From contig NZ_JAQWSS010000011.1 of NCBI RefSeq assembly GCF_029243085.1, forward strand, positions 1 through 59,774: a stretch of 59,774 nt of DNA. The letters run 5' to 3'. The notes below the pieces were generated by a model. That model was not told the DNA's origin. It did not search any database and worked only from the letters and a program-made list of their open reading frames with translations. Made by a program: the position numbers and the translations under genes. The DNA is from Candidatus Thioglobus sp. GTDB taxonomy: Bacteria; Pseudomonadota; Gammaproteobacteria; PS1; Pseudothioglobaceae. Shown here piece after piece: positions 1 through 59,774 of this stretch. Each line of letters opens with the position of its first letter. The stretch's first letter is position 1.

Positions 1-665
1 CTTTTTAATGGCTTATCGCCTAACAATACGCTTAAACGTTGTCGATTCAGATCACGACATACCTTTAATTGATCCTTATTTGGCAAATCTTCAAGTGATT
101 CTGATAACAACTGATTTAACAAATTTCCTGATATTTTACCTATGCTACTCTGGCTAAAACCAGATTGCGGTTGATATTCATAAAATGCATTTTTGTCGAT
201 TGATAACCCGCCAACGTCTTGTGAAAAATCAAGTGCATAGCCGAGCTCTGATAACAAATTATTTTCAAACAATCTTAATGACCAATATCGAGTATCTTGC
301 TCTAAATTAGAAACCTGGTTAACAAACTGTTTGTAAAATTCAAACAATTCAGGATATGGGTCATGCTCATGTAACAGGCGAGAAACCAGCTCATTAACAT
401 ACATGCTCAAAATCAACGCTTCGCCTGTTATATTTCTAGGGGTGTCGTCCACCTCCCAGTTGCTTAGAGTTTTAAGATCTCCTTTGCCAGAAAAGGAAAT
501 ATTAAGATGTTGAAACATTTGGATATTGGTTTTTGAACTACGAAGCCCCCTACCCACTAAGCGGATCTTGCCGTGATCTTGAGTAAAAAAATCAAGTAAT
601 AATGAGCTATCTTTGAATGACCTACGATGAATCAGAAAAGCGGGGGTTAGATCGACTTTAGTCAT
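1..665 (-). CDS. recO: DNA repair protein RecO (3' end runs off the window)
   Basis: Manual translation from ATG at 665 gives MTKVDLTPAFLIHRRSFKDSSLLLDFFTQDHG...; follows era as in the rnc-era-recO operon; not in the ORF track because truncated. Confidence 0.9.
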   Translation of the reverse strand, partial: MTKVDLTPAFLIHRRSFKDSSLLLDFFTQDHGKIRLVGRGLRSSKTNIQMFQHLNISFSGKGDLKTLSNWEVDDTPRNITGEALILSMYVNELVSRLLHEHDPYPELFEFYKQFVNQVSNLEQDTRYWSLRLFENNLLSELGYALDFSQDVGGLSIDKNAFYEYQPQSGFSQSSIGKISGNLLNQLLSESLEDLPNKDQLKVCRDLNRQRLSVLLGDKPLK

Positions 666-1542
666 ACCCTAATGAAGCTAAGGCGCGCTTGTCATCTGAC
701 CAGCCGGTAGAAACTTTAACCCATAATTTAAGGAATACTTTTCTATCTAAAAAACCTTCAATGCTTTGACGAGCTTCGGTGCCAATGAGTTTTAACATTT
801 CGCCTTTATTACCAATTACGATATTTTTTTGTGAAGCTTTATCAACAAAAATCCTAGCGGAAATTCTTTGCATATTGCCGTCTAACTCGTACTGTTCAAT
901 CTCAACTGTTAAGTCATAAGGTAATTCATCGGCCAAATGGCGCATCAACTTCTCACGAATAAATTCAGCCACCACAAATTTTTCAGATCGATCAGTAATA
1001 AAATCTGGATCAAAAATCATTTCTTGCTCTGGCAAATGTTTTAAGATTAATGCTCTTAAAGCAGCCGTATCTTTCTTGCTAAAAGCTGACAATGGAAACA
1101 TGTCAGTAGCCTGATACTTTTGTCCGACTTTTTCTAAAAATGGCAATACTTCTTGCGGTGTTTTTAACTTGTCAACTTTATTAATACACAAAATTACCGG
1201 CACATCAACTTGTGACACATGCTCCAATACTCGCGAATCTTCCTTAGTCCATTTGCCCGATTCAACCAACCAAAGAATCATATCAACATCTTTCATGCTG
1301 GAGCTTGCTGCTCGATTCATATAAGAATTAATGGCTTTTTTATTGCCCATATGGATACCGGGCGTATCCACAAATACCATTTGATAATTATCACGAGTAT
1401 CAATCGCATGAATACGATGGCGTGTGGTTTGTGGACGGTGTGAAGTGATTGACAGCTTTTGCCCAATCAACTCGTTAATAAGGGTAGATTTGCCCACATT
1501 AGGGCGTCCAATAACGGCAATAAATCCTGATTGAAAACTCAT
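658..1542 (-). CDS. era: GTPase Era
   Basis: GRPNVGKS, DTPG and NKVD G-motifs, C-terminal KH domain. Confidence 0.98.
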   Translation of the reverse strand: MSFQSGFIAVIGRPNVGKSTLINELIGQKLSITSHRPQTTRHRIHAIDTRDNYQMVFVDTPGIHMGNKKAINSYMNRAASSSMKDVDMILWLVESGKWTKEDSRVLEHVSQVDVPVILCINKVDKLKTPQEVLPFLEKVGQKYQATDMFPLSAFSKKDTAALRALILKHLPEQEMIFDPDFITDRSEKFVVAEFIREKLMRHLADELPYDLTVEIEQYELDGNMQRISARIFVDKASQKNIVIGNKGEMLKLIGTEARQSIEGFLDRKVFLKLWVKVSTGWSDDKRALASLGYD

Positions 1543-2204
1543 AAGGCGATTAATTTATCTAATAAAATTTGAGCACAAGACTGCTCTGCTCTTTTAATAC
1601 TTTTGGCTGATTGCTCAATCTGCATGGCTTGATCTTGCAAAACACATTTCACACTAAACACGGCGTTATGGTCCTTACCAACTGTTTTAACCAGCTCATA
1701 GCTTGGCAAGGTATTGCCACGCTTTTGTAAGTACTCTTGTAATTGGGTTTTAGGATCCTTAAGGGAATCGTTCGGATTAATATCATCTAACAAGTCACGA
1801 TATAAATCTAAAATAACCCTATTAACTGTTTCAAAATCCGAATCTAAGAATACCGCACCAAATACCGCTTCCACTGCGTCTGCTTGGATAGATTCACGTC
1901 GATAACCACCACTCTTTAATTCGCCTGGACCTAAAATAAGTATGTCAGATAATTCAAGCTCTCCAGCAATCTGTGCCAATGTTTGTCCTCTAACTAAGTG
2001 AGATCGCAGTCGAGATAATTTACCTTCATCGACATGGTCAAAGCGCTTATAAAGCTCACGAGAAATCACCACCCCTAAAATACTATCACCTAAAAATTCT
2101 AAACGCTCGTTATTATTCTTACCCATAGAGCGATGAGTAAGTGCCAACTTAAGTAAAGCAATATCTTTAAATTGATAATTAATTTTTTGCTGTAATTTAT
2201 CCAT
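1539..2204 (-). CDS. rnc: Ribonuclease III
   Basis: NERLEFLGDS signature and dsRBD (DPKTQLQEYLQ). Confidence 0.98.
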   Translation of the reverse strand: MDKLQQKINYQFKDIALLKLALTHRSMGKNNNERLEFLGDSILGVVISRELYKRFDHVDEGKLSRLRSHLVRGQTLAQIAGELELSDILILGPGELKSGGYRRESIQADAVEAVFGAVFLDSDFETVNRVILDLYRDLLDDINPNDSLKDPKTQLQEYLQKRGNTLPSYELVKTVGKDHNAVFSVKCVLQDQAMQIEQSAKSIKRAEQSCAQILLDKLIAL

Positions 2205-2236
2205 TACTTGTATTGGGTTTTAATGTGTTTAATACG

Positions 2237-2259
2237 TTTATAATTAGCGCTATTATAAA
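2237..2259. promoter_or_regulatory. Putative bidirectional promoter (overlapping -10 boxes) between rnc and cas6-like gene
   Basis: Near-palindrome TTTATAAT-TAGCGCT-ATTATAAA with TATAAT on + (2239-2244) and on - (2252-2257). Confidence 0.5.
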
Positions 2260-2277
2260 TTTGAGTTCATAATCCTC

Positions 2278-2949
2278 ATGTTTTGGCAAGAAGATATTAA
2301 AGAAGAACATTTTACGCTTCCTGACGATGTGCAAGATGCTGTGTTCAATATTCATTCTAAAGTTTTACCGATTGATCATGCTTATATACTCTCACAAGCA
2401 CTACTATCTGAACTACCCTGGCTGAGTGAAGTTAATGCTGGTATTCACGATATTAGTGTGGCTGATGGCAATGGCTGGGAACAAGACCACGAGTCTGGCT
2501 TTTATTACCCCTCTAAACGATCAAAATTAAGCATACGCATCCCTAAAGAAAAACTGGGCGATATTCAGTCACTGTTGGGAAAAACGCTCGATTTAGGCGA
2601 ATATCAAGTTAAGATTGTAAAAATACTAGAACCCAAACTAATGAGCGACATGCAAATCGTATTTGCTAAGTACGTGGCTTGTGATGAAAACGCCAGCGAA
2701 GAGGATTTTTTGCAAACTTCTTTTGATCAACTACAAGCACTCGGCATTCATCCCAAAAAAATGATGGCCGGCCTGGAAAGAAAAATCACCACCCCTGACG
2801 GCATTATTCACACACGCTCTTTGATGGTGGCTGACTTACGAAAATCAGAATCTGTCAAACTACAAGAGCAAGGTATTGGTGAACATCGTTTACTGGGTTG
2901 TGGTTTGTTTGTGCCGCAAAAAGGCATTGAAAGTGTCGATGCAGTTTAA
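2278..2949 (+). CDS. cas6: Orphan Cas6/Cmx6-like (type I-MYXAN family) RAMP endoribonuclease
   Basis: N-terminal LPIDHAY motif and C-terminal Gly-rich loop QGIGEHRLLGCGLFVP typical of Cas6; 223 aa. Confidence 0.8.
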   Translation: MFWQEDIKEEHFTLPDDVQDAVFNIHSKVLPIDHAYILSQALLSELPWLSEVNAGIHDISVADGNGWEQDHESGFYYPSKRSKLSIRIPKEKLGDIQSLLGKTLDLGEYQVKIVKILEPKLMSDMQIVFAKYVACDENASEEDFLQTSFDQLQALGIHPKKMMAGLERKITTPDGIIHTRSLMVADLRKSESVKLQEQGIGEHRLLGCGLFVPQKGIESVDAV

Positions 2950-3003
2950 CAAGAAACACAATCTTGCATTAAGCTCACTTTAGTATTACAATCAAATCAT
3001 CTA

Positions 3004-3033
3004 TCAACATATTCACTGGTCAACATATTCACT
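3004..3033 (+). repeat. Tandem 14-bp direct repeat (16-bp period) just upstream of soxW-like RBS
   Basis: TCAACATATTCACT at 3004-3017 and 3020-3033, followed by AGGGAGG. Confidence 0.85.
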
Positions 3034-3043
3034 AGGGAGGGGT

Positions 3044-4075
3044 ATGCGAATTTTATTTCTAATTGTTTCTTTATTGTTCTTTCAGCCTTCACTTGCAGCG
3101 CCTGAGGTTAAAGAAGGCGACTACTTTGGCGCCAAAGTTGTTGACGTATTGCCTGACTGGTTTAAAACCACATTCATGGATTTTTCTGAAGACTTAGAAG
3201 AGGCTACCGATGAAAATAAGCATGTGATGATTTACTTCCACCAGAACGGCTGCCCTTATTGTGCAAAACTGGTGGAAGATAACTTTAGCGATGAGGCCAT
3301 TATTGCCAAATTACAAAAAGATTTTGATGTCATTGAAACCAACATGTGGGGTGACAGAGATTTGGTTGATTGGACCGGTAAAGAGTTTAGCGAAAAAGAA
3401 TTTTCAGCCTTTATGAAAGTACAATTTACCCCTACCATCCTATTCTTAAACTCTAAAGGTAAAATCGTACTTCGACTAAACGGTTATCAATCCATCGATA
3501 AAATGCACGCCACGCTTGATTACATTTCTAAAAAAACTTACTTTAATCAATCTTATGCAAGCTATATTAACAGCCTAAAAAAAGACAAATCTGGCACGCT
3601 TAACGCTCACCCTATTTTCGAATCTGGCCCGCATATGTTGTCACGTAGTGAACGCTTTCCAGCGCATAACTATTTAGCAGTTTTCTTTGAAGAGCCTAAT
3701 TGTCCTGAGTGTGATGTTTTTCACCAAACACTGATGCAGCTTGATCAAACCAAAGATCTATTTAAATCAATGCAGGTAGTGCAGCTCAATGCCTTGTCAG
3801 ACGAAAAACTCATCACCCCATCAGGTAAACGTACAACCGCATCACAGTGGTATGACGACTTAAAACTTACCTATAAACCAGCCGTTGTTTTCTTTGACAA
3901 ACAAGGAAAAGAAATTATTCGCAAAGACGCTTTCTTTAAAGAATACCACTTCACTGGCATTATTGAATATGTCGCCACCGAAGGCTATAAGCACCAATCA
4001 AACTTCCAACGTTACCTTGAAGAGCGTTCAGATAAGCTTCGCGCTAAAGGTGTTACGGTTGACATTTGGAAATAG
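3044..4075 (+). CDS. Periplasmic SoxW-family protein with two thioredoxin folds
   Basis: Signal peptide; CPYC and CPEC motifs; LPDWFK..FMDF and FTPT cis-Pro segments. Confidence 0.75.
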   Translation: MRILFLIVSLLFFQPSLAAPEVKEGDYFGAKVVDVLPDWFKTTFMDFSEDLEEATDENKHVMIYFHQNGCPYCAKLVEDNFSDEAIIAKLQKDFDVIETNMWGDRDLVDWTGKEFSEKEFSAFMKVQFTPTILFLNSKGKIVLRLNGYQSIDKMHATLDYISKKTYFNQSYASYINSLKKDKSGTLNAHPIFESGPHMLSRSERFPAHNYLAVFFEEPNCPECDVFHQTLMQLDQTKDLFKSMQVVQLNALSDEKLITPSGKRTTASQWYDDLKLTYKPAVVFFDKQGKEIIRKDAFFKEYHFTGIIEYVATEGYKHQSNFQRYLEERSDKLRAKGVTVDIWK

Positions 4076-4092
4076 TCGTACTTAATAAAAAA

Positions 4093-4422
4093 CTATACCT
4101 TCTTCACAAACTCAGATTTAAGCTTCATGGCACCGTGCCCAGGGATTTTGCAGTCAATGTTGTGATCGCCTTCACATAGGCGAATGTTTTTAACTTTAGT
4201 ACCAACTTTAACGGCATTCGAAGTGCCTTTGATTTTAAGATCTTTAATCACACTTACCGTGTCACCATCTACAAGCACATTGCCGTTAGCATCTTTAACC
4301 ACTTCTTCTTGATCAATAAGATCATCCGCTGAGAATTCATAAGCACATTCTGGACACATCAGAAGGTTGCCATCTTCATACACATATTCAGAATTACATT
4401 TTGGGCAATTAGGTAAACTCAT
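4093..4422 (-). CDS. yjdM: Zinc-ribbon protein YjdM/PhnA family
   Basis: CPKC..CPEC ribbon; KDANG..L.DGD..KDLKIKG; LKSEFVKK. Confidence 0.92.
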
Positions 4423-4425
4423 TAG

Positions 4426-5280
4426 TTAAACCGTAAATGGATACTTAACAGGATCATGATGCTCATAACCAACCAGCTCAAAATCATCCATGGTTACCCA
4501 AGTTTCTAGATCTTCAAGGGTTTTAATTTTGGGATTAATTTTTAATGATGGTAGAGGTAATGGCTCGCGGTCAACTTGTTCGTTTTTAAAGATTTCCACT
4601 TGGTTTTCATACAAGTGCACATTGGATAAATGATGGCGCATTTTTTTGGCTTTTTTGCCCGTAATCTGTGCGGTAATTAATAATAAAAATGCTACTTGAA
4701 AGTGATTAAACGGCTGACCCAATGCATAGTCACTACTACGTTGATAACTCTCTAAATATAGATCATCACCCAACAAATTAAAGTGATGGGTATGCATGCA
4801 CGCCGGCAAGCAAGCACGATGAATCAGATTGGGGTGATTAAAGGTCATGATCTCACGACGATCATCCACACCATTGGATAAATCCGTTACAATTTTTTTG
4901 TATTGATCCAGTGGCTCATCATCTTCAATCCCTGGAAAGGCACGCCCTATGACACCATAACACATGCCCATATCATCCTCACCTTTGCGGTGTGGGTTAT
5001 CAAGCCATGCTTGGTTATCATTGGCATTGGCATTCCAAGTATTACAGCCTATTGCTCTAAACTGTGCGGCATTATCGTAGCCACGAATATAGCCCAACAT
5101 TTCAGCAATAGCTGATTTCCAGAACAGCTTTTTGGTGGTAATAACGGGTACAGTGCCATCACTTAGATCATGTTCAAAAGTCGCGCCAATAATGGCCAAT
5201 GTTTTTTGCCCAGTACGTGCATTAGATAACCACACACCTTCGTCTAAAATTCGCTTACCAATATCTATGTATGCTTTCAT
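4426..5280 (-). CDS. thyA: Thymidylate synthase
   Basis: LPAC catalytic Cys, YQRS.D...G.PFN, HLY motifs; downstream of lgt. Confidence 0.95.
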   Translation of the reverse strand: MKAYIDIGKRILDEGVWLSNARTGQKTLAIIGATFEHDLSDGTVPVITTKKLFWKSAIAEMLGYIRGYDNAAQFRAIGCNTWNANANDNQAWLDNPHRKGEDDMGMCYGVIGRAFPGIEDDEPLDQYKKIVTDLSNGVDDRREIMTFNHPNLIHRACLPACMHTHHFNLLGDDLYLESYQRSSDYALGQPFNHFQVAFLLLITAQITGKKAKKMRHHLSNVHLYENQVEIFKNEQVDREPLPLPSLKINPKIKTLEDLETWVTMDDFELVGYEHHDPVKYPFTV

Positions 5281-6050
5281 GCTTGTTGTTTATTTGATTT
5301 GTAAAATAAATAAATGCCAAAAATAATCATTGGCAAACTTAATAACTGCCCCATGGTTAACCAATCAAAAGCTAAATAACCTAGCTGTACATCTGGCACT
5401 CGGACGAATTCAATTATAAATCTAAACAAGCCGTAAAAAATCAAAAATAAAGCCGAAACTGACATTAAAGGGCGTGGCTTACTACTAAACACCCAAAGAA
5501 TAATAAACAGTACCAGGCCTTCTAAAAAAGCCTCATACAATTGTGAGGGATAACGACTCACGCCTTGCTCTTGAATATACATACCTAATGGGCTGGTAGT
5601 AACCTTACCCCAAAGCTCACCATTGATAAAATTACCCATTCTGCCAAAACCTAGCCCCAATGGAACTAGTGGCGCAACAAAATCCATCGTAGCAAAAAAA
5701 GTTTTATCGTATTTACGATTAAATAAAACCATCGCCAACAGTACACCTAAAAAGCCACCATGGAATGACATGCCACCGCCCTGAATAGCAAAAATTGACA
5801 ATGGATCAGATAAAAAATTAGGTAAGTTATAAAACAACATGTATCCGATTCGGCCACCAAGCACAACGCCGAGTGCACCATAGAAAATCATATCTTCTGT
5901 TTGCTGTGTGTTCCAATCAGGCAGTTGTTTGGCGCGAGAATTGGCCAATAAATAAGCGGCTAAAAAAGCCATTAGATACATTAGCCCGTACCAGTAGATT
6001 TGTACAAAACCTAAATCTAGGGCAATAGGATTAATATCAGGGTAAATCAT
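5277..6050 (-). CDS. lgt: Prolipoprotein diacylglyceryl transferase
   Basis: WYG, GGMSFHGG, GR.GNFINGELWG, PSQLYE. Confidence 0.97.
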   Translation of the reverse strand: MIYPDINPIALDLGFVQIYWYGLMYLMAFLAAYLLANSRAKQLPDWNTQQTEDMIFYGALGVVLGGRIGYMLFYNLPNFLSDPLSIFAIQGGGMSFHGGFLGVLLAMVLFNRKYDKTFFATMDFVAPLVPLGLGFGRMGNFINGELWGKVTTSPLGMYIQEQGVSRYPSQLYEAFLEGLVLFIILWVFSSKPRPLMSVSALFLIFYGLFRFIIEFVRVPDVQLGYLAFDWLTMGQLLSLPMIIFGIYLFYKSNKQQA

Positions 6051-6062
6051 GATTGATTAAGA

Positions 6063-6079
6063 TGGTGCGCTCGAGGTGA
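6063..6079 (-). repeat. att-like duplicated tRNA-Arg 3' end
   Basis: Identical to 7464-7480, including the CCA end. Confidence 0.9.
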
Positions 6080-6193
6080 ATTCATTACCTATATAGTGTC
6101 CTAGCACCTTGGTATAACAATGGAAACCATGATAAACACTGCAATCTTATTAGTCAAGAAGGTTTTTCTTGGTCTATAAGAAAAATACTTCAA

Positions 6194-6211
6194 GTGTACT
6201 AAATTTGTACT
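6194..6211. repeat. 18-bp arm-type-like repeat, copy A
   Basis: GTGTACTAAATTTGTACT versus GTGTACAGAATTTGTACT at 7397-7414 (16/18). Confidence 0.75.
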
Positions 6212-6251
6212 TCAAATGTGACAATAAAAACCTCAGATTTAAGACCCTACC

Positions 6252-6318
6252 CCACCCCTTTTAGAAGTTAGGTCGGCAGAGAAAACTGGGTTAGATATGA
6301 GATTTAGTTATTTTGATT
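6252..6318. repeat. ~67-bp inner direct repeat, copy A
   Basis: Aligns by eye to 7331-7396 with about 10 mismatches and 1 gap (shared AGGTCGGCA..AAACTGGGTTAGAT..TTTAGT.ATTTTGATT). Confidence 0.85.
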
Positions 6319-6334
6319 AGCTAATAGAAACTCT

Positions 6335-6577
6335 TTAAGTAATTATCAATAAAACCAAATAAGGCACTAAAAGAAAGAAATATATAAATAATTTATAAAG
6401 ACCCATTCCACCATAGTGAATTGAGTTGAATGATTCTCTTTTAATAGGAATAAAGTAATTGCCCTTTTCATATACAAAATCTGGGTATTTTTTAACTAAA
6501 AAAGCCCACACGATAAGTATAGTCAAGTTAATAATTAGATTCCAACCTAAGAAGCTTTGCCACATTTCTATTGTCAT
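6335..6577 (-). CDS. Small two-TM membrane protein (resembles DUF6868 family)
   Basis: 80 aa; strong RBS GGAGG; FLGW...IN and HYGGMGLYKL..FF.LVPY pattern. Confidence 0.65.
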   Translation of the reverse strand: MTIEMWQSFLGWNLIINLTILIVWAFLVKKYPDFVYEKGNYFIPIKRESFNSIHYGGMGLYKLFIYFFLLVPYLVLLIIT

Positions 6578-6587
6578 AAAAACCTCC

Positions 6588-6602
6588 TTATTTACACCAA
6601 CT
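6588..6602 (-). repeat. 15-bp gene-leader motif, copy A
   Basis: AGTTGGTGTAAATAA on -, 10 nt upstream of ATG 6577; identical to 6948-6962. Confidence 0.85.
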
Positions 6603-6616
6603 TAATTTCTTACCAC

Positions 6617-6937
6617 CTAGAAAGTAAGTACTCTGTCTGATTCTTCGATAATAAGATGTAAATCTTCTAAGGTTGACATTGGACACATATCTGAAGATTC
6701 AGATTTCCTAATCTTTAGACAAGTACCACAAGCAAATATCTCTCCATTGGCATCAACAAAAGATTGCATCTGTTCAGAGACTTTAAATTGCTTGTTATCT
6801 AGTGTTTCACTTTCAACACCTTTTGCTAATAAGAACACTCTAACACTGTCTCCTTTTCCTAAAGAGAAGACACCTAGTCTAAATGCATTAAAGACTGTCT
6901 CAGGGTCGTTAGAATAAATCACTATTCCTAATTTCAT
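6617..6937 (-). CDS. DsrE/YchN-family protein (putative sulfurtransferase)
   Basis: VRVFLL..GVE, ACGTC motif, C-terminal SDRVLTF; 106 aa. Confidence 0.85.
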   Translation of the reverse strand: MKLGIVIYSNDPETVFNAFRLGVFSLGKGDSVRVFLLAKGVESETLDNKQFKVSEQMQSFVDANGEIFACGTCLKIRKSESSDMCPMSTLEDLHLIIEESDRVLTF

Positions 6938-6947
6938 AATCTTCTCT

Positions 6948-6962
6948 TTATTTACACCAACT
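6948..6962 (-). repeat. 15-bp gene-leader motif, copy B
   Basis: AGTTGGTGTAAATAA on -, 10 nt upstream of ATG 6937. Confidence 0.85.
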
Positions 6963-6988
6963 CAACTTATTCCTTTTAGGTGATATTC

Positions 6989-7231
6989 TTACGTTTCCTT
7001 TTTCCACCTATTTTTCCCATCCTCTATCAACTTAGCTTTGTAGTTCTTATAGTTTTGAGTGGTATGTACTGTCTCTTTACCTGTCCTAATGTTCAGAACA
7101 CCTTGTCCCTCTCTAGTTTCCGCACTACTACCAACAGGCACTCCCTTTATTGGGGGTCTATTATCTATGTGAACCCTACAGCCGTATTCATTCTCTGTTA
7201 GGTTCGTATTAATTGGCTTCTCAAACATCAT
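6989..7231 (-). CDS. Hypothetical ~80-aa protein
   Basis: ORF co-oriented with the other islet genes; GGAG precedes ATG at 7231/7228; no recognisable motif. Confidence 0.5.
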   Translation of the reverse strand: MMFEKPINTNLTENEYGCRVHIDNRPPIKGVPVGSSAETREGQGVLNIRTGKETVHTTQNYKNYKAKLIEDGKNRWKKET

Positions 7232-7330
7232 CTTCTCCAAATAATCATCTTGTTTTCCATTCTACGCCTTAAACAACTATAAAAAGAATGAATAGTTTTG
7301 AATGACTAACTACTTAGAGAGAATTGCCGT

Positions 7331-7396
7331 CTACCCTCTTTACAAGTGAGGTCGGCAAGGAAACTGGGTTAGATGTGAAATTTAGTAATTTTGATT
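7331..7396. repeat. ~66-bp inner direct repeat, copy B
   Basis: See copy A at 6252-6318. Confidence 0.85.
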
Positions 7397-7414
7397 GTGT
7401 ACAGAATTTGTACT
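7397..7414. repeat. 18-bp arm-type-like repeat, copy B
   Basis: See copy A at 6194-6211. Confidence 0.75.
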
Positions 7415-7463
7415 AAATAAGTAATTTGTAATAACTTAAAAGGTTGTAAACCCTTATGGGAAT

Positions 7464-7540
7464 TGGTGCGCTCGAGGTGATTTGAACACCCGACATTTGG
7501 CTTCGGAGGCCAATACTCTATCCAGCTGAGCTACGAGCGC
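7464..7540 (-). tRNA. tRNA-Arg(CCG)
   Basis: GCGCTCGTAGCTCAGCTGGATAGAG..TTGGC CTCCGAA GCCAA..GTTCAAATC..CGAGCGCACCA cloverleaf, 77 nt. Confidence 0.97.
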
Positions 7541-7578
7541 ATGTTTTGTGCGAAAGTAGTTAAAGTGTGTAATTCTAA

Positions 7579-7890
7579 TTAGTCGTCTTCAGAGCAGAAT
7601 ACTGCTTGCATGTTAGCAACTAGTTTCAAAATTTTAGTATCTTTAACTTTGCATAAAATTTTATTACCATCACGCCGAGATTCAACAATATCTTTAGTTC
7701 TAAGAATATCAATGTGTTGTGAAATATTTGACTGTGAAGATCCAACTTGCTTAACAATCTCTAACACTGGCAGTTCATCATTTTTAAGTGCGCATAAAAT
7801 CTTTAAGCGCAATGGGTGTGCCATCGCTTTTAAAGCTTTGGTCGCCTTCTCAATATCTTCTTCTTTTTCCAACAAAGTCATTTCACTCAT
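7579..7890 (-). CDS. ArsR/SmtB regulator, BigR/SqrR-like (two Cys)
   Basis: LKAMAHPLRLKILC, SQSNISQH HTH, C-terminal AVFC. Confidence 0.85.
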   Translation of the reverse strand: MSEMTLLEKEEDIEKATKALKAMAHPLRLKILCALKNDELPVLEIVKQVGSSQSNISQHIDILRTKDIVESRRDGNKILCKVKDTKILKLVANMQAVFCSEDD

Positions 7891-7917
7891 TACTAATCCC
7901 CATTCATTCTTATTTAA

Positions 7918-8526
7918 TTAAATTCTGCCCAGCATGCCATAAACGCCATATCTTCTTGCCTTAATTACCACCATTCTTTGGTAATAATTAATTAAGCTGT
8001 CATGGTTAAGTGCAATATCAAAAATTTGCCACTTGCTAGTAGATTGACTCTTATGAAACGATAAATCAAGATTAAAGCCAAATCTAGAGTAACCACGCGC
8101 TTTAAGTTTTACAATGATGTTGCCGCCCATCACTGGTCTTGCGGAAATAAAATTAAACGAGCTTGAGCGACTCTGAGCTAATCTTGATAATAAAGTTGTA
8201 ATAATGTTTTGCTTTAATCTGTTTGAGAAAAATTTTGTTTCGTCTTCACTTAAGCTTACATTACTAACCAATAACACTTCATTGGCAATATGATCAAAAT
8301 CAAACAGTGGAGCGATTTCTGAATCAACTAAGAATTTCACCATTTGCGGTGAGTAGCTTGTTGCAGTTGTTAACTGGTTAAGTTTAACAATGGTTGATTG
8401 AATAGTTTGAACAGGGCCGTCTTCTGTTGTTTGTGTTGCTTCTGCCACAACCCCCTCTTCATTTGCATATACTACTGACGAAAGCAACACGCTTAATGCC
8501 AATAAAACAATATTCAATCTTTTCAT
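7918..8526 (-). CDS. MlaC/Ttg2D-like periplasmic phospholipid-binding protein
   Basis: Signal peptide from ATG 8526; IAPLFDFD and WQIFDI...SLINYY motifs. Confidence 0.65.
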   Translation of the reverse strand: MKRLNIVLLALSVLLSSVVYANEEGVVAEATQTTEDGPVQTIQSTIVKLNQLTTATSYSPQMVKFLVDSEIAPLFDFDHIANEVLLVSNVSLSEDETKFFSNRLKQNIITTLLSRLAQSRSSSFNFISARPVMGGNIIVKLKARGYSRFGFNLDLSFHKSQSTSKWQIFDIALNHDSLINYYQRMVVIKARRYGVYGMLGRI

Positions 8527-8628
8527 TTTTTCTCCATAACCTAAAAATAAAACCAAGTAAAATCCAAAATAACCCGTGGACATTTCACAGTATTATATTT
8601 AAACTTCTTATAAGCAAACAATTATATT

Positions 8629-9966
8629 ATGACTTTCTTTAACTTTTTTAAACGCTCTGTATTTTTAGTGGCTTTTTGCGCCTTTTTTACCACCACTCCA
8701 GCTTACGCTCAAACCGAAGCTGAAAAACAAAGACTGAATGATTTTTTCCAAGATTTAGAGTCATTCACTAAAGTTTTTAGCAACATTAAACAACTGTATG
8801 TTGACGAAGTTACTAATAAAGAATTATTCGAAGATGCAATTAAAGGCATGGTGACTGGTCTAGATCCTCACTCTAACTATCTAAAACCTAAGGAACAAAA
8901 AAATCTACTTGAAAGTGCTTCAGGTAAATTTGGTGGTCTAGGTATTGTGATTGGTATGAAAGATGACGCTATCCAAGTCATTTCCCCTATCGATGATACA
9001 CCCGCTTATCGAGCAGGTATTCAAGCGGGTGATCTGATTGTAAAAATTGGTGACAAGCCTGTACGCGACATGACACTAGAAGATGGCGTTAATCTGATGC
9101 GTGGCGAACCGGGTACAGATGTTCAAGTAACCATTGTACGTAAAAACAAAAAGCCATTTGTTGTTGATATTACACGTGAGATTATTACCATCACTTCAGT
9201 TAAAGGTTATATGCTAGAAAAAGATATTGGTTATATTCGTGTTTCCAGCTTTCAAAATCCAACCGCTGACTTGTTAAAAGAAACACTAGATAAATTGGTT
9301 GAGAAAAATGATGGATATTTAAAGTCGTTAATTCTTGATCTGAGGAATAATCCTGGTGGCGTATTAGAGGGTGCGGTTGATATCGCCAACTTATTTATTG
9401 ATAAAAAAGGTTTGGTGGTTTATACCGAAGGCCGCATTCCAAGCTCAAATCTTGAGTTTAAAACTGAGCCTGGTGACATCATGCTAGACTCTCCAATTGT
9501 GGTGCTAATCAACGAAGGCTCGGCCTCAGCCTCTGAGATTGTTGCTGGCGCTCTGCAAGATCATAAGCGGGCTGTTATCATGGGCAGCACTTCTTTTGGT
9601 AAAGGCTCTGTTCAAACCATTGTTGAGCTTGATGAAGGCTATGGTTTAAAAGTCACCACAGCGCGCTATTACACACCATCGGGCCGCTCTATTCAAGCCA
9701 AAGGTATTGAGCCAGACATTGCTTTAAAAAATATCAGCCTTGAAAATGAAAAAGAAGACAGTGTACTTGGCGATACCAAAGAAAGTGACTTGAATGGCCA
9801 CCTAGAAGTGGAAGACCCTTCCCAGTTATCTGATGAAGAAATCTTAACAGCACAAGAAAATAAAAAATCCGAAGAAGCTGAAAAAGCCATTGAAAAACTT
9901 AAGAAGGATTATTTTGTGCACGAGGCAACAAACCTATTGAAAGCCTTAACTGTTTTGGGTAAGTAG
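8629..9966 (+). CDS. ctpA: S41 C-terminal processing protease
   Basis: LDPHS, PDZ GLGI, DLRNNPGG, SASASEI, GKGSVQ. Confidence 0.93.
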   Translation: MTFFNFFKRSVFLVAFCAFFTTTPAYAQTEAEKQRLNDFFQDLESFTKVFSNIKQLYVDEVTNKELFEDAIKGMVTGLDPHSNYLKPKEQKNLLESASGKFGGLGIVIGMKDDAIQVISPIDDTPAYRAGIQAGDLIVKIGDKPVRDMTLEDGVNLMRGEPGTDVQVTIVRKNKKPFVVDITREIITITSVKGYMLEKDIGYIRVSSFQNPTADLLKETLDKLVEKNDGYLKSLILDLRNNPGGVLEGAVDIANLFIDKKGLVVYTEGRIPSSNLEFKTEPGDIMLDSPIVVLINEGSASASEIVAGALQDHKRAVIMGSTSFGKGSVQTIVELDEGYGLKVTTARYYTPSGRSIQAKGIEPDIALKNISLENEKEDSVLGDTKESDLNGHLEVEDPSQLSDEEILTAQENKKSEEAEKAIEKLKKDYFVHEATNLLKALTVLGK

Positions 9967-9969
9967 CGA

Positions 9970-10740
9970 ATGGCAATTGTTCTTTCAGTTGCAAATCAAA
10001 AAGGTGGCGTGGGTAAAACCACCACGGCTGTTAATTTGAGCGCCGCCCTGAAAGCCATAAATAAACGAGTATTACTGATTGATATAGACCCTCAAGGCAA
10101 TGCCACAATGGGTTGTGGTGTTGATAAATACACCTTAGAAAATTCTGTATGTGAGTTGCTATTAGACGAATGCAGCATTGGCGAGGCAACCGTACATGCC
10201 TCTAGTGTTGAGATTGATGTACTACCTTCTAACACCGATTTAATTGCTGCAGAAATCGCTCTACTCAAACGCGACAACTCAGAATACAAATTAAAAGAAG
10301 CGCTGGACAAAGTTAAAGACAAATACGATTATGTAGTGATCGATTGCCCGCCTTCGCTTAACATGCTGACAATTAACGCTTTTACTGCGTCTAATGGTAT
10401 CATCATCCCAATGCAATGTGAGTACTACGCCTTAGAGGGTTTAACTGCGCTCATACAAACCATTGAGAAAATCCAAGCCACCACCAACCCTGATTTGGAC
10501 ATTACAGGCATTATCCGCACTATGTTTGACACACGTAACAATTTGTCTAACGAGGTGTCAATTCAGTTATTACAGTATTTTTCGCACAAAGTATTTAAAA
10601 CAATCATCCCTAGAAATGTAAAATTAGCCGAAGCACCAAGTTTTGGTCAAGCGGCAATTAACTACGCTAGATCATCCAAAGGGGCAATTTCATACGTTTC
10701 ACTAGCAAGTGAAGTAATTAGAAAAACATCGATAAACTAA
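9970..10740 (+). CDS. parA: Chromosome partitioning ATPase ParA
   Basis: NQKGGVGKTT, DPQGN, DCPP, PRNVKLAEAPS. Confidence 0.96.
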   Translation: MAIVLSVANQKGGVGKTTTAVNLSAALKAINKRVLLIDIDPQGNATMGCGVDKYTLENSVCELLLDECSIGEATVHASSVEIDVLPSNTDLIAAEIALLKRDNSEYKLKEALDKVKDKYDYVVIDCPPSLNMLTINAFTASNGIIIPMQCEYYALEGLTALIQTIEKIQATTNPDLDITGIIRTMFDTRNNLSNEVSIQLLQYFSHKVFKTIIPRNVKLAEAPSFGQAAINYARSSKGAISYVSLASEVIRKTSIN

Positions 10741-10741
10741 A

Positions 10742-11590
10742 ATGGCAAAAATTTCAAAACTAGGTCGTGGATTAGATATTTTGCTGGGGCAAGTGTCTTC
10801 TGCAGATAATCAATCTAACTCCGAACACAACCTTAAATTACTGAGTGTTAACGCACTACAGCGTGGAAAATTCCAGCCTAGGGATGATATTGACCCTGAC
10901 ACGCTTAATGAGCTTGCTAATTCAATTACCTCGCAAGGCGTTATTCAGCCGCTGGTTGTTCGTAAAGTTACTTACGATAAGTACGAAATCATCGCTGGTG
11001 AAAGACGTTGGCGTGCAGCCAAAATCGCAGGCTTGGATGAAGTTCCAGCCATTGTTCGAGAGATTGATGACCAAGTTGCTTTGGCGATTGGCCTGATTGA
11101 AAACATTCAGCGTGAGTCGCTCACACCACTTGAAGAAGCCAAAGCACTTCAGAAATTGATTGAAGATTTTAAAATGACTCACGAAGAGATTTCTCACGTG
11201 GTGGGTCGTTCTCGTTCTGCCGTGAGTAATTTAATTCGTTTACTGCAACTAAATGAATCGGTTAAGCAGCTGCTAGGCAGTGGAAAAATAGAAATGGGCC
11301 ATGCGCGTGCATTATTACCCCTTAAAGAAGATCAGCAATTCGATGTAGCTAATCAGGTGATTCAGCGCTCTTTGTCGGTTCGCCAGACTGAAGATTTGGT
11401 TAAACGCGTACTCAATCCAAAGCCAAAAAAATCCACTGAAGTAGATCCTCACATTACATCATTAATGCAGTCTCTTAGCAAAACACTAGATTCAAAAACT
11501 GAGATAAAGCAAAACAACAACAAAGGTAAGATTATTATTCATTACTCATCTTCTGATGAGCTTAATAGCATCCTAAAACATATTAATTAA
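10742..11590 (+). CDS. parB: Chromosome partitioning protein ParB
   Basis: LGRGL, FQPR, IAGERRWRA, ENIQRE, HTH. Confidence 0.96.
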   Translation: MAKISKLGRGLDILLGQVSSADNQSNSEHNLKLLSVNALQRGKFQPRDDIDPDTLNELANSITSQGVIQPLVVRKVTYDKYEIIAGERRWRAAKIAGLDEVPAIVREIDDQVALAIGLIENIQRESLTPLEEAKALQKLIEDFKMTHEEISHVVGRSRSAVSNLIRLLQLNESVKQLLGSGKIEMGHARALLPLKEDQQFDVANQVIQRSLSVRQTEDLVKRVLNPKPKKSTEVDPHITSLMQSLSKTLDSKTEIKQNNNKGKIIIHYSSSDELNSILKHIN

Positions 11591-12474
11591 TCAAAGCCAC
11601 CGACTCTATCTAATTTTAAAGAGTCGTCGTAATGCATCCAAATACCGAAGGCTTTACCAATAATATACTCTTCTGGTACAAATCCCCAAAAACGAGAATC
11701 GCTACTACGAGCGCGGTTATCGCCCATCACAAAGTAATGCCCTGCTGGCACTCTTAGCTCAGGTGTAGATTGAGAATGGCGCTCTGGATCTAGCAAGATA
11801 TCATGTGGGTTGTTATCTAGTTGTTCGCGCTTATGTGTAAAGCCCGTCATCTGTACGCCTGACTCAACACCTTGGTAAGTGCCCAAGTCTTGATAAGCGA
11901 TCTTTTCTTCATTAACGCGAAGATGGTCTGACGAATAACTAATAACATCGCCGGGTAAGCCAACCACACGCTTAATAAAATCAGCGCCTTTATAGTCTGA
12001 ATTTTTTTCATAGTTCGGATATCTGAAAACAACAACATCGCCTCGCTCTGGTTTTTTAAATTCAACAATTTTCTTATTAAGCACCGGCAAGCTAATGCCG
12101 TAATCAAACTTACTTACCAAAATAAAATCACCTGTTAATAAAGTTGGCATCATTGAGTTTGATGGGATTCTAAACGGCTCTACAACAAAACCTCTAAGCA
12201 AAAATACCAACAACAATACTGGATAAAATTCAGCTGACCACTGTACTAACTTAGGGCGGTGAAGATATTTTTCTGACTTATTAAATCTTAAAAAACAAAC
12301 AAAATAGAACCACTTTCCAATAAATGATTTCTTCTTCTGCTGGTCTATTTTCGCACTCGAATTACCACCAAATAAAGCGTCAACAAAAACAATGGTAAAG
12401 GCAATAACTAAAAATAATGCCAAGTAAGAAGAGACGTCCCAAGCAAAAAATGATGATGCGTTTTCAATAGTCAT
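11587..12474 (-). CDS. lepB: Signal peptidase I
   Basis: PS.SMMPTL..GD, IKRVVG.PGD, MGDNR..S.DSR; likely start ATG 12474. Confidence 0.95.
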   Translation of the reverse strand: MTIENASSFFAWDVSSYLALFLVIAFTIVFVDALFGGNSSAKIDQQKKKSFIGKWFYFVCFLRFNKSEKYLHRPKLVQWSAEFYPVLLLVFLLRGFVVEPFRIPSNSMMPTLLTGDFILVSKFDYGISLPVLNKKIVEFKKPERGDVVVFRYPNYEKNSDYKGADFIKRVVGLPGDVISYSSDHLRVNEEKIAYQDLGTYQGVESGVQMTGFTHKREQLDNNPHDILLDPERHSQSTPELRVPAGHYFVMGDNRARSSDSRFWGFVPEEYIIGKAFGIWMHYDDSLKLDRVGGFD

Positions 12475-12552
12475 AATAAAAAAGTGGTAAATTATAAAAA
12501 AGGATATTATATAATGTTTCTTTTTATAGTTTTTCACATTGGAGAAAGTTAG

Positions 12553-12879
12553 ATGGCATTAGCTGATTTAGAAAGAGACGATCATGGTTACTTAGTTGAC
12601 CTTAACGCATGGAATGAAGATATCGCTGCAGAATTTGCAGAAGAGGAAGGTGTTAACCTGACTGACGAAAGTTTTAAATTAATTAACTTCTTGCGTGATG
12701 AGTACATCAATAACAACGCTAACCAGCCAAATGAGCGCAACATGGTTAAAGGCTTGAAAGGCGATTGGGATGGTAAATTAACCACTAAAGAGTTATACAC
12801 TTTATTCCCTAAAGGTCCTGCTAAACAAGCTGGAAAGATTGCAGGTTTGCCAGAGACAAAACGTAAAGGCGGCTACTAG
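12553..12879 (+). CDS. DsrC/TusE-family protein lacking cysteines (RspA-type)
   Basis: D.HGYL....W, LY.LFP.GPAKQA.KIAGLP; ends KRKGGY with no Cys anywhere. Confidence 0.88.
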   Translation: MALADLERDDHGYLVDLNAWNEDIAAEFAEEEGVNLTDESFKLINFLRDEYINNNANQPNERNMVKGLKGDWDGKLTTKELYTLFPKGPAKQAGKIAGLPETKRKGGY

Positions 12880-12905
12880 GATTTTTTTAAAAATTCTGTA
12901 AAAGC

Positions 12906-12932
12906 AAAAAGGCGCTCAATGAGCGCCTTTTT
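12906..12932. terminator. Bidirectional intrinsic terminator
   Basis: AAAAAGGCGCTCA-A-TGAGCGCCTTTTT between convergent genes. Confidence 0.88.
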
Positions 12933-12947
12933 ATCGTCTAAAAGTCT

Positions 12948-14249
12948 TTATACTTCTGTAATATCCATACCAGCAGAGTTGGATAATTCGACAAAATTTG
13001 GGAATGAAGTCATTACATTATCTACACCATTAATTTCAATTGGATGGTTACATCGTAAAGATGCCACAGCAAATGACATTGATATACGATGATCATGATG
13101 TGATTCAATCATATCGGTTGGTTTTTGAAAAACACCGCCTTGGATTTTAATACCGTCTTCCAGTACCTCGTTTTTAATGCCTAGGATATCTAAACCGTCT
13201 GCCATCACTTGAATTCTATCCGACTCTTTAACACGCAACTCTTTTGCACCTGTTAGCACTGTTTCGCCCTGGGCGCAACTCGCAGCAATAAATACTGCTG
13301 GAAACTCATCAATCGCCAATGGAACTAAATCTTCCGGAATCTGAATGCCTTTTAATTCTGATGATTGGATACGAATATCAGCTAACAATTCACCGCCAAT
13401 TTCACGCTCGTTTGACAAAGTAAGGTTTGCGCCCATTAGTTGCAAGATATTAATCACACCTGTACGTGTCGGATTAACATTAACACCTGTTAAAGTCACA
13501 TCAGACTGTGGTGCAATCGCTGCAGCCACCATAAAGAATGCTGATGAAGAGATATCACTTGGTACTTGAATTTCAGTTGCTGTTAGTTCACCGCCACCAG
13601 TTAAACACATTTTGTTGTTATCAACATTAACCTCATAACCCAAGCCTTTTAACATGCGCTCGGTATGATCACGTGTTGGTGCTGGCTCAGTAACACATGT
13701 TTGCCCCTGCGCGTATAACCCAGCCAATAACACACAAGACTTTACTTGTGCAGAGGCTACTGGTAGGTCATATGTAATACCTTTAAGTGGTTGCCCACCT
13801 TTAATCTTGAGTGGTGGCTTACCATCGTTACTATCAATCACTGCACCCATCTCAGTCAATGGGTTAATAACTCTACCCATTGGGCGCTTTGAAAGTGATT
13901 CGTCACCAATCAGCTCACAATCAAAATTCTGTGCAGCTAAGATACCTGACATAAGTCGAATAGAAGTGCCGGAGTTGCCCAAATCAAGTGGCTCTGAAGG
14001 TTTCTTTAAACCATTGATACCAACACCATAAATAGTAACATTGTCACCTTCACGCTCAATTTTAACGCCCATTGCCTGAAAAGCCTTCAAGGTAGACAAG
14101 GCATCCTCACCTTCTAAAAAACCAGTTACTTTAGTAATGCCATCGGCCAATGACCCCAGCATGATAGAGCGGTGAGAGATTGACTTATCGCCCGGTACTT
14201 TAAGGTTGCCTGACAATGAATGTGCCGGTTTGGCAATAAATTTACTCAT
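12948..14249 (-). CDS. aroA: EPSP synthase
   Basis: PGDKSISHR, GNSGT, SAQVKS, RDHTE, KESDR. Confidence 0.98.
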   Translation of the reverse strand: MSKFIAKPAHSLSGNLKVPGDKSISHRSIMLGSLADGITKVTGFLEGEDALSTLKAFQAMGVKIEREGDNVTIYGVGINGLKKPSEPLDLGNSGTSIRLMSGILAAQNFDCELIGDESLSKRPMGRVINPLTEMGAVIDSNDGKPPLKIKGGQPLKGITYDLPVASAQVKSCVLLAGLYAQGQTCVTEPAPTRDHTERMLKGLGYEVNVDNNKMCLTGGGELTATEIQVPSDISSSAFFMVAAAIAPQSDVTLTGVNVNPTRTGVINILQLMGANLTLSNEREIGGELLADIRIQSSELKGIQIPEDLVPLAIDEFPAVFIAASCAQGETVLTGAKELRVKESDRIQVMADGLDILGIKNEVLEDGIKIQGGVFQKPTDMIESHHDHRISMSFAVASLRCNHPIEINGVDNVMTSFPNFVELSNSAGMDITEV

Positions 14250-14251
14250 AC

Positions 14252-15106
14252 TTAATCTTTAATCCATTCATCTCGTGCAGTTTTTGCCTCTGAGAATAAT
14301 TTTTCTAATGCGTCTGATTCATTGCTTTCAATTAAACCAGATAAGTTATCTAACACCTGCTGGTAGCCTTGAATGTGTTTGACAATGTCTGCTGAATTAT
14401 TAAGGCAGATATCACGCCACATAACAGCATCGGATGAAGCAATACGTGAAAAATCTTTAAACCCACCTGCCGCATAATCACAGGCATCTGGGTTACTTTT
14501 AACCAAATAGTCCATCAGCCCAAAGGCCAGCATATGTGGTAAATGTGATGTCATTGCTAATAAATCATCGTGTTTTTGGTGTGTCATGGTTTCTACTTTT
14601 GCTCCTAATATTGTCCACATCTTTGAGACTGCTTCTAGTGCTTTTGTATCAGCATTTTCTTCTGGTGTTAGTATCACACGTTTGTGATTAAATAGCTCGC
14701 CATCACTCGCTTCTACACCACTTTTTTCTTTGCCAGCAATTGGGTGTGCGGGGATAAATCTTGACGGCACCTCGCCAAAAACCTCTTTCGCAACAGCAAC
14801 CACACTACCCTTGGTACTGCCCACATCTGAGATAACAACCGAATCGTCAATATATGGTTTAATCATCTCTAAAACCGCGGCAAAACTATTTACCGGTGTG
14901 GCAATAAGCACCATATCTACGCCTTTTAAAGCAATGGCAATATCTAAACTATAGTCATCAATCACATTCAGTGATTTTGCTTTGATAAGGTTTTCTTCGT
15001 TACGGCCAAAACCAATAATGCTTTTAATTTGACCAGACTGTTTTAATCCTGCGGCAAATGACCCGCCTATGAGTCCAACACCAATAATGCAGATATTATT
15101 AATCAT
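14252..15106 (-). CDS. tyrA: Prephenate/arogenate dehydrogenase
   Basis: GVGLIGGS, DVGSTK, HPIAG, SHLPH. Confidence 0.93.
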   Translation of the reverse strand: MINNICIIGVGLIGGSFAAGLKQSGQIKSIIGFGRNEENLIKAKSLNVIDDYSLDIAIALKGVDMVLIATPVNSFAAVLEMIKPYIDDSVVISDVGSTKGSVVAVAKEVFGEVPSRFIPAHPIAGKEKSGVEASDGELFNHKRVILTPEENADTKALEAVSKMWTILGAKVETMTHQKHDDLLAMTSHLPHMLAFGLMDYLVKSNPDACDYAAGGFKDFSRIASSDAVMWRDICLNNSADIVKHIQGYQQVLDNLSGLIESNESDALEKLFSEAKTARDEWIKD

Positions 15107-16167
15107 AAGGCGGATTTTAATGCAGAGAGGAATTCTTCATTTTCATTTCTTGTGCCGACTGAAACACGTAAATAGCCTTTCATTTCAACGGGGCGTACAA
15201 TAAAACCCTTTTCTAATAATTTTTGGTAAGTCGCTCCAGCATCTTTAACTTTAACTGATACAAAATTCGCATGCGACGGAATATAAGACAAACGCAAATG
15301 ATCAAATCCTTGTGAGAGTTGTAATAAGCCATTTTTATTTGCAGACACCGATCGAACCAAAAACGCTCCGTCTGCTAAAGCAGCTATTGCAGCATTTTGC
15401 GCAATGTGATTAACGTTAAAAGGCTGTCGAATACGGTTTAAATAATCTGCAACTTGAGGGTGGGATATTGAATAACCAACTCTCAAACCAGCCAAACCGT
15501 AAGCTTTAGAAAAGGTACGAGTAATGATTAAATTGTCAAATTCTTCCAACCAGTTGATTGTAATATCACTTGCATCTAAATACTCAATATAAGCCTGATC
15601 CAGCACCACAATAATCGAGCTTGGTACCTTAGATAAAAAGCCGTAAATTTCCTCGTTACTTAGTAGTGTTCCAGTTGGATTATTTGGATTGGCAATAAAA
15701 ATTAGCTTGGTATTATCGGTAATTGCGCCAAACATCGCATCAAGATCGTGGCCAAATTTATTGGCCGGTGTAACCACCGCACTTGCACCTAAAGCCTGAG
15801 TTACTAAAGGATAAACCACAAATGCGTATTGTGAAAAAATCACCTCGTCTTCCGCTTGACAAACATACGCTCTAGCTACTAATTCTAAAATATCATTTGA
15901 ACCATTGCCTAAGGTAATGCCATCGACTGTAACTGACAAATGCTCAGCAATCGCTCGTTTAAGTTCAAAGCCATTACCATCTGGGTATCGACTAATTTCA
16001 CTACTGGCTTGTTGTATCGCATCTAGTGCCTTAGGCCCTGGACCCAAAGGGTTCTCATTGCTAGCAAGCTTAACCACGTGATCTAAACCTAGCTCACGTT
16101 GCAGCTCGCTAATGGGCTTGCCACCCTGATATGGACTCAGGGAGAGTATAGACTCACAAACACTCAT
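15103..16167 (-). CDS. hisC: Histidinol-phosphate aminotransferase
   Basis: LASNENPLG, NPNNPTG, RTFSKAYGLAGLRVG. Confidence 0.94.
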   Translation of the reverse strand: MSVCESILSLSPYQGGKPISELQRELGLDHVVKLASNENPLGPGPKALDAIQQASSEISRYPDGNGFELKRAIAEHLSVTVDGITLGNGSNDILELVARAYVCQAEDEVIFSQYAFVVYPLVTQALGASAVVTPANKFGHDLDAMFGAITDNTKLIFIANPNNPTGTLLSNEEIYGFLSKVPSSIIVVLDQAYIEYLDASDITINWLEEFDNLIITRTFSKAYGLAGLRVGYSISHPQVADYLNRIRQPFNVNHIAQNAAIAALADGAFLVRSVSANKNGLLQLSQGFDHLRLSYIPSHANFVSVKVKDAGATYQKLLEKGFIVRPVEMKGYLRVSVGTRNENEEFLSALKSAL

Positions 16168-17243
16168 AAAACAGCGACTGGGTACGATCCTAAAATATCA
16201 ACTTTTAGCACCCTTTGTGCAACCTGATCTAACGCAGTTTTCACATGATCTTCTTGTTGATGGCCTTCAATATCGATCAGGAATAAGTACTCCCATTTCA
16301 CTCCAGGAATTGGGTGGCGTGCCAATTGCAGCATATTGATACCTTGATCCTTAAAAGGTGCGAGCAAATCTAGCAACGCACCAGATTCGTGTTTGGTAAC
16401 AATCAACATAGAAGTTTTGTCTTTACCTGAAGGTGCAACCTCTTCGTTACCAAGTATCAAGAAACGCGTAACGTTGCCTGTTTTGTCTTCGATATTTTTA
16501 GCCACTCTTTCTAAACTGTATAGGCTTAGCGCTGCCTCTGATGCAATTGCTGCTGAATTCGGCTCATCTTTGACAATACGTGCTGCCAAAGCGTTAGAAG
16601 CCACCGGCCTTAGCTCGGCATTCGGATGATGATTACTCAACCAGCGTTGGCACTGATCGAGTGCTTGCTGATGCGCATAAATCGTTTTAATTTCCCTAGA
16701 CTGGTCTGCCATCATCAACTGATGTTGGATAGATATCTCAACCTCACCACAAATTTTCAAACCCTGAGAGTACAGCATATCAACTGTACCACCAATCACA
16801 CCATTTGAAGAGTTTTCAATCGGAACCACGCCATAATGCGCGTTGCCCTTTTCAACTTGATGGAAAATTTCATCAATACTACCACAATCAAGTGTTGATA
16901 CCGCATGGCCAAAATGCTTTAATGCAGCTTCCTGGGTAAAGGTGCCTTCAGGTCCTAAATAAGCAATATTAAGGGGCTGCTCTAGGGCAAGGCAAGCCGA
17001 CATAATCTCACGGAAAATGTGTGCCATATCCTTGTCTTTAAGCAAATTATCGTTACGATCAATAATCTTACGTAACACTTGAGCTTCACGCTCAGGACGG
17101 TAAAAAACACTTTGATCTTCTGAAGCTTTTTTAACCTCAGCTACCGCCGAGGCAAGCTGAGCACGTGCGCCGATGAGCGACTGAATCTCTTTATCCAGCG
17201 CATCAATTTCAACCCTTAGTTCATCCAGTGTTTTTTTAGCCAT
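16164..17243 (-). CDS. pheA: Chorismate mutase/prephenate dehydratase
   Basis: AroQ N-terminal domain (YRPERE), YLGPEGTF, PIENS, TRF. Confidence 0.96.
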   Translation of the reverse strand: MAKKTLDELRVEIDALDKEIQSLIGARAQLASAVAEVKKASEDQSVFYRPEREAQVLRKIIDRNDNLLKDKDMAHIFREIMSACLALEQPLNIAYLGPEGTFTQEAALKHFGHAVSTLDCGSIDEIFHQVEKGNAHYGVVPIENSSNGVIGGTVDMLYSQGLKICGEVEISIQHQLMMADQSREIKTIYAHQQALDQCQRWLSNHHPNAELRPVASNALAARIVKDEPNSAAIASEAALSLYSLERVAKNIEDKTGNVTRFLILGNEEVAPSGKDKTSMLIVTKHESGALLDLLAPFKDQGINMLQLARHPIPGVKWEYLFLIDIEGHQQEDHVKTALDQVAQRVLKVDILGSYPVAVL

Positions 17244-17250
17244 TTTTTGT

Positions 17251-18408
17251 CTAAAGACCTCTTACCGTTAAGACGCCTTCAATCTGTTTTAAATTATCGA
17301 TTACTGTATCAGAAATTTCACTCTCTAGGTCGATTAAAGTATAAGCAACCTCGTCTCTTGATTTGTTCAACATGTCTACAATATTTGCACCCGCATCAGC
17401 CACTGCTGTTGAAATTTGACCCACCATATTCGGGATATTTTTATGCGTAATCGCCAAACGTTCTTTGCCCGCTCTTGGCATTTTTGCTTCGGGGAAATTA
17501 ACCGAATTTAAAATATTACCATTTTCAAGATAATCTTTAATCTGATTTGCCACCATGATCGCACAATTATCTTCCGCTTCAGCGGTTGATGCGCCTAAAT
17601 GTGGTAATGCAATCACGCGTTCGTGATCTTTTTTATCATCTATCGGGAAATCTGTAACGTAGTATTTAACCTTTCCAGCTTCAAGTGCTGTGATTAGCGC
17701 ATCTTCATCAACAATACCGTCACGGGCAAAGTTAAGAATGGTCGCACCCTCTGGTAACAAAGCAATACGCTCTTCGTTGAGTAAATTCTTAGTGCCTTCA
17801 ACCAATGGCACATGAAACGAAACAAAATCACTTTGTGAAAATAATTCATCGACACTTAACGCCTGCTCAACTTCTGCTGATAATTTCCAAGCACTTTTGA
17901 TGGTAATTGATGGATCAAAACCAATTACTTTCATGCCGAGTGCGTGTGCTGCATTGGCAATTTGTACGCCAATCGCACCAAGACCAACAATACCAAGTGT
18001 TTTTCCTGGTAATTCTGAGCCAGCATAATTTTTCTTGCCATCTTCAATGGCAGTCTTTAAGTTGTCTAACGGCAATCCATTAACGTAATTCCATGCCTGG
18101 CAAATATTACGACTAGATAAAAGCATAGATGAAATCACCAATTCTTTTACTGCATTTGCATTAGCCCCTGGTGCATTAAATACCACCACACCTTTGTCGC
18201 TCATTTTATCCAGTGGAATATTGTTAACACCTGCGCCAGCACGGCCTACCGCTTTTAAATTATCACCAATTTCCATGTCATGCATTTTGGCACTACGTAC
18301 CAAAATCGCATCAGGGTTTGTTACTTCAGAAGCAACTTCATAACCCTCTCTTGGTAATTTATCTAAGCCAACAGGTGAGATATTATTGAGTGTTTGAATC
18401 TTAACCAT
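17251..18408 (-). CDS. serA: D-3-phosphoglycerate dehydrogenase with ACT domain
   Basis: RAGAGVNNI, GLGAIG, PHLGAST; adjacent to serC. Confidence 0.92.
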   Translation of the reverse strand: MVKIQTLNNISPVGLDKLPREGYEVASEVTNPDAILVRSAKMHDMEIGDNLKAVGRAGAGVNNIPLDKMSDKGVVVFNAPGANANAVKELVISSMLLSSRNICQAWNYVNGLPLDNLKTAIEDGKKNYAGSELPGKTLGIVGLGAIGVQIANAAHALGMKVIGFDPSITIKSAWKLSAEVEQALSVDELFSQSDFVSFHVPLVEGTKNLLNEERIALLPEGATILNFARDGIVDEDALITALEAGKVKYYVTDFPIDDKKDHERVIALPHLGASTAEAEDNCAIMVANQIKDYLENGNILNSVNFPEAKMPRAGKERLAITHKNIPNMVGQISTAVADAGANIVDMLNKSRDEVAYTLIDLESEISDTVIDNLKQIEGVLTVRGL

Positions 18409-19493
18409 TATGCATTTTCCTTTTCAAAATCTTTCATAAAACCAACCAATGAATCAATGCCTTCTTGTGGCATTGCATTGTAAATACTGGCGCGCATACC
18501 GCCCACCGAGCGATGACCCTTAAGTGTGATTAAATCACGCTCGGCTGCTTTTTCTAAAAACAAGCCGTTCAGATCTTCATTGGCTAATAAAAACGGCACA
18601 TTCATCCATGAACGATATTTCTCCGCTACAGGGTTTGAATAAAAATCAGAACCATCAATGGCAGCGTAAAGTGTTTTTGCTTTAGTTTCATTAATCTTCG
18701 CCATTGCACTCAATCCACCCTGCTCTTTTAACCATTCAAATACACGGCCGGCCACATACCATGGGTATGTAGCTGGTGTGTTATACATTGAATCGTTATT
18801 CGCCTGTGTTGCATAATCAAATAAAATTGGCTGGTTAGCCACTACATCACCAATTAAATCATCCCTAACAATCACAATGGTTAAACCAGAAATACTAATG
18901 TTCTTTTGTGCACCTGCATAGATCACACCGTATTTTGATACATCAATCTCACGCGATAAGATCGTTGAAGACATATCGGCCACTAATGGCATATCAACTT
19001 CAGGTACGTAGTCAAACTCCAAACCAGCAATAGTTTCGTTTGGTGTGTAGTGCAAGTACGCACCATCCGCATCAATATTCCAGTTTGAGAAATCATCAAT
19101 ATTGGTATATTTATTACCTGAGCTATCTGTACAAATATTCACATCACAGTAACGTTGGCCTTCAGCAATTGCTTTCTTTGACCAGTGGCCCGTGTGTGCA
19201 TAATTCGCTTTTGTTTTGCCACGTAGTAGATTAATAGGCACCATTGAAAACTGCGCTGATGCACCACCTTGTAAAAACAAAACTTTATAGTTATCAGGAA
19301 TATTCATCAAGTCTCTAAGGTCTTGTTCTGATTTTTGAGCCATCGCCATAAAATCAGCACCACGGTGAGAGATTTCCATAACCGATGCTTTGGCATTGCC
19401 ATACTCCAATAACTCTTGTTGCATTAGTTTTGTAACCTGCGCTGGTAGCATTGCAGGGCCGGCACTAAAATTGTAAACCTGGCTCATCTTCAC
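18408..19493 (-). CDS. serC: Phosphoserine aminotransferase
   Basis: NFSAGPAMLP, YAGAQKN, GHRSVGGMRAS.YNA. Confidence 0.97.
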   Translation of the reverse strand: MKMSQVYNFSAGPAMLPAQVTKLMQQELLEYGNAKASVMEISHRGADFMAMAQKSEQDLRDLMNIPDNYKVLFLQGGASAQFSMVPINLLRGKTKANYAHTGHWSKKAIAEGQRYCDVNICTDSSGNKYTNIDDFSNWNIDADGAYLHYTPNETIAGLEFDYVPEVDMPLVADMSSTILSREIDVSKYGVIYAGAQKNISISGLTIVIVRDDLIGDVVANQPILFDYATQANNDSMYNTPATYPWYVAGRVFEWLKEQGGLSAMAKINETKAKTLYAAIDGSDFYSNPVAEKYRSWMNVPFLLANEDLNGLFLEKAAERDLITLKGHRSVGGMRASIYNAMPQEGIDSLVGFMKDFEKENA

Positions 19494-19586
19494 TCACTCC
19501 TACTTAATCATATAAAAATCAAAGATTTTACATGAGAATAGCTATTTCAGATTCCATAATAGTAGTCATATCATGCTTATTAAAAG

Positions 19587-19592
19587 TATAAT
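19587..19592 (+). promoter_or_regulatory. -10 box for the riboswitch-btuB transcript
   Basis: TATAAT immediately upstream of the riboswitch. Confidence 0.5.
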
Positions 19593-19596
19593 TACC

Positions 19597-19675
19597 GCTG
19601 TTCTGAATCACTGGAAGTTGGTGTAACTCCAACACTGCCCTCGCAACGGTAAAGTCCGATACATATTCGAATAGC
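19597..19675 (+). ncRNA. Cobalamin riboswitch (compact class II / AdoCbl-variant type)
   Basis: GGAA-GTTGG-TGTAACT-CCAAC-ACTGCCCTCGCAACGGTA-AAGTCCGA core; closing stem GCTGTTC/GAATAGC; upstream of btuB. Confidence 0.85.
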
Positions 19676-19763
19676 AAATTAACAACTACGATGGGTGGTG
19701 AGTAATAGAAATACTTTTTATGTATATCATTCTCGCGCTCGTTAAATAATTAACAGAGCAATC

Positions 19764-21524
19764 ATGAATATTAAACAACTGCCCTTAGCGGCTGCAGTAT
19801 CTATACTAACTTTTACTACAGCAACTAATGCGGTATTGGGTCCCATTCCTATTTATCTAAACACAGAGTATAGAACGTCCAATCCTGTTATTGGAGCAAT
19901 TGCATCTACCATCAAACTAGATAAATCTGATATTCTAAAAACAGGCACTAATACCTTTACCGAACTTTTGGCAACCATTCCTGGTGTTTCATTTGAAGGT
20001 GGACAGGGAAACATAACAGCATTGCGTATTCGTGGTAATGAAGCAAGTCACACATTATTACTTGTTGATGGTAGTGTAGTTTCAGTTACCGCAACCCAAC
20101 CAAATTTTGACGTAGTCCCGTTAGATCAGATAGAACGTGTCGAAATCACCAAGGGTCCCTTCTCATCACTCTACGGACCAGGTGCTATTGGTGGTGTAGT
20201 TCATGTCTTCACCAATAAAGAATCTAAACCTGGAACACACAGTAAAGTTGGCTTTTCTTACGGCACACATAATACTAAGAAATTAACATTGAGCTCTAGC
20301 ACCAATAATAATGGTAACTACATTAATTACACACTAAGCGACTATCATACCGATGGTATTGATGCAACAAGTGATGGTGACTTAGACCCGATAGACAGAA
20401 CTTCGGGAAGCCTTAATATTGGTGGTGTGTTATCTGAAAAAACTAATGCTAAGCTTAATATATTAAATACTAATGCTACAATTGAATACGATGACTCGTG
20501 GGGCACCCCAAAACCTGATAACAACTTAACTCAATTTAATATTGAAGTTAATCATCAATTCAGTGAAAAATTAAACACTAGATTTGATTATTTGAATCAA
20601 AAAACACAGCGTCGTGGAGATAAATATAAACTAAATACAATTGCCATCATTAATGAATATACATTAGACAACGGAAAGCTATCTGTTGGTATTTCAGATA
20701 CAGTTGATAAAGATATTGGCAAGACTAAACAGATCAAACACACTGATTTATTCTCCCAATGGCAAGGTGTTATTAATGATAACGAATTATCACTTGGTGC
20801 CAGAATAGTTGATCATGATAAATTTAGCATACACAATACCTATAATGTGAATTGGGCAAAAAATTTAGATAACGATGTAAGGGTGACAGCTTCTTTTGGT
20901 AAGGCCACCAACCTACCCGACCATTACAAAAACAACCAAAATTTGACCAATGGCAAAACTGAACTTAAGCCAGAACACTCAAAAAATATTGAATTTAGCG
21001 CCAGTAAGGATTATGGCACTTGGTCTTGGTCTGGAAAAGTTTATAAAAGTAAAGTTACTGATATTTTTAAATATTTTGACCCTGATAGTAATTATTTAAC
21101 TGCGTACTACACCAACGATGGAACTGTTAATATCGAAGGTATCGAATTAGTAGCAGGTACGGATTTACTAGGCTGGAGCATTGATACAAACTATGATTAC
21201 AATACTGCAAAAAAACCTAATGGCGACCAAAAAGGTAGAAGACCAAATCATGCGGCTAGTTTTACTACTACAAAAATACATGGAAAATATAAACACCGTA
21301 TCAATCTAACAGGGAAATCTTGGGCCTGGGACAAGGATAGACCTACTAATGATGATAAATTAGGTGGTTACGGGTTGCTTAACTTATTTACTAGTTACGG
21401 TTACAATAAACAAACCAGTGTCTCAATTAACCTAAATAATGCCTTAGATAAAGAATATGAAATGGCAAAAGGTTACAAGGTATTAGGAAGAACACTAACC
21501 TTAGGTGTGACTTATAAATTCTAA
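19764..21524 (+). CDS. btuB: TonB-dependent outer-membrane receptor, probably for cobalamin
   Basis: Plug motif IERVEI.KGP.SSLYG.GAIGGV, C-terminal Phe; riboswitch and operon context. Confidence 0.85.
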   Translation: MNIKQLPLAAAVSILTFTTATNAVLGPIPIYLNTEYRTSNPVIGAIASTIKLDKSDILKTGTNTFTELLATIPGVSFEGGQGNITALRIRGNEASHTLLLVDGSVVSVTATQPNFDVVPLDQIERVEITKGPFSSLYGPGAIGGVVHVFTNKESKPGTHSKVGFSYGTHNTKKLTLSSSTNNNGNYINYTLSDYHTDGIDATSDGDLDPIDRTSGSLNIGGVLSEKTNAKLNILNTNATIEYDDSWGTPKPDNNLTQFNIEVNHQFSEKLNTRFDYLNQKTQRRGDKYKLNTIAIINEYTLDNGKLSVGISDTVDKDIGKTKQIKHTDLFSQWQGVINDNELSLGARIVDHDKFSIHNTYNVNWAKNLDNDVRVTASFGKATNLPDHYKNNQNLTNGKTELKPEHSKNIEFSASKDYGTWSWSGKVYKSKVTDIFKYFDPDSNYLTAYYTNDGTVNIEGIELVAGTDLLGWSIDTNYDYNTAKKPNGDQKGRRPNHAASFTTTKIHGKYKHRINLTGKSWAWDKDRPTNDDKLGGYGLLNLFTSYGYNKQTSVSINLNNALDKEYEMAKGYKVLGRTLTLGVTYKF

Positions 21525-21611
21525 ACCAGCAATGCTATAGTAGTAGTCTTGATAACTGGTTATAGGGCTATAATAAAACTAATAACTTTTTTTGAATAAG
21601 TAGGATTTTAA

Positions 21612-22196
21612 ATGACAGATCAAATCAACAAAACTAGAACAATATTCGCCGTATTTATCATGGTGCTTTTAATGATTGCTACGCGTGGACACTCTAACTG
21701 GCTATCAAGCATTGTGCATTTGCCTGATTTCACTATTCCCGCTTTGTTTATTGCTGGCATTTACTTACGACAATTCTGGGTAGCTTTTGCAATTATTATT
21801 AGTGCTATTGCCATTGATAACTATGCAATCGTACATGAAGGCGTTAGCGCCCATTGTATTACCCCTGCTTATAGTGTATTACCTGTTACTTACTACGGAA
21901 TTTTCTGGGTGGGAAAATATATTGGTAGTTTAAATATCGATACTAGCATTGTAAAGAATGCATTAATTGTTGTTGCAGCGGCAAGCGCTCAGTGGCTCAT
22001 TGCAACATCAAGCTATTATTTCTTTACCGCCACTTATGCAAAAACAGGCTGGGCTAACTTTGGTGCTTATGCCGCTCAATGGTCAGTGGTTGAAATAGCG
22101 CCAGTTCTTTACTGGATGATTGCAGTGTCAATTGTTTTTACACTTAACCATCGCTATGCATTTATCCCATTTTTCTCAGCGCAGAAAAAATCATAA
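21612..22196 (+). CDS. btuM: BtuM-like cobalamin transporter (solitary S-component fold)
   Basis: LMIATR..HLPD, conserved C in HCITPAY; several TM segments; between btuB and btuR. Confidence 0.72.
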   Translation: MTDQINKTRTIFAVFIMVLLMIATRGHSNWLSSIVHLPDFTIPALFIAGIYLRQFWVAFAIIISAIAIDNYAIVHEGVSAHCITPAYSVLPVTYYGIFWVGKYIGSLNIDTSIVKNALIVVAAASAQWLIATSSYYFFTATYAKTGWANFGAYAAQWSVVEIAPVLYWMIAVSIVFTLNHRYAFIPFFSAQKKS

Positions 22197-22202
22197 AGAT
22201 AT

Positions 22203-22796
22203 ATGGCTGACGATCAATATAAAGCGCGCATGCAGCGCAAGAAAGAACATATTGATAACCGCATAGAAGAAGCTAATATTGATAAAGGCATTATTGTATT
22301 ACTGACGGGTAATGGCAAAGGTAAATCATCCTCCTCGCTAGGAATGGTTTGCCGTGCACTTGGCTACGACATGCAAGTCGGTATTGCCAAATTCTTAAAA
22401 GGCGTACAAGATACGGGTGAAGATGCCTTTCTTGCCAAACAACCTAATGTTCATACCACCTTTATGAAAACTGGCTTTACCTGGGATACGCAAGATAAGG
22501 CCTACGACACGGCTATGGCAGTTGAAACCTGGTCAAAAGCTCAAAGCTATCTTGAAGATGAATCAATTGATTTAGTGGTGCTAGATGAATTGACGTACAT
22601 GATTAGCTATAAATACCTTGATGAGCAAATGATTCTTGATGTGCTTAATAATCGTCCAAAAGACCAACACGTGGTGATTACCGGTAGAGCTGCTGCAGAT
22701 AGCCTAATAGAAATTGCTGATACGGTGAGCGAAGTGAAAGATATCAAGCATGCTTTTAGAGCAAACATTAAGGCGCAAAAAGGCGTTGATCTTTAA
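22203..22796 (+). CDS. btuR: Cob(I)alamin adenosyltransferase
   Basis: TGNGKGKS, TGFTW, LDE, TGR, KHAF..AQKG. Confidence 0.95.
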   Translation: MADDQYKARMQRKKEHIDNRIEEANIDKGIIVLLTGNGKGKSSSSLGMVCRALGYDMQVGIAKFLKGVQDTGEDAFLAKQPNVHTTFMKTGFTWDTQDKAYDTAMAVETWSKAQSYLEDESIDLVVLDELTYMISYKYLDEQMILDVLNNRPKDQHVVITGRAAADSLIEIADTVSEVKDIKHAFRANIKAQKGVDL

Positions 22797-22806
22797 TATC
22801 AACAAA

Positions 22807-22837
22807 AAAAACCTAAGAGTGAAACTCTTAGGTTTTT
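22807..22837. terminator. Bidirectional intrinsic terminator
   Basis: AAAAACCTAAGAGT-GAA-ACTCTTAGGTTTTT. Confidence 0.88.
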
Positions 22838-22864
22838 AATGGTTTTAATGGGTTTTTGTAAAAC

Positions 22865-23209
22865 CTATTCTATTCCGTACATCTCGTTATTAACAATCAT
22901 CCTCCATACCTTAGAAGTTTTACCTCCATCGGAAACGGATTTACTAAGTAATATTGCAGTTGGCGCATAGGCATACTGATATCCTTTAGTATTACAAATT
23001 ACGAAAGTATCATCACGAAAATAAATTTCCCTACCTACTTCACACCCTTGAAAAGCAGACTCTATTCTGCCGTTATCATGTTTAAAACTATCTATGATTT
23101 TCGTACTTTCAATAGTCCAGCCTACGCTTTTTTCCCATGCTGTTTGAAAATCAGCTTGAGATGAGGCTGAAATAAGCACTAATAGCATTCCTGCAATAAA
23201 TTTATTCAT
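22865..23209 (-). CDS. Hypothetical exported protein
   Basis: Signal peptide (..SSQA), two Cys, RBS AAGGA. Confidence 0.7.
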   Translation of the reverse strand: MNKFIAGMLLVLISASSQADFQTAWEKSVGWTIESTKIIDSFKHDNGRIESAFQGCEVGREIYFRDDTFVICNTKGYQYAYAPTAILLSKSVSDGGKTSKVWRMIVNNEMYGIE

Positions 23210-23297
23210 GGATTATCCTTATTTGGTTATATAACTTAGTTCAAAAAAAATTATAACACTCTTATGAGTGATTCAGATAGAAAGCGTCAATCAATTA

Positions 23298-24659
23298 TTA
23301 GGTATTCTCACTCATATACTGCAAAGCTTGATATAAATATTCCACAGGGACGATTTTTAGTCCTTTAGGTGCTTTTTTAGGTAGATTACCCTTTGGTATG
23401 ATTGCCACCTTAAAACCGTGTTTTTGAGCCTCTTGTAATCTCTCAATCGCATTGTAAACTGGGCGTACTTCACCAGTCAACCCTACTTCGCCAAATGCAA
23501 TCCAATCATTAGGGATGACTCGATCTCTAAGACTTGACATAATTGCTAGCATTACCACAAGGTCAGATGCGGTTTCATTAACCTTAATACCACCCACTAC
23601 ATTTACAAAAACATCTTGATCGTGTGTCGCTATTCCGCCATGCTTATGTAGCACAGCCAGTTGCAAGGCAAGGCGATTTTGCTCCAACCCTACGCTAACT
23701 CTTTTGGGGTTTCCACCTGCCTGATCAACCAAGGCTTGCACTTCAATCATCAGCGGTCTTGTCGCCTCGCGCGTTACCATCACCATAGAACCTGGTGATG
23801 GTTTAGCCTGATTAGATAAAAAGATTGCAGAAGGGTTGTCAACTTGTTGCAAACCAGTTTCACCCATTGCATACACACTGATTTCATTAACGGCGCCAAA
23901 GCGATTTTTTACGGCACGAATAATCCGGTAACGCCCACCCGCATCGCCTTCAAAATACAATACTGCATCCACCATATGCTCAAGAATTCTTGGACCTGCC
24001 AAAGCGCCACCCTTGGTGACATGGCCAATCATCAGCAAGATAGTGTTGGTTTGTTTTGCAAACTGCGTTAGTTGCGCTGCACAATCACGCACTTGAGTAA
24101 CAGAACCTGGCGCAGAACTTGAGCCATCAGTTACCATGGTTTGAATGGAGTCAATCACAATAACTTTGGGCTGTACTTCTTTGGCAAGTTTTACGATTTT
24201 TTCAAGATGAGTTTCACTTAGTAACAAGATATCTTCATCGATACCTAATCGAATTGCTCGATCACTCACTTGTTCTGCTGACTCTTCACCACTCACATAT
24301 AGCGTAGTATCGTTTTTATTAATTGCAGCCATGGCTTGCAAAATAAGAGTGGATTTACCAATACCTGGATCACCGCCTATTAACACTACCGACCCATCAA
24401 CTAAGCCTCCACCTAAGGTTCTATCAAGTTCACTTAAGCCAGTACTAAGACGCTCTCGATGTTCAGATTTAACATTGGACAGATTTTGCACTACAGAAGC
24501 AGGAAGATCTTTAAGACTTTCTGGCTTAGAGGCAGCACTGGTAGATAGAACAACTTCTTCTAATGTATTCCACTCTTTACAAGTAAGACATTGTCCAGCC
24601 CACTGAGGCTGTGAGGCGCCACAATCTCGACAAACAAATTCACTCTTTGTTTTTGCCAT
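23298..24659 (-). CDS. radA: DNA repair protein RadA/Sms
   Basis: Zn finger, GGDPGIGKST, KNRFG. Confidence 0.98.
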   Translation of the reverse strand: MAKTKSEFVCRDCGASQPQWAGQCLTCKEWNTLEEVVLSTSAASKPESLKDLPASVVQNLSNVKSEHRERLSTGLSELDRTLGGGLVDGSVVLIGGDPGIGKSTLILQAMAAINKNDTTLYVSGEESAEQVSDRAIRLGIDEDILLLSETHLEKIVKLAKEVQPKVIVIDSIQTMVTDGSSSAPGSVTQVRDCAAQLTQFAKQTNTILLMIGHVTKGGALAGPRILEHMVDAVLYFEGDAGGRYRIIRAVKNRFGAVNEISVYAMGETGLQQVDNPSAIFLSNQAKPSPGSMVMVTREATRPLMIEVQALVDQAGGNPKRVSVGLEQNRLALQLAVLHKHGGIATHDQDVFVNVVGGIKVNETASDLVVMLAIMSSLRDRVIPNDWIAFGEVGLTGEVRPVYNAIERLQEAQKHGFKVAIIPKGNLPKKAPKGLKIVPVEYLYQALQYMSENT

Positions 24660-24663
24660 ATTG

Positions 24664-25116
24664 TTATTTATTCATGAGTTTTTCAATCTCATTCTTGAAT
24701 GCCTCAATATCTTGAAATTGTCGATAAACTGAGGCGAAACGGATATAGGCCACCTCATCAAGCGCCTTTAACTCCTCCATCACCCACTCACCAATTTTGG
24801 TAGAAGGGACTTCACGCTCTGCTTGCGTCATAAGCTTACGCTCAATGCGCTGAATAGCCGTTTCAATTTGTGAAGTTTTAACTGGACGTTTTTCTAACGC
24901 TTTAAGCAAACCCGAACGAAGCTTATCCTCGCTAAAAGATTCACGAGATTCATCGCTCTTAACCAAACGAGGCAGGTTTAAATCAACCGTTTCTCGAGTT
25001 GAATAACGCTCAGAGCAAGAAGTGCACTCACGACGACGACGCACTTGAGAGCCGTCATCAATTAAACGAGTGTCTAAAACCTTGGTATCGTCAGACTGGC
25101 AAAACGGACAGCGCAT
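24664..25116 (-). CDS. nrdR: Transcriptional repressor NrdR
   Basis: MRCPFC, RRRREC, ATP cone, YIRFASVY. Confidence 0.98.
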
Positions 25117-25134
25117 TCTCCCCCTTGATAAATG

Positions 25135-26388
25135 CTATTTGTAAACTGGGTGTGCTGCACAAAGTTCGGAAACTTTTGCTTGCACTTGCTCGATGATCGA
25201 TTGGTTTTCAAGATCATCACAAATGTCACACATCCATGAAGCTAAGTTTGCACAATCAGTCTCGTCAAAACCACGTGTAGTAACTGCTGGCGTACCGACA
25301 CGAATACCACTTGTTACAAATGGTGACTGTGGATCGTTCGGAACGGCATTCATATTAACTGTAATATGTGCAGCACCTAATGCTGCATCAACTGCCTTGC
25401 CAGTCAGTCCTTGATCAATAAAACTTACCAGGAACAAATGATCGTCAGTACCACCCGATACTACATCAAAACCACGCTCAATAAAGGTTTTGGCCATTGC
25501 TTGTGCGTTGACTTTTACTTGCTTTTGATAAGTTGTATATTCGTCACTCATTGCTTCTTTAAAGCACACTGCTTTAGCAGCAATAATATGCATTAGTGGG
25601 CCACCCTGAATACCTGGAAAGATCGCAGAATTTAATTTCTTTTCAATTTCTTCATTAGCCTTAGCTAGAATCAAACCACCACGAGGGCCGCGCAATGTCT
25701 TGTGTGTAGTAGTAGTTGTAACATCAGCAATGCCAACTGGAGATGGATACTGACCTGTTGCAATCAATCCAGCAACGTGAGCCATATCAACCAATAAATA
25801 AGCGCCAATTGAATCGGCAATATCTCGAAAACGTTGCCAATCAACCACACGTGAATAGGCTGAAAAACCAGCGATAATCATTTTAGGATTGTGTTCTTTT
25901 GCTAGTGCCTCAACTTGAGCATAATCAATTTCACCTGTGGCTTCATCTAAACCATACTGGATAGAATTAAAGTTTTTACCTGAAAACGAAGGAGCCGCGC
26001 CGTGAGTTAAGTGGCCGCCATGAGCAAGACTCATACCTAAAATAGTATCGCCCGGAGTCAACAAAGCTTGAAATACTGCTGCATTTGCTTGCGATCCAGA
26101 ATGAGGTTGAACATTTGCATAATCCGCTCCGAACAACTCTTTAGCACGATCAATTGCTAATTGTTCAACAACATCCACATGCTCACAACCACCATAGTAA
26201 CGCTTCTTTGGATAACCTTCAGCATATTTATTTGTTAATTGCGAACCTTGAGCTTCCATGACCGCAGGAGAAGTGTAATTTTCACTAGCAATTAGCTCAA
26301 TGTGCGCTTCTTGACGAGCCATTTCCGCATCAATTGCATTAGCAATATCTGCGTCTACCATACTTAGTGTGTTAGATCTTTCAAACAT
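25135..26388 (-). CDS. glyA: Serine hydroxymethyltransferase
   Basis: [27 protein letters not shown]. Confidence 0.99.
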
Positions 26389-26461
26389 GATTCTCCTTGT
26401 AAATCTTCTATAAATAAATTAGAATTAATTTTATCTTAATTTGCCAATACACAGAATAATT

Positions 26462-27010
26462 ATGCCCCAAATATTAGTCCCTCTAGCCAATGGATTTGAG
26501 GAAATTGAAGCTATTAGCATTATTGATGTTTGTCGGCGTGGAGAGATAGACGTTATTGTTGCTGGCGTTGACACGAAAATTATTGTAGGTACTCATAATA
26601 TTTCTGTTGTTACGGACTGTATGATAGATGAAGTTATGATTGATTCATTAGATATGATTGTTTTGCCCGGTGGCTGGGCTGGTACTGAAATACTTGCCAA
26701 TCATGCTACTGTACAGGCTATCTTAAAACAAATGAAGCACGAGGATAAATATATTGGTGCAATCTGTGCAGCGCCATATGCACTTAATGCTGCAGACGTA
26801 CTTGGCAACAACTTTACCTGTTATCCTTCCATTGAAGATAAAATTCAAAAACAAGGTTACAATAAAGAGGCAGACACAGTTATAGATAGCAAAATTATTA
26901 CTTCAAAAGGGGTTGGTACGGCAATTTGTTTCGCACTTGAAATTATTAAAACTTTACAAGGAAAAGCAAAGTATCAGCAAATAAAACAAGCAATACTGGC
27001 TAAATGCTAA
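26462..27010 (+). CDS. DJ-1/YajL family protein
   Basis: GFEEIEA, LPGG, AICAAP; likely ATG 26462. Confidence 0.9.
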   Translation: MPQILVPLANGFEEIEAISIIDVCRRGEIDVIVAGVDTKIIVGTHNISVVTDCMIDEVMIDSLDMIVLPGGWAGTEILANHATVQAILKQMKHEDKYIGAICAAPYALNAADVLGNNFTCYPSIEDKIQKQGYNKEADTVIDSKIITSKGVGTAICFALEIIKTLQGKAKYQQIKQAILAKC

Positions 27011-27023
27011 TTAATATTTCAAG

Positions 27024-27818
27024 ATGACAATAGACATTCAACACCTTATATCAATCGTTAAAAAAACAGCTAAAGAAGAACTTCTCCCTCGTTTTCAGCA
27101 TGTGGCCAAACAATACAAATTAGACGGCAGTATTGTAACTGAAGCAGATATAGCCGCACAAAAGAGAATACAAGAAAGTTTGTATAACTTATATCCAGAA
27201 ATAACTTTACTTGGTGAAGAGATGAGTGCAGAAGAACAGCTTAATGCATTAAGCAATCATAATGGAGTATGGGTTTTAGACCCTATAGATGGGACTAGTA
27301 ATTTCTCCCATGGCCTACCTTATTATTGTGTGTCGCTAGCTTTGATTCAAAACCAAGAGGTACAGCTAGGCATTGTTTATGATCCTGAGCGCGATGAGTG
27401 TTTTTATGCACAGAAAGACCAAGGTGCATTTTTAAATAATAAAAAACTGAATGCGCCTGATTACAGTACATCTCTTAACCAGGCAATTGTTGGTGTAGAT
27501 TTAAAGCGCCTACCTGTAAAAATTGCAGCCGAACTCGCTAGCAATCCACCTTATGCATCGCAACGTAGTTTAGGATCTATAGCGCTTGATTGGTGTTGGG
27601 TTTCTACTGGACGAATCCAGGCCTATCTTCATGGAAAGCACAATCTTTGGGACTATGCAGCCTGCTGGCTCATTCTTGAAGAAGCCAATGGAGCATCTAA
27701 AACCATAAATGGTGACTGTGTGTTTACCCCAACCATGGAGCACAAATTTGCAATGGCTGCGGTATCAACTGATCTTTTGAATGAGTGGTTTTCGATTATC
27801 AACGAGAAATCCATTTAA
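27024..27818 (+). CDS. Inositol monophosphatase family protein
   Basis: VTEAD, GEE, WVLDPIDGT.NF, WD.AA. Confidence 0.92.
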   Translation: MTIDIQHLISIVKKTAKEELLPRFQHVAKQYKLDGSIVTEADIAAQKRIQESLYNLYPEITLLGEEMSAEEQLNALSNHNGVWVLDPIDGTSNFSHGLPYYCVSLALIQNQEVQLGIVYDPERDECFYAQKDQGAFLNNKKLNAPDYSTSLNQAIVGVDLKRLPVKIAAELASNPPYASQRSLGSIALDWCWVSTGRIQAYLHGKHNLWDYAACWLILEEANGASKTINGDCVFTPTMEHKFAMAAVSTDLLNEWFSIINEKSI

Positions 27819-27831
27819 ATAAAAAAGACAT

Positions 27832-27863
27832 AAAAAAAAGGCCGCAGTTGCGGCCTTTTTTTT
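27832..27863. terminator. Bidirectional intrinsic terminator
   Basis: A8-GGCCGCA-GT-TGCGGCC-T8. Confidence 0.9.
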
Positions 27864-27882
27864 ACAATAATTTAATTAAAAA

Positions 27883-28065
27883 TTATGGCTTTTTAGGAGT
27901 TTCGTATGGTACTTCTTTCTGTACTGCGCTCCATTCTGTTTGGTAACCTACGTGAAAACCTGGCTGTACTTCACCATTAACTCTATTTTGAGTTGTTGTA
28001 ACCTTGTGTCCCGCAACTTCAACTGAACCTGTTGGAATCTTAGGTCTTTGCATTTGTCCGCTCAT
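27883..28065 (-). CDS. Hypothetical 60-aa protein
   Basis: Strong RBS AGGAG 6 nt before ATG; followed by a terminator. Confidence 0.7.
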   Translation of the reverse strand: MSGQMQRPKIPTGSVEVAGHKVTTTQNRVNGEVQPGFHVGYQTEWSAVQKEVPYETPKKP

Positions 28066-28211
28066 ATTCTACTCCTAGAAAATTTAAAATATCCGTTGCA
28101 ATAAGCTACAACTTAAAAATATTTTAATCAAATAATTAATCCAAGTAATTATACATCGATGCTCATCAATATAGCAAATTTTTTTATCATCAATTGTTCT
28201 GTTTTTTAAAA

Positions 28212-28955
28212 TTAATTAGGTTTGCAAATTGAGCAATTAGCATCTTTGTTAACTTTAACCGTTCTAAAATCAAAACTCAATGCATCAACCAGCATTAACT
28301 TGCCTGTAAGCTGTTCACCAATATTTATAACCACTTTTAATGCTTGAAGCGCTTGCATGGTACCCAGCATTCCTGAGACGGGCGCCAGTATACCGTTACT
28401 CGTACAGTTTTCATCACTGTTACCGTCCGGCGAGTACAAACATTGATAACAAGGTTGGTCAATTTCATAACCTTTGAACACTGAAATTTGACCCTCAAAA
28501 CGAATAACTGCTGCAGAAACAAGCGGAACACGTTCTTGAACACATAGTTCATTTATTTTAAAACGAGTTTCAAAATTATCTGTACCATCCAATACCACAT
28601 CAACTTTATTCAACCAATCTGCTAAATTATTCTCATTCAGATCAGTGATGGTAGTTACCTTAATATTAGGATTAATTTTTAGAAGCTTTTCTTTCGCTGA
28701 GTCAACTTTTAATTTATTAATATCTGACGTATGATGAATAACTTGGCGCTGCAAGTTAGATAATTCCACTCGATCAAAATCTGCAATAATTAAATGCCCA
28801 ACACCAGCGGCAGCCAAATACATAGAACTTGGTGCTCCCAACCCACCCATACCAATAAGCAGCATTGTCGAATTTAACAATGCTTCTTGACCCTCAATGC
28901 CAACTTCTGGCAACATGATCTGACGCGAATATCTGAGTAAATCTTGATCGTTCAT
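28212..28955 (-). CDS. MoeB/ThiF family adenylyltransferase
   Basis: RYSRQ, G.GGLG, SNLQRQ, CYQC..C and C-terminal CSIC. Confidence 0.92.
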
Positions 28956-29443
28956 TGATTAAAGTATTTGTCTATTTTTGGTGTAATTAACATGGCACAA
29001 TAAGGTTGGTTTGGATTATTGTTATAATAGTTCTGATGATAATTTTCAGCTGGGTAAAACAAATCTAACGCGCTCACCTCAGTGACAATATTATCACCTA
29101 ATTTTTGCACAAATTGCTTAGCCTGTATTTGCTGCTCAGTGTTTGTATAAAAAACTGCTGACCGATACTGCGTACCTTTGTCATTACCTTGTTGATTGAG
29201 TGTTGTTGGATCGTGTGTAGCAAAAAATACTGACAACAATTCCTCAAAAGTAACAATTACCTCATCGAATTCTATCTTAACCACCTCTGCATGCCCTGTT
29301 GTTCCAGTACATATATCTTGATAAGTTGGCTTTTGAGTTGTGCCATTACAATAACCAGAAGTGGCATTTAATACGCCTTTTATGCGTTGAAACACAGCCT
29401 CAACACACCAAAAACATCCACCGGCAAAATAAGCTGTTTGCAT
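28952..29443 (-). CDS. msrA: Peptide-methionine (S)-S-oxide reductase
   Basis: GGCFWC, GHAE, QYRS, AE.YHQ; likely ATG 29443. Confidence 0.96.
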
Positions 29444-29480
29444 GTATGATAAAGTTTTATTAAAAGCATTAGTATAATCG

Positions 29481-30185
29481 ATGAGCGCTCTAGAAGTGAT
29501 TGTACAACTTAAATCTTTAGCAACTATTGAAAGAAAAATAGCGAATGAAAAATTTTTCAAAATGGGTACTGGTCAATATTCAGAGTATGACCAGTTTATT
29601 GGCGTCCGTGCTTCACAAACTAGGACTCTTGCAAAACAATACTTTAAAGCCATCACCTTTACAGAAATTGATAAATTAATCAAACACCCTATTCATGAAA
29701 TACGCCATTGTGCGTTAATCATCCTAGTTAACAAATATCAAGCCAACAATAAAGAAGCAGTTTTTAACTACTACTTAAACAATCTTGATTCGGTTAATAA
29801 TTGGGATCTGGTTGACACCACAGCGCCACACATTATTGGACATTATATTTTCAATCATCATGACAAACTGCACCTCTTAACTGATTTGGCTTATTCAAAA
29901 AATTTATGGAAAAGACGTGTCGCTATAATAGCTACATTAACATTTATAAAGCGAAGTTTATTTACACCTACGCTAACAATTAGTAAGATACTTTTTGATG
30001 ACCAAGAAGATTTAATTCAAAAGGCAGTTGGCTGGATGTTAAGAGAGATTTACAAAAAAGATAGTAACCTTTGTAAAGCCTTCATTCAAGAAAACTATGC
30101 ACAACTACCTAGAACTACTTTAAGATATGCAATTGAACACATGCATGAAAATGAGCGTCATCACTACTTAAAAGGAAGTTTTTAA
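29481..30185 (+). CDS. AlkD-like DNA alkylation repair protein
   Basis: [24 protein letters not shown]. Confidence 0.88.
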
Positions 30186-30496
30186 TGTATCAAATTAGCT
30201 TTTACGTACCTGAAAAAGATTTAGAATTGGTTAAAAACGCCATGTTTAATGCAGGCGCAGGAAAATTTAATAATTATGAAAATTGCGCTTGGCAAACAAT
30301 TGGTATGGGGCAATTCAAACCCATCAATAATGCCAATCCAACTATTGGTGCACTTGATGAACTTGAAGCTATAGAAGAATATAAGGTTGAAATGATGTGT
30401 GTAGAAGATAACTTACAAATTGTCATCGAAGCTATGAAATTTGCACATCCTTATGAACAAGTAGCTTATAGTGTTTATAAAATGGATAATATATGA
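30185..30496 (+). CDS. YqfO/NIF3-insert (PII-like) small protein
   Basis: AGAG..NY..C.W...G.GQF.P, HPYE. Confidence 0.85.
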   Translation: MYQISFYVPEKDLELVKNAMFNAGAGKFNNYENCAWQTIGMGQFKPINNANPTIGALDELEAIEEYKVEMMCVEDNLQIVIEAMKFAHPYEQVAYSVYKMDNI

Positions 30497-31569
30497 ATTC
30501 GACAGCTCCTTACGAACATGGCTTTATGTTGAGTCTTTTGATTCTAGCTATTGGTGGGCTGATTTGGCTTTTTTTGCCATTTATACCTGCCTTGTTTTTC
30601 TCGTTGTTAATTGCCATTGCAACCTATGGCCAATACAATAAATTGCGCATAAGATTTTCTGATACTGTTGCAGCATTGTTAACAACACTAATGGTTACCG
30701 TTATCTTAATATTGCCACTAGGATATATTTTATTGGTTAGTGGACTTGAGATAACTTCTTTAATACAGAATATTGATAATAACTTTTCTCTTGAACAGAT
30801 TAATCAAATAACTACTAGTACAATTAGCGCTCTGCCAATGTCCGAGTCTATCAAACATACTTTATTGTCAAGTCTTGACACTCATTTGGATAGCTTGCTA
30901 ATCACTGCAAAAGATTTTTCTATTACAATACTAAAAAGTATTGCTAGCTTATCTTCAGGGTTTTTACTGTTTTTAATTATTGTAATATTTTCGTTATTCT
31001 ATTTTTATATTGACGGTCAAAAACTTGTTAAAAAAATTAAAGATTTATCACCACTTGAAAACCACCTTGATGATATCTTGCTCGATTCTTTTGCCAATTT
31101 ATCAATCGCACTAGTAGGTAGTGTCTTTATCATTGCACTGCTACAAGGGCTAGTGTTTAGTATTGGCGCAATGATTGTAGGATTGCCTGTTTTATACTTC
31201 GGAATTGCCATGGCACTTGCAAGCTTTATACCTATCCTTGGTGGCTTAATCATTTGGCTACCTCTAAGTCTATACCTATATGCACAAGGGCAAATCGTTG
31301 ATGCTATGATTATTGTTATTTTTGGCGCACTATTAATTGGAACCATAATCGATCATTTTATCCGCCCTATTATTATCAAAAAATGCTCAAACCAAGCGGA
31401 TAATTCTAGCGCGCTTGACCATACACTGTTAACCGTTCTTTCTACCCTTGCCGGCATTATGCAATTCGGCATTATGGGGTTATTTGTTGGGCCACTCATT
31501 GCGGCTATGGCGATCAGCATATTTGATGTCTATACCATCAAGTACGTAGACTCTCTAGATCGAAGTTAA
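30493..31569 (+). CDS. AI-2E family transporter
   Basis: Multi-TM; IP..G, D...RP, G...FG..GLFVGP. Confidence 0.88.
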   Translation: MNSTAPYEHGFMLSLLILAIGGLIWLFLPFIPALFFSLLIAIATYGQYNKLRIRFSDTVAALLTTLMVTVILILPLGYILLVSGLEITSLIQNIDNNFSLEQINQITTSTISALPMSESIKHTLLSSLDTHLDSLLITAKDFSITILKSIASLSSGFLLFLIIVIFSLFYFYIDGQKLVKKIKDLSPLENHLDDILLDSFANLSIALVGSVFIIALLQGLVFSIGAMIVGLPVLYFGIAMALASFIPILGGLIIWLPLSLYLYAQGQIVDAMIIVIFGALLIGTIIDHFIRPIIIKKCSNQADNSSALDHTLLTVLSTLAGIMQFGIMGLFVGPLIAAMAISIFDVYTIKYVDSLDRS

Positions 31570-31636
31570 AACTGCTTTCTAGTAGTTCGAGCATAATCAG
31601 GTATAATACGGCTCTTTAATTCACAATAGAGTGCTT

Positions 31637-32107
31637 ATGTTAGATAAATTAGTTGAATACATCAAAAACAACCACCCAGATACAAATGTTGATGCATACT
31701 TAGATGCAAAATATATTCAACTCAATAATACGCAGTTAAAACAAATTGCTGATGCACTTGAACGTGGCGACTTAACAACAACTCCCGCTTCTAACTGTGG
31801 TGCTAGCCATTTTATTTTTCATTTTGGTTCAACCATTATTTTGTTGCAAAAAAATTCAACTGAATCAAATGCGGTTTTTACTGCTGAACTTGCCTGGGAA
31901 ACTGATTTTTTATCAGTAAGGTCAGTTAGAGACAAGGCTAAAGGCTTCTATTTTATTAACTTTGAGTTTGATGATGATTACCAAGTAACCCTACTTGAAA
32001 CGCAAAAAATTATTGATGGACACGTTAACAATACTGAAAAGAATCAGAAAATTGTTGACAAGGTTATGCCAGTTCTTAAAGGGTTTATGACAGCTATTTC
32101 AGATTAA
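31637..32107 (+). CDS. Hypothetical protein
   Basis: Open ~156-aa frame preceded by TATAAT; no recognised motif. Confidence 0.7.
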   Translation: MLDKLVEYIKNNHPDTNVDAYLDAKYIQLNNTQLKQIADALERGDLTTTPASNCGASHFIFHFGSTIILLQKNSTESNAVFTAELAWETDFLSVRSVRDKAKGFYFINFEFDDDYQVTLLETQKIIDGHVNNTEKNQKIVDKVMPVLKGFMTAISD

Positions 32108-32133
32108 CTTAAACGTTATTTATTAGATAAAAA

Positions 32134-32418
32134 CTAACCTTCTTGGGTTAGTTTTTTTAGTTTGGGTCCAGCCTTAAAACTGACTACTTTACGCGCAGAT
32201 ATTTCAACTTCTTCACCCGTTTTAGGATTCCTGCCTGGACGAGCAGATTTTTCTCTAATGATGAAATTACCAAAACTAGATAGCTTAACTTCTTCACCAT
32301 GTCCAAGTGTTGATTGAATTTGAGCAAAGAAATTGTTAGTCAAAAGTAATGCTTGAGAATGAGTGATTTGCATTTCACGAACCAGGCTATCGGCGATATC
32401 TTTTTTACTAAGTGACAT
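32134..32418 (-). CDS. ihfA: Integration host factor alpha
   Basis: VKLS.FGNF, RPGRNPKTGE; follows pheT. Confidence 0.93.
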   Translation of the reverse strand: MSLSKKDIADSLVREMQITHSQALLLTNNFFAQIQSTLGHGEEVKLSSFGNFIIREKSARPGRNPKTGEEVEISARKVVSFKAGPKLKKLTQEG

Positions 32419-34781
32419 TATCTAAGTGCAGCAGAGAATTTATCTTTCATTAATCCTAATACCTCTTCTACTTTAGCATTAACCTCATCATCTGCTAATG
32501 TACCTTCTAATGATTGATATGCCAAATTAAGTGCTATACTCTTTTTACCTGCTTCAATGTGCTCACCTTCATAAACATCAAATAAGCTAACGCCAATGAA
32601 ATGCTCTTGATCTAACTCTTTAATTGCATCCGTTAACTGCGCGACTGGCGTTGTCTGATCAACTACTAAAGCAATATCACGTTGGGCTTGCTGGTATGAA
32701 GAGAAAGGTAAATATTTTGAGATTTTTCCAGATAAGACAACTGCTAAATCAATCTCATACACATAACATTTTGATACGGATAATTCTTTTTGAACAATTG
32801 GTGATAAAGCACCAATCCAACCTACTTGCTGACCATCAAGCATAATCATAGCGGTCTGGCCTTTTTGTAAAGCAGGATGTTCAGCTGCTTCAAAATCAAA
32901 TGATGCTGATGTTAAGCTAAGTATCGACTCAAGATCGGCCTTGGCATCAAAAAAGTCTAATGGCTGAGTTTCACTAGACCATTGTGCGTCAAAACGATTA
33001 CCTGAAATAACACCAGCTAATTTATTGGATTGCTCGTCAGCATTAACACCACTAAAACATAGGCCAATTTCAAAAAATCTTGCATCTGTATGTCCGCGCC
33101 TTTGATTAGATTCTACCGTTTGCAACAAGCCTGCCCATAGTGAGGATCGCATGGTTGACATATCAGCTGATATTGGATTTGATAATGTAATTTTTTTAGC
33201 GGATGGGTCAATTAAATCTTGGTATTTCTCAGAAATAAAACTATACGTAATTACCTCTTGATAGCCACGACTAACCAAAGCTTGCATGACATCATACTTA
33301 TCAATTTTCGCTTCTTGGATAGCATTGATATTAGCATCTAAAGATAACTTTTGCACTGGCAATTTATCGTAACCATATAATCTTGCCAACTCTTCAATTA
33401 AATCAGCAGGAATACGAATATCAAACCTAAAACTTGGTGGAATAATCGTCCAAGAATCATCGGTTTTATTGCTGATTTCAAAATCAAGGTTAATAAATTT
33501 TTCCTCAATCCAATTACTATCTAATTCAAAGCCTAATACTTGCTGAATTTTGGATTTTGTTATAGTAATAGGTGTAAGTTCAGGTAATGCTGTTTCGTCG
33601 ATATTAGTACTAATTTCACTCACTTCACCGCCACAGATTTGGGTTACTAATTGTGCGGCACGATCAAGTGCTAATTCAGTAATACCAAAATCAACGCCGC
33701 GTTCAAATCGTAGTGATGACTCTGTATGTAATCCATAATCTCTTGCCTTTCCGGCAATAGATACCGGTTCAAAGAAAGCACTTTCTAATAATATGTCAGT
33801 TGTTGATGCTTGTGTCGCGCTTAACTCACCACCCATAACACCTGCGATTGCTAATACAGAGTTGTCATCTGCAATCACAAGTGTATTGTCTTTTAGCTCA
33901 ACGGTTGATTCGTTTAATAATTCAAGTGTTTCACCTGCAACAGCATTTCTAACATTAATTGCACCATTGATTCTACTAAGATCAAAAGCATGCATTGGTT
34001 GACCTAATTCCATTAATACATAGTTAGTAATATCCACGACTGGCGAGTGTGTTGCCTGACCTGATCTAAGTAATTTATCAGTCATCCATTTTGGTGTGTT
34101 AACCGTATTATCGATACCCTTAATTTCTCTGGTTAAGTATTTAGGGCATGCGGCTACATTGCTAACTTTAGTTGAAATACTTGACTCTCCAACTGTTTTT
34201 ACTTCAACTTCTGGCATAACAAATGCCATGTTGTAATTAGCACTAACTTCACGAGCCACCCCTAGTACTGAAAAACAGTCGCCACGGTTAGGGGTTATAT
34301 CTAATTCAATAATATTATCATCAAGATCTAGATATTCTCTAATATCTTGACCAATTGGCGCTTCACTATCTAGCTCTGCAATGCCATCAGAGGTATCACT
34401 CATACCTAATTCAGACTCAGAACAGATCATCCCAAAAGATTCGACACCACGTAGTTTGGCTTTTTTAATTTTAAAATCACCTGGTAACTTAGCGCCAACT
34501 AAAGCTGCCATTACCTTAAGACCTGTACGTATATTTTTAGCGCCACATATAATCTGTACTGGATCAGCTTCGCCGACATCGACTTGACAGAGGTTAAGCT
34601 TATCTGCATCAGGATGTTTTTCACACGAAAGCACATGCCCCACCACCACTTTAGTAAAGCTTGGTGCAACAGTGTCAATGCCATCTACTTCTAAGCCGGC
34701 CATTGTTAATTGTTCAGCTAATACTTCGTCTGTAACTAAAGGTGAGATCCACTCACGTAACCATGATGTTGAAATATTCAT
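32418..34781 (-). CDS. pheT: Phenylalanyl-tRNA synthetase beta
   Basis: HPDADKL, TPNRGD, RFERGVD, FDX-ACB domain. Confidence 0.98.
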   Translation of the reverse strand: MNISTSWLREWISPLVTDEVLAEQLTMAGLEVDGIDTVAPSFTKVVVGHVLSCEKHPDADKLNLCQVDVGEADPVQIICGAKNIRTGLKVMAALVGAKLPGDFKIKKAKLRGVESFGMICSESELGMSDTSDGIAELDSEAPIGQDIREYLDLDDNIIELDITPNRGDCFSVLGVAREVSANYNMAFVMPEVEVKTVGESSISTKVSNVAACPKYLTREIKGIDNTVNTPKWMTDKLLRSGQATHSPVVDITNYVLMELGQPMHAFDLSRINGAINVRNAVAGETLELLNESTVELKDNTLVIADDNSVLAIAGVMGGELSATQASTTDILLESAFFEPVSIAGKARDYGLHTESSLRFERGVDFGITELALDRAAQLVTQICGGEVSEISTNIDETALPELTPITITKSKIQQVLGFELDSNWIEEKFINLDFEISNKTDDSWTIIPPSFRFDIRIPADLIEELARLYGYDKLPVQKLSLDANINAIQEAKIDKYDVMQALVSRGYQEVITYSFISEKYQDLIDPSAKKITLSNPISADMSTMRSSLWAGLLQTVESNQRRGHTDARFFEIGLCFSGVNADEQSNKLAGVISGNRFDAQWSSETQPLDFFDAKADLESILSLTSASFDFEAAEHPALQKGQTAMIMLDGQQVGWIGALSPIVQKELSVSKCYVYEIDLAVVLSGKISKYLPFSSYQQAQRDIALVVDQTTPVAQLTDAIKELDQEHFIGVSLFDVYEGEHIEAGKKSIALNLAYQSLEGTLADDEVNAKVEEVLGLMKDKFSAALR

Positions 34782-34785
34782 ATAT

Positions 34786-35799
<1,014 letters not shown>

Positions 35800-35820
35800 C
35801 TAGTTTAATAATTTGGTATG

Positions 35821-35847
35821 AAAAAAGCCATGATAAATCATGGCTTT
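35821..35847 (-). terminator. Intrinsic terminator after rplT
   Basis: AAAGCCATGAT-TT-ATCATGGCTTTTTT on -. Confidence 0.75.
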
Positions 35848-35855
35848 AGTTTGGA

Positions 35856-36224
35856 CTATTTAGCTGCTTTAGCTATAGCCTCTTTTGCTTGATCCGCAAT
35901 CTTTGCGAATGCGGCTTTATCAAAAATTGCAATATCTGATAAAACTTTACGATCGATCTCGATGCCTGCTTTGTTCATGCCATCAATTAATCTTGAATAG
36001 CTTAAACCACAATTACGAGCCTCTGCATTAATACGTACAATCCAAAGTCTACGGAACTGACGTCGCTTTTGACGACGGTCACGGTATGCATATTGACCCG
36101 CTTTAATTACCGCTTGCTTAGCAACACGATAGACTTTTGATCTTGCACCGTAATAGCCTTTAGCTTTCTTTAAAATTTTCTTATGTTTTGCGTGCGCTTG
36201 CACACCTCTTGATACTCTTGCCAT
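35856..36224 (-). CDS. rplT: 50S ribosomal protein L20
   Basis: MARV.RG..AKGYYG..YAYRDR. Confidence 0.99.
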
Positions 36225-36236
36225 TTTTTATTCTCC

Positions 36237-36434
36237 TTAACTGTACGGTAACATTCTACGAACCATTGGTACATCTACCTTCTCTACTGTATCAGGTGCA
36301 CGTAAACCACGTTTTCTTGAAGTACTCTTTTTAGTCAAGATATGACGCAAGTGAGAGTGTTTACACTTGTAACCACCTTTAGCGGTTTTTTTGAAGCGCT
36401 TTGCAGCACCTCTATTGGTTTTTAACTTCGGCAT
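36237..36434 (-). CDS. rpmI: 50S ribosomal protein L35
   Basis: MPKLKT..GAAKRF..HILTKK. Confidence 0.98.
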
Positions 36435-36593
36435 AATTTTCTCCTTGTCCTTTGGACATATTTGTTATTCATATGAATAACTTATTATAAAACTGAAGAA
36501 ATAACGAGGTGTAAATTAAACAAGGCATTCGGTCTTGGACAGTACACCTAGGTACGGTAAAGACTGAATAACGCAGTATAATTTAACGCATCG

Positions 36594-37124
36594 TTACTTC
36601 TTCTTTGATTTGGGTGCCAGCATCATGCCTAGCTGACGACCCTCCATTTTTGCCTTCTGTTCAACATTAGCAAATTCTTCTGTATCTTTTTCAATTCTGT
36701 CTAGCATTTCCATGCCCAGCTCTCTGTGTTGCATTTCACGACCACGGAACCATATACTTACTTTAACCTTATCACCATTATCTAAAAACTTAACCAAATT
36801 TCTAAATTTAATTTGGTAATCACCTTCTTCGGTACCTGGACGGTACTTAATAGTTTTAACTTGAGTCTTCTTCTGTTTCTTTTTAGCTTCTTTCTTTTGT
36901 TGTTTTAATTCATAGACATATTTACCAAAATCCATGATTTTACAAACAGGTGGTACAGCATTTGGTGACACTTCGACTAAGTCTAAATTAGCTTCTTTTG
37001 CTTTTTGCTTAGCTTCATTAGTATCTACAATACCAACTTGCCCACCCTGGGCATCAATTAATCGAACTTCTGAAACTCTAATATAGTCATTAACTCGAGT
37101 TTTGTTCTTATTTGATTTATTAAT
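36594..37124 (-). CDS. infC: Translation initiation factor IF-3 (ATT start)
   Basis: Frame stays open upstream of the tracked ORF to ATT at 37124 ([24 protein letters not shown]...), preceded by GAGGG; 176 aa. Confidence 0.93.
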
Positions 37125-37126
37125 AA

Positions 37127-39031
37127 TTATCCCTCTATTGTTTCTTTATTTACCAATTCTACAAACGCCTCGATCGACATAGAACCTAAGTCTTCGCCGC
37201 CGCGTTTGCGCACTGAAATTTCATTATTTTCCATCTCACGTTTACCCGCTACTAAAATATACGGATAACGTTGCATGGAATGCTCGCGTATTTTAAAGCC
37301 TATCTTCTCATTACGCAAGTCTGATATCACTCTAAGCCCTTGTTTTTTTAACTTTTTGTTGACGTCTTTAACAAAATCAAATTGTTTTTCAGAGATGTTA
37401 AGCACAACCGCTTGGATTGGAGCCAACCAAGATGGGAAGGCACCTTCATATTGCTCGATTAAAATTCCAACAAATCTTTCTAGTGATCCAACAATAGCAC
37501 GGTGCAACATAACAGGTGTTTGCTTTGAATTATCTTCTGCAATATATTGAGCATCTAAGCGCTCTGGCATAGAGAAATCGACTTGTAATGTGCCACATTG
37601 CCACTCTCTTGCTAAACAATCTTTCAAGACAAATTCAATCTTAGGGCCATAGAACGCACCTTCACCCTCTTGCAATTCCCAATTGATACCTTTAGCATCC
37701 AACGCTTCAGCCAATGCCGCTTCAGCACGATCCCAAACTTCATCTGAGCCTACACGCTTCTCTGGTCGAGTTGAGAGTTTAATATCCACATTATCAAAAC
37801 CAAAATGCTTATAAACGTCAAAAGTTAGGTCGATAAAATTAGACACTTCAGACTGGATTTGATCTGCAGTACAAAAAATATGCCCATCATCTTGTACAAA
37901 ATTACGCACACGCATTATTCCATGTAACGTGCCTGATGGCTCATTACGATGACATGAACCAAATTCAGCTAAGCGCAATGGCAGGTCACGATATGACTTT
38001 AAGCCTTGATTGAAAATTTGAATATGAGCCGGACAGTTCATTGGTTTCACTGCATAGTCACGGTTTTCACTATTGGTAGTGAACATGGCATCGCCAAATT
38101 TATCCCAGTGGCCTGACTTTTCCCATAAGGTTCTATCGATTAATTGAGGGGTGTGAACCTCTTTGTAATCATTATCTCTAAACACTGTGCGCATATACTG
38201 TTCAACGATTTGATAAAGCGTCCAACCTTTTTCATGCCAAAACACCATGCCTGGTGCTTCTTCTTGCATATGAAACAAATCTTGTGTTTTACCGATCTTA
38301 CGATGATCGCGCTTTTCAGCCTCTTCCAAACGATGCAGATGTGCATCTAAATCTTCCTTGGTTGCCCAAGCAGTACCATAGACGCGCTGAAGCATTTCGT
38401 TGTCACTGTTACCACGCCAGTAAGCACCAGCTAGCTTCATCAGTTTAAAAGCTTTAAGTCTTGAGGTTGATGGCACATGAGGTCCGCGACACAAATCAAT
38501 AAAATCACCTTGCTTGTATAAAGAAAGTGTTTGATCCGCTGGAATAGATTCAATAATTTCAGCTTTATAATGCTCGCCTTTAGCTTTGAAAAATTCTACC
38601 GCTTCATCGCGTGACATTTCACTACGCTCAATCTTTAAACTTTGCTTAACCAGCTTCTTCATGTTTTTTTCAATTTGCACTAAATCAGCTTCTGAAAAAC
38701 CATCTTTGTAAGCAAAATCATAGAAAAAGCCATTATCAATTACTGGTCCGATTGTAACTTGTGCTTCTGGATATAGCATTTGAGTAGCTTGTGCCAATAG
38801 ATGTGCCGTAGAATGACGAATCACTTCAAGACCTTCTTCATCCTTAGCTGTAATAATTGACACACTAGCATCTGCTTCAATCATGTAAGAAGCGTCAACC
38901 ATTTCACCATTCACCTTGCCGGCAAGAGTCGCTTTAGCTAAACCAGAACCGATGGACTTAGCAACTTCAAATACGCTTAGCGCTTGATCAAAAGATTTTT
39001 CAGTGCCGTCTGGCAAGGTAATGATTGGCAT
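37127..39031 (-). CDS. thrS: Threonyl-tRNA synthetase
   Basis: RHSTAH, DLCRGPH, KPMNCP, GAFYGPK. Confidence 0.99.
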
Positions 39032-39068
39032 GATAAAAATATCAATAAATAAAAGCGTTCATTTTACC

Positions 39069-40769
39069 TTATTCTAAGGCAGATATTTGCTCAACCATTA
39101 GCTGTAGAGAAGTATTTCCACGCCAGATATTTATAGCAAGTTTATAGGCAACTGTTACGATTTCTGATTCGAGTGGCGCTTGAAAAAAAGCTATTCCATC
39201 ATGAACTTGAGCATCTCCTTTGAGTTTTAAACGACATTTAAGATGTTTTTCACCCACAATTTTCTGATCAACGATTTCAAATTCACCATAAAAAACAGGC
39301 TCTTCAAACCCTTGCCCCCATGGGCCTGCCTGTTTAAGGACTTCGGCATTAGCTAAAGAAATATCACAAGCTTCAAGTTTCCCGTCAGTTAATAGATCAA
39401 CAGTTGGAATTTCATTGTTTAGATGTGTCTTAATAGCTGCGTCAAATGCTCGCTTAAATGAATAAAAATTCTCAGCTTCGATACTTAAGCCTGCAGCCAT
39501 TGCATGGCCACCAAATTTTAATATTAAACCTGGATTATCTCGATCCACCAAATCCAATAGATCTTTAATATGAACACTTGGGATTGAACGTATTGAGCCT
39601 TTTAAAAATGAGCCAGATTTAGCAAATACAGCTACTGGGCAATGATAATCCTCCTTGAGCTTGCCTGCAACGATACCGACAATACCTTCATGCCAAGATG
39701 GGTCAAACAAGCTTAATGAAAATTTACCTTCTGATACATCTTGGCTATCGACAATGGCTTGCGCCTCATCTTGAATGCGAGTTTGCTCTTCTTTGCGTTT
39801 TTGGTTAAAAGCTTCAAGTTCACTAGCATAACGCCTCGCATCGTTCATATCCTCAGTCAATAAACATTTAATACCTCTAGAAATATCACTGAGGCGCCCT
39901 GCAGCATTAAGACGAGGACCTACAGCAAAACCGAGATCACTTGCTTGTAGAGTTGGCGCTTGCCTGTTGGCAATTTCAAGTAGTGCCAAAATTCCCGGAG
40001 AACATTGCTTGGCCTGTATGCGCTTAATTCCTTGATCGATCAAGATACGGTTATTTTGATCCAATCTCACTACATCAGCCACAGTGCCTAATGCCACTAG
40101 ATCTAATACTTTGCGTAAATCGGGCAATGGAATGCTGTTGTTTACAAAATATTGATTTTTATTAAGGTGGGTTTTAAGTGCTGAAAACAAATAAAAACAT
40201 ACACCTACACCGGCCAAGTTTTTACTTAAAAATGCACACCCTTTTAAATTTGGATTGATGATAGCGTCAGCTTCGGGCAACTCATCGCTCGGCAAGTGAT
40301 GGTCTGTAATAATCACTTTAATGCCTGATGCTTTAGCTAATTGAGCACCATCAAAACTTGATATACCGTTATCAACAGTGATAATCAGATCTGGCTGCTT
40401 CTCACGTATGGCTAATTGGACAATTTCCGGTGACAATCCATAACCATGTTCAAATCGATTAGGCACTAAAAAATCAACGTATTTAGCACCCATCATTCTC
40501 AATGATTTAACCGCTACAACTGATGCAGTAGCTCCATCACAATCAAAATCACCAATAATTAAAATACGTTTTTGCTCTAGCAGTGCGTTTTCAAGCAACA
40601 ACAGTGCCTGATCTAACTGGTCAAAATTGGGTGTCAGTAAATCAGACAAACCTAAAGATAGCTGAGATTCACTCATGCCACGAGCGGCATATATTTTTTT
40701 TAAAAAACTCGGAATATCATCCGAATAAGAATCAAATAAGGTCGAATCAAATTGCCTAGTTAGCATCAC
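39069..40769 (-). CDS. recJ: ssDNA exonuclease RecJ
   Basis: GDFDCDG, TVDNG, TDHH, PRLNAAGR, GGHAMAAG. Confidence 0.97.
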   Translation of the reverse strand: MMLTRQFDSTLFDSYSDDIPSFLKKIYAARGMSESQLSLGLSDLLTPNFDQLDQALLLLENALLEQKRILIIGDFDCDGATASVVAVKSLRMMGAKYVDFLVPNRFEHGYGLSPEIVQLAIREKQPDLIITVDNGISSFDGAQLAKASGIKVIITDHHLPSDELPEADAIINPNLKGCAFLSKNLAGVGVCFYLFSALKTHLNKNQYFVNNSIPLPDLRKVLDLVALGTVADVVRLDQNNRILIDQGIKRIQAKQCSPGILALLEIANRQAPTLQASDLGFAVGPRLNAAGRLSDISRGIKCLLTEDMNDARRYASELEAFNQKRKEEQTRIQDEAQAIVDSQDVSEGKFSLSLFDPSWHEGIVGIVAGKLKEDYHCPVAVFAKSGSFLKGSIRSIPSVHIKDLLDLVDRDNPGLILKFGGHAMAAGLSIEAENFYSFKRAFDAAIKTHLNNEIPTVDLLTDGKLEACDISLANAEVLKQAGPWGQGFEEPVFYGEFEIVDQKIVGEKHLKCRLKLKGDAQVHDGIAFFQAPLESEIVTVAYKLAINIWRGNTSLQLMVEQISALE

Positions 40770-41307
40770 TCACCAAACGCACATAGGCATCAAATGATTT
40801 ATCAGAGCCTTTACTGCCCCCATAGAAAAATGGCACATCAATCGCAATATCACCGTTCACTTGATCTGAACTCCAATAAGACTTTAATTGTGTATTTTTA
40901 AAAAAATCTTGATTGATCAATAAATCCTCATCACCGTATACCAATAGTGTTCTTAACTCAGATTCAGTTGGTAGTCTCCATTTTTTTTGCTTACAAAGTT
41001 TACTATTTTTAATCGCATCAACATAAGCCTGGGTATTGCATGATTTAGACCAATGACAATTATGAGAATAATCCCCATTAGCCACACCACTGCGGCCATC
41101 AAACCAAGTGTATGTGTTTTTTGTATTTTGCAGGCCTATACTATCAAGTTTAACCTCCCAGAGTAAGTTAGTTTTATTATCAAGGACGCAACGATAATCA
41201 GAAGATGTACCACCTACCACAACACCTTCTTGTGATATTTTAAATAACTGCGCTGAAGCTGAACTCATCAATAAAAATAAAAAGAAAAATAAAATATTAT
41301 GCTTCAT
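40756..41307 (-). CDS. Exported DUF1566 (Lcl C-terminal) domain protein
   Basis: CV.D..T.L.WE, WRLPT..EL, YWSS, VRLV. Confidence 0.82.
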   Translation of the reverse strand: MKHNILFFFLFLLMSSASAQLFKISQEGVVVGGTSSDYRCVLDNKTNLLWEVKLDSIGLQNTKNTYTWFDGRSGVANGDYSHNCHWSKSCNTQAYVDAIKNSKLCKQKKWRLPTESELRTLLVYGDEDLLINQDFFKNTQLKSYWSSDQVNGDIAIDVPFFYGGSKGSDKSFDAYVRLVSDAN

Positions 41308-42286
41308 GGGTGATTAACTGGGTTATTCGTTTAGCACTTTCAGGTGCCATATTAATGCCATTACGAAAATGACCGGTATTTATAAACACGTTGTCAAATT
41401 CAGAATGTTTGCCAAGTATCACTTTCGCAGATGTACTTGCTGGTCTGAATCCTGACCAATGATGTTCAATTTTAGCTTGGGATAATGTCTCATAACGATT
41501 TAATGCAAAATCATGTAAAGATTGGCATGTTTCATCATCAATAGCGCGATCAAAACCAACATTTTGCATTGTAGAGCCAACCACAATGCGTCCGTCTTTT
41601 CTAGGAATTATATAACGACCCTTATCTAGCACGATATGCTTAACAACTCCTGGTTTAGATTTTAATAAAATCATTTGTCCTTTTATTGGAAACACCTTCT
41701 CTTTTAATGTTAACCACTGAGAGCTCCATGCACCTGAACAAACAACCACATAATCAGACAAATAATTCCTGTGCAAGGTTTTAACACCAATAACTGCACC
41801 ATCTTTTATTAACAACTCGTCGACCTTGGCTTGCTCAAAAATTTTCACACCTTTCTTAATAATATCCGCTTTTAAAGCTTTTAATAGTCGTGGATTACGC
41901 ACTTGGCCAATATTGGCAAATAACGCACCCGACTGATGAGCTTGGTAATCCAACCCATGAGATTTCATCCAGATTTTAGCTTCAGGCAAGTCGTATTCAT
42001 CCATCATTAATAAGCCCGATTTTAAAAATTGCGGATCGATACCGGTATCTTCAAAAAGCTGAGCACATAATTGCTCATACACTACTTGTGATGCAATGCT
42101 TAATTCGTTAGTAAGATTGTCATACTTCCAAGGATACAATGGTGAAATAATCCCTCCACCAGCCCAAGAGGACTCTTGTGCACATTGCTGCTGATCAAGT
42201 AACGTCACTTTAGCACCTGACAAAGCAAGAGATCTAGCAGTCATCATGCCTATCACGCCTCCGCCAACTACTAAGCAATCACTCAT
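41297..42286 (-). CDS. FAD-dependent glycine oxidase (ThiO/DAO family)
   Basis: GGGVIG, SWAGGG, P.KGQ, G.RP, GHFRNG. Confidence 0.85.
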   Translation of the reverse strand: MSDCLVVGGGVIGMMTARSLALSGAKVTLLDQQQCAQESSWAGGGIISPLYPWKYDNLTNELSIASQVVYEQLCAQLFEDTGIDPQFLKSGLLMMDEYDLPEAKIWMKSHGLDYQAHQSGALFANIGQVRNPRLLKALKADIIKKGVKIFEQAKVDELLIKDGAVIGVKTLHRNYLSDYVVVCSGAWSSQWLTLKEKVFPIKGQMILLKSKPGVVKHIVLDKGRYIIPRKDGRIVVGSTMQNVGFDRAIDDETCQSLHDFALNRYETLSQAKIEHHWSGFRPASTSAKVILGKHSEFDNVFINTGHFRNGINMAPESAKRITQLITHEA

Positions 42287-42759
42287 TATTTTGACCTCTT
42301 TCCATCTCTATAATCGACTAGAATTAATAAAATAACGCCAATTGTAATTGTTATATCGGCAACATTAAATATAGGCCAAGAGAAGTTCTGATAATGCAAA
42401 TCAATAAAGTCAATCACAAAACCAAGCAACGCTCGATCGATTAAATTACCAACAGCGCCAGATAGTATTAAGCTTAATGCAGTAAGCTTAAGCACCTGCT
42501 CTTTACTGGTCTTTATCATCCAGATAACAAGTGCTAGGCTGGCAATAGCTGAAATAGTAACCAATAAGTATTGCTGCCAACCGTCTTCACTAGCTAAAAA
42601 ACTAAAAGCAGCACCATAATTATGCACGTGAGTTAAACTTAAAAAATTGTTTATTTCAAGAGATTCGTTTGGCTTGAAGTATCCATATACTAATAATTTT
42701 GTCACTTGATCAGCAATGATCAATAGTAATACCAAAAGAAACCACTGCGCATGTCTCAT
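42286..42759 (-). CDS. lspA: Lipoprotein signal peptidase
   Basis: DQ.TK, N.GAAFS, GA.GN.IDR, FNVAD. Confidence 0.97.
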   Translation of the reverse strand: MRHAQWFLLVLLLIIADQVTKLLVYGYFKPNESLEINNFLSLTHVHNYGAAFSFLASEDGWQQYLLVTISAIASLALVIWMIKTSKEQVLKLTALSLILSGAVGNLIDRALLGFVIDFIDLHYQNFSWPIFNVADITITIGVILLILVDYRDGKRSK

Positions 42760-44222
42760 GGTTTGCTAGGATTATATTTAATAATGGTTACGATAGGCAC
42801 GACAAATCCAATAATAACAACAACCCAGAGTAAACTACCTAGTTCGCTATAATCCTGCGCTGTAGTGATAACGCCATCAGTAACTACTTCACGACTAACA
42901 ACAAACAATTGATTTAGGTATTTAGTAAACAATCCACCAGCACTCAAGGCGATATTCATCAAACTTGCCATTAGCGCAAACCAGGTTCCTTTTTTACCCT
43001 CAGGTGCGTAAATAGCGACCAATGTTAACATTAATACTTGTGCAATGTAATCAAATGGTGAGGCCATTGCAGTATCAACCAAGGCAACAGTACGCGCATC
43101 AAAACCTAACATGGTATGAATGTCATAGTACATAGCTACAATTGGCAGAGATAATAATGTACCTATAATAGTTAAGAAAATCAGCACTTCTGCAATATCG
43201 CGCTTGATAATAAATTTGGCTGAGAACCACATGCCAGCTAGAGCAATGCCACCGCCAATAGCCGATAATTTAGCAAAAAAAGATTCATCAAATCCCAAGA
43301 TATCAATTTGCCACCAGCTCAAACCTGCGCCAACCGATGGCATCGCTCGATAAACAAAGATAATAATCATTGCCATCTTAATATGGCGAATGGTATTTGC
43401 ATCCAATTCGTTAATTAAGTCTGATAATAAATATAAAACCACAGACAACGAGATAACAAAAACAATTTCTTGAGAATAAGGCACATCGTTATAACCCATA
43501 AACACAATGAAAACTGCAAATATCAAGCCGCCATATAAAATATGTTTATTAATTGGAGAAACTGGGACGGGATTAAGCCTTACCAACGTCACACCTAGAA
43601 TGGACAACAACGGTACAAATAATGCAATTTGGAAAATCACTTCGCGATTATCTTTAAAAACATCTGCCAACTCACCACCAATCCAACCAGTAATAAATAT
43701 AGCGAATCCTAATGATAGGCGTGCCAACACTTGAATGGTGGCCAACTCTTGATTAATTACTTCTTGTGGCTGACTCTTGTCAACCACTTCTGTAGTCATG
43801 GTGTCAGCCACCACATCTTGCATAACAAAACCAACTACCGCTATAACACTGGCAAAAATATAAACGGTTTTCTTGGAAAAATCTTCAACAATGGCGTGAT
43901 CACCTACCACTGCAATCATTAGCAATGAGCTAATAGTAATTAGCACTGCGCCAATATAAACATAAGATTTTCGATTAGAGCCAAAAATATTAATACTGTC
44001 AACCATTTGGCCGAAAATCATCTTTACTGTCCAAGGTACGCCAAGCCATACTGCTAGTTCTGCCAAATCAGCAGCCGTCAAATCAAGCGTCTCTTTAACC
44101 CAAAAATTTTCAGCAATAGCTGTAAACACACCACTACCATAAGCAAAATAAATTAGCAGAAGAGGAATGTAGCGCATTCTAAATGCGCGAATTGGGGTTA
44201 AGAAGATGTCTAACATTTTCAA
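42756..44222 (-). CDS. Folate-biopterin (BT1)-like MFS transporter
   Basis: Many TM segments; PWTVK..FG..VD and QDVVAD motifs. Confidence 0.7.
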   Translation of the reverse strand: MKMLDIFLTPIRAFRMRYIPLLLIYFAYGSGVFTAIAENFWVKETLDLTAADLAELAVWLGVPWTVKMIFGQMVDSINIFGSNRKSYVYIGAVLITISSLLMIAVVGDHAIVEDFSKKTVYIFASVIAVVGFVMQDVVADTMTTEVVDKSQPQEVINQELATIQVLARLSLGFAIFITGWIGGELADVFKDNREVIFQIALFVPLLSILGVTLVRLNPVPVSPINKHILYGGLIFAVFIVFMGYNDVPYSQEIVFVISLSVVLYLLSDLINELDANTIRHIKMAMIIIFVYRAMPSVGAGLSWWQIDILGFDESFFAKLSAIGGGIALAGMWFSAKFIIKRDIAEVLIFLTIIGTLLSLPIVAMYYDIHTMLGFDARTVALVDTAMASPFDYIAQVLMLTLVAIYAPEGKKGTWFALMASLMNIALSAGGLFTKYLNQLFVVSREVVTDGVITTAQDYSELGSLLWVVVIIGFVVPIVTIIKYNPSKP

Positions 44223-44306
44223 ACTACTAATTACAATAACAGTTGAATATTATAGGTGCTGTGTAGGTTATAATTTGTTTTTTATTAATGACATATTGGA
44301 GTTTCT

Positions 44307-45089
44307 ATGGGTTTCATGACTGGAAAGAAAGCATTGGTTGTTGGCGTTGCCTCTAACCGCTCAATTGCATGGGGAATTGCTGAAGCAATGGCAAAACAAG
44401 GGTGTGAAATTGCACTCACTTATCAGAATGAAAAATTAAAAAAACGTGTAGACAAATGTGCAGAAGTTTGCAACTCTGACATTGTTATTGAATGTGATGT
44501 AGCTACTGACGAAGGTATTGAAAAAACTTTTACAGAACTAAAAAAACATTGGGATAATTTTGACATTATTGTGCATTCAGTTGCTTTTGCTCCACGTGAA
44601 GCTTTGGATGGCAATTATGTTGAAGCCACAACACGTGAAAATTTTGCCACAGCTCACGATATCAGCTCATACAGTTTTACAGCGCTGGCCAAATACGCCT
44701 CTCCCATGTTAAATGATAATGGCGCTTTATTAACCGTTAGTTATCTAGGCGCTATTCGCGCCATTCCAAACTACAATGTTATGGGTGTTGCCAAGGCATC
44801 TCTTGAAGCTAATGTTCGCTATATGGCGGCAGCTATGGGTCCTGAGCGTGGTATTCGAGTTAATGCTGTTTCTGCTGGCCCAATTAAAACGTTGGCCGCT
44901 TCAGGTATTAAAGATTTTGGTAAGCTACTTGACTATGCAGCTGATTCATCGGCACTTAAACGTACTGTCACTACCGAAGAGGTTGGTAATGCAGCTGCAT
45001 TTTTGTGTTCAGACTTAGCCTCAGGTATTACTGGCGAGGTAACTTATATTGATTCTGGATATAGCTTCTACGATAAAGGCCCTGAATAA
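44307..45089 (+). CDS. fabI: Enoyl-ACP reductase
   Basis: [30 protein letters not shown]. Confidence 0.98.
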
Positions 45090-45100
45090 CCAATCAACAG

Positions 45101-45140
45101 TCATAAAAAAAGCCTTGATTAATCAAGGCTTTTTTTATGA
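45101..45140. terminator. Bidirectional terminator (perfect 40-bp palindrome)
   Basis: TCATAAAAAAAGCCTTGATT|AATCAAGGCTTTTTTTATGA. Confidence 0.88.
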
Positions 45141-45322
45141 ATCTTGGATTGTGTCTAGCTACTCTTTACAGCTTTGATTTAAAAGTTTCCAATCGCTCTT
45201 TATTTTAGATATTAATAAATATCTGAACTACTAAAAAAATCTAATCATCATAAGCCAACCCTAATACTAAATAATTATTTGAGTATAGCATGATAGATTA
45301 AAAAACCCTTATTTTTTGCATC

Positions 45323-47167
45323 TTATAAACTCTTGTTAAATACTTGAATATCCGCTTGTGATCGAAGCGTTTGCAAAATATTAACAAACACTTCGTTTGA
45401 TTCAAACTCTAGCAAAGCATTCTCAAGATCTGTAGTTGGTATTTGGTTTTCAGAGATTTTTATAGCTGATAAGTCAATAACTATAGCATTTCCCTTATTT
45501 AAACTTTGGGCACTATATACAGAACTACCACTTGGCTTAGTTAATGCAAATACTTTACTAATGATGCCTGCATCAGCCTTAGTTGAATCACGCTTAACCC
45601 AACCAATCTTGATCCATTCTAATGAATTTTTATCCATTAATTGTTTCACTGAATCAGTGTCGCCAGCTTTGGCATGTTTAACAATTTGAGCGGCGATTTT
45701 ATCAACAAAAGTTTTAGCAAGCAAACTGGTTAAATGTGTATTAATCTCACCCTTAACCTCTTCAAATGCTTTTTGACGTTGTGGCAATTGATCTTTTAAA
45801 TGAATAACCATGAAGCGATCCTCTCCGAGCTCCAATACCTCTGAATTTTCTTTTTTATTTAGGACAACATCGCTAAATGCTGCCAGCACAAGTTTGGCAT
45901 CAAGTTGTGTAGCTTGTCTATTGAAAAACTCAGTTGTTTGTAACTTTAACCCCATCTGATTAGCTAACTCTTCTAAATTCGCTTCATAGGCTAAGTTAGC
46001 CATCTGCTCAGTTAGCTTGTACAAATCTTTTTGTGCCTTAGATTGAGTATAAAGTTCAATTAATTCTGATTTAACACTATCAAATGACTTGACGGCACCA
46101 GATTTGATTACATTCAGTTTAATGATATGATAACCAAATTCAGATTTAACCAAGCCACTCAATTCACCTTCTTTCATGGAAAAAACGCTATCTTCAAAAG
46201 CACCAACCATAACGCCACGCGTAAATAAGCCTAAATCACCAGCAGAGTCTTTAGAACCAGGATCTTGAGAATACTCGGCAGCAAGCTTACCAAAATCACC
46301 GCCATTTTCTAGTAAGTCCAATACTTTTTTAGCAGTATCCTCATCCTCTAGTAAAATATGTTGTGCTTGACGCTCTTCATCAGAGGTAAAACGAGCCTGT
46401 TCATCTTCATAGAAATTAAACAATTCATCATCATTAACGCTAATATTTTTAGCAACTTCTGTTAATGAAAGCTCAACGAAGTCAATCTTAACTTGCTCAA
46501 GTGCAACAAACGATTCTTTCTGATTGTTATAAAAATTTTGAACGCTTTTTTCATCTACTTTAACCTTATCATTATAAGAATTAGCATCAAGTTGAATGTA
46601 ACTGAATTGGCGCTGTTGATCGTTAAGCTGCTGTAGTCTAGTTAATTCCGATGGCAACATAAAGGCAGAATCAAGTAAATTGTATTTGATTTGATTTTGA
46701 GTCAATTCTTTGGACTTTATTGATTCATATTTAGTCGGGGTATAACCATTCAATCGTAATAATTGTTTATACGTATCAATTGAAAAGCGTCCCTGATCAT
46801 GGAACAAATCATTTGTTTGAATGACTACGTTAAGCTCGGCGGTAGTCGTTGCATGAGACATACGCTGTGCTAACTGATCCAATAGACGTCTATCAATCAT
46901 CTGATTAATAATAGATTGCTTTAGAACAGTGTCAAATTCTGTATCGTACTGCTCTGCTAACTTTTGCTGAAGGCGTCTTTTTTGTGGATTAAATTCAGCT
47001 AAAAACTCTTCTTTTGAAATTTCATCGTCATCAATACTGGCCACAACAATATTAGAGGCGCCAGTAAAGTATTCGTTAATACCAAATAAAGCAAACGGAA
47101 TGGTGATTAAACCAACAATTAAATAGGCTAACCAGCCCTTGGTTTTATTTTTAATTGAACTAAGCAT
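45323..47167 (-). CDS. ppiD: Periplasmic chaperone/PPIase PpiD
   Basis: N-terminal anchor, SurA-N-like region, parvulin motif HIL..SQDPGS..GDLG..FGYHI; downstream of hupB. Confidence 0.9.
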   Translation of the reverse strand: MLSSIKNKTKGWLAYLIVGLITIPFALFGINEYFTGASNIVVASIDDDEISKEEFLAEFNPQKRRLQQKLAEQYDTEFDTVLKQSIINQMIDRRLLDQLAQRMSHATTTAELNVVIQTNDLFHDQGRFSIDTYKQLLRLNGYTPTKYESIKSKELTQNQIKYNLLDSAFMLPSELTRLQQLNDQQRQFSYIQLDANSYNDKVKVDEKSVQNFYNNQKESFVALEQVKIDFVELSLTEVAKNISVNDDELFNFYEDEQARFTSDEERQAQHILLEDEDTAKKVLDLLENGGDFGKLAAEYSQDPGSKDSAGDLGLFTRGVMVGAFEDSVFSMKEGELSGLVKSEFGYHIIKLNVIKSGAVKSFDSVKSELIELYTQSKAQKDLYKLTEQMANLAYEANLEELANQMGLKLQTTEFFNRQATQLDAKLVLAAFSDVVLNKKENSEVLELGEDRFMVIHLKDQLPQRQKAFEEVKGEINTHLTSLLAKTFVDKIAAQIVKHAKAGDTDSVKQLMDKNSLEWIKIGWVKRDSTKADAGIISKVFALTKPSGSSVYSAQSLNKGNAIVIDLSAIKISENQIPTTDLENALLEFESNEVFVNILQTLRSQADIQVFNKSL

Positions 47168-47316
47168 AGTAATTTAGGTGTTTGACTCTGAATAACAGAT
47201 GTCAAAATTTAAATAATGAAAAACAAAGATTATAAACGAAAATGTTTATAAGAAAAAAGGGTGTTTTTAGATATATTTAAATTTGAAAGAATTTGGTTGC
47301 CAATACTTGAAAGTAA

Positions 47317-47393
<77 letters not shown>

Positions 47394-47405
47394 GAAATGT
47401 TCTCT

Positions 47406-47481
47406 TGGTGGGCGATACAAGACTTGAACTTGTGACATTCGCCTTGTAAGGGCGACGCTCTACCAACTGAGCTAATCGCCC
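47406..47481 (-). tRNA. tRNA-Val(TAC)
   Basis: GGGCGATTAGCTCAG..TCGCC CTTACAA GGCGA..GTTCAAGTC..ACCA. Confidence 0.97.
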
Positions 47482-47540
47482 AAGAAAACATATGCCTAAT
47501 ACTTAATGATAAGCACGAGGCATATTATACTTAAAAAATC

Positions 47541-47816
47541 TTAAGAGTTAACAGATTCTTTAAGTAATTTTCCTGCTTTAAAAGCAGGAACTTTAGAAGC
47601 GGCGATTTGAATCGCATCGCCTGTTTGTGGATTACGTCCAGTGCGTGCTGCGCGATCTCTAACTAGGAAGCTACCAAAACCTGTAATTGCAACACTATCA
47701 CCAGCTGATAATGCTGAAGTAATTGCACCTGTTGTTGCATCTAATGCACGAGCTGCATCTGCTTTAGTTAAACCTGACGTCTCAGCAATTGCTGCTACTA
47801 AATCTGACTTATTCAT
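47541..47816 (-). CDS. hupB: DNA-binding protein HU
   Basis: [27 protein letters not shown]. Confidence 0.95.
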
Positions 47817-47947
47817 TACTTATTCTCCTGTTTCGTAATTTGTATTTATTATTAAAACTGAATTAAGCTTTAATATAATTTCTGTGATTGAATTATCCAT
47901 TAAAAGCTTGTCATGTCAACGTATTTTAAGAAAATATATAGAATACC

Positions 47948-48487
47948 TTACACATCATTCTTTTCTACTATTTTAAGTTGTTGAATTAACGGTAAAACTT
48001 GTGTTTTCCATATCTCAGGTGTGAGCTGCCCAATTCGTTTAAATCGTATAACACCATGCCTGTCTACAATAAATGTCTCTGGTGTAGCGTACACTCCAAG
48101 CTCTAATCCTAAGTTTCCTGATTGATCAAAAACAATCTTATCGTAAGGATTCCCAAACCGATCTAAAAACACCTGTCCTTCTGCGCGTGTATCTTTGTAA
48201 TTAACGCCAAGCATTTGCACTAAATCAGTTCTTGCAATCTGCATGAGTGTTTGATGTTCTGCTCGGCATGTAACACACCATGAAGCCCATACATTCACTA
48301 AAGTGGTTCTACCCTTTAGCTGTGATTGCATGGAATATTTTTCCAAGGTATTAAAATCCTCAACTTCTAGATTCGGAAATGTTTTTCCAATTAAAGGGGA
48401 GGGTAGTATTTTTGTATCACGACCGAGACCATCATACAAAAACCAAGCTAAGATGACAAATATAGCCAAAGGTAGAAATTTACCCAT
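47948..48487 (-). CDS. ccmG: Thiol:disulfide oxidoreductase CcmG/DsbE
   Basis: WASWCVTC, LGVY..PETF. Confidence 0.93.
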   Translation of the reverse strand: MGKFLPLAIFVILAWFLYDGLGRDTKILPSPLIGKTFPNLEVEDFNTLEKYSMQSQLKGRTTLVNVWASWCVTCRAEHQTLMQIARTDLVQMLGVNYKDTRAEGQVFLDRFGNPYDKIVFDQSGNLGLELGVYATPETFIVDRHGVIRFKRIGQLTPEIWKTQVLPLIQQLKIVEKNDV

Positions 48488-48489
48488 GG

Positions 48490-48906
48490 TTACTGCTCAG
48501 CCTTTTTAAGTGCATCTGCCACCTCTGGCGGCATATAGTTTTCATCATGCTTAGCTAACACTTCTGTCGCCATAAACGTGCCATTTACTAAAGATCCAGT
48601 GGTAATAATACCCTGACCTTCTCTAAATAAATCTGGCAAGATGCCAGTATATTCAATGGTAAATTCATTAGCCTTATCTGTCACTTTAAAGGTAACTTTC
48701 ATATCTTTACGCACCACACTACCTTTAGAAACTAAGCCACCTAAACGAAAACTTTTTCCAACTGGCGCCTTGCCTTCTGCCACTTCAGTTGGTGAATAAA
48801 AATAATTAGTATTGCTGCCTAATGCTTGAATTAACAAAGTAATCGCTAGTATTGCACCAGCTACTAATAAGGCTACTAGTGCCATTCTATTTTGTCGTTT
48901 GGTCAT
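48490..48906 (-). CDS. ccmE: Heme chaperone CcmE
   Basis: LPDLFREGQG, LAKHDENY. Confidence 0.97.
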   Translation of the reverse strand: MTKRQNRMALVALLVAGAILAITLLIQALGSNTNYFYSPTEVAEGKAPVGKSFRLGGLVSKGSVVRKDMKVTFKVTDKANEFTIEYTGILPDLFREGQGIITTGSLVNGTFMATEVLAKHDENYMPPEVADALKKAEQ

Positions 48907-48907
48907 G

Positions 48908-49069
48908 TTATAAATTCCTTAAATATTTAGCACGTAATTGTTTGACAGTATTACGATGGATGCTTTTAGTTCTTAAAAAAAGAATGGCGATCATAGTAAA
49001 AGTTAGTCCATATGAAAACCAAATATAGCTGGCATATTTATCAAAGGTCAATACGGTGATTATATCCAT
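48908..49069 (-). CDS. ccmD: Heme exporter protein CcmD (53 aa, absent from ORF track)
   Basis: Manual translation MDIITVLTFDKYASYIWFSYGLT...RAKYLRNL; Y..YIW.SYG motif; TAATG overlap with ccmC. Confidence 0.88.
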   Translation of the reverse strand: MDIITVLTFDKYASYIWFSYGLTFTMIAILFLRTKSIHRNTVKQLRAKYLRNL

Positions 49070-49809
49070 TATTTATTATTCTCCATAATCAAGTTTTTTA
49101 CCCAGGTTGAATTTTGCTCTCTAATCAATGTTTCGTCTCTCGCTCGCATTAAGACCAAAGCACCATACAAAAACTTAAAAGCAAAACTAATCAGCATCAA
49201 TGAAATAAACATATCTATTTGCATTGAAACTTTATTTACACCAACTGAAGAGCCTTGATGTAGACTATTCCACCACTCCACTGAATAATAAATAATAGGA
49301 ATATTAACCAAGCCCACAATCGCTAAAACGGCACTGGCTTTAGCTGCAGTTTTTGGATTATCAAAAGCATTATTAAGTGAAATGTAAGCTAAATATAAAA
49401 ACAACAAAATGAGTTCAGAAGTCAGACGTGCATCCCACACCCACCAAGTACCCCACATAGGTTTACCCCAAACAGCACCAGTCACTAGTGCTAAAAAAGT
49501 AAATACTGCGCCAATTGGCGCTGATACAGTAGCCACCACATTAGCGAGCTTAATCTGCCAAATCAGACCAATAGCGCCTGCAATCGCCATCACCACATAA
49601 ATCATTAAACTCATCCACGCTGCAGGCACATGTACATACATAATGCGTACACTATCGCCTTGTTGATAGTCTGCAGGTGAGACGATCAAAGCCCAATACA
49701 AGCCAAGCAAGGTTAAACCGATAAAAGGGTACATCAACCAAGGAATGATCTTTGCACTGGTTTGATAGAAAATTTTGGGTGAGGCAAATGCCTGGATCCA
49801 TTTCCACAT
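49069..49809 (-). CDS. ccmC: Heme exporter protein CcmC
   Basis: YVHVP, WGKPMWGTWWVWDARLTS, WWNSLHQ. Confidence 0.97.
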   Translation of the reverse strand: MWKWIQAFASPKIFYQTSAKIIPWLMYPFIGLTLLGLYWALIVSPADYQQGDSVRIMYVHVPAAWMSLMIYVVMAIAGAIGLIWQIKLANVVATVSAPIGAVFTFLALVTGAVWGKPMWGTWWVWDARLTSELILLFLYLAYISLNNAFDNPKTAAKASAVLAIVGLVNIPIIYYSVEWWNSLHQGSSVGVNKVSMQIDMFISLMLISFAFKFLYGALVLMRARDETLIREQNSTWVKNLIMENNK

Positions 49810-49837
49810 AATAATTTTATTTAAGAAAATTTTAAAA

Positions 49838-50497
49838 TTATTTTAAGGATTTTTGAGCGACATTGTTACGTAAATAAGTGGGGAGTGGTAAATTGTCATC
49901 TGGCCACTTATTTTTTTGCAAATGGTTTAAAGCTAAATCAATCAAATTTTCTGCTTTTGGATAGAATTCAGCATGATATTGCTTGATACTTGATGATTCG
50001 GATAACGCTTGAGTGTAAGCACCCCAACCCGTGCCAACCCCTAAATAATCAACAGTTAACTGTGGCACCTCGCCTGGCTTGCAAATCATTTCTTTGCTAA
50101 ACTCACCATTTTTATACACCGCCCAATACACCTCATTCATACGAGCATCCAGCGCAATAGCAACCTTATCAGATTGATATTTTTTACTCGCACCATATCC
50201 AACCACTTCAAGGGTTGAAAAGCCCAGTGTTGGAATATCAAAAGCTAGAGACATGCCCTGCACCACGCTGACACACATTCTAACACCTGTAAAAGCACCA
50301 GGCCCTTTGGTATAGGTAATCAGATCTAGATCTTCTACACGTAGTCCAGCCTCCTCTAATACTTCATCACACAACGGCAATACTAATCCAGAACTTTTAG
50401 CAACACCTTTCAAAAAACGAGATATTTTTTTTGACTGAGTATAAAGGCTAACTGAGCAAACCTCAGTGCAAGTATCAATGGCAAGAATATTTTTCAT
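49838..50497 (-). CDS. tsaB: t6A biosynthesis protein TsaB
   Basis: LAIDT, GPG.FTG.R, DARM.EVY, P.YLR. Confidence 0.95.
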   Translation of the reverse strand: MKNILAIDTCTEVCSVSLYTQSKKISRFLKGVAKSSGLVLPLCDEVLEEAGLRVEDLDLITYTKGPGAFTGVRMCVSVVQGMSLAFDIPTLGFSTLEVVGYGASKKYQSDKVAIALDARMNEVYWAVYKNGEFSKEMICKPGEVPQLTVDYLGVGTGWGAYTQALSESSSIKQYHAEFYPKAENLIDLALNHLQKNKWPDDNLPLPTYLRNNVAQKSLK

Positions 50498-50501
50498 CAG
50501 C

Positions 50502-51197
50502 TTATTTTACAATCTTTTCGTACTTGTGATACAGACGCAAGACTAATTGCCTACGTTCGGCTAATCGTTGCGGATGTTTTATTGGATGATAATAACTTGG
50601 CCCTTTAACTAAGGCTACTAAAGTCGCCATCTCCTCTAGAGATAAATTTTCAACTTTCTTATTAAAATAAAATTGTGCGCCATTAATAAACCCATGAATC
50701 GCATGTTTGCCATTTTGCCCCAAATACACAGTATTCATATAATAATTAAGAATAAATCCTTTGTCAAAAGAAGCCTCTAGTAATAGCGCCATAATTATTT
50801 CTTTAATTTTACGGCTAAGCTGGCGTTCGCGCGTTAACAAAGCGTTTTTAACTATTTGTTGAGTAAGTGTACTTGCCCCACGTAGTGGCTTATCATGCAG
50901 CAAATAATCTCTAACAACACGTGCAATTTCTTTAAAATCCACGCCGGGATGCTTAAAAAATGACTGGTCTTCTGTCAGTAATAACATATTAACAATAGTG
51001 ACAGGTTGTTGCTTGTAATCAAGAGTTTCAGGATTGTTTTTCTGGGAAAAATAATCAACAACTACAGAATTTAGATGAAATACATATAGGGGTGTCAACA
51101 AGATAATCAATACCAAAATATTTTTAAGTATATGACTGAAAGTCAATCTCTTCAACAAAGATAAGGCCATATTATTCATTAAGTTTATTTTAATCAT
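50502..51197 (-). CDS. Peptidoglycan transglycosylase (GT51) domain protein without transpeptidase domain
   Basis: EDQSFFKHPG, GASTLTQQ, RKIKE, Y.N.VYLG, KGPS. Confidence 0.85.
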   Translation of the reverse strand: MIKINLMNNMALSLLKRLTFSHILKNILVLIILLTPLYVFHLNSVVVDYFSQKNNPETLDYKQQPVTIVNMLLLTEDQSFFKHPGVDFKEIARVVRDYLLHDKPLRGASTLTQQIVKNALLTRERQLSRKIKEIIMALLLEASFDKGFILNYYMNTVYLGQNGKHAIHGFINGAQFYFNKKVENLSLEEMATLVALVKGPSYYHPIKHPQRLAERRQLVLRLYHKYEKIVK

Positions 51198-51285
51198 AAC
51201 TAACTTAATAAATATTCATAAATTAAATTAATAAAAAATTGCTATTAAAATTGAGAAAAAAATACAATTAGTATAAAATACGCAG

Positions 51286-51338
51286 TTCCCTTGCTTGATC
51301 ACATGGTGTGGCAAGCTATTTTAATAACCATAAGGAGA
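51286..51338 (+). promoter_or_regulatory. Putative S6:S18 autoregulatory leader
   Basis: CCTTG can pair with TAAGG of the RBS; inner GCTTG/CAAGC stem; CCA just before the RBS. Confidence 0.45.
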
Positions 51339-51347
51339 TAACAACTC

Positions 51348-51692
51348 ATGAGACATTATGAGATTACACTTATTGTACACCCTGATCAGTCGACTCAGGT
51401 AAGCACAATGATGGATAACTACAAAGAAATCATCACAACTGGTGGTGGTCAGATTCACCGTGAAGAGGATTGGGGTCGTAAGCACTTAGCATACCCAATT
51501 AAAAAGATTTATAAAGCTCACTACTTGTCAATGAACATTGAATGTGATCAAGATACACTTGATAAGCTTAATTATAATTTCCGTTTTAACGATGCAATTC
51601 TTAGAAACTTAATCATTTCTGAAGATAAAGCAATTACTGAGCCTTCAATCATGATGAGCGCCAAGGATGACGAGAAAAAGGAGAGAAGATAA
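51348..51692 (+). CDS. rpsF: 30S ribosomal protein S6
   Basis: MRHYE..HPDQ, WG...LAYPI. Confidence 0.98.
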
Positions 51693-51946
51693 TGGCTAAG
51701 CAACAAAAAAGAAAGCGTAGACCTCAAATTAAAATAAACTCTTTTTGCCGTTTTACTGCAGCAGGTGTTGAAAAGATTGACTATAAAGATGTTGACACTT
51801 TATTAAAGAACATTGATGAAAGTGGAAAGATCACACCATCAAGAATGACAGGTACTAGCGCTAAATTCCAGCGTCAGTTAACAACTGCCATTAAAAGAGC
51901 TAGATTCTTAGCTCTTATTCCTTACACTGATAAGCACAAGAAATAG
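51692..51946 (+). CDS. rpsR: 30S ribosomal protein S18
   Basis: IDYKD, GKI.PSR.TG, AIKRAR.LAL.PY. Confidence 0.98.
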
Positions 51947-51957
51947 GAGTACTAATC

Positions 51958-52410
51958 ATGCAAGTAATTTTATTAGAAACAATTCAAAAACTAGGTTCGC
52001 TAGGCACTCTTGCGAATGTTAAAGCGGGTTATGCTCGTAATTTCCTAATCCCACAAGGAAAAGTTAAACCAGCAACAAAAGCTAACCTTGCTGAGTTTGA
52101 AACTTTAAAAGCTGGTCTAGAAGCTAAAGAGGCCGCTGCACTAAACGATGCAAAAGCTATCGAAGCTAAAATGACTGGTACTGTTTGCAAAATTATGGCA
52201 AATGCTGGTGAGGAAGGCAAACTATTCGGCTCTATTACAACTGCCGATATCACTGCAAGCCTTGCTGATGCTGGTTTTGAAGTTGAAAAACGTAACGTTA
52301 ACATGTCTGAAGCGATTCGCTATACTGGTGAATACGACGTGACTGTAACGCTACATTCTTCGATTGCGGTAGCAATTCAGGTTGTTGTTGAGGCACAAGA
52401 AGAAGAGTAA
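51958..52410 (+). CDS. rplI: 50S ribosomal protein L9
   Basis: VK.GYARNFL.P, GKLFGS. Confidence 0.98.
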   Translation: MQVILLETIQKLGSLGTLANVKAGYARNFLIPQGKVKPATKANLAEFETLKAGLEAKEAAALNDAKAIEAKMTGTVCKIMANAGEEGKLFGSITTADITASLADAGFEVEKRNVNMSEAIRYTGEYDVTVTLHSSIAVAIQVVVEAQEEE

Positions 52411-52439
52411 TAATTTAGCTTAAAATTAAGTTAAAATTA

Positions 52440-52470
52440 AGAACCCTCGCAAGAGGGTTTTTTATTTTTT
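52440..52470 (+). terminator. Intrinsic terminator after rplI
   Basis: AACCCTC-GCAA-GAGGGTT followed by T tract. Confidence 0.85.
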
Positions 52471-52480
52471 AGGCAATCCT

Positions 52481-53926
52481 ATGGACATTGAAAACGTAAA
52501 AATTCCACCTAATTCATTAGATTCAGAGCAGTCAGTTTTGGGCGGATTACTATTGCATAACGATGCCTGGGATCAAGTGGCCGACATCTTAACCGAAATT
52601 GACTTTTACAATGCCTCGCATCGCATTATCTTTCAAGCAATATCAACACTCCTGCATCATGATCAGCCAGCTGATATTTTAACGGTTAAAGAGCAAGTTA
52701 AAAAAACTGGCAATGAAGAAACCATTGGCGGTTTTGTTTACCTAGCTCAAATTGCTGAAAACACGCCGAGTATTTCCAATATTGAAGCTTATGCTAAACA
52801 TGTACGCGAGCTTAGCGTTTATCGCCAACTTATCCTAGCTAGCCATGAAATTGCCGATACTGCATACAATCCTAAAGAGATGGAAGTTCAAGAATTGATC
52901 GATCTATCGGAAAAAAAGATTTTTGAAATAGCTGAGCAAGTAACCCGAAATAAGCAAGATGTTGTTAATGTAAAAGATATTATCAAAGATGTTGTTAATC
53001 GAGTGCATGAGATGCAAGAAGCTGATGGCATTACCGGTCTAGAAACCGGTTTTAGTGAATTAGATAAAATAACATCTGGACTGCAAAATGGAGAACTAAT
53101 CATTGTTGCTGGGCGTCCTTCTATGGGTAAAACAGCCTTTTCAATGAATATTGTTGAGCATGTTGCCATTACTGCCAAAAACCCAAAGCCTGTTGCTGTA
53201 TTTAGTTTAGAGATGCCTACAGAATCACTGGTGATGCGTATGATTACTTCATTTGGCCATATCAAGGGTGAAAATCTAAAAGACACCATGACTGAAACTG
53301 ACTGGAATAGTTTTAATCATGCAGTATTGGCACTTGAAAAATCAACCGTCTTGATTGATGAAACACCCTCTATTACACCAACTGAAATTCGAGCAAAATG
53401 TCGCCGTCTTAAGCGTCAATACCCTGACTTATCTCTGATTATGGTAGATTATTTACAGTTGATGGTTGTGCATGGAAAAGGCGATAATCGAGTGCAAGAA
53501 ATTTCTGAAATCTCACGCTCACTTAAAGCGCTAGCTAAAGAAATAAACGTACCTGTTATCGCCCTATCTCAACTAAATCGTGGCGTTGAATCTCGTCCCA
53601 AAGCGGGAAAAGGTCGTATGCCTCAAATGTCAGATTTGCGTGAATCTGGTGCGATTGAGCAAGATGCTGATATCATCGCGTTTATTTATCGTGACCAGCA
53701 ATATCATGATGACTCTTACTCAAATCCAGAAGAAATTGGCAAGGCTGATTTACAAATTGCAAAACATAGAAATGGTTCTACGGGTAGGATTAAACTCGCC
53801 TTTATTGGTGAGTATGCACGTTTTGAAGATTTGGCTAACGAAGATCAATTTCAAGGTATGCCAGATGAGCAAATGGATGCCGCCTATATCAATAATATGG
53901 CCAATTTCGATCAAGAGCCCTTCTAG
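52481..53926 (+). CDS. dnaB: Replicative DNA helicase
   Basis: GRPSMGKT, DYLQL, SQLNR, DLRESG.IEQDAD. Confidence 0.98.
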   Translation: MDIENVKIPPNSLDSEQSVLGGLLLHNDAWDQVADILTEIDFYNASHRIIFQAISTLLHHDQPADILTVKEQVKKTGNEETIGGFVYLAQIAENTPSISNIEAYAKHVRELSVYRQLILASHEIADTAYNPKEMEVQELIDLSEKKIFEIAEQVTRNKQDVVNVKDIIKDVVNRVHEMQEADGITGLETGFSELDKITSGLQNGELIIVAGRPSMGKTAFSMNIVEHVAITAKNPKPVAVFSLEMPTESLVMRMITSFGHIKGENLKDTMTETDWNSFNHAVLALEKSTVLIDETPSITPTEIRAKCRRLKRQYPDLSLIMVDYLQLMVVHGKGDNRVQEISEISRSLKALAKEINVPVIALSQLNRGVESRPKAGKGRMPQMSDLRESGAIEQDADIIAFIYRDQQYHDDSYSNPEEIGKADLQIAKHRNGSTGRIKLAFIGEYARFEDLANEDQFQGMPDEQMDAAYINNMANFDQEPF

Positions 53927-53932
53927 ATTATT

Positions 53933-54979
53933 ATGCACGCCGTAGCGTCTATTTCACAATCAGCTTTATCTCATAATTTATCCGTTGTACGTGAATATGC
54001 TCCTAATTCAAAATTGGTTGGCATGGTCAAAGCTAACGCTTATGGGCATCATCTGGACTTAATCAAACCTTTGATGCAAGCTGATATCCTTGCAGTTAGT
54101 GAGCTTAGTGAAGCTCGCCAACTGAGATTACTGAGTACCAGGCCAATTTTATTATTATCTGGTGTTTTTAACGATAATGAACTCCTTAGTGCGATTCAAT
54201 TGAACTGCCACTTAGTGTTGCATGACTTGTCTCAGTTAAGTGTTATTACTAATACCAATCAATCTATTCATATTTGGCTGAAAGTTGATACTGGTATGCA
54301 CCGACTTGGTCTTTCAGAACAAGATCTCAATACTTGCTTGCAAGAACTTAAAGATCATTCAAATATTCATGTTGAGTGTGTCATGAGTCACTACGCCTGC
54401 GCCGATGAAGAAAATCACCTTCAGAATACTCAACAACTGAACAGCTTTAACCAGCTAGCTATTGACGGCATTGCCCGATCAATGGCTAATTCTGCAGCAA
54501 TTCTTAACTTACCTGAATCTCATTTTGAGTATGTCCGTCCCGGCATTATGCTTTATGGCGTCTCACCCTTTGCGGTGGCTGATAAAAGATTACAGCCAGT
54601 CATGGAGTTATCTGCGCCAATTATTAGCATTAAAACAATTAAAACCGGGGAAAGTGTTGGCTATGGGGCGACCTGGTGTGCTTCTGTAGATACCAAGATT
54701 GCCATTATTGGCATTGGCTATGGTGATGGTTATCCACGTCATGCCAAAAACAACACTCCTGTGCTGATTAACGATACGCTATGCCCACTTGCTGGTCGAG
54801 TTTCAATGGATTTGATTTGTGTTGATATTGGCACTCTGAATGTGTCTGTTGGTGACAAGGCTATTTTATGGGGGCATGACAAACTATCTATTGAAACCGT
54901 AGCCTCATATAGTGACACGATTGGCTATGAATTGCTAACGAGTGTCAGTAGTCGTGTTAATTTTATGACACATGATTAA
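53933..54979 (+). CDS. alr: Alanine racemase
   Basis: VKANAYGH, DTGMHRLG, GY.DG, GRVSMD. Confidence 0.96.
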   Translation: MHAVASISQSALSHNLSVVREYAPNSKLVGMVKANAYGHHLDLIKPLMQADILAVSELSEARQLRLLSTRPILLLSGVFNDNELLSAIQLNCHLVLHDLSQLSVITNTNQSIHIWLKVDTGMHRLGLSEQDLNTCLQELKDHSNIHVECVMSHYACADEENHLQNTQQLNSFNQLAIDGIARSMANSAAILNLPESHFEYVRPGIMLYGVSPFAVADKRLQPVMELSAPIISIKTIKTGESVGYGATWCASVDTKIAIIGIGYGDGYPRHAKNNTPVLINDTLCPLAGRVSMDLICVDIGTLNVSVGDKAILWGHDKLSIETVASYSDTIGYELLTSVSSRVNFMTHD

Positions 54980-55670
54980 ATTGCTCCAAATCAGTGATTG
55001 TCATATTGATGACCAGGCCTTAGCCATGGGGGTTGACACACAAACTAATCTTGCAAAGGTTGTTAAAAAAATATCCAATCAAAAATTTGAAGCTTTATTA
55101 ATAAGTGGAGATTTGTCAAATAGCGGTTCACTATATTCCTACAAACGATTAAAAGAAATTCTTTTGCCGATTCAACAACCAACTTATGTTTTCGGTGGCA
55201 ATCATGATAATATCGATCAACTCACTAAAGAATTCAGTGACAATCTTTTTAATCATATTACACTGGGTAAATGGGGTCTGATCACTATAGATTCAGTTCA
55301 GCTGCACAAAACTAGTGGATTGGTTACCGAAGAAGCGCTAGAGACCCTCAACCAAACCCTTAAAAACTCTACCGCAGATTATATTATGGTTGCATTACAC
55401 CATCCTATAGTGTCGATGAATAGCAGCTGGAATGACGAACTATCACTAGAAAACCCACAAGATTTATTTAGAATACTTAATAAGCATTCTAAAATACGTT
55501 GTGTCATATTTGGACATGCTCATGAGGCAGCTCACTTTTATCATGAAAAATTTGATATCATATCTTGTCCGTCAACCGCTCTGCAGTTTACTCAAGAAAC
55601 TAGAATCGGCTTTAATGAATACCACCTTTACAATAACGGAAAGATAAACTGGACGACCCAATGGATCTAG
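54972..55670 (+). CDS. cpdA: CpdA/Icc-like metallophosphoesterase (cAMP phosphodiesterase)
   Basis: SDCH, SGD, GNHD, HHP, GH.H. Confidence 0.75.
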   Translation: MIKLLQISDCHIDDQALAMGVDTQTNLAKVVKKISNQKFEALLISGDLSNSGSLYSYKRLKEILLPIQQPTYVFGGNHDNIDQLTKEFSDNLFNHITLGKWGLITIDSVQLHKTSGLVTEEALETLNQTLKNSTADYIMVALHHPIVSMNSSWNDELSLENPQDLFRILNKHSKIRCVIFGHAHEAAHFYHEKFDIISCPSTALQFTQETRIGFNEYHLYNNGKINWTTQWI

Positions 55671-56116
55671 AAGTGCAATACTTAAATAAACTTTATAATC
55701 TTCGTCTATCTAAGACGTATAGCGATGTCAGCGCATTATTTGAGTCGAATTACCAAAAAATACTTGAATTAATTCCTTTGTTAAAAGAAACGGCACACTC
55801 TAGTATTATTTATCACAAAACATTATCAGACTTGTACTTAATAGTTGAAGATCGATTCACCCACACAGGTGTGTTTACTTTGACGCACATTCTGAATGGC
55901 GAAGTCAAAAAGCCGGATATTAAATTTAAAGTTTATTTTGATGCGCAGCTTTTAGAGGTTCTCTCAGTATGTAACGAAACTACACTTAACTCTGAACATC
56001 CTTATATAGCACAATGTGATGATATGAATATACAATGGGAGTTAAATCTATTTATCGAAAGATGGCTAGATTATTGTTTGGATAAATATCAAGGAAAATC
56101 ATGGCAGATGCTGTAG
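55661..56116 (+). CDS. DUF1249/YqiB-like protein
   Basis: LFE.NY, PD....Y.DA...EV, LN.F...WL.YC; next to cpdA. Confidence 0.7.
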   Translation: MDLEVQYLNKLYNLRLSKTYSDVSALFESNYQKILELIPLLKETAHSSIIYHKTLSDLYLIVEDRFTHTGVFTLTHILNGEVKKPDIKFKVYFDAQLLEVLSVCNETTLNSEHPYIAQCDDMNIQWELNLFIERWLDYCLDKYQGKSWQML

Positions 56117-57003
56117 ACCCAAAAGCAAAAGATAAGTTAGTCGTTGCAATATCATCAAGAGCCTTATTTGACTTGGATGAATCTCATCAAATTTTCAAGC
56201 AACAAGGTGTTGAAGCCTACGCTCAACATCAAGAACAAAATGAAGATGTAATACTTCCGCCTGGAGTCGGTTTTTCTTTGGTTAAAAAGCTGTTAGCACT
56301 CAACACCAAACAAAATCCCATTGATGTCATTTTATTATCTAGAAATAGCGCAGATACAGGTTTAAGAATTTTTAATTCTATCGAACACTACGGTCTAAAC
56401 ATTTCTCGAGCAGCCTTTACCCGTGGCGAAAGTACACATAACTTAGTAGGCGCTTTTGAAGCTGATTTGTTTTTGTCAAGTAATTATCAAGATGTTCAAA
56501 AAGCCTTAGAATCAGGTTTTGCGGCAGCCTCTATTGTTGGCGAAGGCGCTAAAGATTCACATGAAACTCAATTACGCATTGCCTTCGACGGGGATGCGGT
56601 TATTTTTTCTGATGAGGCTGAAAAGATCTATCAAGAAAAAGGCATTGATGCCTTTGAAGAAAATGAAAAAAACTCTGCCCATGTTGAGCTTAAGGCAGGA
56701 CCTTTTAAATGCTTTTTAAAATCCCTACATAAAATTCAAGCCGCCTTCCCCGTTGAAAATAATCCAATTCGCACCGCCCTAGTAACAGCACGCTCAGCAC
56801 CCTCACACAAGCGCGTTATTCATACTATGCGTGAATGGGGTATTCGGATTGATGAGTCATTTTTTTTAGGTGGTTTAGACAAAGGAGTGTTTTTAAAAGA
56901 ATTTGATGCGGATATTTTCTTTGATGATCAGCATTCACACTGTGAATCAGCTTCACAATATGTACCTACAGGCCATGTTCCAAATGGGATAAGTAACACT
57001 TAA
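56101..57003 (+). CDS. 5'-nucleotidase (cN-I-like family)
   Basis: VAISSRALF, RIAFDGDAV.F, VTAR, FFDDQ. Confidence 0.92.
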   Translation: MADAVDPKAKDKLVVAISSRALFDLDESHQIFKQQGVEAYAQHQEQNEDVILPPGVGFSLVKKLLALNTKQNPIDVILLSRNSADTGLRIFNSIEHYGLNISRAAFTRGESTHNLVGAFEADLFLSSNYQDVQKALESGFAAASIVGEGAKDSHETQLRIAFDGDAVIFSDEAEKIYQEKGIDAFEENEKNSAHVELKAGPFKCFLKSLHKIQAAFPVENNPIRTALVTARSAPSHKRVIHTMREWGIRIDESFFLGGLDKGVFLKEFDADIFFDDQHSHCESASQYVPTGHVPNGISNT

Positions 57004-57075
57004 TCATACCGCTGTTGTCTGCAGTGTTTTAAGCGGTAGTGTAAAATATTGATAAATTTCAAGATATTTAAACAC

Positions 57076-58344
57076 ATGAGTAAAAAAATCCAAGCTATTC
57101 GTGGCATGAATGATCTACTTCCAAAAGACTCTGATCTTTGGACACATGTAGAGCGCACCATTGCTGACTTATTTAGTGCGTATGGCTACAAAAATATTCG
57201 TACACCTGTGGTTGAAAAAACAGATACTTTTTGTCGCGCTATTGGTCAGGCAACTGACATTGTTGAAAAAGAAATGTACTCATGGACAGAATCCAATGGA
57301 GATTCTCTCAGTCTGCGTCCCGAAGGTACAGCTGGTTGCGTGCGCATGATGATTGAACACAACCTACCTAGAGAGGGTATTCAAAAAGTCTTTTATCAGG
57401 GAGCTATGTTTAGACATGAACGTCCTCAAAAAGGTCGATATCGCCAATTCCACCAAGTGGGTCTTGAGGTGTTTGGTGCGGCTGATGCAAAAATCGATGC
57501 AGAACTAATGATGATGACTCACAGTCTGTGGAAAAAATTAGGCCTAAAAAATATCACACTTGAAATTAACACATTAGGCTCTAGCGAGGCAAGAGCAAGT
57601 TATCGCAATATTTTAGTTGAATACTTTTCACAACATAAAGATGAGCTTGATGAAGATAGCCTTAGACGCTTAGAAACCAATCCTTTGCGAATCCTTGATA
57701 GTAAAAACAGGGAAATGCAATCACTTATCAATAATGCGCCAAAATTAATGGATCATTTAGATGATGAATCTGCAGAACATTTTGAACAATTTAAGTCTTA
57801 CTTAGATTGTCTAGGTATTGATTTTGTCATCAATACACGTTTAGTACGTGGCCTTGATTATTACAATCGTACAGTGTTTGAATGGACCACAACAGATCTT
57901 GGCGCACAAGGAACTATTTGTGCTGGAGGACGATATGATGGATTGGTTGAGAAGATGGGTGGCAAACCAACGACAGCAGTAGGTCTTGCTATCGGTCTTG
58001 AGCGTCTCATCTTACTATTAGAAGAGCAAAATATAGAAATTTCAGACAATAAATTATCAATTTACATAGTGGCGCCAGGTGATGCAGTTCAACTTAAATC
58101 TATGCAAATAGCTAACAAGCTTCATGACACATTAAGCAACGTGATTATTTACAATGATATGACTATAGGTAGTTTTAAAAGTCAATTTAAAAAGGCTGAC
58201 AAAGCCAATGCTGACTTTGCATTAATTCTTGGAGAAGAAGAATTAAACGACAACAAAATTAGTATTAAGCCGTTAAAATCTCAAGACGAGCAAAAAACAC
58301 TAGATCTTGATGAGGCAATCAAATTTTTTAAGGATTACAGATGA
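57076..58344 (+). CDS. hisS: Histidyl-tRNA synthetase
   Basis: RPEGTA, RHERPQKGRYRQF, VRGLDYY, GGRYD; likely ATG 57076. Confidence 0.98.
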   Translation: MSKKIQAIRGMNDLLPKDSDLWTHVERTIADLFSAYGYKNIRTPVVEKTDTFCRAIGQATDIVEKEMYSWTESNGDSLSLRPEGTAGCVRMMIEHNLPREGIQKVFYQGAMFRHERPQKGRYRQFHQVGLEVFGAADAKIDAELMMMTHSLWKKLGLKNITLEINTLGSSEARASYRNILVEYFSQHKDELDEDSLRRLETNPLRILDSKNREMQSLINNAPKLMDHLDDESAEHFEQFKSYLDCLGIDFVINTRLVRGLDYYNRTVFEWTTTDLGAQGTICAGGRYDGLVEKMGGKPTTAVGLAIGLERLILLLEEQNIEISDNKLSIYIVAPGDAVQLKSMQIANKLHDTLSNVIIYNDMTIGSFKSQFKKADKANADFALILGEEELNDNKISIKPLKSQDEQKTLDLDEAIKFFKDYR

Positions 58345-58943
58345 AAAACTTTATTGAAGTTGGAAAAACTGAAGATGAACAAGCAGAGCAAATAAAAAAG
58401 TGGATCAAAGAGAACGGTCCTCAAATAATTGCAGGTATTGTGCTTGGTTTGGGTGGTATTTGGGGGTTAGATGCTTATAAAGTACATCAACATCAACAAT
58501 CTATTGATGCTAGAGCTTTATATTTAAACTCTAATTTAAGCACCTTCGAACAACTTAATACAGAGCATACTGATAGTAGCTACCTACAAGAAGCCACATT
58601 ATTGCAGGCAAAAACAGCGGTCAAAAACAAAAACTACGAGTTAGCCTTACAACAGCTAACTCCTCTAATTAATGATGAGAATATCATTATTGCCAACATT
58701 GCCATTATGAGAATGGCTAGCGTGCAATTGGAAATGGGTAATTTTAAAAAAGCACTTACTACATTAGATAGCAAAGTATCAGGTGAATTCAATGGTTTAT
58801 ACAATCAGTTGAGAGGTGATATTTACGTTGCTGATGGTCAAATTTCCAAGGCCCAAGAGCACTATAAATTAGCACTAACTCAAATCTCTAGAGACTCTGA
58901 GTTGCAAAGTCTGGTTAACATTAAACTTTCTGACTTAAATTAA
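58341..58943 (+). CDS. yfgM: YfgM family TPR-like membrane chaperone
   Basis: E.EQ.E..K.W.KENG plus TM, RGDI; follows hisS. Confidence 0.88.
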   Translation: MKNFIEVGKTEDEQAEQIKKWIKENGPQIIAGIVLGLGGIWGLDAYKVHQHQQSIDARALYLNSNLSTFEQLNTEHTDSSYLQEATLLQAKTAVKNKNYELALQQLTPLINDENIIIANIAIMRMASVQLEMGNFKKALTTLDSKVSGEFNGLYNQLRGDIYVADGQISKAQEHYKLALTQISRDSELQSLVNIKLSDLN

Positions 58944-58953
58944 CAGACATAAT

Positions 58954-59774
58954 ATGGGCTTACCTACTATCTCACTCGTTGGACGCCCTAATGTTGGCAA
59001 GTCTACCTTATTCAATCGACTTAGCAATTCTCGTCAAGCACTGGTTTCAGACTTTGAAGGCTTAACACGTGATCGTCAATATGCAGAAGTTTTACTAGAT
59101 GATGATAGCGAAACATTTGCCACCATTATTGATACTGGCGGCTTAACCAATGAAGACAATGTTGTAGATAGCGGCATTCAAGGACAGGTGCTAAGCGCTT
59201 TAGAAGAGTCTGATGTTATTTACTTTATTGTGAGCAGTCGAGATGGGGTAATTGGCCTTGATTTAGAAATTGCATCACAATTAAGACGCCTTAAAAAAGA
59301 CATTATTCTTGTCTGTAATAAGGCAGAAGGTTTAGATGAAACAGCTGCGGCTGAATTTTATGAATTAGGCCTGGGTGAGCCAAGACTTATTTCAGCCGAG
59401 CATGGTCAAGGTCTTGCTGATTTAATTGAACACACATTACCTCTACTACCTCAGGTAGATCTTGAAGAAGAGGAAGATGAGGTTGAAGGTATTGCAGTTG
59501 CAGTGCTAGGCCGACCCAATGTTGGAAAATCAACATTAATTAACCGAATTTTAGGGGAAGAGCGTGTACTGGCAATTGATATGCCAGGCACAACACGTGA
59601 TAGCATCTATATTCCATTTGAACGTGAAAATCAAAAATATACACTAATTGATACAGCGGGCATTCGTCGTAAACGCTCCACTCATGAGAAGATTGAGATT
59701 TTCTCTATTATTAAAGCGATTGACGCCTTAGACAGATCCCATGTCGTTATTTTAGTTTTAGATGCTCATGAAGG
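58954..59774 (+). CDS. der: Ribosome biogenesis GTPase Der/EngA (truncated by window end)
   Basis: MGLPTISLVGRPNVGKSTLFN, a second GRPNVGKS and DTAG in frame. Confidence 0.96.
   Translation, partial: MGLPTISLVGRPNVGKSTLFNRLSNSRQALVSDFEGLTRDRQYAEVLLDDDSETFATIIDTGGLTNEDNVVDSGIQGQVLSALEESDVIYFIVSSRDGVIGLDLEIASQLRRLKKDIILVCNKAEGLDETAAAEFYELGLGEPRLISAEHGQGLADLIEHTLPLLPQVDLEEEEDEVEGIAVAVLGRPNVGKSTLINRILGEERVLAIDMPGTTRDSIYIPFERENQKYTLIDTAGIRRKRSTHEKIEIFSIIKAIDALDRSHVVILVLDAHE

Follow-up and report, generated by a model that had tools for sequence, protein, structure and literature searches.

A Cas6-family protein outside CRISPR-Cas systems accompanies the reverse Dsr pathway of Gammaproteobacteria

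What does an intact cas6-like gene do in a stretch of DNA that holds no CRISPR array? The question is raised by a contig of 59,774 nucleotides, here called the window. Its host is a sulfur oxidiser of the SUP05/Thioglobaceae type, since the homologues of the protein come from Ca. Thioglobus, Ruthia, Vesicomyosocius and mussel symbionts. The open reading frame lies on the forward strand at positions 2278 to 2949, is uninterrupted and encodes 223 amino acids. A preliminary description of this DNA had recognised Cas6 hallmarks in the product, and the family profiles and the predicted fold all agree with it. The protein matched PF09559 with an E-value of 1.6e-47 and 162.4 bits (cut-off 26.7), and the Cas6/Cmx6 profile TIGR02807 with 105.4 bits, above the cut-off of 98.85, which places it in the Cmx6 subtype of the family. 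The comment attached to TIGR02807, as we understand it, mentions an orphan member in Thiobacillus denitrificans. The hallmark motifs are DHAY at residues 33–36 and GIGEHRLLGCGLF at residues 199–211. An AlphaFold model built from 120 aligned sequences reached a pLDDT of 92.8 and shows two predicted RAMP/ferredoxin-like domains together with the conserved C-terminal glycine-rich loop; its top structural match was the Cas6 protein 8FCJ_B (Z 24.1, rmsd 2.0, 195 aligned residues), Foldseek agreed, and the next matches were other Cas6 proteins. In a wide fold search 17 chains had a Z of at least 8, and the matches listed were CRISPR RNA-binding proteins and one spliceosome chain. The window protein is a member of the Cas6 family that stands outside any CRISPR-Cas system.

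The gene is under purifying selection, with a median dN/dS for dsr-type cas6 of 0.091 over 44 pairs, compared with 0.053 for rnc. A phage collection gave no match. Contigs of RNA library X2 match positions 2306–2952 without differences; because their depth is low and DNA carry-over is possible, they were left out as evidence.

That the 60 kb hold neither a further cas gene nor an array was borne out, and the same was found for the assembly. Neither the window nor the assembly, 1.16 Mb in size, yielded a CRISPR array in a k-mer chain scan. Among 11 loci that carry CRISPR-type Cmx6, a scan of the same kind was positive at 4, and it found 0 arrays at 158 dsr-type loci. Neither cas1 nor Cas7/DevR was found in the assembly, and no cas3 match there exceeded the cut-off. 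The gene does not belong to an operon with cas3, cas8/cmx8, cas7 and cas5, its neighbours in the window being rnc, era, a thioredoxin gene and yjdM, and no cluster of the cas3/cas8/cas7/cas5 type recurred in 60 dsr-linked loci. Genuine Cmx6 cas operons were seen at the loci L112, L113, L119 and L120 and on five plasmids, and type I-B/I-MYXAN repeats at L112, L113, L135 and L137.

The assembly is 98.7% complete and 3.8% contaminated, and its bin is mixed: window genes are repeated at 71–72% identity on contigs C58 and C20, and the window contig is nearer to genus g18 (82–86%) than to the bin's own genus, g1. The results for the 'own genome', in which no cognate array, cas1 or cas operon was found, may therefore describe a relative. 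This gap is filled by the family data. In genus g18, cas1 was found in 0 of 12 genomes and this Cas6 in 10 of 12; across the family, cas1 was above the cut-off in just 22 of 75 Cas6-positive genomes, and 14 of the 23 Cas6-positive genomes assembled as a single contig had no cas1 match. A second cas6, on C58, was rejected as a paralogue, being a copy from the co-binned relative. A 14-nt duplication at 3004–3033 was likewise rejected as an array; it is a local two-copy repeat, and the element is single-copy in relatives with a fully assembled spacer.

The presence of the gene follows dsrA. The preliminary description had tied it to sulfur oxidation, which was correct, although not by way of the SoxW-like thioredoxin it had pointed to; the link is reverse Dsr. 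Among 122 genomes of the family (dsrA threshold E ≤ 1e-30, fragments included), 70 had both Cas6 and dsrA, 5 had Cas6 alone, 3 dsrA alone and 44 neither, and both were missing from all 43 genomes of genus g12. An even draw of 401 gammaproteobacterial genomes from more than 200 families gave 120 with both, 6 with Cas6 alone, 5 with dsrA alone and 270 with neither, so that Cas6 was present in 120 of 125 dsrA-positive genomes; kin are not independent, and such counts therefore overstate the number of events. The cas6 gene lay at most 5 kb from dsrA in 93 of the 120 genomes and was divergent from it in all 93; the two were far apart on one contig in 4 of the others and on separate contigs in 23. 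As for the six exceptions with Cas6 alone, G390 and G140 carry true CRISPR Cmx6 operons, G231, G260 and G379 have the gene set of the dsr type where a contig ends or close to that point, and in G005 dsrC-M-K are retained at the start of a contig.

Among 401 genomes drawn from the phylum, Cas6 was found in 5 of 5 dsrA-positive genomes of the class and in 0 of 42 outside it; when the alignment of the branch itself was used to search five of the out-of-class genomes with dsrA again, the result was 0 of 5. Because it was not found in these 42 genomes, Cas6 is not a core enzyme of reverse Dsr, present in all organisms with the pathway, but an accessory of its gammaproteobacterial form; in Thioglobaceae it co-occurs with dsrA yet is unlinked to it. 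The Cas6 branch is tied to gammaproteobacterial reverse Dsr, independently of cas1.

Gene order was analysed at 60 of the 93 dsrA-linked loci. Moving away from dsrA, the usual order was a tauD-like gene (50/60), a gene for a 63-aa protein (53/60), cas6 and a DsrC paralogue with RKGGY at its C-terminus (53/60). A gene for a TPR-like protein of 237 aa and one for a 72-aa protein alternate, each occurring without the other at 27 loci, both together at 2 and neither at 4. The ancestral position of cas6 is divergent from dsrA, in the order tauD-like gene, 63-aa gene, (TPR-like gene), cas6 and cysteine-less DsrC, and the statement in the preliminary description that cas6 recurs beside a DsrC/TusE-family gene was supported: at dsr-linked loci the cysteine-less DsrC usually comes directly after it. 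The last 15 residues contained no cysteine in 50 of 54 DsrC paralogues co-oriented with cas6; of the 61 copies on the dsr strand, 60 had two cysteines there. The window encodes an orthologue of this gene at 12553–12879 on the forward strand (TIGR03342), which also ends in RKGGY and does not have the C-terminal cysteines of a redox-active DsrC. This paralogue may be RspA. In Thioglobaceae the gene set is scattered yet kept, with cas6 relocated next to rnc; in the present assembly the tauD-like, 63-aa and TPR-like genes lie on contig C16. The tauD-like gene was present in symbiont G059, but searches of G001 and of three g12 genomes did not find it.

Three further genomes (loci L235–L237), whose assignment to Burkholderiales is a guess, have dsrA, a divergent cas6 and then a DsrC ending in KGGY. 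Five genomes outside the class and without Cas6 carried the tauD-like gene (5), the 63-aa gene (4) and the RKGGY-type DsrC (4). Because such genomes keep the set without it, Cas6 appears to have been added later to an older set of tauD-like, 63-aa and cysteine-less DsrC genes. A fold search with the 63-aa protein gave a top Z of 4.2 and nothing clear, and in the Atlas it had automatic 'sulfur relay protein DsrC' names alone and no Pfam family; the Atlas leads for the 237-aa protein were TPR-like, all below 0.9.

In a quick tree of the Cas6 proteins, rooted at its midpoint and therefore silent on the direction of descent, 74 dsr-type rows were separated from 9 comparison rows (8 from cas operons, 1 plasmid orphan) with an SH-aLRT of 100; the dsr-type proteins did not group with CRISPR-linked Cmx6. 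A domesticated Cas6 outside CRISPR, as had been suggested for this gene, agrees with its own branch, its co-occurrence with dsrA, including linkage in 93 of 120 genomes, and the lack of arrays at all 158 loci scanned.

Both groups of rows have in common D20, D33-H34, R87, R131, Q196 and the glycine loop. Asp33-His34 (2374–2379, forward strand) is also present in CRISPR Cmx6; His34 was found in all 9 comparison rows and in 71 of the 74 rows of the dsr type, and the solved Cas6 8FCJ has Asn at the equivalent position. By analogy with other Cas6 enzymes, we assume that His34 is the putative catalytic residue. Novel to the dsr branch are W3, which is invariant in its rows, H57, N65-G66-W67, R81, K161, R180-S181 and H/Q214-K215. 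The loop Asn65-Gly66-Trp67 (NGW; 2470–2478, forward strand) is a signature of the gammaproteobacterial dsr-linked branch, with N in 72, G in 74 and W in 74 of the 74 rows and a gap in the Trp67 column in 9 of 9 comparison rows; it was missing from all three L235–L237 proteins, in which PHK was retained. In the alignment, the glycine-rich loop G199–F211 is followed by the branch-specific motif P-(H/Q)-K at residues 213–215 (together 2872–2922, forward strand).

Residues of a nucleic-acid-binding type were retained in the 74 dsr-type rows: R81 and R87 in 74, R/K131 in 71, K/R161 in 74, R180 in 67, R204 in 57 and K/R215 in 74. Two positions that are basic in 9 of 9 comparison rows, K136 and R/K203, were lost in the dsr branch. 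The median core net charge was −1 in the 65 non-Thioglobaceae dsr-type rows versus +6 in the comparison rows; Thioglobaceae rows other than the window protein reached up to +11, and the window protein itself is acidic (net charge −6, pI 5.6). Near the predicted pocket, the dsr-type rows have H57 (69/74), H60 (57), H214 (59), C164 (40) and C208 (65), with Ser in place of H60 and Gln in place of H214 in the window protein.

A new role is likely, because the gene travels with the dsr genes, and not with CRISPR, across many sulfur oxidisers. We give about half of our confidence to a Cas6-fold protein that has left CRISPR, became a single-copy companion of reverse Dsr and regulates dsr expression by binding, and possibly cutting, RNA, probably with the cysteine-less DsrC. 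Such a protein would bind a short RNA hairpin through its conserved arginines and glycine loop; the remodelled pocket (His34, His57, His60, His214-Lys215 and the NGW loop) may recognise a new host RNA, and this recognition would tune the levels of dsr transcripts. The model is based on the listed relatives of the fold, which bind RNA, on invariant positions, most of them Arg, Lys, His or part of the glycine loop, on the closest genomic partner, a redox-dead DsrC with a basic tail, and on the dispensability of Cas6 for reverse Dsr outside the class. In a more specific form, which we offer tentatively and with rather less than even confidence, a crRNA nuclease would have been captured once by an ancestor of the sulfur-oxidising Gammaproteobacteria and would now process or guard dsr mRNA with the cysteine-less DsrC, as an unrecognised post-transcriptional layer.

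Against an RNA regulator stand the loss of K136 and R/K203, the acidity of the window protein, and the window gene itself, which has no dsr palindrome (described below) and a predicted housekeeping promoter in common with rnc. The searches for a target RNA were also negative. Nothing in the assembly matched four cognate-type repeats within 11 mismatches; a repeat-core pattern was not enriched in the 60 loci (10 versus 7–8 in shuffled sequences), with a mild excess in the assembly (9 versus 0–3). An Rfam scan of 7 sources returned tRNAs alone, and no common sequence could be seen by eye in the cas6–dsrC2 spacer. A hairpin 3' of dsrC, at or below −12 kcal/mol in 48 of 60 loci and without a conserved loop, was rejected as a Cas6-specific target because it was present in 4 of 5 dsr operons of Cas6-less genomes.

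The same losses could be read in another way, as a fold reused for protein or small-molecule chemistry in an accessory protein of the Dsr sulfur relay that binds metal, persulfide or a partner, with, for example, the cysteine-less DsrC, the 63-aa protein or the TauD-like dioxygenase as possible partners. This is the main alternative, which we regard as less probable than the RNA regulator. It would account for the new conserved His and Cys around the predicted pocket, the invariant W3 and NGW loop, the missing basic residues and the neutral to acidic charge, and the operon partners are enzymes and small proteins; moreover, Cas6 was lost along with dsrAB in genus g12, and dsrC-M-K persist in G018. 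However, several arginines and the glycine loop are near-invariant, the window protein has other residues in place of two pocket histidines (H60 and H214), and Cas6 is not essential to Dsr chemistry, since the 42 dsrA-positive genomes outside the class gave no match.

A palindrome, TATCCC-N4-GGGATA, was observed upstream of dsrA with at least 12 bits in 54 of 60 loci, and at all 54 it separates dsrA from the cas6 operon, which runs in the opposite direction. For the matrix, 53 of these loci were used, and ten shuffled sets gave 0–1 of 60. At 21 loci the palindrome stands 53–56 nt before TAGACT, a −10-like hexamer, with a weaker second site between them. Out of sample, the best 5 of 13 matches in the assembly are found before dsrA, a DsrC-like gene and aprM-like and sat-like genes, and in the gap that separates PFK-like from FBPase-like genes. 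These '-like' names are presumptive, recognised by us from the sequence. The palindrome was absent near the window cas6 and from L235–L242. It is a candidate operator, likely of a dimeric activator; its 7-2-7 layout resembles, we presume, that of NarL sites, and the assembly encodes two FixJ/NarL-type regulators.

It is very improbable that Cas6 itself is a DNA-binding regulator of this palindrome. The site has the common position for a divergently encoded regulator, and its 6-bp arms around a 4-nt spacer are reminiscent of a Cas6 hairpin. Nevertheless, at L235–L237 cas6 is directly divergent from dsrA and no motif reached 10 bits, the fold matches RNA-binding proteins with no helix-turn-helix among the matches listed, and the fixed spacing at the 21 loci suits a dimeric DNA activator.

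Even less credit can be given to an ordinary crRNA-processing Cas6 that works in trans, whether on incoming elements or on arrays at other places in the genome. The protein does pass the TIGR02807 equivalog cut-off and retains both D33-H34 and the glycine loop, cas1 is present in some carriers (22 of 75), and metagenome-assembled genomes can miss arrays; against this, the 14 closed Cas6-positive genomes without cas1, the separate branch, a presence that follows dsrA and the array-free surroundings of the 158 loci all speak for a gene detached from CRISPR.

In the window, cas6 is divergent from the RNase III gene rnc (1539–2204, reverse strand), which is its neighbour across the family (17 of 18 loci L143–L160); the rnc side is probably the site to which cas6 was relocated, and not a partner. 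Between them lies a near-palindrome with two back-to-back TATAAT boxes (2237–2259), which is also present in similar form in relatives and is predicted to be a bidirectional housekeeping promoter common to cas6 and rnc-era. Downstream, at 3044–4075 on the forward strand, is the gene for a 343-aa double-thioredoxin protein (PF13098), which the preliminary description had labelled SoxW-like; the family profiles gave generic thioredoxin families and no SoxW family, and the PDB gave DsbC alone. Upstream of it, conservation points to a predicted sigma-70-type promoter, TTGCAT-N17-TACAAT (2964–2992, forward strand), with TTG-N20-TACAAT in 29 of 33 loci and TACAAT in 33 of 33, which was absent from the list of a consensus scanner. 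That Cas6 and this thioredoxin form a functional unit is the least credible proposal of all: the genes are adjacent and co-oriented in 14 of the 18 Thioglobaceae loci L143–L160, and the thioredoxin gene, like cas6, was not found in three g12 genomes, but it is an incidental neighbour, because it has its own predicted promoter, no thioredoxin cluster recurs in the 60 dsr-linked loci, it lies away from cas6 in L117, L124 and L127–L130, and in symbiont G059 it is a remnant with five stops beside an intact cas6; a hydrophobic N-terminus further suggests that the thioredoxin protein is exported.

In oxygen-minimum zones, at vents, in sediments and in animal symbioses, reverse Dsr is a driver of sulfur oxidation. 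The gammaproteobacterial form of the pathway gains here a near-universal companion gene, a small gene set and a candidate dsrA operator. If the RNA-regulator model is true, it would clearly exemplify the exaptation of a Cas protein for energy metabolism and would add a post-transcriptional layer of control to a major pathway of the sulfur cycle, one kept even in 1-Mb clam-type symbionts. The 'type I-MYXAN cas6' annotations in SUP05, Ruthia and Vesicomyosocius genomes are no sign of CRISPR immunity. No description of a dsr-linked Cas6 was found in the full-text literature searched, although subscription papers and supplements may list the gene, and the literature search turned up little on the regulation of reverse Dsr.

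Several known systems can be set beside this one. The reverse-Dsr accessory genes, including the DsrC/TusE/RspA family, have the same genomic home (PMC8477390, PMC3368242); the word cas6 is absent from the main text of both papers, and the role of the extra DsrC-family genes of Allochromatium vinosum is described there as yet to be established (PMC3368242). Unlike other such accessory genes, the Cas6 gene was confined to Gammaproteobacteria in the sampled genomes. The Cas6b of Synechocystis sp. PCC 6714, encoded on plasmid pSYLB, belongs to the same family, with 27.5% identity over 87% of the query. According to the portions of PMC11096372 consulted, which name no catalytic residues for it, its gene sits in a cas6-cas3-cmx8-cas7-cas5 operon and the protein stays on the 3' hairpin of the crRNA within Cascade. 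The Cas6 of the type I-B CAST Cascade (8FCJ_B/8FCU_B) has 25% identity to the window protein and the same predicted fold. The window branch and CRISPR Cmx6 have in common D20, PxD-H, R87, L99-G101, R131, Q196 and GxGxxRxxGCG. In contrast to type I-B (I-MYXAN) Cmx6, however, the dsr-type Cas6 has no cas operon or array, is present in a single copy and tracks dsrA, and, unlike CRISPR-linked Cmx6, it has been retained in symbiont genomes of 1 Mb.

A palindrome, TATCCC-N4-GGGATA, was found in the promoter of dsrA, and it was conserved in 54 of the 60 gammaproteobacterial loci in which the dsr-type cas6 is linked to and divergent from dsrA (L052-L111). A TAGACT hexamer often lay 54 nt downstream of it, and a weaker second site was also present. 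In the window's own assembly, G000, the palindrome matched at C41:13073, C19:5142, C72:15003, C72:13659 and C27:5820 (contig:position); the top matches stood upstream of dsrA, of a DsrC-like gene, and of aprM-like and sat-like genes, names that we assigned by recognition of the sequences. This palindrome is likely the operator for an activator of sulfur oxidation. As regards the assembly itself, it is a mixture of at least two organisms (contigs C120, C58 and C20), and the window contig is nearer to genus g18 than to g1, the genus of the bin.

In 48 of the same 60 loci a strong hairpin directly followed the stop codon of dsrC. Its 5' arm carried a G-run in 23 loci, and the reverse polarity was never seen. 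The hairpin is probably a leaky terminator or a stabiliser separating dsrABEFHC from dsrMKLJOP.

Back-to-back TATAAT boxes were located between rnc and cas6 (window 2237-2259), and no obvious Shine-Dalgarno sequence was seen upstream of cas6 in the family loci viewed. An Rfam scan of the window gave no matches beyond three tRNA genes, all on the minus strand (7467-7540, 47320-47393 and 47409-47481).

A DsrC paralogue without cysteines (window 12553-12879) also occurred in L052-L111 and L249-L252; among dsr genomes outside Gammaproteobacteria, four of the five had it. Its basic tail, with RKGGY at the end, is near-invariant, and the protein is a candidate nucleic-acid-binding regulator. The cas6 operon of the 60 loci contained a 237-aa TPR-like gene in 27 and a 72-aa gene in 27, with both in 2 and neither in 4, so that the two are almost mutually exclusive; neither had a family in Pfam or NCBIfam.

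G018, of genus g12, retained dsrC-dsrM-dsrK adjoining a glutamate-synthase-like gene (locus L268), and dsrA, Cas6, RKGGY-DsrC and tauD-like genes were searched for there and not found. In the 1.0-Mb genome G059, a double-thioredoxin gene remnant with five stop codons (C1:594701-594901) lay directly 3' of an intact cas6.

An annotated Cmx6 is also encoded on the Gloeobacter morelensis plasmid pGMOR1 (NZ_CP063846.1, region 2974-5546; locus L136). The protein sits on a long branch, and its gene had no annotated cas neighbours within the 6.6 kb examined; next to it, downstream, come genes for a PAPS-reductase-family protein and a cupin. This may be an independent second use of Cmx6 outside CRISPR.
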